From Lepidodermella squamata (Eukaryota > Animalia > Gastrotricha), in NCBI GenBank assembly GCA_047495785.1, contig JBLDXI010000021.1, forward strand, positions 1,550,001-1,614,000: DNA of 64,000 nt, read 5' to 3'. A model generated the notes under the pieces. The model had not been told where the DNA came from. It saw nothing but the letters and a program-made list of their open reading frames with translations, and searched no databases. Of this stretch, positions 1 to 64,000 are shown in pieces; position 1 is the first letter of the stretch, and each line of letters starts with the position of its first letter. Made by a program: the position numbers and the translations under genes.

Positions 1-2291
1 ACAACCCGCGCTGAGGGTCAACTCGCAAAAATGCAGCGACATCGGCGAAATTAGGCAGAGTTGCGGAAAGACCAACGAGACGAACCTCTTCCTGGGTCGT
101 CTCCATGTTTCTAATCGTTCGCGCTATAAGTGACTCCAAAACAGGACCTCGGTCGTCGTGGAGTAAGTGAATTTCGTCGACAATCATCAAACGAACAAGC
201 TGAGTATATGCTCGTTCACCGGCTTTTCGTGTGACTATGTCCCACTTCTCTGGGGTGCACACAATGACTTGAGTCTCTTCGATCTGCTCCTTGCTCAGCT
301 GATGGTCACCGGTCAACTCAGCCACCTTAAGACCATAGGCTTGTAGCCTTTTCGAGAAGTTCAGCGTCATTTCAGCGACAAGTGATCGCATTGGAGCGAC
401 GTAAATTATTTTGAACTCATCAGCTCGAATTTGACCGTCAGGGTTGACGTGCTTACCGATTTCGCGCATCATTGTCAATAAGGCGACGTTGGTTTTACCC
501 GAACCTGTTGGAGCGCAGACTAACATGTGCTCATCACTTTCAAGAGCGCACTTCGAAACTCTGCTCTGAATGCGATTCAAATGTTTGTAACCGGCAAAAA
601 CGGGTTGTGCATATTTAGGGAGATCATCGATCGCTACCAACTTCTCATTTTCGTCGAGCGGTTTCGGTTTCAAAGCAGGTATGTGAACTTCTTCATACCC
701 CTTTTTCTGTTTGCGGAATGACTTGTCAGGCAGGTTCACCTGTTTATTCACCATCAAATGGCTGCCTTGTGTAAACGTCATATCCTCCAGGTCGAGAACT
801 TCGGCGTCCCTCAGCATTGTATCCTCTGTTCCTGTAGCAGCCGGTAAGTCGTCCGTTTGCATAGAGCCCAACTCGGCTTCCACGCGATTTCGACGGCCTG
901 CTTCTCGGCGCTCGCGCTCTTCTTTTACGATATCCTGTTGATCAGTCGAGCGAAGAGCGTTGAGAATTTTCAACAGCTTGCTGTCCTTTCGCATTTTGTC
1001 TTCGATAGATTTTCGCTCAGATTCGGTTTGGGCAGATGCCAACAAAGTGCAATACAAAACTTTAAAACAAAGAGTTTTAAAAAAAAAACTTCTTTGGGTG
1101 TAACAAAAACGTACTCATGTCGCGATGTTTCCGAATTACTTTGATGAAATCGAATACGTTGAATCCCAATAACAGGACAAGTTGATTTTCCATTTCGCGA
1201 TCATCGGCGTAATTCTAATGAAACGATGCGTTTTAAATGTAGCAATTACTACAACAAAGACTTACCTTCAAAATCTCCAGCACTTCAGCTGTTTTCTTCT
1301 GTGAATCAAGCTCGTTAGTATAGACCTTCTTCAGCTCTCTTTGAAGCCAGAAAGCGTCGATGTCACGAGGGTGAAGACCTTTGTCTTTAGTGCCAGAGCT
1401 ACCCCCATCATCTAATTGAGCTTTTAATACAGTCATCTCTTGCGCCTCAGCGCCTTCGTCTTCCTCGTCATCTTCGCGGATTTCATTAGCGTATCCACCC
1501 TCCTCCTCGGATTCGGAGGACTCTTCGAATTGAACGTTAACGCCATAATCGGCATCCAAATCGGCTTCGGCTTCTCCATCACCGGTTTTTCGTTTTTCCC
1601 CACCGGTATTCCAATCACTTATTTTCTTCGCCAAGTTGACAAGTAAAGCGTATCGTTCGTCAGGAAGTTGTCCAAGAAGTTCTTCGACGTCCCGGCGTCG
1701 CTCTTTGTCGCGAATTTTATCGTTTTTCAAGGTGAGCAGCACTTCATCAGCAGCACCGCACAAAACGTCGCGGGGCTAAACAGAAAGTATTTACTATTTA
1801 CAAATTAAAACTTGAAAGTCTCACCTGATCGCCGATAGACGCTTGCAGAAAACTGAGTAATACCTCATACGTCTGCTTAGTTTCAGGCGTCTTCGGTTTA
1901 TACAAGATGCCGGGCATGTCTTCGGCGTCATCAAGAACTGATACAATTTTCCCTTTTTTAGCTTTGACCATCATTTCTGAAGATTCATAATCCGCTTCGT
2001 TTCTCTTTGAACTCTTTTTCTTTTTGGCCGCTTCGGCTTCAGAGACTGGTGGCTTCGAACGGGCGAATCGATCACCCATAGCAGCGCCACCCAAATGTCC
2101 AACGAGAGACTGAACCTCTCCTGTTGCCTCATTTTTGCCGACTCGATCGACGAGATTTCTGTCGACTTGAAGAACAAGGTTCGCATTCTAAAACAACCAA
2201 AAAATAATTTAAATACATGTCATGACACGGGATATAAGGTATTTACCGCCCGATATTCGTATTGACCTTGACGGGCGAACTGATCAGCCAT
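1..2291 (-). CDS. SNRNP200: U5 snRNP 200 kDa helicase (Brr2), 5' portion, multi-exon; runs off the left edge
   Basis: ATG at 2291 gives [15 protein letters not shown] | NANLVLQVD (intron 2188-2246). Later exons give [41 protein letters not shown] (motif I) and [16 protein letters not shown] (motif II) near the left edge. Confidence 0.97.
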
Positions 2292-2413
2292 TCACACTAC
2301 AATGTCGGCTTCAATTTCTATATATGAAAGATAAAACCAATCAAAAATTAATGGCAGCTGTCGATAATGTCACATAAACACTCCGAAGAATGTTGTAACA
2401 AATCAAGAAAATA

Positions 2414-2867
2414 CCGTATTTTACGAATTATTAGGCAGGACCCAAATATAGGGCAGAACCTGAATAAAGGGCAGAGGGTAATGGTCATTTGAAATAATAT
2501 AGGGCAGAACCGTATTATTAGGCAGGGCCTTATATGAAGTGGCTTATATGAGCGCCTGCTGGGTGCTGGGTAAGTGGTTAAAGTTGGATAGGTTGCGATT
2601 TTTCATCGGTAAGTGGAATAATCGTCCTTTATCCACCTTAATCCACTTGAGCAAACACTTCACGCGTGTAGTCACAGGTGGAAGGCAGTAGCTATAGTGG
2701 TTATTCGGCGGTTTTCAACGTTGATCTAGGTACTCTTCGGGTGACTGATTAGGTTCGAAAAATTAAAGGGCAGAACCGAAATAAAGGGCAGACCCTAAAT
2801 ACAGGGCAGGACTTGAACCTCGTTTGAAAAAAATACAGGGCAGGGTCTTATAATTCGTAAAATACGG
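2414..2867. mobile_element. Non-autonomous Tc1/mariner-superfamily (Tc2/pogo-like) MITE, ~454 bp
   Basis: Perfect 18-bp TIRs CCGTATTTTACGAATTAT / ATAATTCGTAAAATACGG, TA on both flanks (2412-2413, 2868-2869), several subterminal (A/T)AGGGCAGA-type repeats, no ORF. Confidence 0.85.
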
Positions 2868-3104
2868 TAGCTCATTACGAGCCTCATTAACAAGGGCTAC
2901 TTGTAGGCAACGAAGCCATGACTTGAATCCATTCGCTACGAACCCGAAAGAGAGCCCAATGCAAGATGATCATTATCAATTGTGAAATAAATCTGACTCG
3001 AATGACCTGAGATAAAAGAGGTATTCAAATGTTAGCAAAGCGCAAAGTGTTCTCGGTTCTCCAGCTGCGACTATTTATCCATTATCCAATTGAATTTTCT
3101 TCAG

Positions 3105-3720
3105 GGATAGCCTACAAGGCTTGCAGTTTTGAAGAGTTAAGAGTTAAGGGTGAGAATATGTACATCTAATCACCAGATGGCGATACTCTCTCGCTAATTC
3201 CTGTTACGTTGACATTTCGCTCAGAAGGCTTAACGCACAGCGAACATCGAAATATACATGTCCCAGCATCAAATGTCATAATCGATCGAACGTTGCACCC
3301 TGTTGCCCTGCTGACCACAGAAGCTGGCGCCGACCCATAGTAGGTAGCTGAGAAGCATCGTAGCATCCCACCTTTCGCCACTGGGACTTGCACATGCGTA
3401 CGTCCGCGTTCGGAAAGTGGACTCTCTTTTTGGGCAGCCAGCAACCTACCATTTGAAATTTTAGCATCCCAAATATTTCTCCCGTTCGTAGAATATGCAC
3501 GAAAAAATATTAGGAAATTTGTTGACAACAATTTATTTTCAAGGACATCTAGCCCTCGTTTGGCGGGCAGACCTATTTTGAATTTTTTTGGTGGTGAGAA
3601 AATCAAGAACAAAGGGGGCCAAGAACGAAAACTGGCAGTTCTGTTAGGAGCAGAAATGATCACATAGCTGATAAAGCTGATGCACAATGTAGTACCTAGG
3701 CATCTTTTGCGTTATTATAG
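3105..3720 (+). pseudogene. Possible decayed protein-kinase-like coding relic
   Basis: One + frame stays open for ~200 codons with only 4 stops. It reads FEELRVKGENMYI*, EGLTHSEHRNIHVPASNVIID, GTCTCVRP, FWAASNLPFE and LIKLMHNVVP, in the order of kinase subdomains IV-XI, but without intact HRD/DFG/APE. Confidence 0.3.
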
Positions 3721-3928
3721 TAATGATTCTTCCACTATTTACTGTATCAAGCTGCCGAAATCATCTCATATGGATGATGGCGGATGGCGATGACTTCATT
3801 CAGCGGATTCCATTCTCGAAGTATGTGAAAGTCTCGGATCTCATATCGATGATCGATTTTTAGTTTTCTTCATTTTCTAAAAGTTGATTTTCTGTTTCTT
3901 TTAGAGTATTAACGAATTATTCGAAGCG

Positions 3929-5440
3929 ATGACTGATACTGCGCAAAATTCTGAAGCTTTGCTGCAAAGCATTATCAGGGGCACAGCTCAGAAATCTTTG
4001 GTTTCATTCTCGCAGCGTTTGCTTTTTGGTGCTATATTGGTCGGATTGGCGAAGTTCTCAGTACAATTGGCGATGTTATTAGGATTGCGTCTCATTGTTG
4101 GATTAATCATGACTCTACCTGACGTCATTAGCTGGTACACAATATTAACGCTGGCTGCATTCAGTGTTTTGAGCTCAATAGCTTCCCTTGGGATATTGCA
4201 GACGGCACCTGCTTGTCACTGCGTCATGGGTAGCGAGACATATGGAATTTACGTGCGTAAGAATCTGCATCGCATGTTGTCCTGTTTCGTTTGGATTATT
4301 ACTTGTTATATGTTATTATCCACTATCATCGGCGCGTTTGGTTTTGACGATGCACAGCAGTCATATGGGATTTCGCTAATCGTCCCTTTTCCGTTCATTT
4401 GGTTTGCTGCGGCTCATTCACTGGGAGCTTATTATTGCAAAGAAATTGCCGTTCAGTGTTACGAAGTTTATTCGGAACGTTAGCCATCATCCCTTGTCAG
4501 TACTCTGTTACGCTGTTTGTTAGTTTTGCACAGAGTTGCCCATTTGACCATTGTTCGCACCATTGTTTTGCAAATTGGCTTTGCCTTGTTGTTCTCGAGT
4601 TGCAAATTTTCTTGCGTTTTTGGATATACGTTGCTACTATTGCCCTTCACCATCGTGTTATCCTCAAGCTCAGTCATTTCACCTTGCATTGCCCTCGAAT
4701 ACTCCCTTCGCAAATCTCAAAATGCTGGTGTTCACGCTTTGTTGACACCTATCTGCTTACAAAAGTATCCCGTCGTATGGGCAACTGCATGTCACAGACT
4801 AATGGCGTCACTTTCATCGCCGCAATCTTACTTGCCTTTTTTGCTGCCGAATGGCGATTTTAACGACGCAGTATCTTCGCTGACTGATAGCCTTGCCTAC
4901 TTGAATCAGCTGCAACAAAGAGCTGTTATTCACGACGGTTGTCGCGATTGTGTTCATGCTTGGCTCGGCGGTGTCGCTTCGTTTACGCTCTCAGCCGTTC
5001 TCTCTACTTCTAGCAAATCTGATTCAGTGGGTGGATTGGTTCGTTTCAAATTATCCGCAGCTATTTCCGCAATCAACGAACATCACAACTTGTCGGCCAC
5101 TCAGGATAGCAAATTTAACATGCCTGGACAAAAGAATTTTGCCACTGGCTTCACCAAGGCACTTCCTCGCTCAGCTGGTTCCATTTTGTACGCTGCTCAT
5201 GGCTTTTCGAAGCTCTTATTTAGCTCAATTCAACGGCTGACAGTCTCGCCTACTGGAATGGGGCAGGTGTGGTGCCGCTCGGCAACATCAGCTGGGTTTC
5301 TCGTGGACAAGGCTGTGGTCAACTGCCATGCTGCTTTTCCTTGGTGGGAGTCCAAGACTGGCGATTCGCCCACCCGCAATACTAATGGATCTGGTCATTT
5401 TGGCACTCCAAGCGCTTCATTCTACACGAAGTCCCGGTAA
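3929..5440 (+). CDS. NDC1: Divergent NDC1-like transmembrane nucleoporin (in-frame TAG at 4481, or a 45-nt intron 4479-4523)
   Basis: Multi-pass hydrophobic N-terminal half. C-terminal segments LSAVLSTSSKSDSVGGLVRFKLSAAISAI and LLFSSIQRLT resemble the NDC1 motifs [22 protein letters not shown] and LKTAIYRIT. ORFs 3929-4483 and 4517-5440 are in the same frame. Confidence 0.55.
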
Positions 5441-5589
5441 AAAAAACAGAACTTGTTCTTTCATCCAATTGTTATGTGAACCGCTCAAACATTACGAACT
5501 GCAAACTCAAGCGACGATGTTTTATCTGTAGGATCAACGTTTCAGATCTAAGATTTTGTGTCTTCTGTTTTAGGTTTTTTTAGCTAAGA

Positions 5590-7083
5590 ATGAGTGGTAA
5601 ATGTGCCAACGCCGTCGCGGCTTTGCGGAATACTTTCAGTTCGGGACGCACGAAAAATTTGAACTGGAGGAAGACCCAATTATCCGCTTTGATTACAGCT
5701 TTGGAAAATAATCGCCAGAGAGCATGCGACGCAATGGCTGCCGATCTGAGCAAGCCTAAATTTGAAGCGATGGTCACCGAAGTGGAATATTTGCTGTCCG
5801 AAGCTAAAGACGCCCTTGCTAATATCGACCGCTGGGCTAAGCCAAAAAAGGCCGAAAAAAATTTCATGACATTGATGAATGAACTCTACATTGAACCTGA
5901 GCCATTCGGAGTCGTCCTCGTGATCGGAGCGTGGAACTACCCGTTTATGTTGTCCCTCGGACCTATGATTGCCGCGATCGCCGCTGGAAATTGCGTCGTT
6001 ATTAAACCCAGTGAATTATCACCAAGTTCAGCCAGCTGTATGGAGCAGATTATCCGCGAATCGTTGGATGAAGATGCTATTCGCGTAATTAATGGCGACG
6101 CAGCAGTTGCTAAGGAACTGCTTGATTGCCGTTTCGATCACATTTTTTACACTGGCGGCACTCGAGTGGGTCGCATCATCATGGAAGCTGCTGCCAAAAA
6201 CCTAACTCCGGTTACGCTTGAACTCGGTGGTAAATGTCCGGTTTTTGTCGACTCTGAGTTGGATTACGAAATCGTCGGAAATCGCATTGCCTGGGCCAAA
6301 TTTGTCAATTGCGGTCAAACGTGCTTGGCCCCTGATTATATCATCACAACGCGTGACGTGCAGCCCAAGCTCATTTCCTCGATGAAGCGCGCATTGTTGG
6401 ATTTGTATGGCGACAATATTGAACGGAACAAGGATTACCCACGCATTGTTAACGACGGGCACTTCAAACGCCTTCACGCTTTGCTGCGCTCTTGCGAGCC
6501 GAAATTGGTCGTTGGTGGCAAATTCGACGCGTCAACGCGCTTCATTGAACCGACAATTGTCGCCGACGTCACTCCAGGTGACGAAATAATGAAGGACGAA
6601 ATTTTCGGCCCGATCCTGCCGATCGTCACCGTCGAAAATTTTGACGAGGCGATTCGCTTCATCAACAGGGGTGAAAAGCCGCTGGCGCTTTATATGTTCA
6701 CGAAAAACAAGGAACGGATTGATCTGTTCAAACGATCAACCAGCTCGGGTGCTTTTGCGGTTAACGATTGCTTAATGCAGGCGTCGGTGTTATCGTTGCC
6801 ATTCGGCGGGGTCGGCAACAGTGGGATGGGTTCATACCATGGAAAGTTTGGGTTCGACACCTTCTCCCACCAAAAACCAGTATATATCGCCCCATTGGCC
6901 CAGGAGGCGTTGAATAACGTGCGTTACGCGCCATATTCTGAGGAGAAACTGCGCCTTATCACGTGGATGAATAAAACTGAATCGGGCCTGTCTTGGCTCG
7001 GAATATTGGTCTACCCATACATGTTTGTCATGTTCTTGATTCGACTGGCCACGCTTCCAAGACGTCGTCCTCAAAGCGACTAA
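5590..7083 (+). CDS. ALDH3A2: Class 3 (fatty) aldehyde dehydrogenase, intronless CDS with C-terminal membrane anchor
   Basis: [24 protein letters not shown], catalytic Cys in [33 protein letters not shown]; hydrophobic tail [16 protein letters not shown]. Confidence 0.93.
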
Positions 7084-7404
7084 AATACCCATTTCAAGAA
7101 CCTTTAAGGCTAAGAGATAACTTTCAATTAATTGAAAAAAATGATTATAAAGTATTTAAAGACTTGAATGCGTTTATTTTTTTAGCGCTTCATGATCTAT
7201 TCAATTACCCGATGATCACTTTATCAGACGAAATGAGAAAAATCAGGTCACGTATATTTCTATACACAATGGAAGAATGTGCTTGTTTCTTAGAATTCTG
7301 CAATCGAAAGTTATGCTTACGTTCCATCATTCTACTATTTCGCTAAATTAAGCTGTAAATTTTACTTGTATTGCTATTTTTTAGAGCGTTAACATGATGG
7401 CTTT

Positions 7405-8102
7405 ATGGATGAGCTAAGTGCTAAACCTCTCAACCAGGCTCATATCAGAGCGCGGAAGGCGGCTGCTGCTCTTGCAAAAGGCGATCGCCGACTTGCAATA
7501 GAGCTTTATCGCGAGGCAAATCGTAAGTCGAGTCTCTAAAATCCGATCAACTCATCGATTTTTTTTAATTAGATAATTTGCGATTGGTTTTAAGCGAGTG
7601 TGAGAATGAAGATGTGATAGCGCGGAGTATTCAACTTCAAATAGATGAAAATGACTGGAAAATTCGCTCCCTTCAGTTGAAAGACCTTGCCGAGTTTAAG
7701 AAAGCACTAGGTGCCACTGAATCTGAAGAAGTAACCCCAGGCCGTACGATTCGTTTCGCTGTTGAAGATGAAGAAGATGATGGTGTAGTTTTAATTAGCC
7801 TAAGCAACGACCACCTTAATTTTTTCACCGATTCCCTGTGCCCGAACGCGACGATCATCCGACAGCAGAATCGCTTCTCGGACTTACCTTTCAGTAGCAC
7901 AAGTAATCTCAGGCCGACAGCGAATCTCCGGCAAGTCTCCAGCAGCAGCAGCAATAGTGGCAGGTTGCACCGGAGCCCGTCTTTACCGGAAAACGCGCAT
8001 ACTTTCGGGCGACGGCTTCCTAAATCCCCGGAGCAGATTGAAGAAGAAAAGCTGATGCTGAGAATGCATCATGAAATTTGGTCACGTCAGAACCTTCTCT
8101 GA
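7405..8102 (+). CDS. NRBF2: NRBF2-like (MIT domain) protein, copy A; exons 7405-7522 and 7573-8102
   Basis: MDELSAKPLNQAHIRARKAAAALAKGDRRLAIELYREAN...SIQLQ matches the NRBF2 MIT N-terminus (PLNLAH..R+A..L..G....AI...SLELQ). C-terminal GRRLPKSPEQIEEE resembles GSKAPKDDKTIIEE. Confidence 0.75.
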
Positions 8103-8500
8103 TCTATAGTCTTCAACAAACGTCATCTCAATTATTAATATATAATTATGAATGTCGTACTTTTTTGCTGTTTGTCTTATTTTTTATTCGTACCAAGTCA
8201 TCATCTGTTGCTACGTAGCGAGGCGGAGGAACGAAAACAATGATCGTTACTTATTGTTACAACTGCCGCCATTTCTTTCAGTGCGTGTTGCCCAGTTCTC
8301 CTTTTCTCTTCTTCTGCAAATGTCCATGATGTCTAATACATATCTGATGACTCGAGTAGCTAAAACTTGTTTTGCTTTTTTTTACGAGCGTTTTTTATGT
8401 TTTTATACGGTAAAGATAACAATAATATATGTTCAAATTGAGAACTAAACGCCTTTTATCATTCTCAATTGTTAGAAAATTTTTGAATATTTTTTGGTAC

Positions 8501-9127
8501 ATGGATGGTCTGAATTCAAGTCCCATCAATAAAGTAAGTCTATCGAATTTCCTTTTAAAAATACCGTAGATTGACGTTTTTCAGGCCCATTCTTTGGCTC
8601 GGAAAGCAGCGTCCTACGGTGAACGCGGAAATTACATTCAAGCTATTGAGCTGTACAAAGATGCGAATGAGAATTTAACGATTGTTTTCGACCAGTTAGC
8701 CGGAGAGCCCCTGCTTCAAAAATCTCTCGAACTTCAGCTCATTGAAAATGATTGGAAAATTCATGTTTTAACATTGAAGTCGCAAGCGACAGACTGCGAG
8801 TCGACCGAATCGTCGACGATAAGCATGGAAAAAATGAAAGCGGTGGAAAAAGACGACGACGACGTTGTAGTAGTAGATAATTTCAGCCAACTGTTGACTG
8901 GCAGCCAATTTTTGACCGATTCCCTCAATCCAAGCAGAACTTTGATGATGCAAAGGCAACGTTCTGCATCGACGCCGTCGCGAAACCCGCTACGACCGAC
9001 GGCTGATAATAAAAACCAATATCAAGGCAGCGGCAAGAAGTTGCCAAAAACCGAAGCAATTCGCGAGGAAGAAATTTTGGAGATGGTGAAAGTTCACCAG
9101 CAACTTGCCCGCGAATTCTATTCGTAG
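8501..9127 (+). CDS. NRBF2: NRBF2-like (MIT domain) protein, copy B; exons 8501-8533 and 8585-9127
   Basis: MDGLNSSPINK | AHSLARKAASYGERGNYIQAIELYKDANENL...KSLELQLIENDWKI...GKKLPKTEAIREEE; collinear with copy A. Confidence 0.78.
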
Positions 9128-9818
9128 ACTGACTATCCATTTTTATGACATCTAATTTTACTTTTTCGGTGACTTTCTAAAAGGAAACTTTGTTTTAAAA
9201 CACACGTCATGACGTGTCGACTTTTTATACGGACATTCCTGCTGACTAATTGAAGTTTACGTGTAATTTACAAGAAACTGCTGAAAGTGACAAATTATAA
9301 AGATGAAATCTAGTCGCCGTTGATATCTGCTAATATTTAGAATAAAACGGCAGAAAAAACTGCTTCCCCATCCCGTTCAAGCCTTTTTTATATTTCTTTT
9401 ATTATTTCAATTTTTGACTTTCATTGATAACATTGTAACAATATTATGCTGTATGTCAATGTAAAGCTATATTTTGATATGAACTTTTTAAGAAGTAGTT
9501 AAGATAATTAACTTGACCTCTTGCAAAGCCAAGTATAAGATATTTTGCACAACATGTTTACTGTTTGAGAATAAAGAAAAAAGTACAAAACCGTGGTGAC
9601 TTGTTTACAGTTTCTATAGACCAGCGAGAAGCCCGACCAAAAATGCATCGTAATTTAAAGAATAGACGGAAGTTGTCACTTGCCGTCATTGTAAGCCGGA
9701 AACTTCTCGAAGAAAATACAAATATCATTTTTTGAAATCATCTCTCCTAATGAGCACAACAACAGGGAGCGTTCAAACTTCGAAGCTTGGAATTATAAAA
9801 AAAATCAGATTTTTCATC

Positions 9819-11626
9819 TCAGGCCGTAGCAGTTTCTTTCGAGGTGGTTCCCAATCCGTTGGCACCACCCCGATGAATGCGCATGTGACGATTGAGATTA
9901 CCCGATTGGGTGAAACGAAGGTAGCATATCGAGCACATGTAAGGCCGATCGCCATTGTGAGTGCGCCTGTGCTTGGCCAGCGTTGAGCTATCGGAGAAGG
10001 TTTTCGAGCAGGCTTGACATTTGTACGGCCGTTGACCAGTATGCACTCTCAGATGAGTTTTCACCGAACTGCTCTGACTAAATTTTCGCTGGCACATTGG
10101 GCACGCGAATGGTTTATCGCCGTTATGAGTTCGCAAGTGGGCAGAAAGATTAGCTGTTTGGCAAAAGGACTTGTTACATATTCGGCAGTGGTAGGGTCGA
10201 ACGCCTGTTAATAACAATTATTGTTTTTTAATCTTTTCCTTATTAAAACTTGTCCAGTACCTGAATGTATTCTCATGTGCATACGCAGGGTAGATGGACG
10301 TGCGTAGGATTTGGCGCAAACGCAGCAGTTGAACACTTTTTTGTTGCCACTCACGCTCTGCCCATTTATACCGGCATTAGGGCTGTTGAGAGCTTGAAGT
10401 GAAGAAGAAATATTGCTCGGCCTCGACTGTTTCATGTTCTGTTGAAACGGGAGTTTTGCACCGCCAGAAATCTGGTGAACGTTCGGTGCCGACATGGCTT
10501 GCTCGAGGGTTGAGGATTTGTTCGAACCTGAGCTAATAGACCACGTCGATCCGTTGAGATAGCGACTCGCGGCAGGGCTTTGGTTCAAATTACTACAGCT
10601 TCCAATGGGAGATGCGTTTTTCGACAGAGCAGCCGTAGACGGGCTGAGGAGATAATTGCTGCGCGAAGTCGCCAGATTCCCGAGAGCTAGCAGCGAAGGG
10701 GCGCTCAACGACGATTGCAAGGCTCCATTGTACCAAGCTGACATGCTTCCGTTCGCCGACATTGACCCATTTGCCAAATAGGATCCATTAACTTCCTTCC
10801 TCATCCCACTGTACGCATTAGACACTGGAACATTGGCAGTATATCCGATATTTCTGTTTGATGAAAAATGACTGGTTGCCGACAAATCATACGTAACATT
10901 GTTGTCGAATTGGGTAGTAGTACATTGATATGAAGTTGTAGCGATTTGCTGGGCGCTTGCAGCTGAAGCTGCCGCGGCTGCTCTTCTTATTGGCGTCAAA
11001 CTTGCGAAAGTGGGTTCGTGGTCATACTGAAGGTTCGATGAGGTGTTGATAGTAGGAGCGGATGGGTCTTTTGTCGGGGCATACGTTTCAGTTTGAGCCC
11101 AGAACTGTTTGACATTATTGTGCGATGAAATGGCTGGATGGTACGAGTAGTAAGTGTCCGGCACGAATACTACCGGCGCGTAGTTCCAGATCGGTGTTGT
11201 GGTCGAACTGTTACCACAACTGTTAAGTTCAGTGTTTGTAGGGGCTCGCTCGTTCATGTTGGTTCCAGCACTGCCAAGACTGCTCGAAGAACTGTGGCTA
11301 CTTGCCTGTTGCTGCTGAGACGGCTGTTCGTCGGATCCCCACGTTTCAAACGTATCGTAGCCGGGTGCCAATGTGAATTGCATGTTTTGATTATTTTTGT
11401 TTGATGCGATGGCGGCATTCGATTCAAACATGCAGTTTGGTCGGTTGTTTGAGCCGTGCCCAGTCTTGCTGGTCTGGAGCGTCAGCTGACTATTGATAGG
11501 CGAGACTTGCAACATTGGTCTCTGGTGGTGGAGGCTATCAGCAGAACCCGATAAGAGAGGAGAATATGTCTCTACGATCGGCCCAACTTCTTCCTGTGAA
11601 GAGTCAATATTGTGAACTGCAGCCAT
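9819..11626 (-). CDS. gl: Glass-family C2H2 zinc-finger transcription factor (5 fingers); intron 10205-10260
   Basis: Finger helices [37 protein letters not shown] and [14 protein letters not shown] match Drosophila Glass/CHE-1; long S/N/Q-rich N-terminus. Confidence 0.9.
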
Positions 11627-13215
11627 TAGATTAAAAAACGCCTTTTATATGTGGCTAGAAAAATAAGGGCGGACTACCTTCAAGTTGAATTTAAATAACT
11701 ATTAAAAGAAGTTCTAGAGGAGCTTGACCTTTCCAGTCGAAATGTATGAGAATGTGCGAAGGTGGCAAAACTTTGACGGCGATCGCGTCACTGAAAGTAG
11801 TAGTTCATGGGATATTTATTACCGTCAGTAATCAAAAGATCACCGACTCTTACTCATCGGTGTGCATATTGCGATCCAGAAAAGGACAGAACTAATTATT
11901 TTTGCTTTGGCTAAGCCGTTGTGTTAGGCGTGACGCAACGTATCGCAAAGTTCAGATCTGCGCGACGATGGCGGGATGGCAGAGCGTCGATAGATAATTG
12001 ACGAGAAGCCGTACAAGGTGGTTGGCTATAACATCATCCTGCGGAATAGGCATCATCAATCACCCGGCCATTATTTCCTCCGAGGCGCGCGGGAGCGGCT
12101 CAACTCACAGGATAATCTCTCGCTTGCCGCGTGTTTATCTTTTACAATCGTAATAACATTATTATAACTCGAAAATTGTATCGATATCATCAGATCATTA
12201 CTCATCACCGCCGCGTGTTTTAACTGACCCGACGATCAATTATTACAGGTAAAACAAGATCAGCAGCCAAAAACACTCAGCGCCGACTTGTGAAGTTCAG
12301 GTGCCAGCTCTCGAAGCGCGCTTTTAACGCGCTCGCGCACTTGAGGCGACTTTGTGCGCGCACACCCGAGCGCGGCTCCATTTGCGTTCGTTACACGCCG
12401 CGGGCGATACATATTACGAGTATTTGCGATGTCCACGCGATGTGCACGTGAATAACGCGATTTATTGCCGGAAAAAAATAATTAGGTTTTAGGACGCGAT
12501 TAATTTATCTGTCGCAAGCATCATCAGTTCACGTGAAACGCCTTCTCTGCGGTCAGCTAAGCGGCTAAATATAATCAGCCTTAAACCGGATTCCAGTGAT
12601 GCTGAGTTGAAATCAAAGTAAGTCATGGCGATCATACGGTTTCAGCTATAATGAGCTTATGACACCCGGTTGTAGCTATAAAAAATCACGCCTAATATCA
12701 TTATCTTCAATATTTTAATTTTATTCGCGTTTCTGTGTCAATGAGTAGCACGGTTACAACAAAAATAGTCTTACAGGTGCATAGACGTAGATGCTTAAAC
12801 CTGATGTGCGTAAACGGATTTTTTCCCAAAGACATGCCGTAGCCTAAAACCACATATTGACGTCCGCGATAACACGGGGTAGCTAAGAAAAACTAATTTG
12901 CACAAATATACAGACATTATCTGATAAAGCACGATATTGGTTGATCATAAAAATCAGATTGAGAAATGACACAACGCAGATGGCAGCTTGCTACGAGGAC
13001 AATTAACCTTTTCGTCGCCAAGAAATCGACTCACAAATGAGATGGTTTAGGTGTCTCATCGGTACAAAATCATAACAAGAAAGCCGCAATTCAAACATGG
13101 CTAGTTTTATGCTATACACAGTTTTTATTTCTGTTATACATATCACCGAATGCGAAAGAGGAATTTCAATAGATTTCAAAGTTTCGCAGTCATTGCCAGG
13201 GTGCTGTTAATTTCA

Positions 13216-15400
13216 TTACTTCTTCGTTTCGCCCACCGTGTTTGTCTCGGCGAGCCGGTCTTCTTTCTTGATCAACTCGATCACCTCCCGCAAGTTCTTG
13301 TCCTTGACATCGACGTTTTCCTCGTCGAGGAGGTCAATTACTTTCATAACCTATAAAAAGACCGTTATCAATTAATTTGTTTTGAAATGAGGGAAGACCG
13401 TGAGTTGGCGTAATTGAGGGGAAGCCTTAAAAACCCAACGACCCTGTAACCCGGAAGTGGACAAGAAAAATATTAACCTCGTTAACGCTGATGAAACCGT
13501 CGTTGTTTTCGTCAAGGATTGAAATGATGCGCTTGAGACGCGTCTCGTCCTTCACATTTTTCAGCCGCTTGACGGTCGCTAGCAGTTCATCGATGTGAAC
13601 AACATATTGCCGTTCGACGTCCGGCGGCAGGGAATCGAGCTGCGACGCTTCCTCCTCGGCCTTGTTGAGAATTTTAGTCACGCGCGCCTTCAAATACCGG
13701 TTAACACGGCTGTCAGTCAACGCCATGTCTTTCTTCGCTTTTTCCTCGCCATGTTTAGCAACATTGTCCTTATTCAAGGTGGTTAGCAATTCGGCCATAT
13801 CGCTGCGAAGTTCCTTGATTTGAACAGCGTCGATATTCATATTGCGTTCAGTAGCCAGGGCCTCGATCGCGGACTCGAGAGCGTCGACATCCTCAACTGA
13901 AACTTCAATTGGCGGCTTGTCGTCTTTGATTTTTTTCGCGGGAATTGAATACCCGGCTCCGGCGGGTAGTTGCTTGTCAACAGCCATTTCTTGAGAAACA
14001 AGAGGCGGGGGCGGGGCGACAATAGCTTTTTTGCCTTCTTTCTTCGATTCCTCCCAGTCCGCCTCTGATTTCTTTTCCTCAACCTTCTCGCGTTCAATTT
14101 CTTCCATCTCAGATTTCAGCCATTCCAACTTGGCTTTAGGATCGACCTTACCACCAGACTTCTCTTGCAGCATAACTTTCGCTTCCTCAGCAGCTCCGAC
14201 AGGCAGTTGAGAGATAGCCTCAGAAAGTTGCTCTTCTGGTTGAGCGTCCGATGGCAGGTAGAGAGCACGAGAAAACAGCAGTAAAGATACGGGTACTTTT
14301 CGGTTTAAATGCAAATCTAACCAGGACGACAGTTGTTCCCGTAATCGCTCGACTGGAACACCATAGCTCTTCATACCACGAGCATGACAGGCGGCTTGGA
14401 GCTCCTCCTCGTTCATGGCATGAAGACCCTCCTTTTCAATTTGCTTATCATCCGCTTGGAGATCGCGAAGTTTCATTCTAAGTTGAAATCGCAAAATCTG
14501 GCTAGTTCCGACCGTGTTCAAGTCCAATACACGACACAGGGCCTGCAACTGGCCGTGAGACATACTATCCAGGGTCATTTCATCCTCGAATAATTTCGAG
14601 AATTTCACGATTTCATCGATTGTAACTACACCCTGTCGGTTACGCGCTTTATCCAAAAATTTGTAAAATTCGTGGACAGTCGGAATATCTCCACTAGCTC
14701 GAGCCGCGTCTATTTCAGCAGTATCTTTTAGGGTCTCCTGAAGAAATTTGGCCATTTCCAATTTAGCTTTCACCTGCTTGCGAATCTTTTTCTCCTTGGT
14801 TTCTTTTTCCTCAAAAGTAGAAGGCAGCATGTTGGGGAACAGTTTCAGCAAGAAAGGCAACGCAAATTCAGCGAAAGGAATAGCGACGATTACTACGAAA
14901 GGCACTAGTCGAAACATATCACCCGTAGTCTTGATCAATTGTTGGCGTTCTCGCCGGGTCAATTCATCGCCCTGAAGAATACGCCACACTAAACGCGATG
15001 AAATTTTCATTTCATAGCCCAGCAGCTTAGTCCCATGCCAGTAGTGCTTTAATTCGTCAATAAAACGACGATATAGCGACTTTTTAGGCACTTCAACCTC
15101 AGTAGGCGCCGGTTTAGCTACATCGCTAGCAGCCGGCTTCTTGGTTTCGTCCACCCCGGTTGACAGAAATCGAACTTGAAGCGGGTTTAATCTCAGACTG
15201 GTAGACAGAGCATAATTTCGCTGGATCAGTTGATTTTTGGGGCAACATGCGCAAAAATGGCGATTATGCGCAGTTGAATTAGTCGAAAAGGCACAACCAT
15301 GTGATAAGGCGGGGTGAAACGTCGAGGCAGAATGGCGCACCAGGCGCCAGCGAACGCCGTTGCTACCTCCGGTCAATCCAACAGAAAGAATACGGTTCAT
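13216..15400 (-). CDS. LETM1: Mitochondrial LETM1 (Ca2+/H+, K+/H+ exchanger family); intron 13351-13477
   Basis: ELKHYWHG, LTRRERQQL, DMFRLVPF..IPFAEFALP..KLFPNMLPSTF, ACHARGM, EF-hand LDENNDGFISVNE; presequence-like N-terminus. Confidence 0.95.
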
Positions 15401-15552
15401 CAAACCAAATTCATTACGTATAATCAATAAAAAATCTAAACAAATGAATAACATTGACCAAGTTTAATCAATCTTATCACAAAAAATCATAAAAAATAAT
15501 ATTGATTTTTCTCCCAAATTTGACATGGATTTGTGCGGTAATATCATTGCAA

Positions 15553-17286
15553 TCACAACTCGGTTATCATAGGATTATCTCTTGCCGATTTTTTAGCCTC
15601 GTCTTTCAGCAGTTTGTCTATGCGATTGATAAAAACGTCTATGTCTTGCTGTGTCATGCCAACAGAAGCGGCTGCTGTGAAATATGGCAGTGGATACCTG
15701 GAAGAGTGAGCACCCCACCCAACGAAGTCTGTACCGCAAATGGTTTGGCGGGTCGAAACGGGAACAACGCGGCATCCGGAAACACAACGCATGAATAATT
15801 TAGCACCAATCGCAGTTAAATCATTCTTGGCCGATGATGACGAGTCACGGCTTTCTGAGGCCTGAAATGCCACGGCTATCGAAATTTGATTGCCAGGTGT
15901 ATTTAATACCGTCAAGCCGTGATTGGCGGCTAATTTTGTTAGTGATGATTTCAAAACGTTATAAAGACGTTTTCGTTCTTTCAGCATTCCTTCCACTCCA
16001 ATTCGACCCAGGCTTAACAAAGTTATCAACAAATCTGTGCTCGGCACGGCAGAGGCACGACCGGGATAAGTATCAGCGATGTTTTGGATAAACTTCTCAT
16101 CAAAGCCAGCAACAATAGCACCGCCTACCTATTAATTGAGAAAAAATTAATTATTTCAAAAAATACTCTATTAGAATTCTATTTTGAATCAATCATAAAT
16201 TTATGCTTCATCATTTTCATCAAGTTGCTTGATAACTCACCGGTACCATGAAATTTTTGTCTGTTGATTGGACAAAGCAGTCGATGCGACCATTCGACCG
16301 GTGAGTTGTCTCTATCAAATGACACGCTTTCGATGACTGCAAACCATAAGCGTTATTGACGATATGTGCAACGTTATATTTGGCACAAAGCGCGCCAATT
16401 TCCACCAAACTACAGTCATAAATAATGTTTAATTTTCCGTGACTTAAAGCGGAGGGCGGCCACTTACCTGTCAAAAGCACGGGGTGCAAAACAGCTTGTT
16501 GTTGACAAAACGCATAAAATCGAGTCGGCGCCATGTTCTACAATAGCCCGCTCGATCGCGTCCAGGTCGGTGCCAATTTCGTCGCCATTAATTGCGCCCT
16601 CGATAACAATAGGTTCTAGACCGGCTGTACTTATGCATTTGAACGCCGACTTTTGGTCGATTCGCGGCCAAATAACAAAGCGCGCATTCTTCCGCGTTTG
16701 CTTCAGGGTCAACATGCAGAGGGTAAGCGACATTCCAGTCGCCATCGGGACGACAAAACACGAAGCTGTTGAGCGGATTCCGCATACTTCGCGAATCACA
16801 TGGAGCGCCAGGGCGTTGGCTAATTTCGAGCAGATGCTCGACCCGGCGGCTTTCGGCTGAACGTCCATCAAACTACCTGATCTGCCAATACCATGTGACA
16901 TATAAAAATGGCGTTTGGCTACAAGTGACGAGTAAACACGGCCTTCTCGTTCTCCGACTCCGCAGTTGCCACTAAAATTATTACTATCCATGGATGACAA
17001 TTCATTGAGAAACTGGGGACAAAAACAGATGAATCGATAAAAAAAACTTCTAGAAATTGGACAAACCGATTCGATTGTCAGGTCATCTAAAGGCTCGTCC
17101 AATAACCGTCGCTATAGTGTTGAAATAGGTGTGAATCTTTCGATTATCAGACAATCATGAAGAACACACCTGCTCCAGTAGAGTTCTAAGCAGCTTCTTT
17201 CGCGCATTTTTCGAGTCGTTCGCCTGTTGAATGTAGGTTTTAGACCCCAGCAGTTTGGTACAAGCAGCCGCAAGGTCGCTATCCAT
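15553..17286 (-). CDS. SEPSECS: O-phosphoseryl-tRNA(Sec) selenium transferase, multi-exon
   Basis: [75 protein letters not shown] (PLP lysine). Confidence 0.96.
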
Positions 17287-17685
17287 GTCTAGTGGTGTTT
17301 CATAAAACACTAAAAATGTTGAAAAATGCACTTTTACTGCATATATACTGATGATTTCTTCACAGTTTTATCTTTATCAAATCATTTACCATCTACACAG
17401 GAAAGTTTGAAACGATCCGTTCCGAGGAGCGGTAAAAACAAAACAAACGCAATACACAACAGGCACACATTAGCAACAGCGATTTACACATTTATAACAC
17501 TCTGTTTCATAAAGCAAAGCGCACGTTCATATAGTTGGAATGGAAAATATAAGAAGGTCACAACATGACTGCGTTTTGTTTTTACATCCATTAGGAATTG
17601 ACTACAACGAGGCTGTTAGAAACCGGATCAATTAATGCGAACTCACAATATTATTTTTATAAAGTTACAAGAGGCGAGGCGGAAA

Positions 17686-20600
17686 TTATGTGTCTAATAC
17701 ACGGTTGATGAGAGAATAGGCAGGTTTAGACCGACTTGGGTATTCAGAGCCAGGAAATAACCTGTAGAACTCGAGAAGAGAAATGAGGTATTCAACAGCG
17801 TTCATGTCTTGCCCGGGATACGACCCCAGTTCAAAAAACGTGCCCCCTCGATCGCCCATGGCACGACGCTTCACATAACCCAAATGTTCGAAGCACTTTA
17901 ACGCGTTCGATAGAGTCACAATCGAAGCAGATTCAGCGAAGAAGATGTTACCATCATCGAACGTATCGATTGCATCGCGCTGGCAGAGGGAAATGAAGTC
18001 GCGGTCTAATGAGGAAAAGTAGTTACTTGGTGGGAGATGACAAATAGAAAATGCCAACCTTTTTGGATCAAGCCAGGATCGTCGACGAAGCTACCAACGT
18101 TGCAAGCGGTGACCCACATCGATTCGAGAAGTGGTAACAGATAGCTATGAAATTCGATGAGACGTTTCGCAGCGGACACTGCGTTCATTAAATCGAGTTC
18201 AATCGTTGGGCCTTTGATCACATTTTCGTTATTGTTATTAGCTGCAGCCATACCGGCCGGAGCTTCAAAATGGGGCTCATGATCACTCTCGTCATCTTCT
18301 TCTTGGCCGAAATAACCCATCTCATCAGAATCAGAATAATCATCGTCACCGTTTTCCTGGAGATCGACGACATCGTGATTAACGTAAGGTCGAGTAGGCG
18401 CATCGCGATAGCGAAGAAGTTTGCAATTCAAGAGTCTATTCAACGCAGAGTTTAGTTCGGACGAGAGGGTGCGACAAGGCTATGGAAACATGAAACTTGA
18501 ACACTCTGTATATCAAAATGATTGCCCTCTCACCGGAATAAAAAACAGCTCTTTAACCAGTAATTTGCACAATACTTCGGCTCGTTCCAACAAAACATTC
18601 TGATCCATCTTATATGGAGTATCAGCAGTTTCATCGCCAGCAGTGCCATCTTCCTCAGGATTAAACGTGACACTAGCACTAATTTGGCTCAGTTGGCTTT
18701 TGGACAACTTAGTGGAAGCTACGAAACAAGTCGCAACTACGGCTTCAGCAGCAAATACGACCAACACACGAGCGGCAAAGTAATTCAAAGTGAGGATGCT
18801 TTTCAGCTCGAGGGATGGCCGTAAAAACATTGATAGACCGTAATTATCCTTGATTTTCTGTTGAACAATGAATTAAGCATTCGTTTCAAGTTCTTTCCCG
18901 GCAACTTACCTCGCATCTTAACACTGAGCTACCGATGACTTTAGCAGCGTAAAGAACAGCTTCAGACATTCCGTCCAGGTCATCATCGCAGAAAGTAACG
19001 TCATAGCCACGAGTTAGAACTTCCTGACGCAGAATCCTCATGTGCTTGGCTATGTTTATAATTCTTTCGCCTTGGCGAAACTTGGTGAGCATTAAAAATG
19101 CCAAAGCATGAGTCAGAGCAATAGGAGTTATCCGCGAGCAATCGTAAATAACATGCTGGGCCATCAAAGACGCTGCGTTTGTAATATCCGCCGATGTCGC
19201 TCCAGGTGATGCAGCATTTCGTGTAACAATCGCCAAACTTTGTTTCGATTCCATGCTCTTTGCGCGAGTAACGAACTCTCTTAGCGAAAATGGCTCGCCA
19301 AAATCGACGCGAATGAGTCCGCAATAAGTTCGCAATAAATTGAAACCAGCCTTGATCGAAGACCACAGATTCTCGTTTTGTTTGGGCTGGCCAAGTTGTT
19401 GGTTAACCAGGTCTTCCAATTCGAATACTCGTTCGTAGGTAAAACTTGTTGGTACTATACAAACATCGGGTGTATCCTCTTTGTCGAGACAGTCAATGAG
19501 CAAAGATATCAGCCCAATGCGAGGAGTGCAGGGGCGTCCATTGCGAGTTCTGGTTCCTTCAATATAAAATTCCACACTCTGGTTATCAGATAGCAAAGTT
19601 TGCAAAGTCCATCTCAACACAGCTCGGCTAACAGCGTCGTCTTCTTCAGCGGCTCCACCAATGCGAGGATTGCCCGCAGCCTCGGAAACCGACAACTGAG
19701 TTAGAGATTTCGAAGAAGTGAGCGCGTTAATACTTCCTTGACGACCCATAACGCCACTCCGTTTAATGAAAAAGCCACCAGCATTTTTGATAGCAGTTCT
19801 ACAGAAAATATAAGCCATAAATTGCGGCACAAGTTGCTTCAGTTACAAAATCGAACCTGACAATTGGAAAGTCGAGATTGTTGCCAGATGCTATGTAAGG
19901 CAAAGGAAAATCATTGCAGAAGGCAATCAGCGCCAAAATTAAATAGTCCAAATGGCTTGTATGGAGCGGTAGGAAGACGCATGGAACTCGCTCAATAGTT
20001 TCATTCTCCTGGGCTGCCAGGTATTTACATGCATCTTTGATCGCAAGAATTCGACCCTCGTCCACGATTATCCCTCTCGATATTACCGGAAATAACTAAA
20101 CCATAAATATTTAACTTCATAAAGCGCCAGAAAGCAACAAATTAGTCTGACTCACCTTAAAGAAAACGTAACCAACGAATCGGAAAAATATTGTATTGAA
20201 GCCCGTTTCTACAGCCTTCAAACACCGCTGGATGCCGGTAATTCCGGTTCGATTTATTACGTCTTCGCTCAGCTTCAATTCATTGATATCCTTGCATTTG
20301 AGGCGTAAGTATTTTTGAGAGTGATGCCGTGTAAAGCAGTAGTAGAAGTCGCTAAAATAGACTCTGGAGTAACTGCCAGGATAATTCATGATGTTTCTCC
20401 AGCCGTATATTTGATAGAAATTTCGATTAGACAGCGTCTAATGTTAGATAAATTGAATCACAGTTGATAACATAATTGATCTTGAGCGACTTACCGAGCT
20501 AAGTTGCATGCAAGCACAGCAATAACCGACGCGCGACGCTTCTTTCTCAGACATAGGCGGAGAGAGTAAGTATTTAGTTTTCATGGACATGACAGACTCG

Positions 20601-20709
20601 ACCTCATTCTGCGAATAGAAATATAGCAGATTGACAAATGATATTCCAGTCATACCCTTGACAAGAATGATCGCCTGTAGCATCCATTGCTCCGCGTCCC
20701 TGCTGCCAT
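17686..20709 (-). CDS. GPAM: Mitochondrial glycerol-3-phosphate acyltransferase (GPAT1-like), multi-exon; start and end inferred
   Basis: Acyltransferase motifs FLPLHTSHLDY (HxxxxD), GGFFIKR, FYIEGTRTRNG, IVPTSFTYER, IRVDFGEPFSLRE; N-terminal RVGYCCAC as in GPAT1. First exon MAAGTRSNGCYRRSFLSR splices in frame. Confidence 0.88.
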
Positions 20710-21754
20710 TGGAGCAGGTCTGTTAGGTAGCTTACCCTGACCATCATTGAGCCAAACCACCATTTAATATTTTCCCGTAAAAACCTATCATTTGAAGGCA
20801 TTGATGAAATGTGATCGCTGAAGTAGCTAGGTAACAAAACACGATGCCACTCCCAACTTCTATGTACAACGAAATACGAAGTACAAATACATACAATACG
20901 AAGACCTTCAGAGCAACTCGTCACTAATAGATATATAGATCTTTGGAGGATTAATTAGGGCAGATGTCTCTGAGCCACCGGCCGTCGAGAGGATATGGGA
21001 TACGGGATACGGCAGGCCACATATGCTCGCAACGGGAGTCTGATCATTCACGGATGGATGGATGTTAAACCCTGTTAGACCCTGTTAGACATAGTGCCGA
21101 CAAAAGTATGGATAACAGAGATTGAAACGCAGCCCACCACAGCTGAGTGAAAATAAAGTTCGCAACTTGATTGGTTTATATAAAAAGTATCGGTAAAATG
21201 AGCAGAAAGAGTTGCTAAGAGTTGCCAACTGGGTTACTGATAATGAGAGAATGATTTTTTTCCTCTGCTCGATGATGACTTTTTCCTCATTATCAAGACA
21301 TCAAGATATTCATGTAAGGAATGGCGGGCTGTGGTAATAAGCGAAACGAAACGAAAAACAAAGCGATACCGTTCAAGCAGCCAATCACGGTCTCCGGCAA
21401 GCAGTAGGTACCAATTCGCCTACCATCGCTTCCGGCGAATATTGCCCTTATGACGCGCCCTTCGAGTCTTTTGTCCCGAAAAACACATGCGGCAGTAATT
21501 ATTCGAATTGACATATGAAAAACTCCAAAATAGGTCTCTTACTATTTTTATTATCAAATTTTGCTTTTGCTTATAATTTTATTAACTTATTGTCGTCGGA
21601 AAAACGTGTGCGGCTAGCTGAACCACCGACTGTCGAGCTTCATGCTTAAACCCTGATGCTCGAGGCGAGGCCCTGCTCGGGTTCCGATTGACGCTTTCCC
21701 ACCTTTGGTCGGAGTCTTCATCGGTGGTTTGGCATCGACATTCTCCGAACGCCG

Positions 21755-22934
21755 ATGCAGGCTTTTATTATTTATCGCGGCAGGTTCTGCTGCGGGAACT
21801 TCTCGACTGCAACCCATATAGCGTGAGTACTTGAGCTAAATCGAGACTTAGTTAGGTTATGGATTTCAGGTCAATGCTGAATCGGAATTTTACGGCACAA
21901 GTAATTGAAGTCAAGGAACTTGAATCCGTCAGTTCTGATAAGCTCGATCAGCTGAAACGAGCGAGTCTCTTAGTTGGAATCCATTTATTTCATTCGGGCA
22001 AAACTATATTAGGTACAATTGAGGTTAAGCAGAAATTCGTGAGTATTTAAGATTGTTAATTATTGATTTAGCTTTAAGGCAGCATGGAATAAGATGCCCC
22101 TACATCCTTATTGTTGGTGGAACGGATGTGAACGAATTTCACAACGACATCAAATGCAAAGCGATTATGTCTGCAGCTGTTGATTCTTCCATGGCTGTAA
22201 TATGCTTTTCCGAACAGTTGCGGCTTCGCATGTTGGATATATTCGGGACGGAAAGTTCCTCAAAGCTCAGAGTAATTAAGCCGGGAGTGGACGTCATTTC
22301 TTCCGATTCTTCAAACGTGGCGAGAACTTTGCTATATGAGAAAGCTCCCTCCTTCGATTATCAGCACTACTTAGTTTTAGTTGCTAACCTTCGTCCTGTG
22401 AAAGACGTTGCTTTTGTTTTAAACGAATTTTCATCCTATGTTAAAAAGCATAGCTTATCACTCGCAATGATCATCATTGGATCTGTGATTGACGATGAGT
22501 ATGCTAAAGAGGTCCTCAGCCAGGTTAACGCTCTCGATGGTATTTATTATATCGGATCTTTCCATAAGCGCGAAGCTCACGCTTTGATTAATGGTGCATT
22601 TGCATTAGTTAACTCTTCTATCAGTGAAGGCGTTTCAGTTGCTATACTAGAAGCCATGTTTTTGAGGACTCCGGTGATTGCTCGTAAAATTCCTGGCAAC
22701 GTGTCAGTAATTAGGCACTGCGAAAACGGTTTGTTATATGAAAATCCTGGTGAGTTCATATCTGCCTTAGACCTCTTGTTATCAGATGATAGCTTGCGTT
22801 GCCGGTTAATTGACCAGGCTTACTCGTATGTATCGCATAATCATAATATACAGGCGGAAGCATCTAGTTACCTCGATGTTTGTACCGGTGTTGTTTTCCC
22901 TGATCGATCACAGGTGCTCGTAGAGAAACAATAA
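21755..22934 (+). CDS. GLT1D1: Glycosyltransferase 1 domain-containing protein 1 (GT-B fold), 3 exons
   Basis: MQAFIIYRGRFCCGNFSTATHI, GIHLFHSG, GGTDVNE, LRPVKD, VNSSISEGVSVAILEAM, PVIARKIPGN. Confidence 0.88.
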
Positions 22935-23175
22935 TTATTTTATTTCTTTGCTAGTTTCATTCTTACAAAATCCTATATGGGCTCATTGTTATGAATGTTG
23001 GTTGTTGCACTATCTATTCTTGCCCGCGAGAGTTGTGATTTCACTTACCACCATATTCTTGCGTGAAAATTATTTAATATACATAGTATACACATATTTT
23101 TGCTATTTTATTCAACTTCGTCAATGAAATGGGTTTTACTTCATTTGTCGAATTTTTATTTCCTAGAATTAGATA

Positions 23176-23930
23176 ATGGCCTTAAAGCTTTATTTCGACT
23201 TGATGTCTCAGCCCGCTAGGGCCTGCTACATGTTCCTGAAGGTAAACAAAATTCCATTTGTTCCCTGTCCTGTTGCTCTACGAAAGCGTAAGATATTAAT
23301 TATTGAGAAAATCTCGTCGCTTACAGTTTAACCTTAACTCACTTAGTTGAACACCGCAATGAGGAATTCGCGAAGATCAACCCATTTCAAAGAGTCCCTG
23401 TTATCGATGACCACGGTTTTGTTCTGACGGAAAGCATGGCTATTTTAAAATACCTCGCGTTGCAATACAAAACAGCTGAACACTGGTACCCGACGAAGGA
23501 TATCAAGCAGCAAGCTAGAATCGATGAATACCTTCATTGGCATCACTGGAACGTCCGATGGAATGGTTCAATGTATTTCCTGACTAGGGTCGTCAAGCCC
23601 TTGTTATCAGGTCGTGACGTTGACACGAAAAAGCTGGCACTTTATCGAAAGCAGCTCAACGAATCGACTACTCTCTTTGAGAAGTACTTTCTCGGCAACA
23701 ACCCGTTTATTTTTTCCAACGAAATCAGCATCGCCGACGTGCAGGCTCTAGTTGAATTCATGCAACCATTTGCTGCTGGTTACGACGTCTTTGCTGACCG
23801 ACCCAAGCTCTCAGCATGGCGTGACCGTGTCAAGGCTAAATTGCAACCGCATTTTGACGACGCTCATGAGATTGTGTACAAAGTTGCGAAGAGAACTGCA
23901 AGTTCCGAAGACCAAAATGCCAAACTGTGA
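23176..23930 (+). CDS. GSTT1: Glutathione S-transferase theta class; intron 23288-23346
   Basis: LYFDLMSQPARA (theta catalytic Ser), INPFQRVPVIDD, LTESMAILKYL, HWYP, ARIDEYLHWHH, ISIADV. Confidence 0.92.
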
Positions 23931-24087
23931 ACAAATTCTTCCCAATGACCTTGACTTACTATCGTTATTACTTGGTTCTATGTGATCAATTTGCTTGCTG
24001 AAATATTCGTGCTTTTTCCTTTTTCTGAAATTCAATTTCGTATTTATTAATCGCACGTCTTGTTTTTTTAGATAGTTACTTGGTATA

Positions 24088-24727
24088 ATGGCTCCCAAGC
24101 CTCAGCCCAAGGAAGAAAAGGCGAAGGCCCCTGAGGCCAAGGCTGCGAAGTCACAGCCCGCCCCGGTTGTCGCTCCAGCTGCCGCTTCGAAGCCTGCTCC
24201 CCCCAAGGCCGAGAAGAAGGCCCCGAAGCCCGCTAAGGATAAGGGAAGCGCCAAGGCGCTCAAGGCCAAGAAGGCGGTCGCCAAGGGCACTCATCTTACC
24301 CGTCGGAGGAAGGTGCACACTGCCGTCCGTTTCCGCCGCCCCCACACCCTTCGCCCGCCGAAGAATCCCAAGTACCCGCGCACCGCGGCCCACCACTCGA
24401 ACCGCATGGACCAGTTCCGTGTCATCCGCTTCCCGTTGACCACTGAGTCGGCCATGAAGCGAATTGAAGACAACAACACCCTTGTTTTCATCGTTGACAA
24501 GAACGCCACCAAGCCTCAGATCAAGGAGTCGGTCAAGAAACTGTACAACGTTTCCGTCGCCAAGGTCAACACCCTGGTCCGACCTGATGGCAAGAAAAAG
24601 GCGTATGTCCGTCTAGCACCAGATCACGATGCTTTGGATCTGGCCAACAAGGTAAGAATATCAAGAATTTCAATAATCCGCATTTTAATAATATACTTGA
24701 TAATCTTTTCAGATCGGCATCATATAA
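24088..24727 (+). CDS. RPL23A: 60S ribosomal protein L23a (uL23) with Ala/Lys/Pro-rich N-extension; intron 24652-24712
   Basis: [54 protein letters not shown] | IGII*; strong C/G-ending codon bias. Confidence 0.97.
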
Positions 24728-24945
24728 ACAGTGGGTCTTCTGTGCTATTTTTTGGCAGAGGTGCAGAGTCAGATGCTTCCTTATTTGTAGTGCTCTTGTG
24801 TTGCGAGATAATTGAATGAAACGCACTGCTGACGAGAAAAAAATATAATAAATCAAAGAAAAATGAAATCGACTTGTCTTTTGTTCACATTATACATATT
24901 GCGTTTAATATTCTTAGTAGAATGTTAATGTTAAATTGTTGATTT

Positions 24946-27900
24946 ATGAGACCCGAACTCCTCAATCAGCAATCGCATCATTCTACAGAATGCAATGGCG
25001 AACTGCATCAGTGCTTGACCTCAGGAGCCGCCTTGAAAGTCTTGATTTCTGACCTCGAAACCGCTGTCGGTAAATTCCAAGAGCAAAACAAACGGACATT
25101 CGCTTCTGTACTCAAATCAGTCTACGAAAATCCGTTCTCCTTCTGGCCAAATTTCATCTACTCACTGCTGGTCATCGCTCTTGCACTTGTAGTATTCGTT
25201 TTCTCATCTGATTCGTGGTTCTTGATTGAAGCGGCGTTGTTTTTTCTCGTCGTTTGCGTCAATTTATTCTTCGTCATCATCGACTCGGTTTTTACCCGCG
25301 AGGAGTTTGCACTAAAAATCAGCCGTCTTATCGACCACTTGAAGTCGCTTGATGACACTAAATTAAGCTTTTGCGATTTAAGGAATATCGAATTTTTCCC
25401 GTCGTCCTCAATTTCCAGGGTCGTGCGAGATGATCAGGTGATAGTCGTACCGTCAGCTGTTACAGTTCGCGGCGATATTGTTGCTTTATTGCCTGGCGAA
25501 AGACCGCCGTGCCATGCAACTCACTTACTTGAATATTCTCCTCCTCTGGAAAGACACCATCCGTGTGCAACTGAGTCGATCGATTCCGGCCTGAAAGCTT
25601 CAGACTTGCTATCGGACCGGACCAGCATTGTCCCGTATCCGAGTAACGCGTATTACAAGTTGAATGAAACACCGATTGTTGAGAAAATAAAAGAAAAATT
25701 GTTCTCCCGCAAACAACATCTGCCCCCGCCGATTTTGCGGTTGATTTATTCCGTGAGACGGTGGCATTTTTTCGTGGTAGTACCAGCTACCATAGCAGTG
25801 TCGGTTATTTTTGTTGCATTGATGAGCTTCATCCACGGCTATGATACTCTGCAAAGCATTGTCTGCGACTTATTTCCGTTCATAATCCACTCGGTCTATG
25901 CAATTTCGATACCGTTTTTGCCGACCATTTTGACGATTTTGCGCATTCATGGTAACGCGTTGATTGTCGACGAATCAAAACGCCTGTTGAGTACGCGAAA
26001 TGAGCGGGCTGATTCAGGCGCAGATGAGGCTTATGAGCATGTCGAAGTAATTCGGCCGACTGATTTATTCACTCAATCGAAAATGCTAGTATTTCGAGAT
26101 TTGCTCCTCGGTCGTTTGCCCGAGTCGTTACCTCGCACCGGCAATATTTTATTCGGCTTCGCAAATTTGAACTATTTATGTGCTATTGATAAAGAAGGCG
26201 TGTTGTCTTGTCCAAAACCTGTTCTGCAAAAATTGCTAATTTTTTCGTCTGCTCAACAAGGAGGCACGTTATCGTCTCAGGCTTCGGCTTCGAATGCGAA
26301 TATGCCGAGAAATGTCAGTTTCGGCACTTTCATGAGCTCCGACACGGTCTCGTCCGCTCAGGGCAAACATTGCCGTCTCGAAACTCTGCACGCAATCACT
26401 AAAATGCAAAATGGCACTCTGCATCTCGATTTTGATGAAAAACAATGGTTTCGACATTTGGGAGTCCTCAAGGCGATTGGGCTCAATATGGTGGTCACGT
26501 CATCGCAAATTTACAATGACAGATGCCGATCGTTCGTCAACTACCTCAACAGGTATACTTTTTACTTCATTTTATCGTTAGACAACGGAGTGATCAGAAT
26601 ACACATTGCGCATGCGTAATTGATACGAATTAATTGATGATATGTATGAACAATTCACAAAGCATATATTTGAGCTTTCAACGCAGAGAGTTGCAGAGAG
26701 TATCTGATGGTTGATGGTATCGATCTACTTGATAGTTGGTCGCTTTAATTAGCAACGTAGCAGAAATTTCAAAAAATCGTTTGAAATTCATGAAATTCAA
26801 TCAAATTAATCACAGTCATTCAAATGGATCAGCTCATGCTGACGGCTGATTTCGTTTACAGATTAACTTTGATGATTTTTCTAATTTTAGTCCGTTCTTC
26901 CGTTCCATCGTCGACTCTCCTACAACAATAACACCACCTCCTGTTTCGAACGGCCCTTCAATTACAGCCGCCAACCACCTGGATCTGGTCAACATGCACA
27001 CTTTTATGCCCCTGACTGAGCGAATTGGCTTCCGAACCGAGCAAACCCTGGCGAATTACAAAGTTGAGGAATTCGTCGGAATTTACTCATCCGCTTTTCC
27101 CTCGCCTCTTCGCCGCGCTTTTGCCACGGTTTGCCGCGATTTGACAACGCCTTCGATGGCAAATGCTCATCAGTTGTTCTGTCAAGGCCATCCTGATCTC
27201 ATTTTAGCAATGTGCTCTGACTTTTGGGACGGTACTGATTTACATCCATTTACTCCTGGAATCAGAGCGCGAGTGAAAGATTTCTGCAATCGAAGGTAAA
27301 AGCATAACCACCCACCTTAATCTTTAATTAATATTCTCTATTTACAGCTCACAAACAGGATATTGTGTAGCGCTATCATATGCTCCATTGTCTCATCCAT
27401 TACGGCCATTCACTAATGACGCTTGCTTGAGATTTGTGCCTCGAAACGAGTTCCCTCCATCTGCCTCCGCCAGTCCAATGATGGCTGCGAGCGCGCACAA
27501 TCTTGCGCCTCGCTGGGCTGACTTCGTCGAGGAAGGAAATCAGATTTTCATCGGCGTTGCCGTTCTTCAATCCCAACCGCTCATGCCTGTCATTCAACTC
27601 GTTCAAAATCTTAAGGCGGCTTGTTCGCGTTTTGTTTATTTCTCACGCGAAAGTGAACTGATGAGCCGAGCCTTCGCCGAAAAATTGGGCGTTGAAGCGA
27701 ATTGGAACTGCTTCATTTCACTAGCTGAGCCTAAAGATCAGGGAACGACCAGCGCGGCGAATCAAAATGAGCAGGCTGAAAATGATGAAACAGCGCAATT
27801 ATTGACGAGACCTTCTGGAATTTCCACCTCCATTTCCTGCGCTCCAGCTGTAGTTTTGGCCAAAGAAACGTCGAGCGGAGCCTCTAGCCGAAGTGGAAGT

Positions 27901-29604
27901 CCGACCACTGATGGATACAACCCGGGGAGGAGGCAGCGCCAAGTTTCAACAGCGAGTGGTGCCCCTGTCATTTCGATTAAAACATCATCAAGCGCTCCTA
28001 ATTTATCACTATTTTGTGTCGGAGAAAACGGAGAATCAGAAGTATTGAACGGCCGGACAAGCCCACTTGGAGTGCCGGGCGGCAGTAGTAATGCGGAAAC
28101 GGGGGATGAATTATCGTCACATGCCAGCACTGATTTGATAAACGTGATTGAAAATCGCGCTCAGTTACCCCGAGGCATTAAGGAGGTTCGGCCTCATCTC
28201 GCCGAATGTGACAATGTCCCGCTTCTAGTGTCGCTTTTCACGGACTGCACGCAAAATTCTACGGATGAAATGATGTCGATTATGGCAGAAAACAACGGAG
28301 TGGTTTGTTCTCTTGGCTCGTCGATGGTTGCTGATAACTTCCTGAGTTTTGCTCGAACTGATTGCGCAGTTTCAGTCGTGCCTATCGCTCCGTCAGCGCC
28401 GAATCATTTCAAGACGCTGTCATCGAGCAACGGTGGCAGTTTCGTGTTGACTGGTTCTTCGACTATTCCAACAATGAATCTATCTCAGCAGTAAGTTTTT
28501 ACGCATTTTCTTAGAATGGACTAGAAAAACTGACGGTTTTTTTCCAGGTACTCGGCTGCACTTTCAGCCGGTTTGCAGCAACAAGCTCGTGACATGCACT
28601 GCGATATTGCATCTCGTCTTGTCTCGCTGCCATGTTCATTGACGATTCGACCAAACCGAATCTGTTACCTGCTTCAACTACTCGCTCAGTGCCGTCACTA
28701 CGTCCAGTCAATCAAACAAGTTTTCTTCTATGCCGCTTTCGCATATGGTACCATGGTATTTGCCCATCTCGCGCATCTGATGGCCGATCGTCCGATGCCT
28801 GTGTCTCCTCTTCAGTTTATGTGGCTGAGTCTATTCGCTATACCTGTTCTATCGAGTTCAATGATTACTGCTCCCATCGATTCTGATATTTTGACTCAAC
28901 CGCCTCATCGTGCGAGAGTTACTTCCGCTACCGTAGCAGCTACGATTTGCTACTTCCTTGCTACTTTCCTACCGGCTGTACCACTCTGCTTGGGACTAAC
29001 TGTTCTGTTTGATTATTTTATGTGGAGCGAATTTCAGGGAAAATCTGTTCCATTAATTTGCGCCGAGAGCGATTATCAAATTTTGGATGCTGGTAATGCA
29101 ACTGTTAGCTTGCTGTCATTTCCAACTTACTACCAGTTCATCCCACCATGGTGGAAAATTGCTGGACCTTTGCCGAGCAATTGCTCGGTAAATCCGATTT
29201 TCGCTCAAAATTTCGTGACATTATCATCTGAATTATCGTCAATGTTTCTCGGGCTTTACGTCCTGCTGCTAGCTACTGGTTTCGTCTTTCCTTTAGCGCC
29301 TGTGTGGTCGCGGAATCCTGTTAAATTGTCGCGTCCTTTCTGCACCATTTTGTTGACTTCAATCATCGGGACTGTTCTACTCGCGCTTTCGCACATTTTT
29401 CTCGCTACTTATGACAGAGAGGCGACTCCGTCGTTTCGCGACGTTAACCCATTTTCATGGCTTCTTGCTGTCGTTACGCCGCTGATAATCGCTTTGCCTG
29501 CTCATGAATTGTTCAAAATAAGGCGGATAAAGAAAATTCTGCGACAATTGAAGCGAATTCGGTTAGAATTCAACACTCGGCTCGGTTTGAACTCGCCATT
29601 CTAA
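24946..29604 (+). CDS. TMEM94: Transmembrane protein 94 (P-type ATPase-like, KIAA0195), multi-exon
   Basis: VRGDIVALLPGE, CAIDKEGVLS, CSDFWDGTDLHP, RFVYFSRESELMSRAFAEKLGVEANWNCFISL, NRAQLPRGI..VRPHL..DNVPLLVSLFTDC, C-terminal LEFNTRLGLNSPF. Confidence 0.93.
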
Positions 29605-30014
29605 ATTTGTTTTTGTTTGCATTACTGCTTCTCTCAACCCGCTGCTGAAATGATGAATAGTCAATATTATTGAAGCTCACTAATCATGTTGAAATAATTA
29701 TCTGGAGACAATTGATTGATAAATCTTAGTAAAATGACGAGTTTGTTTAATTTTCCACTCTTTCAACGTTCTGTTTTACGATATTAAGAATGACGACTTG
29801 AAAATTGTGGTTTAGCTATTAATTTTAGTACATAATACAATGTGATTGATTGCCAGATATTAGTGTCTTGCGTGAGTTCTGTACTTTTGTATCTTATGAT
29901 CACCTAATTTAAGGAAGGTGAAATTTGAAAAAATGAAATACTGAATTTGAATTTGAATTTCTTATTTAGAATATTTTATAATCCTTTTATTTGTATCCCC
30001 GGTTAACACGAAAA

Positions 30015-30805
30015 ATGACAGGTGTCCAGCAATACGACCATCTATTCAAAGTCCTAATTATCGGCGATAGCGGTATGTTTTTACTGTCTTTCTGAAGTTA
30101 TGTCCAAATCCTTCGATTACAGCCGTTGGAAAGACCAGCCTAATGAATCGATTCGCTGAAAATTTATTCGTTGGTGAGTTATTTACGCATCAGTCGAATT
30201 AATTGGATTTTACATTTTCTTTATAGCCACATATATTTCTACAATTGGCGTTGATTTCAAGCTGAAAAATATTGTTGTCGATGGAATGAGGGTGAAACTT
30301 CAGATCTGGGACACAGCTGGTCAGGAACGTTTTCGCACAATTTGCGCCTCGTATTATCGCGGAACCCACGGAATTATCGTCGTATATGATGTCACTAACC
30401 CCGAATCGTTCGCCCACGTGAAGCACTGGTTAGAAGAAATCGAGCGAAATTGCGATGGAATAGCTAAGGAGAGCGTGATTCTCGGTAAATTTCCTAACTT
30501 TTCTTTGTACTAAGACTACATTTTATGTTGCAGTTGGTAATAAGGATGATGATGTTGAGAACAAACAAGTTCTAACTCGTGATGCGGAATCTTTCGCTCG
30601 CCAACTAAATCTGCCATTTTTCGAAACTTCTGCCGCTTCAGGCAAAAATGTCGAGGAAATGTTCAATTCATTGACTAGGTTGTGTGTCGCCGCGAAAAAA
30701 CGCAGCGCCCCTCGACAAGGTAACAGCCCGCAGGGTCAGCAGCAAGGCATCAGAATCGGCGGAGAACCTTCGAGCAAAAGTGAAGGCAAAAAGAAGTGTT
30801 GCTGA
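30015..30805 (+). CDS. RAB35: Rab GTPase, Rab35-like; 4 exons
   Basis: [56 protein letters not shown]-terminal KKKCC prenylation site. Confidence 0.85.
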
Positions 30806-31464
30806 TTTTAAGGACCTGTTATCGTACTTTGCCGAGATATTCCTATAATTTAGACAAATTTAGTCTATTTGTAATCGTCTCTCATTTTTACGATGAAATA
30901 GAACAATGCATTTGAAGTTTACGCGCCGTTTTGTTGAATTCGCTGATGGGTGCGCTTTTCTCTGCTTTATTCCCCGAAACTGCTGTCAGTCCGTTGAAAA
31001 CCAAGAAAATCACGTTAATCAAGCAGTATTTATGTTTGTCAGTGAAAAATCTGCTCGGTTTTGAATTTTTACGACGTTCCATTGTGCGTGCTTTTTGAAA
31101 TTTTTCTGTCAAATAATGGGATTACTCTGAGAAAAAGATGACGAATTGATGGTTTGCAATCGTTTCTTACCGTGTCATAGTCCAATATGTTATGCTTTTT
31201 CACGCTGCTAAGTTCACAATCTGCTGTAATAGACTTGATGTGCCTTCTTCCACGCGATTATTATTATTTTGAGCGACGCTTCGAACGATGCGATATTGTA
31301 ACTATTATTGTCATACAAAGACTTTGTGTTATATTATAAATGAAAATGCACCACTTTTATGGTTGAAGGATAACGAAAAGTGAAAAATTAACGAATAAAA
31401 TGATCGTTGAAAATCGCGTTTTTATAGCAATTCCTATGCCGAAAATAGATTGTTTTACAACAAA

Positions 31465-34400
31465 ATGTTAGCCACAAAATTTGGACAAGTGCGTCGCGTT
31501 TCGAGTCTAGCTGCCCTTGTTAATGCCGGTGTCCGCTCCAAACCTAGCGCAGCTCCGAGCGTAGTTCGTTGTGTACATTTACGAAATGAAAACTTGATTC
31601 ATGTTGATCTTGCAGGGTCTTTTTGGTTTCGAGCAGCTTCGGGATCCAATAGGGTTTGAAACACTCACAGAAATGGCACTGACCAAAACAGAATTGTTGC
31701 GCCAGAAGGTCATAAATTTGCCGAAACAGACGCTAAAAGCAAATGTTGTCGAGCTATTTGACGAAATGTCGGATTCGCTATGCCAAGTCGCAGATATGGT
31801 GGGAACTTTTTAAGGCAAATAGAAATAATATGTTTTATACCAGCACTTTTAAGGCGGAATTCGTACGTTTGGCCCATCCCAATATCGATTACCGGCGAAG
31901 TGCGCAAAACGCTTGCGCGAAAATTGGCAGATATGTCGAAGAGCTGAACACTGACGCTGACCTGTATAAATCTTTCAAGCAAGAGCTTTCGAAGCTAAAA
32001 GACCCGACGGATTCGCGTGTGGGCCATCTCTTCCTCGTTGATTTCGAACAAAGCGGCATTCATTTGCCGGAAGATCGACGCGCTGCGTTCGTATCCTCCA
32101 GCGAGAAAATTCTCACGCTGGGAAGTGTTTTCCAACAAAATGTTGATATGCCAACTTTGGTCGATGTATCTCAGCTGCCTAAATCACTTGGATCGTCGTT
32201 GGCGCGCTTTTTCACGTATGACCCGAAGACCAACTCAATGGCCATCGATCGAGTTTTGGCCGATTCGCCTGATCGCAATATCCGAGAGGCGACTTATCGT
32301 TTGTTTTACGCGAAAAATGAGCAAGTTGACGATGTCATCAAACTTCTGATGAATGAACGCCATTCCTTGGCACAATTGTCGGGTTTTGACAATTTTGCCA
32401 CTCGCACCATCGCCCCGAATACAATGGCCGGAAATGTTGAGTTTGTTAAGGAGGTTGTTCAAAGAGTTTCAGAAGCGATTCGGCCAGCTGCTGATAAGGA
32501 GCTAGCTGAAATCGCAGCTGCGATGAAAAAAGACGGCATCGACCAACAAGTGGCTCCTTGGGATTTGATTCATTATGCGCGGAAAATTCGGGCGGATATG
32601 CTAGATGACGAAGCGGGCTACAAGCAGTTGAAAGATTTCTTCTCGTTGGGGTCAGTCTTGGCCGGCTTGGATAAGCTATTCGGCAATCTTTATGGGGTTC
32701 ATTTGAAGCTTGAAGTTCCTGCGCCAGGAGAGCTCTGGTCTGATGAAGTTTTCAAGTTGGTAAGTTCATGGTTACCCATTGAAAAAAGAAAGATGGAGGT
32801 AATGGTAGAAACGCCTGCCAATTCATTGAAGCAATAATTATTCGGGTCTGCAATTTGCACCCCGCGAGGGTGTATCCGATTTTACTCGCTTTACTCGCTC
32901 CGACTTCACTCGATTTTACCAAATTCAAACGGTAAAGAACTATGAATAAGCCGTGTTTGCTGGAAACGATGCAACACTGTTTCAAACGCAAGTAATTAAA
33001 CAAGGTGAAATGTGAGCTAGCCAGATTACATGAGCAATTTTGAGCAAGAGATTATTAGCAAAATTGTTCTGATGAATAGAGTTAATGGCTACAATTTTTC
33101 ATTCGTCACTGGGTTTCGGCGCAATTCATAATTAAAATCGCCCTCAATTATACTTTCATATATCACCGTGTTTTCAGTGAGCATGTCCACAATAGAGTCC
33201 ATAGCTCCGAGTCCACAATAGAACAGTTGACTAACCAAAAAAGAAAGCGACACCAAGTTGCTTCTGATTACAACTTTATTTATAACGGGCAACGTTTCGA
33301 TCCTTGCGTGGACGCTGACTCGGGTTTTCATTTCCTCATAGAACAGTTGGTCGTTTGTAGACAGCATCAAAGGATGAGCTTTCCATGTTTCGAAGCGATC
33401 GATATGACTAGCGTTTCAAGCAGACGTAGATTTGGGATTGATAATCGCCTTGCTTTGTGGAAAGACTTCTTCATAAGGATGGCAACCGGCAACACATCTA
33501 CAATGAGCATTTTATAGCTGAAGATTACTACTTTAAAGTACTTCATTCCAACAATTTTACTCTGAACGGCTGTGTTCTTGCGAACAACGTACATGTAGGC
33601 TTGCATTACTGATTATATTTGCGGCAGCCGCAAATCTTCGGCTCGCAGCCCGTCAGCGCTACTTAGGCGATCGCGGAGGGCTGCCCACAGGTGTTTGATA
33701 AGGCGTGCAGTACTTCAAAAGAGTCGTCAGCAAACGGCGAGGCGGCACATTCAAGTTGTCGAGGCTGTTCCTATTAAAAAGGAAGGACCATAAGATTTTA
33801 TCGCCCAGCACCATGAGGTCGTCAATCTGCTGAACGTGCTGAACGTGCTGAACGTGCTGAACGTGTTCGGTAGTAGAGTTGAAAGTCGAGATGCAGCTGC
33901 GGACGTCATTTCTGGTGACGGCTCGTCGATTGGCACTGGCGTTTCTTTAAAAATATCAGATTTATGCTTCTGACCTTGACAGCTCTTCCGATTGCAGAAC
34001 AACAGTTAACCATCGTCGCCGTAGACTTCCCGTTGGTGTAGAGAAATACCACCGCATTTGCAATAGGAGCATTTGATGGTCGATTGCTCTTCAATGCTGA
34101 CTGGCTTCCAGGCGGGAGGCTTTGCACATCTATGAAATTGAGTAGGACTTTAAGAGCCGGTAGCGGCAGCCTGTTGCAATCGATCGGCAACGTGCATTGA
34201 CCGTTGTCGTGGTCGCGAAACGGGTGATGGATTAGCTGATAGTAAGCAAATCGGCAAACGATTTGACCAGCTTGACCGTTGGTACCGTTGAAAGCCCGTG
34301 TGAACCATGAGATTACGCCCTCGGAGAAAAATCGTCTAAACCATCCCAGCGACCCGTGACGTGCAGCAGATTGCGGCAAATGACCGAGAAAATGCAGTAG

Positions 34401-35841
34401 CAGAGTTTCTAATCTACAAACTCCGAGAAGAATTGGAAACATCTGCTGAAATCGGCAAATTAAACGATGCAATCGTAGCGAACTAGTGTTAGGCAAATAG
34501 TCCTTCAGCAGCGTTGGCCCGACGGGTGTAATTTTCAGAAGTTTGAAATGCTTGGCCTTCTTTGATGCGCTAAAAAGGCTAATTCATGAAGCATTGATGC
34601 CTCGTCGAATATAATCAGATCGGTTTGACGCATCAGTGAGGCTAAGGCGCTCCGTGCCGAGCTGTTACAAGTAGTATGTTCATTGGCTCCTTCGATTGGA
34701 ATTTCGAAGACGGAATGAGCATTGCGCCCATTCTGCGTTTTTGCAGAAGATGAAGCTTTCGCGTCAAAAGTTGAGCCGAAGTTTTTACTTTTCTTTTTCT
34801 ATACACTTTGTGGTTACGTTTTGAGAACTCGATTCTCTGTCATTTTTAGGCAGTGGTGAATACTTCGACCGGAGAAACATTGGGCCATATATTTCTCGAC
34901 CTGTTTGAGCGGTCTCAAAAACCTGTCATGGAATGCCACTTCACGATTCGAGGTGGTCGATCACTGCCAAGCGGTAAATACCAGACGCCAGTAGTGGTGC
35001 TCATGCTTAATTTTAACGCTCCGGGTCGAGGCAGACCAGCGTTTTTGGGCCTAGCTCAAATCGAAAATTTGTTCCATGAATTTGGCCATGCTATGCATTC
35101 AGTTCTTGGAAGGACCAAGTACCAACACGTAACCGGTACCCGTTGCCCTACAGATTTCGCCGAGGTTCCATCTGTCTTGATGGAGTCTTTTTCACACGAT
35201 CCCCGAGTCGCAGCATTATACGCGACTCACTATGAAACTGGTAAAGCTGCGCCTTCTGAAGTATTGCACAAAGCCCTGCATGGGATGAGACATGCGTTTC
35301 GGTTGATTGATATGCAACAGCAATTAGCTTACACTGACTTCGATCTCGCCCTGCACTGTCCCCCGTCTGGTTCGCCACCGCCTGTCGACGACATTTCGGG
35401 GCTATATGCCAAAATTTGGCAGAAAAATTGCGGCGTTGAAATGCCAAAAAATGTGGTAAGTTTCGGAAATTGCTCCTCGTGTTGATAAGTAAATTCATGT
35501 TCTCTTTTCCTCAGGCCCAGTATCAACGGTTTGCACATTTAGTTGGCTACGGCTCGCGATACTACTCGGTTAGTTGGCAGAATTTTTGTTCAATTTTGTG
35601 TATTTATTTTTGTGTGTTTCAGTATCTTCTGAGCCGAGCTGTAGCTGGGTTATTATGGCGGCACATGTTTCAAGATGATCCATTGTGTCTAATGACACCA
35701 TCGGGTAGTCAGCTTCGAAAACGAATGCTGGAACACGGCGGCATGGTCGAGCCGCGAAAACTGGTCGAACAAACACTAGGAATTCCTGCGTTAACCGCTA
35801 AAGACGTTGCGAATGCTGTGGTTGAACAGACTATTCAATGA
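31465..35841 (+). CDS. MIPEP: Mitochondrial intermediate peptidase (M3 family); 2.09-kb intron 32760-34849
   Basis: [97 protein letters not shown]. Confidence 0.96.
32835..34760 (-). mobile_element. Decayed rolling-circle transposon (Helitron/Helentron-like) relic, antisense within the MIPEP intron
   Basis: Minus strand 34732-34568 reads NGRNAHSVFEIPIEGANEHTTCNSSARSALASLMRQTDLIIFDEASMLH (Helitron Pif1 helicase motifs Ib-II), then HFKLLKIT. Further on SIIEGDFN (33131-33154) resembles an APE endonuclease motif. GC-rich hairpin near 32857-32873. Confidence 0.65.
33828..33863. repeat. Tandem 9-mer repeat (TGCTGAACG) x4
   Basis: Four exact consecutive copies inside the intronic element. Confidence 0.9.
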
Positions 35842-35993
35842 GAATCAATTATTTCGTCAATAGTTTCTTTATTCTCCAGCGAATTTGTGCCCTGTGATGA
35901 AATTATAGATAAATAAAACAATGTGTGCCTTCGAAATGTTCGCTTTTATTTTCTTCGCGCAAGCCCAACAAAATAAAACAAGGGCACAACTTT

Positions 35994-38074
35994 TCACTCA
36001 AGGTGCAAAATTTTGACCAAATCGCGATCTCCTTTATTTGCCAAGCAGTCTTTGACGTACATGTAGCGCTCTCGGTCCGAGTTGAAATTCCGGAAGCGAG
36101 TCAGGTTGATGGGTACAATAGATATTGCATCATCGCTACCACACAAAAACCGCCGTAACAGGAAAAATCGCAGTCGACAGGTCCACACCAAATCAAAGCG
36201 GTTCTGATAGAAATCGGACGCGCCAATCGGCACAATGAAGTGTTTACGCGTTCCTTCAACGGCCGGTATGTACAATCGAAGAACCAAATCATGATCACCT
36301 ACTTGAGCACCATTCAACTTGACCACAGATAGCAATTGAGGAAGAATTTCCAACTTTTCAGACAGATTATCAAAGCTGGTTTCATTAGTCACAACCGCGA
36401 TCATTTCTTCGATCTGGTCAAAGCACGTCGGAAAATCGGCCGGGACAAGTGGAATCTCAATTTCACAGCAGCTTTTAAGGTAATATAACATCAATTTCGA
36501 TTTTACATCGAGTAGTTTCCATTCCGTTGAAAACTCGCAGCTTTGAATCAATTCCTTCAAAGCCTTCTTATCTTCGGTCAAATGGGTAATTGAGGCTTCC
36601 AAAAACTCAGCAATGCCAACTTCATCGAGCAGCGAAGCAGAACCCACTATGTCAATAAGCGACTTGAACAGCTCAGGAACGGCAAAATTGAGTTTCACCA
36701 CGAGAAAGACGAAGGCCTTGCACTCTTCTATACTAGAGTCCAAGCTACGCCGAATATTTTCCGAAAGTTTTTTGAGCAAAATTAGCTCGTTGAGCCGTTG
36801 AAACCTGCGAGAAAAAATGAATGTTCCATTAAATGATTTCTTCTAATGAAAAACATTACTTCAAACACATATTGCTGATTTCAAGAGCGTCCAATGGCGT
36901 AAAACTATCTGCAGCTTTTTCAAGGGCAGAAAAGCATTTGTCTAGGTAGCCGGGAGTGATCCAGTCTTTGCTCAGCAATCCGACAAATTTAATTAGACTT
37001 CTGCCGGAAATCGAGCCGCTCTCAATCGCTTTCATGGCCATATCATTCAGCACGCGATTTCGAGTAATTGGCGACAGATGCTCGCCGAAATGCTGCAACA
37101 TGAGCGTCAAATTCAATTCGTCGAAAAACACGTTTTCAACGCAGAGATCGGCTGCAAATTGATCGAAGTCCTCATCGGCTCGTTTTTGGAGAAACAATCG
37201 CAGCCCGGCGTTCAAAGCCGTTGGAAGGCGAAGTGAGCTGAACTTTGCTATACATCGGGCGAGAGTCACTGCATCAGCCACTGTTAGATCGTTTATGGAA
37301 TTTTTCAACAAATTGAGAAAAATGTATATTATAGGCGTTTTGAAGGGAACTCCCAGGTCCAAAAGGCGAATAACATTCGCTATGGAAGCATTAGAAGGAT
37401 ATGACCGGCTTTTCTTGTATAAAAGGTTGCACAGCACAAGAAATCTTAAAAGGCACACTGAAATAGCGATGAATATTATTAGATTAATTTAACTTGCCTT
37501 GGATCGTCCATAATTAATGCAGGTTTGACTGTAATTCCTTTTTCGCTATCCTGAGTAGAGCTCAAGACTTTATTCCTAATATTGGCGTGGAGATATCCCA
37601 AGGCATTATAGCAATTCAGGTTATCCATTCTAGTAGCGTTTCGATGCACCAAATCCAATATCTAAACCAATTATTCAATGATGGAAAACAAAGCAGGGTG
37701 GCATCCCAAACCTTTGAGGAATCATTCGCTATAATTTCCAACTCCTTGTTTATTTCGTCAGCAACGATGAAACGAGTTCCGTATCGGCTAGATTTTGACA
37801 ACGTGTCTTTGGGGTCTCGAATAAGAGGCGAATTCCAAGTATCAACAGCCTCAACACCAACCGGAGTCGACTTCTCCGGGATTTTTATGAAACGAGAAGG
37901 TTCTGCAGAAGGAAGTCTTGAAAACTCCGATTTAGTTACTTCAGCATCCGTCTTCTTCGCAGTCTTCTCTACACTTTTTGCTGGACGTTTTACAATCCCT
38001 GAAGAAGAACCGCGAACTGTTCTGATAACTTCTCGGTAATATTTCGAGAGATTTTGACGAATCTGTCGATGCAT
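35994..38074 (-). CDS. FAST kinase domain-containing (FASTKD-family) mitochondrial RNA-binding protein, multi-exon; includes GC-AG intron 37445-37497
   Basis: Arg-rich presequence-like start MHRQIRQNLSKYYREVIRTVR; MDDPRFLVLCNLLYKKSR...LLDLGVP...LLKNSINDL resembles FASTKD helical regions; C-terminal LRFFLLRRFL...IVPINLTRFRNF..DRERYMYVKDCL is RAP-domain-like. Paralog not assignable. Confidence 0.65.
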
Positions 38075-38495
38075 TATAGTGTTTCGGGATTCGCTTGCGC
38101 TTCGGGCTGTTGAGCGGCTTGCTGTTGTTGAGCTGTTTCAGCGGCTTTGGCGAGACGTTCGGTCTGTGTCTCCCAAAATACTGTCATCAACCGACGAGTT
38201 GTGTTTATGAACTTCCCGCAACACCGATCTACGCAATCCTCCTATACAAAATGTAATTTCTCATTTCTCATATAGATGCGGGCTTGCTCAAACCTCTTGC
38301 GTGGTCAAGGCGCGTTGGTTAAAGTCGGATGCACAAATACGAAAGCAAGTCTCTGCTATTCGGTTGTATTGTAAGAAGAAGTCGCGAATCTAAAAACCGC
38401 TTGATAAAACTTGAAAATACAATGAAGTTAAAACCCACTCCTCGAAGCTCTTCCGTAGAATATTGAGTTTTCGCCCCTTTATCAAAAAAAGCCAT
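38074..38495 (-). CDS. TIMM10B: Small Tim chaperone Tim10B/Tim9b, 106 aa; exons 38439-38495, 38294-38389, 38074-38241 (not resolved in the ORF track)
   Basis: Spliced product MAFFDKGAKTQYSTEELRG|IRDFFLQYNRIAETCFRICASDFNQRALTTQE|EDCVDRCCGKFINTTRRLMTVFW... has twin CX3C and the LRDF..YNR..E.CF..C signature; two canonical phase-0 introns of 49 and 52 nt. Confidence 0.9.
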
Positions 38496-38597
38496 GTAAA
38501 AATCTAGAAACAAAGTCAGGTATTTATTCGCTAAAATAAACATATGCGAAAGACGAGTGACAGCAGATTCGATCTGCCGGTTATTAATAACCATTCC

Positions 38598-39305
38598 TCA
38601 CCGCAACTCATGAATAACTATTGTTATAAGTACGGTATTAAAAAATACAAATGGGAGCATACGAAGAAGTCTTTGGGTGGGCGGCACGTAATTCCTGTTT
38701 TCTTCTCGAATCATGTTACGTATCGCCTCTCTGCGCTGTTGTTCATTGGCACGCCGTTGCTCAGCCTCGCCGTAGTGCGCCCGATAGTGTTCGTCAAAGT
38801 TATAATGCTTCCACGCGCCTTGATGAGGCGACTCCGCTCGCGCTTTGTAAGGACCATGGGAATTTTGGCGCATTCTGCGCCACATTTCTTCGTCATTATA
38901 TGGGGACTGTCGGGGAGATTGATAATTATGCTGCTGGGGATGGTGAGTGGAAGAGGTGCTTCGGTCTGATGCGGAAAATCGTCGGTCATAATGCCTCCGC
39001 TTGTCCGGATTTCGCAAGGTTTCATATGCTTCGGATATTTCTCTGAATTGGGATGCGGCGTCCGGATTAGAAGAAACATCTGGGTGATGCTCTTTGGTTT
39101 TTCTGGCATGTTAATGACTATAGCAGATAATATAATTTAGCAGAGACTACCTGAAGTAAGCTGCCTTTATCTCAGCATGAGTTGCCTTTGGCGATACGTC
39201 TAATACGTCGTAAAAGTTTCTGCTAGTGCTATAGCGCACTAAGCCACTGAAAAATAATGTGACTTGTTGCAGATGAATACTCTTTTGACTTGAAACGCAA
39301 AACAT
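38598..39305 (-). CDS. DNAJC30: Mitochondrial J-domain protein DNAJC30-like; 2 exons
   Basis: NFYDVLDVSPKATHAEIKAAYF, HHPD, FREISEAYETL..PDKRRHYD, DNAJC30-type YNFDEHYRAHYGE, C-terminal hydrophobic segment. Confidence 0.82.
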
Positions 39306-39676
39306 CGGATAGATAGCAGTAAAGCCACCTAATAAAAATCAAACTACATCAGCAAACGTGTTGCCCTTTCGAACACATTAGATAATAGATAAGGCGATTA
39401 AAAATAATAATAATTTTCATTTAGCCAAGGCCAAATTCGCAAGGACTGGCCATTTTTCCAATATAAATTTCTTGCACGAATGAGCAAAAAGATTGAGCGA
39501 TGTAAGACTAGTGATTGAGACAGGTAGTAGATTCAATAATTCGGCTGTTCCAACTTCCAACAGCTAAGCTAACGCCCCTAAGACAAAGTGAATGATGAGG
39601 AACAACCGTAATTGTTAATTTGTTACTAATATGATGTCGAGTAGTAGGGAGAAAAATTAATTTCAACTAATCAATT

Positions 39677-39966
39677 CGCTTGTTCGCCGGCGGGCGCCAA
39701 CGACCATTGCAAACCGACCTCCCCTCGATCTGTCAAGCATTTAAGAGATTTTACACCGTGAGACAGCTGACTTCTTAGCGCGCTAACTGGTCCTAAACCT
39801 GCATCTTTCAGGCCTGCATTTCCCTGGTAAAACTATGTGCTAGAGTAGCGATTCCTAATCCAATTTTCTTAATTGAGACGTCGGCTATCGCTGCATGCGA
39901 GAATTTACCCCATAATTGTCAGATTAAGGGGACGTCGATTTCTATGGGAAAGGCGGCGAACAAGCG
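39677..39966. repeat. Long imperfect inverted repeat in the divergent DNAJC30/DNALI1 intergenic region
   Basis: Perfect 13-bp ends CGCTTGTTCGCCG (39677-39689) and CGGCGAACAAGCG (39954-39966), plus inner arms ACCGACCTCCCCTCGATCTGTCAA and TTGTCAGATTAAGGGGACGTCGAT that are 19/24 complementary. Confidence 0.75.
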
Positions 39967-40212
39967 CATAGGATTATAGCTTTCGGAGACCAGAGATCTA
40001 TCAGTTCGAACGCTTACTTCGAGAGCAAGCTGCTGGTAAAACGAAATCTTGGCAACTTTTGCTACCCTCGCTGCAACTTTCGCAGTTATAATGGTGTGTG
40101 CAATGCAAAAATTACCGCGCAAATTCAAAATTGTTTCACATACAAAATTTAACATTTGATAGAAACAAAGAAATTGTTGTATGATGCAAATGAGTATTAT
40201 TTTATATTTTGC

Positions 40213-40226
40213 ATTGCCATGGTTAC
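40213..40226. promoter_or_regulatory. Candidate RFX X-box upstream of DNALI1
   Basis: Reverse complement GTAACCATGGCAAT matches GTHNYYATRRNAAC at 13/14; a second partial site GTTGCCATAGC starts at 40420. Confidence 0.5.
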
Positions 40227-40988
40227 GCCTAGTTGGTCTTGCAGATCCCAACAAATAGAGGTTGTGCTATGAGATGAGTGTTCGTGCAGATATCTGCTGT
40301 TCTGTGGCCTTCTGCCTTCTTTCTTGAATGCGCTCTCAGTCTCCAGTAATGGTTATTTCAATGATGACCGAAGCCCGGGAACCGGGAATAGTCAGAACCG
40401 TGCTCAATCAGAATTTACAGTTGCCATAGCTGAAATATTACTATAGATCGTTCAAGACGCGGAAGAACTCCCACTTTAAGAAAACACCTACAATAAACCG
40501 AGTACGGTAAGTATAAGAATAATGGAAAAATACAGTCAGCCAACCGCACTCGACTCTACCGTAATCAGAAAAAATGCCAAAGTGCAAGTTCTTCCGCGAT
40601 GTGAACAAGATGACTAGAGATATTTGTTGCGCAACTGCGACGCGCATAATATAATCAATCATCTGAACTACGTTGCTCGTTTTAGAGGACTAGATAGGTT
40701 CCGGCCTTGAATTCTGGAAAACCGAGTTGGCATTACCGCATTCTCTTACCTGCAGTGAGATTTATTGTCATGAGCACTAATTCTGCTACTGCTAAATTTG
40801 TTTATCATAAATCTTGACTGGCGTGGGCTGAATTTTTCTCGCTTTTCTCTGATGCATGCTTTAAAAGCACTCAGATGCAGGCAATTTCGTTCCTTGATCT
40901 TTCTTTTTGATCTTGATCTTGCTTCATATCAAATTTGACTGTACTTGTTCCAAAATGATATAGGCCTGTAATAACATAGAAAAGGAAG

Positions 40989-41741
40989 ATGATTTCACCC
41001 AACGCATCGCTTGTCAGATACGACAACCCCGCCTTGGTTGCAAGAGCGTCAGAAAAGAAGACCCCTCGCTCAAAAGCTGTTCATGCAACGGCAGCTGATG
41101 GCAGCGAGTTACCCCGGAGCCCTTCACCTCAAGGTGACGAATCCGTTAGCCAGACTGAAGAGACTTTGAACAAAATTTTGCCGCCTCGTGAGTGGACCGA
41201 GAACGGCCAACTGTGGGTTCAGAAAGTTTCCAGCACTCCTGCCACTCGTCTCGATGTCATTAACTTGAAAGAAGAGTTGGATCGTCGATTGAAGCAACGT
41301 CAAGCCCGTGAAACCGGCATTTGCCCTGTTCGGCGAGAACTATACTCTCAGTGCTTTGATGAACTGATCAGACAAGTAACAATTAACTGCCAAGAGCGCG
41401 GTTTGTTACTACTTCGTGTGCGAGATGAAATTCGTATGACCATTGCCGCATATCAAACTTTATACGAGAGTTCAGTCGCCTTCGGTATGCGTAAAGCGCT
41501 GCAAGCCGAGCAAGGGAAAGCCGAAATGGAGAAGCGCATTGAGGAACTCGAAGGTGAAAAACGCGACCTTGAACGTCAAGTAAATGAACTAAAAGCCAAG
41601 TGTGAGCAAATCGAGCGTCGTGCCGCTGAGCAACGTCAAATCGAAGAGAAGAAGCACGCAGAAGAAATTCAATTTCTTAAGCGCAACAATCAGCAACTCA
41701 AAGCCCAACTCGAGGGCATCATGCAACCGAAAAAGGGCTGA
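40989..41741 (+). CDS. DNALI1: Axonemal dynein light intermediate chain p28, intronless CDS
   Basis: SLVRYDNP, ILPPREWTENGQLWVQKVSSTPATRLDV, QARETGICPVRRELYSQCFDELIRQVTINC, YESSVAFGMRKALQAEQG. Confidence 0.97.
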   Translation: MISPNASLVRYDNPALVARASEKKTPRSKAVHATAADGSELPRSPSPQGDESVSQTEETLNKILPPREWTENGQLWVQKVSSTPATRLDVINLKEELDRRLKQRQARETGICPVRRELYSQCFDELIRQVTINCQERGLLLLRVRDEIRMTIAAYQTLYESSVAFGMRKALQAEQGKAEMEKRIEELEGEKRDLERQVNELKAKCEQIERRAAEQRQIEEKKHAEEIQFLKRNNQQLKAQLEGIMQPKKG

Positions 41742-42055
41742 AAAATGAAAAATTATCGGCTCTCGTCCTCCTATCTGTGATGGTTGTAAACGAAAGTTTA
41801 TCGAGACTTTAGTTATATATTTGAATCACTAGCCGCTATTAGCTGGCATTTATTATATAATAGTTGTAAGAAGTCACTATTGATATCAGGTTTCTACAGG
41901 TCCAAAACAATTACGCCAGTAATATTTTCTGCATGTTACGCTTGGAAGAAATAAAAAATCATATTTAGGATTCCGGAGATATCTTTTGCTTTGATAATGT
42001 TAGGTGCAATTAAAAATGCAAGACAACAGTCGGCCAATGAAAACTGTGATCCACG

Positions 42056-43906
42056 ATGAGCCATATTACAGACGAAACTACGTGTTACCATTATCCGCCG
42101 CCATTCAATCGAAAGGTTCAACCTTTGCTCTTCAATCCAATGACCTTGCCGCAAAGTTTTTATGATTTTAGACTCATGGCGATGGCCGCCACCCGTGAAA
42201 GAGGATCTTTCGAGCTTAGATCGTATTTTGAATACAACGACGCTGACGACTCAATGTCTCACACACAGAGAAATTTTAGGCAAGTGATACCTAAACTTTG
42301 GGTAAGATTTAAATAATATATGTGAGTTTTGTTTTCAGAAACCGGCGAAAGCGCTCATGTTGATTTGACTGAGGACCTGAAGAGAAGAATACACGACGTA
42401 GAAAAGCTTCAAGAAAATTTCGCCCATCTTGTTGCCGAAGAGGTCAAACGAATCAAGTTGGAGATGGAAGACAAGTATAAAAAGTTGCTCACTGCACGAA
42501 TTGACGAGCAACAAGGGCAAATTTCGGACAAGTGGACCCATAAACTTACGGCAGCTTTGGAACTGGAAAAAGAAAAAGTTCAGAGGCTGAATGCCGAATG
42601 GTGAGTGAATTGAATTATATGATTTCTCGTTTTAATATTTAATATTTAATTAATTAGGACTCTGCGACTTGAAGATGCCCTGATTAAACAGAGAGAGGAA
42701 CTTGAGCGAGAACATCAGCGGAAAACGGCAGAGCTTACTCGCGCATTGGAAGCGAAATTCGCAACGGAGATTGACAAAAGGGTCAAAGAAGCTTTGAAAA
42801 AGCAACTAGAGATTCTAGAGGTGAGGAAAAATGAAATGTATAAGCGAATCAAATGCAGAAGGGAATCCATTATGTATTACCGTAACGCTAATTCTTTTTC
42901 GTAATTCTTAGACAGAACCTGGAGCTGTAAGTGCATTTGCATGCTGACTTATATGATTTTATTTCTTTTGTAATACTTATCGTTATCCCTTTTCACGGCA
43001 TGCTATAATATTTTCGTTCTATCGCTTGCTTTGAAAAGACGATTCCACCGGATTATTCAGAAAGCTAGTAATTTTAAGCTTAACTTCAAAATAGGGTGGC
43101 TTCCGCGACAAGCTGGATAAGCGGGTCGAAGAGCACACAGCAAAGCATAAATCCGAAATGGAAGCTCTTCGGAAAGAGCTGACCGAGAAGCACGATGCAG
43201 AGATGTCCCAAATAAGAGCCAAGTAAACTTGAATATTTTTTAAATATCGTGCCTATTGAAGGGTTATTTGCAGGTGGTCAAAAATGTGCGAGCGCTATAA
43301 GCAGCTGTTGGAATTTTCGAGGAGTATTGAGCGTGATTACATCTTTCTGGAGGACGACTTCAAACGATTCATCGACAATGTTCAAGGTTTTTTTCACCTA
43401 TGGAATACCTGACAAGGCGTACTTATACCTCTAATTTAAAGGTGTTGGTGGGCAATTTGGTTCCGATTACCTTATGCGACCAAAGCAGCACGGTCTGATG
43501 GTTATACAGCACAGCGAGCCTCGGAAATTCATCAGTGCTGCTAAGACACCTGACTTCGATTGTCTTAGGAAGGACGCTGATTCACGTCAAAATCAATTGG
43601 CAAAATTATCTGCCCTACCCAGTGATCCTAATTTTTGGCCCGACATTCATTTTCCGCCATCCATTGTCAACAAGTCTCCCAGGCCCAAGTCTAATTTTAC
43701 CTCTCTTCCTACGTTCGAAGCAACCTCTGGCGAATTATTCCCCGTGAAACTCGTTAGACCTCTTGACAGTGATGAATTAAATAATGTTGTGTTACCAGTT
43801 TGTCAACCAGAAGAAAATGGTCAGTCTTTCATTTTAACCTTTGGTGATATATAAAAATAGTACCAAGTATTTATTTTCACTCCAAGACAATCGTCTATGT
43901 TCATGA
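42056..43906 (+). CDS. Uncharacterised coiled-coil protein (weak resemblance to the C6orf163 family), ~7-8 exons; end uncertain (43854 or 43906)
   Basis: Exons splice in frame through long E/K/L heptad segments to LEDDFKRFIDNVQGVGGQFGSDYLMRP; AATAAA at ~43935. Confidence 0.65.
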
Positions 43907-44129
43907 CGTAGTTTCGTCACTTGTAGGTTTATTCAATAAAAATTCGTTATGTTTGTTTATTTTAAAGAGTAAGACATACTTATAAACAATGATGCATGTC
44001 AGAAAAATAGGTTATAGCCGAAAGACGATATAACTGATGAAAAGGTGGTCGGCTCCGGCGTGAATGCTTTTCTGCCTCCAGTCCAAACACACATTACTCA
44101 CGGGCTACGGTAGTTACGTGTTTTGCTTT

Positions 44130-44720
44130 TAAGTTTTCTTCGAAATGGTGACCACTTCTTCGAGCTTGTCCAACATCAGCTAGAAATGAACAATTTTGCC
44201 GCACTAGGGAATGTCGTCGACCCAAACGCCGTCGTATAGCTTCCATTTATCGAGATAGAAGAATTTATCGGTATTGTCCTGAACCAACCGCGTGTTTCTT
44301 GTCCACGACCCTTCATATGTTAGTATTTGCTGACGGAATATATGCGTATTGCTTAGTAATGAACAATACTAAATTATTCGAACCCATGCGAAGCATCCAG
44401 CATCCAGCGTATGTTACGCTTGTCGACGTTCCATTCGCCTCCGAACTTGGACCCATCTTTGTATTTCATCTGATCCCAGCCACATCTTCTATCTGGGTAC
44501 CCCTCTCCTTCGTAGTATTCTTCAGCTGACCAGCTATCCCTGACCACAAAACATTGAAAATATTGCATGCAAGTTGGGGCATGATATGTTGAAATCATAC
44601 GTGACGCTTATCCAGCTTTCCAGCCTCTTGCTAATACATACTCGAAGTCCCGTCAGCTGTAAGTAGCTGAAGGTAACTGTAGGCAGTGTTTACGTCGCGA
44701 GGCACCTCGCATTTTGCGAC
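44130..44720 (-). pseudogene. MORN3: MORN3 pseudogene (intron-retaining, 5' part missing)
   Basis: EEYYEGEGYPDRRCGWDQMKYKDGSKFGGEW and YEGSW...KFFYLDKWKLYDGVWVDDIP*CGKIVHF* align to MORN3 (EYYEGDW..QRSGWGRMYY; FFHLDHGQLFEGFWVDNMAKCG), with in-frame TAGs, a frameshift near 44620 and lost conserved Gly/Trp. Confidence 0.75.
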
Positions 44721-45299
44721 AGCATACTCTCCAAATTAAGCTTCTAAGCGTAAGCACGAAAAATACAATGAATGGAAACAATCCAGATCAAAACACAACG
44801 ATAGGAACCTGTCGGTGAACTACATATATCAGCTGGGTTGCGGTTGCATAAGTCGCGTGAGTGCGCGAACGACCCCAACGCGTTGCTACGTAAACTTGAA
44901 GACTGAATTAATCGTAAATATACATTAATTAAACATATTTTGAAATCTTGTAATTGGTTCACCTTCACCGTAAATCAAATAGCGCTTTTTTCATTTTTTT
45001 CATTCGCAGATTCTTCCTACGATTTTTTTCCTGAGGGTCTTCTTAGCACCTGATTGGGCTAGGGTCTTCCTGTCGTCGATTACTCCGACCGGCCGCGAAT
45101 TTAAAAATATCGCGAAAATTACTACGTTTACAGTTTCTCATCTTCTTCTTGTCGGCGTTTGTCGAACTCCTCACTTTCTTCACGATCCGGAATACTTGGC
45201 GACGTTCCACCCGTCAGGACGACGGCGGCAGCTGTAGCTGGATTTAATACTTACTTGCGGTCGCTGTTTTATACATGTACATATTCCTGCGACGCTCCT

Positions 45300-46830
45300 T
45301 GTCAGCATGAACTAGGATGGCAAAACGAAAGCTCACCTGTGTCTACGACTGTCTAAAAGAACAATCGTCTTGTTTCTTCTCCCGGAGACCTGAAAACATC
45401 TCTTTGGCTGGACCGAATTAATGCCACACCTGCCGAACTCGCTCTGTTCAATCACTTGGTACCCTCAATCCAACACTCACATACAGCTTTCGATCGCCTG
45501 AAACTCCTAAAATTTGGCAACATCGAATCTAACTCAGAACCAAAAAACTGCGTTCGCTGCCGCAAAAAAAACAATAAAGTCGAAAAAGACAGTAACCTGC
45601 TGCCACTGTAATATCCCAATCCATTTGAAATTTATCCCTCCTCGTGCGTGTACACTGGATGTGCAACGTCTGGTTTTCTACCAAGTGCCCCCTCTACGGT
45701 GAGATTTCTAACTAACTTAGCATCCAATGCGGTAGCTGTAAATCCTGGCGGGATGGGCTTTTTGTCGGCCTATCAAAGGAGAAACTTACGGCTCTTGGTG
45801 AATCGCGGGACAAAATTTTCGTGGCACATAAAGCGTCCGATGAACGCCCCACGAACGGAATGGAATTGCGTTAATTGCCGTACTCCGATCCCAACCTGGA
45901 GATCTCCAGCTACTAATGACTCGAACTCCGCGCCAACTTCCTGTGGAGAACCCGTCCCATTGCCCAGTCATAACTACAGGGATTGGGGAAAACTCACTCG
46001 AGCTAACTACGGATTACTGTCTATCGCTCAAATAAATACAAACAGCATCCTAGGCAAAGCCGCCCTTCTTGCCATGTTCATGAACGATTGCAATCATGAC
46101 GTTATCTCGGAACTTGAACTAAAAGATGCTCCCTCTGGGCTCGCCGAATCGCACTTCCACGACAAACTGCTGTTCAAGTCCTGACATCAATTACGGTGTC
46201 CTGCAAGATAGTCTTTGGTTCGATGTTGTTCACTATCTACGTCAATGGGCTGCCAAATGTCATCACGACTCTGACTGTGACATTTACTCGTATGCTGATG
46301 ACACCACGCTCTACGCAAGTGGCGAATCTTTGGTTGAAGCCAAGTGAAACTCGAAACTAAGTAGAACTTGAAACTCGCAGCAACTAATAAACTCGCGTCC
46401 TGGGTGCGGTCTAACAGTCTGAAACTAATTGAATCGAAAACTCAAATCATGTCTGTTGCTCCGAAATTTCAACCTATCAATTGGGATCAGACCTATATCA
46501 GTGTTAATGGCATCAAGGTTCAGCCGCAGTCATAGATCACCTTACTTGGTATGGACAAGTATGGTATGAATGGTATGGTATCGACAATTGTGTGAACCTT
46601 GAGTTGCACGCTGAGAAAATCTTCAGCTTATGTAGCAGCGGTGACTACGCCCTTCGCCTCGCTGAACAAAACTGCATTCCGCTCGTGAACAGAATAGCCA
46701 GCAGAATGTTCAATAGTTGCTTGACTCGCGTATCGGCTACAATAATGTTGTTCTAGGCTCCGGCTTAAAAACTACCCTAGATACGTTGGACAAAGCTCAA
46801 CGAGCTGCTGAAGCCGTATCGATTCCTCGT
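45300..46830 (+). mobile_element. Heavily deleted CR1/L2-like non-LTR retrotransposon
   Basis: In order: Cys/His finger remnants (CCHCNIPIH, WNCVNC), APE start SIAQINTNSILGK...DVISE, RT remnants YGVLQDS and YSYADDTTLY, LASWVRSNSLKLIESKTQIM, and SRIGYNNVVLG...LDKAQRAA; broken by stops and large deletions. Confidence 0.85.
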
Positions 46831-47699
46831 TGGACCACTACCCAAGTGTTGAATCGGAGTGTGCTATCGGCGTTGACTCGGAATATACGATACAACTACA
46901 TGCTCCTGAGTGGTTCCTGAGCTTTTTTCAAGTAGTCGAATCTCGACAACCTAAAAATTTTCCACGGTTTCCAATCGGGGCAGCAATCGTCTGCATTCCC
47001 CCCCAAAAATGTGTTCGTTTCCAATTTGTCATTTCCAATTCCTTTTTGATTATAGGTATTACTAGCGAAAATGGAACAGGTTTTTGTTATCAATGGACCT
47101 TCGCGCACACTTTATAATTATTGTTATGCAGTGGCAAACATCCGTAAATCAAAGGTAAGCCCATATGCTGTTTTTCAGTGCAATAAGGTCATCTCGATGT
47201 CTTGTTTCAACCAGAAAAAATGAAAGAAGGCAAACAAAATTGAAAATTGAAAATGAAATGCTGACCGAATGCGTGTTGAATAGGCAAGGCTGATATACGT
47301 TTTGCATATCGGTGAACGTGACACGTGTTAGCCCGAGCGACACGAGAAACCTGATCCCGTCAGCGGCTAACTTTTCGTGAGAGGCGTCTTGACGCAAATC
47401 GAAAATGCTAGTTCGCTTTTCGAAAATTGCTCTAGTTTCCAGGTCATATTCCCCTGTCACTTGACTGACAGAGCTTGATGGGATTTCGCAATGAATGCTG
47501 GCTGTTGAGTTCGGGAACTAATTAGATACAGTGAACGAGACGAATAGTCTTGAATGCCGTTGACAGCGAGCTGCTTAATTTTATGCTTAGTTTTGCGAGC
47601 AGGAAGCCTAGAAAACAATAACTAGCAATTCTGTCCGTCGAGGCGTCTGTTTTTGGGCGTTAACCGTCTTGAAAGTTCTCACAACGACAGCGATTATTG

Positions 47700-50600
47700 T
47701 GTTTGATGAAAACACATGAATTAATAGTTTTGCGTTGTTGCGCCGACGGGTTTGCGTCCTCGTTGTGGCCGAGGCACAAAGCGCAACAGGAACACACAGA
47801 GCACATGCATGCGGCAGGCGACACGCACACACAACTGCAAACATTCTACAAGCTGTCGCCTGTAATTTACCCGTGCGTTTCCTTTGCGCAAAGCTGACGA
47901 CAGCGCGACCGCAATAGCTTTGTCCAAAGCAGCAGCAGCAGCTACAATAATAATAATAATAGTAATCGCCATATTACCATTATGAACTTGCATCTACGAT
48001 GATGGCCCAGTTGTTGCCCTCTCGTACTATTTGTATGCTCTGCGCGCATTGGCTACACTCTCTTGCCTGCTGCAGGACTAGAAACAGCAATAATAATGTA
48101 ATAATAATAAGCACATCTCAACGTCCCGTTGGCCACGAAAGCCATTCTTGGTTTACGCGCTTGCACTTTGGCCAACATCATATCTTGTAGTACCTACTAA
48201 TGCTGCTTGCGTACAAACACGTATTGAAACTCGTATTGCCTTTGCTCTCTGTTCAGCCTCTCGCTGCGCCATGTATTATTCCTCATATCGTCATTCTAGG
48301 TCTCTTACTGCTGGAATAAGTAGTGGGCTTGGAATACATTTCTTCTCACTCTCTGACAAACTGACTGTTTACTGACGGTGTGTGTGTGTATGCTTGTAGC
48401 ATGTAATAAGTTGTTGAGGGAGGGAGCGAACCACGGGTTTATTCGACCGCGTGCTGTTGCTTTTCCTTGCGTCTGCTGTTTCGGCTGCGGTGGTGTGGTT
48501 TTGCGTTGATGCAGCAAGGGCACCTATTGTGGAATAGGCCACCGCCGACGCCACCTCTCGCTCTTGCCATCATCATGATCATCATGATCATCATCATCGC
48601 TTGCGTTGTATCTTGCAGCTCGGCTTGAAATCTAGCTTCAGTAGATATGCAACGCGTGCGCGCGCTGCTGCCGGCGAGTATCGACTCGATCATCGCTTGT
48701 AATATGCAAATCAAACGCCTGGCTCGATAGCTTTCTCGCTCGTCTTTCTCGTAATCTGCAAATAGCCTCGCGCATTCGCAATATCACCGCCAACAGCGAG
48801 TTTTTTGGCTGTGGCATCCGCCCCGTTCGTTTGTTCGCTAGCCGGCTCTATAAACTGCCGGATGCTCGAAACGATAATAAAATGTCGGGCAACCAGCGCA
48901 GCAACACAAGGGAGCCATTATTACATTTTCGCCCGTCGTCGGTGCGGCCAATACACACACACACACACACACGATATTACATACTTATCTTCTCATCTCA
49001 GCGAAGAAACGCCAAGCCTACAAATATGTATATCGTTACTTTTATTAGCAAATACGATTAAATCGTCGTCCCAGCCGCAGTAATGTTTCACACGTCGTGC
49101 TATTGCCAATTTTTTACGTCGGCGGCGGCAGCGTCGCCAGGCTTTAACGTATATGCAGCCAGCTTACCAGAAATGCATCGTCTCTCCCTAAATAAACACC
49201 AGCAGCTGCAGCCCATTTAGAAAAATATTATTTGGCAATAGTCTCTATTTCATTCAAACTGCGTGTTCCTGTAATCTCTCGTCTAAATTTGAAGTCGCGC
49301 AATTATTTTTTGCTCTGCGGCAAGAAACAACGCACTGCAGTTTATGTGCCTTTTCTCCATATGTCACATGCGCTCGTTTTTTTTTCATATTTATTTCATC
49401 GGCGCCGACGCGCGCGTCTTGCTCGCGTGCTCCCTCTCACTAGACTATAATTCGTTTTCAATAACGAATATCGTCTCTCTCTCTCGCGCGCGCTTTGCAG
49501 CCCCCTCCCAGTTTTTCATCGTCGCCGTCGTCGTGTCGTGTGACTGATCCGATCAATTTTTCACTCGAGCCAAAATAGCGAATGCTTTTTTGCGCTTTTA
49601 ATAGTAATATTAATAGTCTTTGCGGCTTAATCTCTAACATTTTTACACTCGGTCGGCATTCTATTTCCCAGTGCGTGTTCTAACACACAAAGGCCACTGC
49701 TTGCATTACTCATGCACACATTTTATTTATATGCTATGATATATGTGTATGTGCTCATTGTTAGTATAGCAGTAGTGAAATGTAGTTGGCGATGACGTCT
49801 CTCAGAGGCGTCTGCTGCTGCTGGCGTTCAGAAGCGTGCTTCGTAGTGTGTAGAATGTGGGGACTAGCTTTTCAGGGTTGCTGCTCCGGCCACATTATAT
49901 GTGCACAAATTTATTTATGTTCTCTCTCTCTTTCGCTCTGTGTGCATGTGTTGTGTTTGTAATGTGTGTGTGTGTGTATGTGTGGGTAAATGTCATCTAT
50001 GCAGTTCAGCGCCAATCTAGTGTCATGTCAGCGACACAAATTGAGGCCTGCTGCTGCTGCTGCGGCGACGGCGGCGGCTGTGTTGCGCAGTAATAGAATT
50101 CAGCACTGTGATTTTCCGATTACCATTGTTTTGTATTTCATCTTAATTTCATTTCCCAGTCCATTTTTTAGTGTTTGCCAAAAGTTCTTGCTACAAACAT
50201 ACACACACATAGACAAATTCGCGCACACGCAGGCTTCATTAAACATCACCATCGTCATATCATTGCACGCGCCTATCCTTTGACTTTTTCATCCTCGCAT
50301 TTGAGCCTGCGAGAGATAATAATAACACGCTGCTTATGCAGGCAGAACAAGAGGCTGCACAGAAATTGCCGTTGCTACTACTGCTTGAATTGCGTAATTA
50401 TTTGGTTCAAACCGGCACGCGTTAGTTTTTCTGCTTTGCGTTGATAGAAAGCGGCACGAGGCCCTGAAATAAAATAGACACGTGCCACTTTTTGTTTTTC
50501 TTATTCAACACGCCAGCCAGCAAGCTAGCAAGCTGTCATTTAGTCGGCTTGCATAATTTTAAATTCGATTGAGAAAATCCGTTGAAATTTTTTCGACCGT

Positions 50601-52579
50601 TTATTCTAAAATTGTATTAATTTTTTCTCGACTATAGGAAGTAATAGCGATTAATTCGCAGTCGTCCACCAACATTGTATGGACGAGTTATATAAAAGCT
50701 TTCTACAAAGCCCAATTTTGTCTCAATTCTTTGCATCGGCCGCCGCAAATGGTAACTTAAATTCTGCTCAAACGGCACCGCAACAACAGCAACAGCAGCA
50801 GCAACCGTCTGGTCTGCCCTGGCTTGACGGTTTTGTCAATCAAGAGAACAAAGCTAATGGCCAACAAACGGCCGTTGAGAACAGTCAGCAGCAGCAGCAG
50901 GTTTGTTATTTTGTCATTATGCTATGCCAGTGTGTGTTTTTTCTCGTGTGAGACGGAAATTGCGCCTTTTTGTAATCTTTGTTTGCGAAACTGGTGCTTT
51001 TCATTAAGGCGGTTGTTTTACAAAACCACCACCGCGTGCTTTTAGGGCAAGAAATAATCTCCTCGTTAATTTCCTATTATTTTTTGTTCTCATAGCATTG
51101 ATAAGACCCGTCTGGCATGTCGTTGGCGGTGCTGTTATGACCCCTAGTAGGGCATAGGCATTCTTGTTGTGATTGCAGACAACAGTTTTTTTTGTTATTC
51201 ATTCGTCATCATTTAATAGAAAATATTATATGCGGTGTGCATTTCTACTTCCGCCGGGCTCCGTCATTTTACTCCGTCTTATTTCGGGCGATATTTAATG
51301 TCAAAATTATTATTAGCGCCGCGGCATACTACTATAGGCGAAATTCGCGTTTAGATACTGCCATCTCATCGTCGTCTTCGTTGCCGGCGCTGTTTCATAT
51401 TCTCTGAATCACACAGACGACAGTCATGCTGATGATTATGATGGTGATGTACTTTTGCGGCAAAAGCGTTTGATAGATTTCATTCTGCGCAGAAATCAAT
51501 ACCTGCTGCTGCTGCCGCCGCCCACTTGGCTTCGCTGCTGGCTGTGCTAGACGTATGCTATGTGTGCTATGTGTGTATGCGCATGTGTCTCAGGTTCTTT
51601 TTTGCGAGCTGTGTATTCTGTTTGCATGTTCGGCGCGGCATAAAAAACACGTGTATATGGTGCATTGGCGATTTCACTAAAAATAAGATATTCACTTGCA
51701 CGTAGCGAATTATAGGTGGGGAAACGAGCTCGTTTTTTTTCATCCATTACCCCGCCATTCGATGCGTATGCTTGTCGAGTTCTCTCTCTGCCGGCACGGC
51801 GCCTATTACTCATTTATTTCATTTATGTCTGTATACGAGGGGCAATACTAATAATAATATTATTAGCCATGGCGTGTAAATGTATCGTATATGCTGCTTT
51901 CATGCGTTGTAATGGTTTTCGCATGCATTATAAACTGTGTGTAAGTAAAAGCTTCTCAATGCGTCGCTAGTAGGTATTTGTAGCCGCATCATTTGCAATA
52001 AAAAGGGCAGCAGCAACAGCAGCAGCAGCTTTCGCCTTAGCTCATTCGGCCTGCACAACTGAGCCAAGAAGTCGTCGCTCTCGTTATTACATTTACACAC
52101 ACGTTCATAAACACGCGAACGTTTTATCGCGCGCGCCAGTCTAACTTACAACGTGTCATGATAATTCCACGCGGCACAGGCTCGGTTTTGGCTGCGACTG
52201 CTATGAACTGGCCTAGCTTCGCGATTAGTAATTGATATGATTATATGCGTGTGTGTGTGTGTGTTTCGAGTGCAATAACTACGCTAGTTTTTTTACACTT
52301 CCTTTAAAACACGTGTTTATTGTTTTTTTTATCTACTAGCGATTACTTCAACACAATGTTATCGATGCGGCAAAAATGCTGACGGCTAATCCGATTGCGC
52401 CGGTCAAAACCGAGCCAAGTCACCTCGTGAAAGAAGAAGTTCGGTCCGCGTCAACGAACCCAACTTCAGCAGCTTCGAATAATAATATTAACAACCAACA
52501 TCCCCTACCTTCCGGACTAGTGCTTTCCTCCCAACCGTTGATGAACCCAGCGAGTTGGATGTCTCCACCTGGTCAACAA

Positions 52580-52615
<36 letters not shown>

Positions 52616-53000
52616 GCCGATCAACGGCAGAAAGAGGTCATGGCAGAGCAGCTGCGCATGATGAGCGCTTTCGGCGTAAGTACCCTCAATTATTTGCCTT
52701 GTTTCCCGCCCGACACAATAGACCGGATATGCGTTTTTTTCGAGCGCGCGACTTTTTCATGCAGCTCGTCTAGTGGGCGTGCCCGCCGTTGCTACTGCTG
52801 CTACTGTAAGAACTGGAACTTGTCTGTCTTTTTTTCAACAGTCGTGCCTGCTAGCCGAGTTCGTTCGTAATTTCTGCGTTTGCTCAAGAGATCAATAGAG
52901 CTCTGGGGCAACATGCGCGCTGCATTTATGCTCGGCGTGGCGTATTATTTTTATTGCTCTTGCATTCATCATGTGTGTGCGTGTGTCTGTGTGTCAACCA
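47700..53000. repeat. Microsatellite-rich upstream/intronic region of KDM3 (CA/TG, CAG/CTG, AAT, ATC tracts)
   Basis: e.g. (AC)n at ~48953-48972, (TG)n at ~49963-49977 and ~52250-52264, CAG/CTG runs at ~47929, ~50049 and ~52575. Confidence 0.8.
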
Positions 53001-56000
53001 GGGCCCAGCAGCAAAATGAAATCAAGTGAATTGCGATGCGTAATTCGCTGTGTTGACATGTTGAATGAAACTACAAAAAAATACGCAGAAATTTATAACG
53101 CTAATTTTTCTCTTTAGTTTCCTGGAGTGGGCTTCGGCCTCAATCCATCGATGTTTGCCGCGCCGCCTGGTAACTTTCAGCCCAACGGGCAGCAGCCTCA
53201 ACAACCTCAAGCTCTACCGTCGATATTTGCCCCTCGACCACCTCCGATGGCAAACGGCTCTGCTGGGCCGTCTCCTTTCTTGCCACCTCCGCAGCACGAA
53301 CAAGTGCCGCAGTCACAACCGGTTGTCGACAGCGATCAGTTCTACGCGCAGCTAATTCAAGACACGCTGCGGCAGAACATGGCTGCCGCGGCCGCTTCGT
53401 TATTTTCTGGCTCGCCACAGCCGCCAAATGCTGCTTCTTCGCCGCTATGGGCAGCTCTTATCGCCCAACAAATTCAGCAGTTACACCAACCAGGTCCTCA
53501 ACAAACACCACAGCAAGCTATGCTACAATATCAGAGCGTCCTCAATGATCAGCTGGCTCAGCAGGTGAGGATACTAAGATCGAATTAAATTACCTTGAAT
53601 TAAAATTGAAAATTATTAAGGTGGAGTTTTCTAATCGGTTTTATATTTTTTTCTCTAGCGTAAAGCGGCTGAATCTGCTGCGAAGCCTTGCAACGGTGAT
53701 TCTGGTGTGAAGTTACCACAGCAGCAGCAACAACAACAGCAGTTAACCCAAACGCCTCAACCGGCATTAAAAGTGTCGACAGGCACTTCGCCTGGCGTTT
53801 CAGCTGGCAGTGCCGGTGATATGGGCGCTATGGGGTCACACGAACGCGTTCAATACTGGCTTTACGGCCAATCGCTGACAACGCCACTGCCAACCTCGCT
53901 GGCGGGTCGCGAATCATCCCCGATTCAGGCGCCGCCTCCCGCACCACCAGCGCCTGCTCCTCAACAACAACCGCCGGTTCCGCAACCGCAACCGGCTGTA
54001 GTTAAAGCACCGCCACAGCCAAGCAGCTACCCAGCGCTTTCGCTTCCTCCTATCGTTTCTACCGGTGGTTCGATCACAAGTGGCCAGCCTGTTATTACAT
54101 CGCAGCAACATCAGCAGCAACATCCGTCGGTCGCTTCCATGCCCGCGCCGGCTACAAACGGCATTTCAAGCCAACCGAACAGCCGGCCGTCATCACGGGC
54201 CGCTCAAATTGCGACATCGCAACATCGGATGTCACCACTGACAACTGGCGGAGCGCCCGACGCTAAGCGGCCGAGAATCGCTACGCCTAATTCCGTTAAG
54301 CTGGATGCAGGTCATAAACCTGAATCGCACGGAGTGTCGTTGTGTGGTCAATTGAGCCAGGAAGAGCGTATCAAGCATTACGAAGAGATCATCGATTATG
54401 TCGTGGCTAATGCTCATCTGATGAGCCCACCCGCCCAGGTCGAACCTGTGCCGACCGATCTCACGTTATGCGGCGCGTCGACTCCCTCGTATTCGAATTC
54501 CAATATTGCCGGCTCGCTGGCCGGGTCGAGCAACGGAGTCGTCCACAACGCGATTCAGGACACGACCGCATCGTTACTGCTCCTGCAAAGCGGTGATATT
54601 GCCGCGAATTCGCCCTTACCCAGTCATCAACCGGCTAATCAAGCGGTTAATCAAGCGGTTCGTGACGAGCTGTCACCGTCGTCATCGTCGAATAATTCGC
54701 CGTTTGCGTCGATGAACAGCAGCGGCGCGCCGGCCATGCCTAAAAAAGCCTGGTTACAACGCATGAATGAATCTTCGGTGAATCCGACCACCCCGGCTCC
54801 TGTCACCCATCATCACCCAGCCGCCCCGGACAGCCAGTTCTCGCCATCGATTTCGACAGCTTCGTCTCACAACGCGAAATCGCCGCATGTGAATGGCGAC
54901 GGTGAAAAAGCGTTGAATCTAGCATCACCGGTCTCGCCCAGTTCGATTTACCTTCAACCGGCGCCATGCATGCTAGCAGCGGCCAAGATAACGAAGTGCC
55001 GCGAATGTCGCCTCGCCCAGACCAATCGTCCGCAGAATGAATTTTGCCGGTTCGAAGGCTTCCGCCGGTTACGACGGACATCACGTGACCACGTGCTGTC
55101 GGAGGGTTTCCTCACTTTGGCTGATGTCAGGCCGGATGACGAGGTTACCTGGTTACCCAGTGAAAAAATGGACAGGCGAGGGCTCACACCTAACCTCGCC
55201 AATTACGCTGTCAGTCAGTTGTCATCAGAATTTCTGGCGACGTGCCGGTCGGAGCTGAGTGTGATTTACTCGTTGCGGGCTCCGCTGCGATCGTTGGCAT
55301 GGCGGCGTCTCGAAGATCGGTTCCGAGAGCTGTGCGACGTGTGCTCGACCACTCTGTTCAACCTGCATTGGTTTTGCGTGAAATGCGGCTTCGTCGCGTG
55401 TCTCGAGTGCTTTCAGCAGCGCCAAGCCGAAATGCAGGGCAATTTACCTGAGGCGAGGCGTTGGCTCACCTGCTTGTCCGCTAACCGGGCGAAACACGAG
55501 TCTGACAAGTTGCTGCCTGCTGTCATCATCCCGCCAGAGTGCATGCAGCTGGTCGTCACCCAGGTGGAAAAATGCCTCGCCCAGGCGCCGCCTTCCATCG
55601 ATGGCCTGCTTGTAGCAGCGGCAGCTTGTGAAACTAAGCCTCAACCCGAAAAACCGGGTATGAGCTCACCTCTCGACATTCTGGCGGAGGTGGCTGCGAA
55701 CTCTCTTGCCCAGGTGAGATTTTGTGACTGCACACTTTTTCAACCTTGGATTTAACGTTTTGTTATTAATTTAGGCGCCTACTCCACCCTCGAAGCCGTC
55801 GATAGCACCCCGGCCTGGTATTTATGAAGTGATCGGAACGCAGCAAGTCGTTCGGTTTTTGCAACCGTTCGTGCCTGGCGATGACTCGATGTCAACCCTT
55901 GGCCCGCAGTTCCTGCAACAGGGCAAGCCGTGCATCGTCTCTAACATCCGATTCCGCCAAAACTGGTCAGCCGCGCAATTCGCGTCGTACTTCGGCGACC

Positions 56001-57151
56001 AGCGCGTGGCCCTTGTCAACTGCGTCGCCTTGTCCACGGTTGACAACGTTTCCCATTCAGATTTCTGGAACGGCTTCCGGTCACTTCGAGCTCGTCTAAC
56101 TGAGCAGAAGTCGCAGAACCCGATCTGCTTGAAGCTAAAGGACTGGCCGTCTGACCGGCGGTTCGCCGAGCTCCTGCCTGACCACTTCAGCGATCTCGTC
56201 GCCTCGCTGCCGCTGCCGCTTTACACCACGCCGGGCGGGGCGATGAATCTGCCGAGCTACCTACCATCGTCTTTCGTCGCGCCCGACCTAGGCCCGAAAT
56301 TATACGCGGCCTACGGAACCGGCGCCCAGGTTAAGGTGGCTACCACCGCTCTTCATCTAGACATCGCTGACGCTGTTAATATCAGTGTGTACGTGCAGCC
56401 GCTGGAAGATGACAACGGGGCCGAGTTGAAGGCAGTTCGCGACTACGTCGAGTCTTGCCCTTTCATTGCCGAAGAATACAAGCGCCGTGCGAAGGCCGGT
56501 GAATTACCTGGTGCAGTGTGGCACATTTTCGCGACTAAAGACGCCGAAGCGATCCGCAGCTACCTTAACCACAATCGCGCGGCGGCGAAATCGAACAAAG
56601 ACGCGGCCGTTCGTAGCTCCGCCGACCCCATCCACGATCAAGTGTGGTACTTGGACGACTCGATGCTGACCGAACTGCGTGACATGTACAGCGTCGTGCC
56701 ATACACGATTGTGCAGTTCGCGGGTGATGGTATTTTCATCCCAGCAGGATGTGCCCACCAGGTTCGGAACTTGCTTTCATGCGTGAAAGTTGCGATCGAT
56801 TTCGTGTGTCCGGAGCGCGTAGCTGTGTGCCACCGGTTGACAGACGAGTTCCGCCGGTTGCCCGACAGCCACCTTAATCATGAAGACAAACTGCAGCTGA
56901 AAAATATTTTGTATCACGCTGTGAAGGACATTGTCCCAGCTGCTGGGGTTGCCCCGCCGGTTTTCGTCACCCAGAAGCAAATTGTTGAGCCCGTCGCACC
57001 TCCGTCGCCTGCCTCGTCATCGCTGTCGTCTTCGGATCAGCGAAGCCCGAATCTTGTCATCGAAATGGATCAACGCAGCAACAAAGACGCTGACGACGAT
57101 ACAGCGCTATCAGCGATGGCGCCCTCCAGCTGCCAACTAGCGCTATCCTAG
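50679..57151 (+). CDS. KDM3: KDM3/JMJD1-family H3K9 demethylase; exons 50679-50900, 52340-52675, 53118-53564, 53659-55713, 55775-57151
   Basis: CRECR..FCRFEGFRRL, C6 finger RELCDVCSTTLFNLHWFCVKCGFVACLEC, SPLDILAEVA, LKLKDWP, PDLGPKLY, TTALHLDIADAVN and FIPAGCAHQVRN (Fe ligands H-D-H intact), HEDKLQLKNILYHAVKD; all five exons join in phase 0. Confidence 0.95.
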
Positions 57152-58321
57152 AACTGATTTTCTATTTGTTGAAGCACGAAACCTAACATTATACGATCTT
57201 CTAAAACGCGGAAAGTGGACGACTAACGATATTCCATGTATAAAAAAGTATATTTAATTGATCAGTGGCTCTCTTCTCTCATCTCTTTTCGAATGTTCAT
57301 CTCCTCGCCAACGACTGTGCGTTGAACACTACTGAAACGGCGACCAAGACTTGATGACCCTGAAACAGAAAACCTACATAAAAACAGCACTATTTTAAAT
57401 GCCTATATATTTGTATTGTCAAATAAGAAAAGAGAAAAATACCTATTCGTATGTATGATTAAATAGCAGTTATATTATATCGAAAACTGAAATAATATCT
57501 AATATTGTTAATATTCGCGCGATACAAAGCCATTCGGCTAAAATTTGAATCGAATAAACTTATTGCTTTTTCGCTACTTCTGACGACAATTATTTCGTAC
57601 AATGAATGGTAGAACTGATCAATGCCTGTAATAATCCCATCTCCCAATTTCTCCTACAATAGCTTGAAAAATCACTGTGCACAATTTCTTTCCGATTTAA
57701 TTGGGAGGCTGTTTTGAATGGTCGAGCGCATCGTTTTCTGTTCTAGGTGGGTGAACTCGTGGACGATTGTCGTCTTGTTCGCCGCACGTGTCAGTGGTGA
57801 TACGCGAAGCATCGAATAAACATGTTTTGAGTCAATAGTTGAAATAGCTTGTTCTGAGATGGATATATCAGGATATGTTGCTTTCTCTTTTCTTTCTGTA
57901 TCTTTCTTTTTCCTGGATGATCGATTTTGCCGGCGCCGTTATTACAGTTGTTTCTTTTGTTGAGTTGCTGGAAAAGCGAGAGAGAATAAAAACGCAGTTC
58001 GGATTACTAATGTCTTGTTTATTTTTCGGGGGGTGTCTCTTTGGTTGTCATCAGACAGATTGCAGGCTGCAGGAGCATTTAGTGATTTCGTGCAATGAAA
58101 TCTAACTTTGACACTAAACTGTTCAAGAAAGAAGAGTTTCAGCATTTCTTCGATTGTAAAATTTTCAAGTTGCAATCTGGGCTATAGAGGTAAGCAGGAA
58201 TTGGTATGTTGAAGCCCATTATCTGCCGAGTCGACAACAGGTCGAATGGGTTAAAGATGAAGTTCCAGTTCGACTACTTTCTTCATAACAACTTTTTAAC
58301 GCCGAGAATCGAACATACCTA

Positions 58322-58424
58322 CCGTCAGACTTTACGGTACCCCACTCATTTACCTTACCATCTTCGATTTTTGGTATGCTAAAGTCACCCCATTTTGGCA
58401 TGTCAAAGTCACCCCATCTGACGG
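58322..58424. mobile_element. Tiny internally deleted TA-flanked Tc1/mariner-type (pogo/Fot1-like) MITE remnant
   Basis: TA|CCGTCAGA...TCTGACGG|TA termini; AAAGTCACCCCAT occurs twice (58381, 58405) next to the right end. Confidence 0.55.
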
Positions 58425-58919
58425 TATGTAGCTTGTAGAACATAACCATGTAGAGATTATAATATCAATATACAACAAACACAGATTTAAGATCTGATGT
58501 TGATTGTGAATTCGGGTATAGGGAAAAGCGTCAGGTTGGACAGTCTATACCATAACCACCACTCCGTGCTGTCAACGATATTGGAAGATTTCCGAATTTT
58601 CTGACTTCATTTTTCTGACCTATAAATCATCGAGCAGTGCGGAGTATTGCTACGGATTGCAAGTATCCACGTTTTCCTATCCTGTTATAATATTATCATA
58701 TCAAAGAATAACTTGTTTCAGCGAGACCACGGTCGTGAATCGGATTGCTATTTGTTACTTATTTGTTTTGTTTTCATTTCTCACCGATGTTGCGGCCTCA
58801 CATAGGCCACCATAAGTGCCCGTTCCTTCCGTAAATCATTCTTCATTTTGAGCAAAAATTGCTCCTATCTATTTACGGAGAATTCTCAGAAGCGCTAGAT
58901 CTTCTAGAGTCGCCAACTG

Positions 58920-59370
58920 TCCTTTCATTGTTCGCCGCTGGTTTTTCACCGCGGCACTCGCGGCCTCCAAGGTTTCAATTTGTACTCAGGCACGGTATGT
59001 TCTCCTGCTTTGTACGAAATCAAATATGCTACTGCTATCAACAATCGATTTTACCTTCAGAGTTGAACAGTCAACATTTGCTCCGGTTTCGGCTTTGCTA
59101 TCTATATTGGTAGATAGGTAGCAATATTTGGGCCAGGCTACTGTTTGTGGATGGGGTTATGAAGCTTGACCCTACTGTTACCTGTTACCTTACTTGCTAA
59201 ACGCTGGTTTCGGCATTGAAAATGTAGCATGATCCACACCTACATCATTTTTCGTGGTCTGCCTGTAAGCTGTAAGCCCTCACCGATTGCGTCAACATCA
59301 CTAGGCTATATTGCCAAATCTCACTGTTAACTCGCTCAATACACTGGTTTTCATTGGTATAATCTAGTCA
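58920..59370 (+). pseudogene. Possible decayed trypsin-like serine protease fragment
   Basis: Scattered ordered motifs in shifting frames: IVRRWFFTAA (cf. RWVLTAAHC), QATVCGWGY and LVFIGII*S; catalytic motifs not recognisable. Confidence 0.22.
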
Positions 59371-62300
59371 TTAATCCGCATCTATCTCTCTGTTCTCTGT
59401 CGTAGCTTGTAAGGCAGGAAAATATCTGGTCTAAATCTAACTCATTGAATCGAGAACAAAACTATAATTGGTTTCAAGCTAGATTTTTTATTATTTCTCG
59501 TCACCTTTTGTGATTAATTAAAAACTAACCAGAGAAAACAGAAAAAGAGAGCGAGCGAGAGATAAGAGAAATGTTTTATTTAAGACGACGATGGTTAGAT
59601 GACACAAATGCGACTTTTGAATGTGCGTTTCCAATTGAATGTTACAACTCATATTCAGGAGAATAATTCATAATCAGTTCATCAACGCCGGTTTTGATAT
59701 CATGAGTGGCGCATAGTCAACGGATCAATTTTTTCCAGTTGTCAATCAAGCAAACGATAAGATCGCGCGATCAACGTTTTCCTAATCAACTCATCCTTAT
59801 AGATCGACAGTGAGAAAAGAGAGATAGAGAGAGAAAAGATGAAGGCATAGAAGAAATAAACACCAATCGATACGAATTATTATTATTGTCAAATCAGCAC
59901 ACATAGGAAAGTCTCATTTCAAAAAAATTCGCCAAAAATGAACCATTTATGAAAGTTTTTCCCTTTTATAAAAAAACTAAGAAAAAGTTTTTCTACAAAA
60001 ATTGACTATGGCTCAATTCGTTTTCGCTTCATTCTCGAGGGATGAAGGGAATAAGGAAAGGAGCTTGAGTGTGCACAAAGACTAAGACGAATTTATCCTC
60101 TAAACCGCAAGGCCCACCGCATGCCAAGCAAAGCATAGGTAATAACAGAAAGTGGCATTTTCTGACCAAAACCATCGAACTTGGATTTCTTCCAAAAAGG
60201 TAAGTATGAAAAACTATAATAAGATACAAATGCAACGGCAAAGCGAAAAAGACCAAAAATGTTGCTGGAGGAAGTTCTCTGCTGCGCAAAAAGTTATTAT
60301 TTGTAATTATGATTTTCGATTTTTTTCACAAAAATTAGTAGCCAAATTGACGCACAGTGAGATGATACGGGCCGGTGGTGCAAAAACACCGCCCTACAGA
60401 AAAAATTCGAAGCGGCAGGAAAAATAGGCCACAAATGAATTGTAGAGTCGTAGAAAAATCATCAAACAGCTCTCAGCGAGAAAATCACGTAAGAAGTTGT
60501 TTGCAAATTATCGTTATTCAAAAAAACCGCGAAGAGAATTTGAATTGATTTCAGTCAATTAATGAAGATGCAAAACTACTTAATATAAAGTGGCACAAAA
60601 TGGAGAACGAACTTGAATTAGGAATTTTGAAGGTAATTTACCTTGTGTTATATCATTCAGCAAAAGTCTAATAGTTTTGAAAAAACGAGTTCTCATGAAA
60701 AGAGCGATCCTTGTCGAAAATTAACAGCGATTAAGCGAAACTCAGCTATTCCTTTCCCAGTTCGATTTGCATTGCTCTTTTCGAAAAATCGCATGCATGC
60801 CCTAACATTAGGAGTCGTCAAAAATAGCCTTTTTCGAGACCAGCGCGATTATTAGCTGAGTGATGGCCGACAAACAGTAAGAGAGATACTAAAGAAGAGA
60901 GAAGGGAAATGAACGAGGTACCATCATCATTATTATCATCAAAACCGTTGTAACATTTACGCTCCAACTCTCGTCACTGAAGAAAATAAGGAGAGAGCAA
61001 GGCATCAAAAAGACACATGAATGAGCCTAAAAGTCGAAATAATAACAATCCTAGCTTTTCCCACACTGAAACTGCGTCGGCTTGTCTGAAAAATTTTGGT
61101 AAGAAATTAATAAATTGGTGATAACTATATGAATAACGTATATAATAGTCACACAGCAAAAACCGAAAGATTTTAGGAACATTAAATATATATATTCATA
61201 TTTATTATCCAACATTTGCGTCACGCAGGGCATGTTACCAATCGATTAGTCAATGACGATTGGATATCAGACAAAAAAAACTAAAAAGTGAGCGTTTCTT
61301 ATATTCAATCTTTCAAATTAACTTCATAGTAAAAAGTAACGCGAATAATAACAGAAAACAAGCATAGTACTGATAGTACATTCAGCCCGAGAATAAACAG
61401 TATTTGCATTTTACGAAACATGGATTCACGCGAGAAGAATATAGCCGTAATCAAAACTTAATCAACAGAGCTATCCGTCATCGTCGATTTTTTGTTAAAA
61501 AAACAAGCGCACGCCGGTGCCGTTGCTCTCTAGCAATCTTCATTTCCATCATCATCGAGAAAAGAGGCCAAAAGACAAGAAAGAAAAGGTGATTGATTAT
61601 TAATTTGTTAATTTCTAAATATATATTTATATCTGCATGTTTTTTGGGAGCGGTGAGAACACGTGAGCATATATTTCGCAAGTAAAGAAAAACGTAGCTA
61701 ATAAAATGACTGACTGCTTTGTTTTAGAAAAAAAATCCAATCAAAAATTCCAGGAACAAATCAAGAAAAGAATATCGCGTGTTAGCTTCTGAATATATGT
61801 ACAACGGGTTGGTTTATTGATGATTACATAATCAATTAATTAGACACGTCGTCAATTTCTATGGAGCTTTTAGGTGGTTTTTACCAAACCTCAATTTTTA
61901 CGAAAACTTGCAAAAAGAAAATCGCATCGAAAACAAAACTAAAAAGTTATGCACAAACATTATATAATTGAAAAACAATCCGCTCTAATCGTCGAAATCT
62001 GTGGTCTGAAACAATAAACAATCGTTTTATCTTCATCATCGCTTATCAGAAGAATTTTATCAATCATTGCCGAATGAAAGGGAAGAAAGGAAAAGCGCGA
62101 ATAACACTGGTTCCCGCCGGTAAATTGAAATATAGATGTTTTCTCAAAAATTTCTTATACGAATATAGATGATGACTTGGAGATATTATGATGAGTTAAA
62201 TTGATAGAAAAATCACCAAAAATCATGATAAACGGGTAAAGATAACTGTGTGATGCTCGTGTATCAAACACGGGCCTAACCGCGTCGATTAGACAAGAAT

Positions 62301-64000
62301 ATTGAAGCTATACGATCAGTTCGAGCCAGTGTCAATTTTGATTAATGACTGCTACAGCGGGTTTTTCAATTTCATGATGGTTCATGTCTTTTTGTTTCAC
62401 GTCCACAATCTTTAAAACTAGTAAGTTTTCTTTTTAAATAAACACTCACTCGAACACACAAAAGTTTTAGAAAAAGAAAGGCAGCTTGGAATAGAAGTAA
62501 CTTTTCAGTAATAGAAAACCTTCATCGTCAAAAAACGGGCGAAAAAAAGATATTACAAATGTTGTGCAACAAAGAGACACATGTGCGCGGTTCAAAGTGC
62601 GATCAGTCCGAAGGTTTGCGTAATACTAAGGCTATATACGTACGTACGTCATTCTTAAATCGCGTCTGTGGACAACAAATCGCTAAAAATTGCGGTTGAG
62701 CTCATCGCTGTTGCTAAATTTTTCATCATAAAAAGCCAAACAAACGAAAGAGAAAGCTACATACCGGGAATGGATGGCGAACTCGTAGACATTAACAGGT
62801 AGAAATAATCGCAACGTCAAGAACTTCAGATTAACGTCTCCGAGCCTCGCTTTCGTATTACAATATTTCCAAAGGAGCGAAAACTACTCGAACAGGTTAT
62901 ACACGATCATGGGGCAAAAAATGAAGAAGTTTCAACGTTTGAATGGAGCAACCAAGCTAGAGAAAATCAGACAACGGAGCCACGGCGAGCCACCTGAGCC
63001 AAAAATTCATCGTCATCAACTATTGTACGAATATATATATGCATACGCTTCAAGAGTAAGTAAGAAGAGAAGAAGTAAAGAAGATGTAGGAACACCGAAA
63101 CCAAAATTTACACGACGCGCCTTCGTGCGGATGATAGGCTTATCACTAAGTCAAGTCGATGAACTCAGCTGCGCCATTTTACAAGCACTGATCATGACAA
63201 TTAACACATTAGCACTGCGCTCTTCGATAAACTAATGATAAGAAAACTTAAGAGAACACCGATTTTTACAGCCATTAGTTTTACAAAGAAACATCTGCAA
63301 CAAGCCCTGCCCTGCATGCCTTGTCCGATTATTATAAGAAAACTGTAGTTATTGTAGATCGAAGAAGCCAAAATGTAGCTGATTTGAAGTAAACTGAACA
63401 TGTATATCAAAGAAATGGAAAGAACACCGTTATAGGTACTATGCAGTCGATTTAAATTCGACAAAAGTGGATATCATCAGAAAAAATGAAGCCTTGGGAG
63501 TAGAAAAACGAAGATACAAGCATTTGCGTCGAAATTTGCCAAGAAACGGAGAAGAGCAGAGTCGATGTCATCATTTGATATCGACCTGAACTCACTAGTT
63601 TTTGGAGTGAATGTTAAGATTGATGCAAGGTAATCATTGAATAATTCTTAGTCAGGTAGTGGCTCTGTGGTAATGGCAGATAAAGTGGGCAATTCCCTTT
63701 TAGAATAAATGCATCTCAGTCCTTGCTAATTAGCGAATATCATCTTCTATCGATTATAGTGATCATGAGATGAACAGGTGTTTACATTAGAAGAGCAAGT
63801 TGAAGATGAAAACTTCAACGAAAATCACAATACACAAAGCAGTAGTGTAAATTACACCCCAACAAGCCGTTCAAAATCGAACTCCCTATAAATCGTAGTC
63901 TCTGGGCTAGGAAATCACATCGCGAATCAAAGAGTCTAGTATTCTATCATCATTAAAAAGAAATGCCAACAATGTGCTATGACGATCAAGATCACGACGC

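What the first reader, a model, noticed from the sequence alone, without database searches (positions are those of the whole stretch)
38060..38245. TIMM10B stop codon overlaps the start of a FASTK-family gene (TAATG), with a TURBS-like UGGGA upstream: candidate cellular termination-reinitiation bicistron
Seen: on the minus strand the spliced TIMM10B ORF ends ...GAA ACA CTA TAA (38076-38074). The last A of that stop is the A of the ATG opening the FASTKD-like ORF, whose N-terminus looks like a mitochondrial presequence and has no other Met for well over 100 codons. There is no intergenic base for a promoter, poly(A) site or splice acceptor. About 95 nt upstream lies UGGGA (38175-38171), and AGUAUUUUGGGA (38182-38171) can pair 11/12 with UCCCGAAACACU (38089-38078) right beside the junction. 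Known: UAAUG stop-start plus a UGGGA motif complementary to 18S rRNA helix 26 defines TURBS-driven reinitiation in influenza B BM2 and caliciviruses. From memory (to verify), small Tim genes also occur in polycistronic mRNAs in Drosophila. Inference: one mRNA makes two mitochondrial proteins by translational coupling. Caveat: a 5-mer within 100 nt can be chance, and the spacing is somewhat longer than in viral TURBS.
Basis: partly seen in the sequence, partly recalled or inferred. Interest (0 to 1): 0.88.

Follow-up and report, generated by a model that had tools for sequence, protein, structure and literature searches.

The report
Tim10B-led two-protein mRNA, no TURBS

Summary
The TAATG overlap is real. 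One spliced RNA contig runs from TIMM10B exon 2 through the junction into exon 3 of the 640-aa second ORF. That fits a bicistronic mRNA but does not prove it.

The TURBS reading fails its tests. UGGGA is forced by a Trp-Glu codon pair, is preceded by U (always a purine in viral TURBS), lies 99 nt from the stop, and is base-paired in 5 of 5 folds. About 33% of 300 random 120-nt windows hold an equally good 11/12 stem.

Leaky scanning fits better: U at -3 of the TIMM10B start, no out-of-frame AUG in ORF1, A at -3 of the ORF2 start. Each sign is modest. The organism probably trans-splices, so an ORF2-only mRNA made at an internal acceptor is a serious rival.

FASTK identity could not be confirmed. 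FlyBase lists Tim9b as dicistronic-only and at least five 1-nt overlaps. The scan has noted similar bicistrons in other genomes, but not this pair. Verdict: new member of a known kind.

The parts
38439..38495 (-). TIMM10B (Tim9b) exon 1 from the ATG at 38495; U at -3, G at +4
   Evidence: Sequence and in-frame splice; not covered by laid RNA contigs
38294..38389 (-). TIMM10B exon 2
   Evidence: Pfam zf-Tim10_DDP E 9.1e-05, at the curated cut-off; RNA contig from 38361 on
38074..38241 (-). TIMM10B exon 3, ending in TAA; the same exon continues as ORF2 exon 1
   Evidence: Pfam zf-Tim10_DDP E 0.005; only small-Tim hit in PDB is human Tim10B, E 0.59; RNA joint 38240/38293
38072..38076 (-). TAATG stop-start overlap, 1 nt; ORF2 start context ATA-ATG-C
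   Evidence: context
38185..38187 (-). Only internal AUG of TIMM10B (Met70, in frame, U at -3); would open a 37-codon uORF on an mRNA starting at exon 3
38171..38175 (-). UGGGA, equal to the Trp-Glu codons of TIMM10B; judged not a TURBS motif 1
38078..38089 (-). 3' arm of the proposed stem (pairs with 38182-38171); judged chance-level
38504..38521 (-). T-rich splice-acceptor-like site 8 nt before the TIMM10B ATG; likely trans-splice or 5' UTR acceptor (inferred)
37712..38074 (-). ORF2 exon 1, 121 codons, predicted mitochondrial presequence
   Evidence: RNA joint 37661/37712
37498..37661 (-). ORF2 exon 2, followed by a GC-AG intron
36860..37444 (-). ORF2 exon 3
35994..36804 (-). ORF2 exon 4: helical region then an alpha/beta C-terminus; FASTK/RAP-like by eye only
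   Evidence: One homologue, P0121, 39% identity over residues 5-266, E 1.1e-43; low-confidence models
38598..39305 (-). Upstream DnaJ-domain gene with presequence-like N-terminus; apparent stop 103 nt before the TIMM10B ATG; possible operon partner (inferred)
   Evidence: Pfam DnaJ; RNA joint 39102/39151
38523..38528 (-). AATAAA about 20 nt before the TIMM10B acceptor; possible poly(A) signal of the DnaJ gene

Best explanation
TIMM10B and a 640-codon second gene overlap by one base and are likely carried on one spliced mRNA, on which some scanning ribosomes probably slip past the TIMM10B start codon and begin at the second gene (leaky scanning). Shown: the overlap, the exon structure, one spliced contig across the junction, the start contexts, and the lack of out-of-frame AUGs in ORF1. 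Inferred: the mRNA begins with a spliced leader or short 5' exon joined 8 nt before the TIMM10B AUG; most ribosomes make Tim10B; the rest cross 318 nt holding a single in-frame AUG with U at -3 and start at the ATA-AUG context of ORF2. On this reading the TAA is simply part of a start context this genome also uses for ordinary genes, and UGGGA plays no part. ORF2 is predicted to be a mitochondrial matrix protein, possibly a very divergent FASTK-type RNA-binding protein.
For: Run X1 contig of 954 nt joins TIMM10B exon 2 (from 38361), exon 3, the junction and ORF2 exons 1-3 through three introns. ORF2 has no acceptor-like site of its own. Its Met1 is the likely start: the next Met is at 133, and 132 open codons would arise by chance with p about 0.0005. 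ORF1 has 0 out-of-frame and 1 in-frame internal AUG; 6 of 320 overlapping and 1 of 36 non-overlapping 315-nt coding windows have one or none, mean 5.6. The -3 base is U at the TIMM10B start and at Met70, A at ORF2; 9 of 15 other hand-picked starts have a purine. RPL23A and GST share ORF2's ATA-ATG, and 2 of the 15 starts are themselves TAATG. Precedent: leaky scanning shown for green algal bicistrons (PMC11892635 passages) and Drosophila sloth1/sloth2 with a 5-nt gap (PMC9681215 passages); fly Tim9b is dicistronic-only.
Against: A contig across two genes does not show a single transcript, it comes from one run, and TIMM10B exon 1 is not covered. The AUG shortage comes largely from amino-acid content: 49% of 5000 synonymous recodings also have no out-of-frame AUG. 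U at -3 is not rare here (3 of 15 starts, including snRNP200), the TIMM10B start has G at +4, and those 15 starts were picked by eye. FlyBase curators note most fly dicistronic pairs do not meet scanning requirements (PMC4528330 passage). Conservation of the junction could not be examined. No translation data.
Confidence: 0.45

Rival explanations
1. ORF2 is made from its own mRNA. A spliced leader is added at an internal TIMM10B acceptor (38390 or 38242), or an internal promoter or alternative splice removes the TIMM10B start. Only the weak Met70 uORF then precedes ORF2.
For: 10 of 15 hand-picked starts have an acceptor-like site within 30 nt, against 10.7% of 2157 ATGs (pattern written after seeing the sequences). 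The DNALI1 RNA contig carries 24 foreign letters ending at an AG 25 nt before its ATG, absent from the window at up to 3 mismatches. Fly CG12788 has a monocistronic form by a splice that disrupts Tim9b. Internal trans-splice sites exist in flatworms (PMC12582326 passages).
Against: The contig through exon 3 continues into exon 2 by cis-splicing. Internal trans-splicing is reported as mostly low-level in flatworms. The leader is seen on one gene only and could be a distant 5' exon.
Confidence: 0.25
2. Termination-reinitiation without a TURBS: ribosomes finishing Tim10B stay on the mRNA and restart at the overlapping AUG, coupling the two proteins.
For: Exact UAAUG geometry, which also serves SART1 and a hypovirus without motif 1 (PMC5972666 passages). 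Leaky scanning alone does not require zero spacing.
Against: Reinitiation after long ORFs is described as rare without helper elements. TG follows TAA 6.1% of the time and TAATG occurs at ordinary starts here. At least five fly loci have 1-nt overlaps, with no mechanism given in the rows seen. No notable structure in exon 3 (z -0.80).
Confidence: 0.2
3. A cellular TURBS: UGGGA pairs with 18S helix 26 and holds the 40S subunit for restart.
For: UGGGA and UAAUG are both present. Some viral TURBS have an alternative fold that hides motif 1. Trp-Glu is not kept in human Tim10B (Val-Gln at the aligned positions), so the protein does not obviously need it.
Against: U precedes UGGGA, whereas viral examples always have a purine; viral P1 ends 12-23 nt before the AUG, here 3 nt (PMC11921876 section 10). 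Only three 4-bp helices meet the viral spacing. UGGGA is paired in 5 of 5 folds, also without the 3' arm, and less open than the mRNA median in 3 of 3 local folds. A viral UAAUG-type junction with UGGGA over 100 nt upstream was inactive. The motif is present in 5000 of 5000 synonymous recodings.
Confidence: 0.05

Closest known systems
Drosophila Tim9b (CG17767)-CG12788 dicistronic locus (PMC2276209 passages; PMC4528330 File S1 rows)
   Same: The same small Tim gene family as first cistron, with an unrelated larger gene behind it.
   Different: Fly spacing is 162 nt; here -1 nt. The partner shows no sign of being the same gene (not compared directly). The fly has a documented monocistronic form of the second gene.
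Drosophila 1-nt-overlap dicistronic loci, e.g. CG33786/CG33785 (File S1 rows; 108-aa conserved uORF)
   Same: 1-nt stop-start overlap between two cellular genes, first ORF of about 100 aa, annotated as dicistronic only.
   Different: Different genes; their sequences and mechanism were not seen. A 4-nt overlap pair, CG33649/DNApol-gamma35, is also listed.
Leaky-scanning bicistrons: Drosophila sloth1/sloth2 (PMC9681215) and green algal loci (PMC11892635)
   Same: Short first ORF, weaker first start, stronger second start, few AUGs before ORF2, mitochondrial products in several cases.
   Different: Those were tested with reporters; sloth ORFs are paralogues 5 nt apart. Here the ORFs overlap and the mRNA is probably trans-spliced.
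Viral TURBS of caliciviruses and influenza B (PMC11921876, PMC5972666, PMC10275272)
   Same: UAAUG overlap and a UGGGA somewhere upstream.
   Different: No purine before UGGGA, no P1 stem at the viral spacing, motif predicted paired, 99 nt from the stop, and explained by coding.
FASTK family (PMC5737537, PMC11879112 passages)
   Same: Predicted N-terminal presequence, long helical body, alpha/beta C-terminus, similar length.
   Different: No FAST_1, FAST_2 or RAP match was obtained; membership is unshown.

Membership tests
TURBS (viral reinitiation element) | Stop and start codons overlapping or very close | tested here: met
   TAATG at 38076-38072
TURBS (viral reinitiation element) | UGGGA core upstream of the stop | tested here: met
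   38175-38171, but chance-level (5.6% per 100 nt) and fixed by Trp-Glu
TURBS (viral reinitiation element) | Purine directly before UGGGA, giving at least 6 nt of rRNA pairing | tested here: not met
   Preceding base is U; rule from PMC11921876 section 10
TURBS (viral reinitiation element) | P1 stem (motifs 2/2*) flanking the motif and ending 12-23 nt before the AUG | tested here: not met
   Proposed arm ends 3 nt before the AUG; only three 4-bp helices meet the spacing
TURBS (viral reinitiation element) | Motif 1 exposed in a loop | tested here: not met
   Per-base unpaired probability at most 0.06 in 5 of 5 folds; whole 5-mer unpaired 0.02-0.07. Prediction only; viral elements can have a hidden conformer
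TURBS (viral reinitiation element) | Complementarity to this species' 18S helix 26 | not testable with these tools
   No rRNA gene in the window and no genome held
TURBS (viral reinitiation element) | ORF2 output depends on the motif and on stop position | not testable with these tools
   Needs reporters
Leaky-scanning bicistron | Both ORFs on one mature mRNA | tested here: inconclusive
   One spliced contig bridges the junction, exon 1 not covered; contigs cannot show single molecules
Leaky-scanning bicistron | Weaker start context at ORF1 than ORF2 | tested here: inconclusive
   -3 U/+4 G against -3 A/+4 C; purine at -3 in 9 of 15 hand-picked starts, U in 3 of 15
Leaky-scanning bicistron | Few AUGs before ORF2 | tested here: met
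   One internal, in frame; 1 of 36 non-overlapping coding windows as low. Largely due to amino-acid content
Leaky-scanning bicistron | ORF2 output falls when the ORF1 start is strengthened | not testable with these tools
   Needs reporters
Small Tim family (TIMM10B) | Twin CX3C Tim10/DDP domain | tested here: met
   CFRIC and CVDRC in the spliced product; Pfam PF02953 on both exons. Subtype rests on a weak hit to human Tim10B, E 0.59
FASTK family | N-terminal mitochondrial targeting sequence | tested here: inconclusive
   Charge and amphipathicity fit; no dedicated predictor or localisation data
FASTK family | [quoted passage not shown] | tested here: inconclusive
   Exons and the one homologue were scanned separately without a match; the lineage is long-branched and models had pLDDT 42

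The most novel reading that the evidence does not exclude
The junction is a cellular termination-reinitiation site helped by an upstream RNA element, a TURBS variant whose UGGGA is hidden until the terminating ribosome melts the stem, sitting in a trans-spliced three-gene mitochondrial operon (DnaJ, TIMM10B, ORF2). It would be the first structured reinitiation signal in an animal housekeeping mRNA that I know of.
Probability: 0.06. Interest if true: 0.85.

Novelty: new member of a known kind. Interest (0 to 1): 0.36.

Why it matters
If the bicistron is real, Tim10B is the first cistron in two distant animal lineages with apparently different partners, which suggests this small essential gene is predisposed to carry passengers. 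It would also put a bicistronic mRNA inside a genome that probably resolves gene clusters by trans-splicing. The zero-gap junction is a clean natural test of leaky scanning against reinitiation. Gene callers would miss or fuse one of the two genes. A cellular TURBS would be a major result (PMC10275272 treats it as an open possibility), but the evidence here is against it.

Tried and rejected
TURBS: rejected on the tests listed.

FASTK identity, all without result: Pfam on ORF2 exons and pieces and on P0121; PDB sequence search on exons 3 and 4 and on the two-sequence profile; word-indexed homologue search among longer proteins, 0 of 3114 candidates; single-sequence models at pLDDT 42 with Foldseek and VIA-align (generic helical matches; best Z 5.0 for the C-terminal model). 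The Atlas gave no answer. None of this excludes FASTK. The whole spliced protein was never searched or folded.

Relatives with the junction: TIMM10B exon 3 among longer proteins, 0 of 130 candidates; metagenome scan, 0 of 595 stretches; DNALI1-based scan, one 1,245-nt contig L001, too short to reach the junction and not read; prokaryote genomes, 0 of 194. No own genome is held.

RNA: no run is on record as RNA; X1 is treated as RNA because its contigs skip introns. Contig depth was not used. Lack of cover on TIMM10B exon 1 and lack of a loose end at exon 3 were not taken as evidence. The loose end at 42063 matches the window's own opposite strand, so it is not a leader. Rfam found nothing in the window or at the locus.

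Fusion or readthrough: rejected, since the frames differ and the products are predicted for different mitochondrial compartments.

A C. elegans tin-9.2/exos-4.1 dicistronic arrangement is recalled only; searches and two look-ups did not confirm it. Searches for a printed TIMM10B-FASTK bicistron found none; subscription journals are not covered. PMC4528329 was opened by mistake and not used. Supplement file 1 of PMC4528330 could not be searched.

Full report
Setting. The window is from an animal with short introns (48-59 nt at the RNA-confirmed joints). Its DNALI1 protein has best named hits at 75-78% among molluscs, annelids and other invertebrates, and one unnamed relative at 89%. A quick tree puts the pair on a long branch, weakly (82) beside parasitic flatworms; the careful search did not finish, so the clade is open. 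No whole genome is held.

Observation. All coordinates are right. On the minus strand a DnaJ gene, TIMM10B and a second ORF follow each other; a peptidase M3 gene converges from the other side. TIMM10B is 106 aa in three exons with twin CX3C motifs and matches Pfam Tim10/DDP on both larger exons. Its TAA shares the last A with the ATG of a 640-aa ORF in four exons. The next Met is at 133, and a frame open that long by chance has p about 0.0005. The first 30 residues look like a mitochondrial presequence. ORF2 is a real gene: a search of 1.84 billion representatives returned one homologue, P0121, 39% identical over the last exon. P0121 and the DNALI1 relative both list a longest contig of 39,798 nt, which hints at kept synteny; the DNA could not be read.

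Transcript. Two runs hold the locus. X1 is not on record as RNA, but its contigs skip 8 listed introns, none skipped in X2. One 954-nt contig starts in TIMM10B exon 2 at 38361, splices to exon 3, crosses the TAATG and splices twice more in ORF2. This fits one mRNA but does not prove it: overlapping mRNAs would assemble the same way, and exon 1 is not covered. Four variants in TIMM10B exon 3 are 3 synonymous and 1 Gln-Glu; seven in ORF2 are 4 synonymous and 3 conservative; none of the listed variants touches the overlap (16 further variants were not shown).

TURBS test. Sherlock et al. (PMC11921876; passages and section 10 read) state that UGGGA is always preceded by a purine and that P1 ends 12-23 nt before the AUG, and report that a viral junction with UGGGA more than 100 nt upstream was inactive. 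A review (PMC5972666, passages) says motif 1 is exposed in a loop, with hidden conformers proposed for some viruses. Here the preceding base is U, the motif starts 99 nt before the stop, and the proposed 3' arm ends 3 nt before the AUG. Only three 4-bp helices meet the viral spacing. UGGGA is paired in 5 of 5 folds, including two without the 3' arm; in the longest fold the proposed stem does not form at all. The stem is ordinary: 33% of 300 random 120-nt windows hold an 11/12 helix, and 15 of 76 TGGGA sites have such a partner; z is -0.80. The motif is the codon pair Trp-Glu and appears in 5000 of 5000 synonymous recodings. The species' 18S was not available.

Leaky scanning. Between the two starts there is one AUG, in frame, with U at -3. 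Coding windows of that size average 5.6; 6 of 320 overlapping and 1 of 36 non-overlapping windows have one or none. However, 49% of synonymous recodings also lack out-of-frame AUGs, so amino-acid content explains much of it. The TIMM10B start has U at -3 and G at +4; ORF2 has A at -3. Of 15 other starts picked by eye, 9 have a purine and 3 have U at -3. RPL23A and GST share ORF2's ATA-ATG, and two of the 15 starts are themselves TAATG. So the overlap may be no more than a good start context whose TAA also serves as the stop. TURBS reinitiation is reported not to need start context (PMC10275272 passage). These signs match the bicistrons tested in green algae (PMC11892635, passages) and fly sloth1/sloth2 (PMC9681215, passages), but each is modest.

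Trans-splicing. Ten of the 15 starts have a T-rich acceptor within 30 nt, against 10.7% of all 2157 ATGs; the pattern was written after seeing the data. TIMM10B has one 8 nt before its ATG and ORF2 has none. The DNALI1 contig carries 24 foreign letters ending at an AG 25 nt before its ATG that are not in the window. This is one gene in one run, but it suggests a spliced leader. DnaJ ends 103 nt before TIMM10B with AATAAA just ahead of the acceptor, as in an operon. If leaders are also added at TIMM10B's internal acceptors, as reported at low level in flatworms (PMC12582326, passages), ORF2 would get its own mRNA with only a 37-codon uORF ahead. Contigs cannot exclude this.

Comparison with what is known. 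FlyBase lists 159 dicistronic pairs, with spacings from -34 to 319 nt among exclusively polycistronic loci (PMC4528330, passages). Its File S1 gives Tim9b as dicistronic-only, 162 nt before CG12788, which also has a monocistronic splice form. It lists at least five loci with a 1-nt overlap (13 of 14 matching places seen); one, CG33786/CG33785, has a conserved 108-aa first ORF (PMC2276209, passages). Neither a small Tim first cistron nor a 1-nt overlap between animal genes is new. Searches found no report of this pair. [quoted passage not shown] Earlier scan notes list similar candidate bicistrons in other genomes and none for this locus or protein.

Verdict. A likely bicistronic TIMM10B-ORF2 unit. 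Leaky scanning 0.45, ORF2-only mRNA 0.25, reinitiation without TURBS 0.20, TURBS 0.05, other 0.05. New member of a known kind; interest 0.36.

Noticed in passing
window 40962-40963 (+), DNALI1 5' end: The X1 contig carries 24 foreign letters ending at an AG acceptor 25 nt before the ATG, absent from the window: candidate spliced leader of this lineage, seen on one gene only.
   Followed up: partly
whole window: 10 of 15 hand-picked gene starts have a T-rich acceptor within 30 nt, against 10.7% of all ATGs: widespread trans-splicing or 5' UTR introns.
   Followed up: partly
window 38596-38604 (-): The apparent DnaJ stop lies inside a donor-like GTGAG. Splicing to the 38531 acceptor adds one residue; splicing to 38504 would end DnaJ 14 nt inside TIMM10B, a second stop-start overlap. 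No RNA evidence either way.
   Followed up: partly
window 38626 (-): An X1 DnaJ contig has 30 letters beyond 38626 that are neither laid nor listed as a loose end. Unexplained.
   Followed up: no
window 37445-37497 (-): ORF2 intron 2 is a GC-AG intron, supported by an RNA joint.
   Followed up: yes
window 32760-34849: The peptidase M3 (MIPEP-like) gene is interrupted by about 2 kb holding a short piece that resembles a PIF1/Helitron helicase motif (34535-34798; resemblance recalled). X2 shows a loose end at 34679.
   Followed up: no
window 35994-39305 (-) and 31465-35841 (+): Four neighbouring genes with predicted mitochondrial products (DnaJ, TIMM10B, ORF2, MIPEP-like); LETM1 lies at 13.2-15.4 kb.
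   Followed up: no
window 7386-7407 (+): Two ATGs in tandem just before the start of the first MIT-domain gene open a short out-of-frame uORF overlapping it; a second MIT-like copy follows at 8570-9124.
   Followed up: no
window 39395-39652: X1 contigs from diverged copies match pieces upstream of DnaJ, suggesting a small repeated element; no Rfam match.
   Followed up: partly
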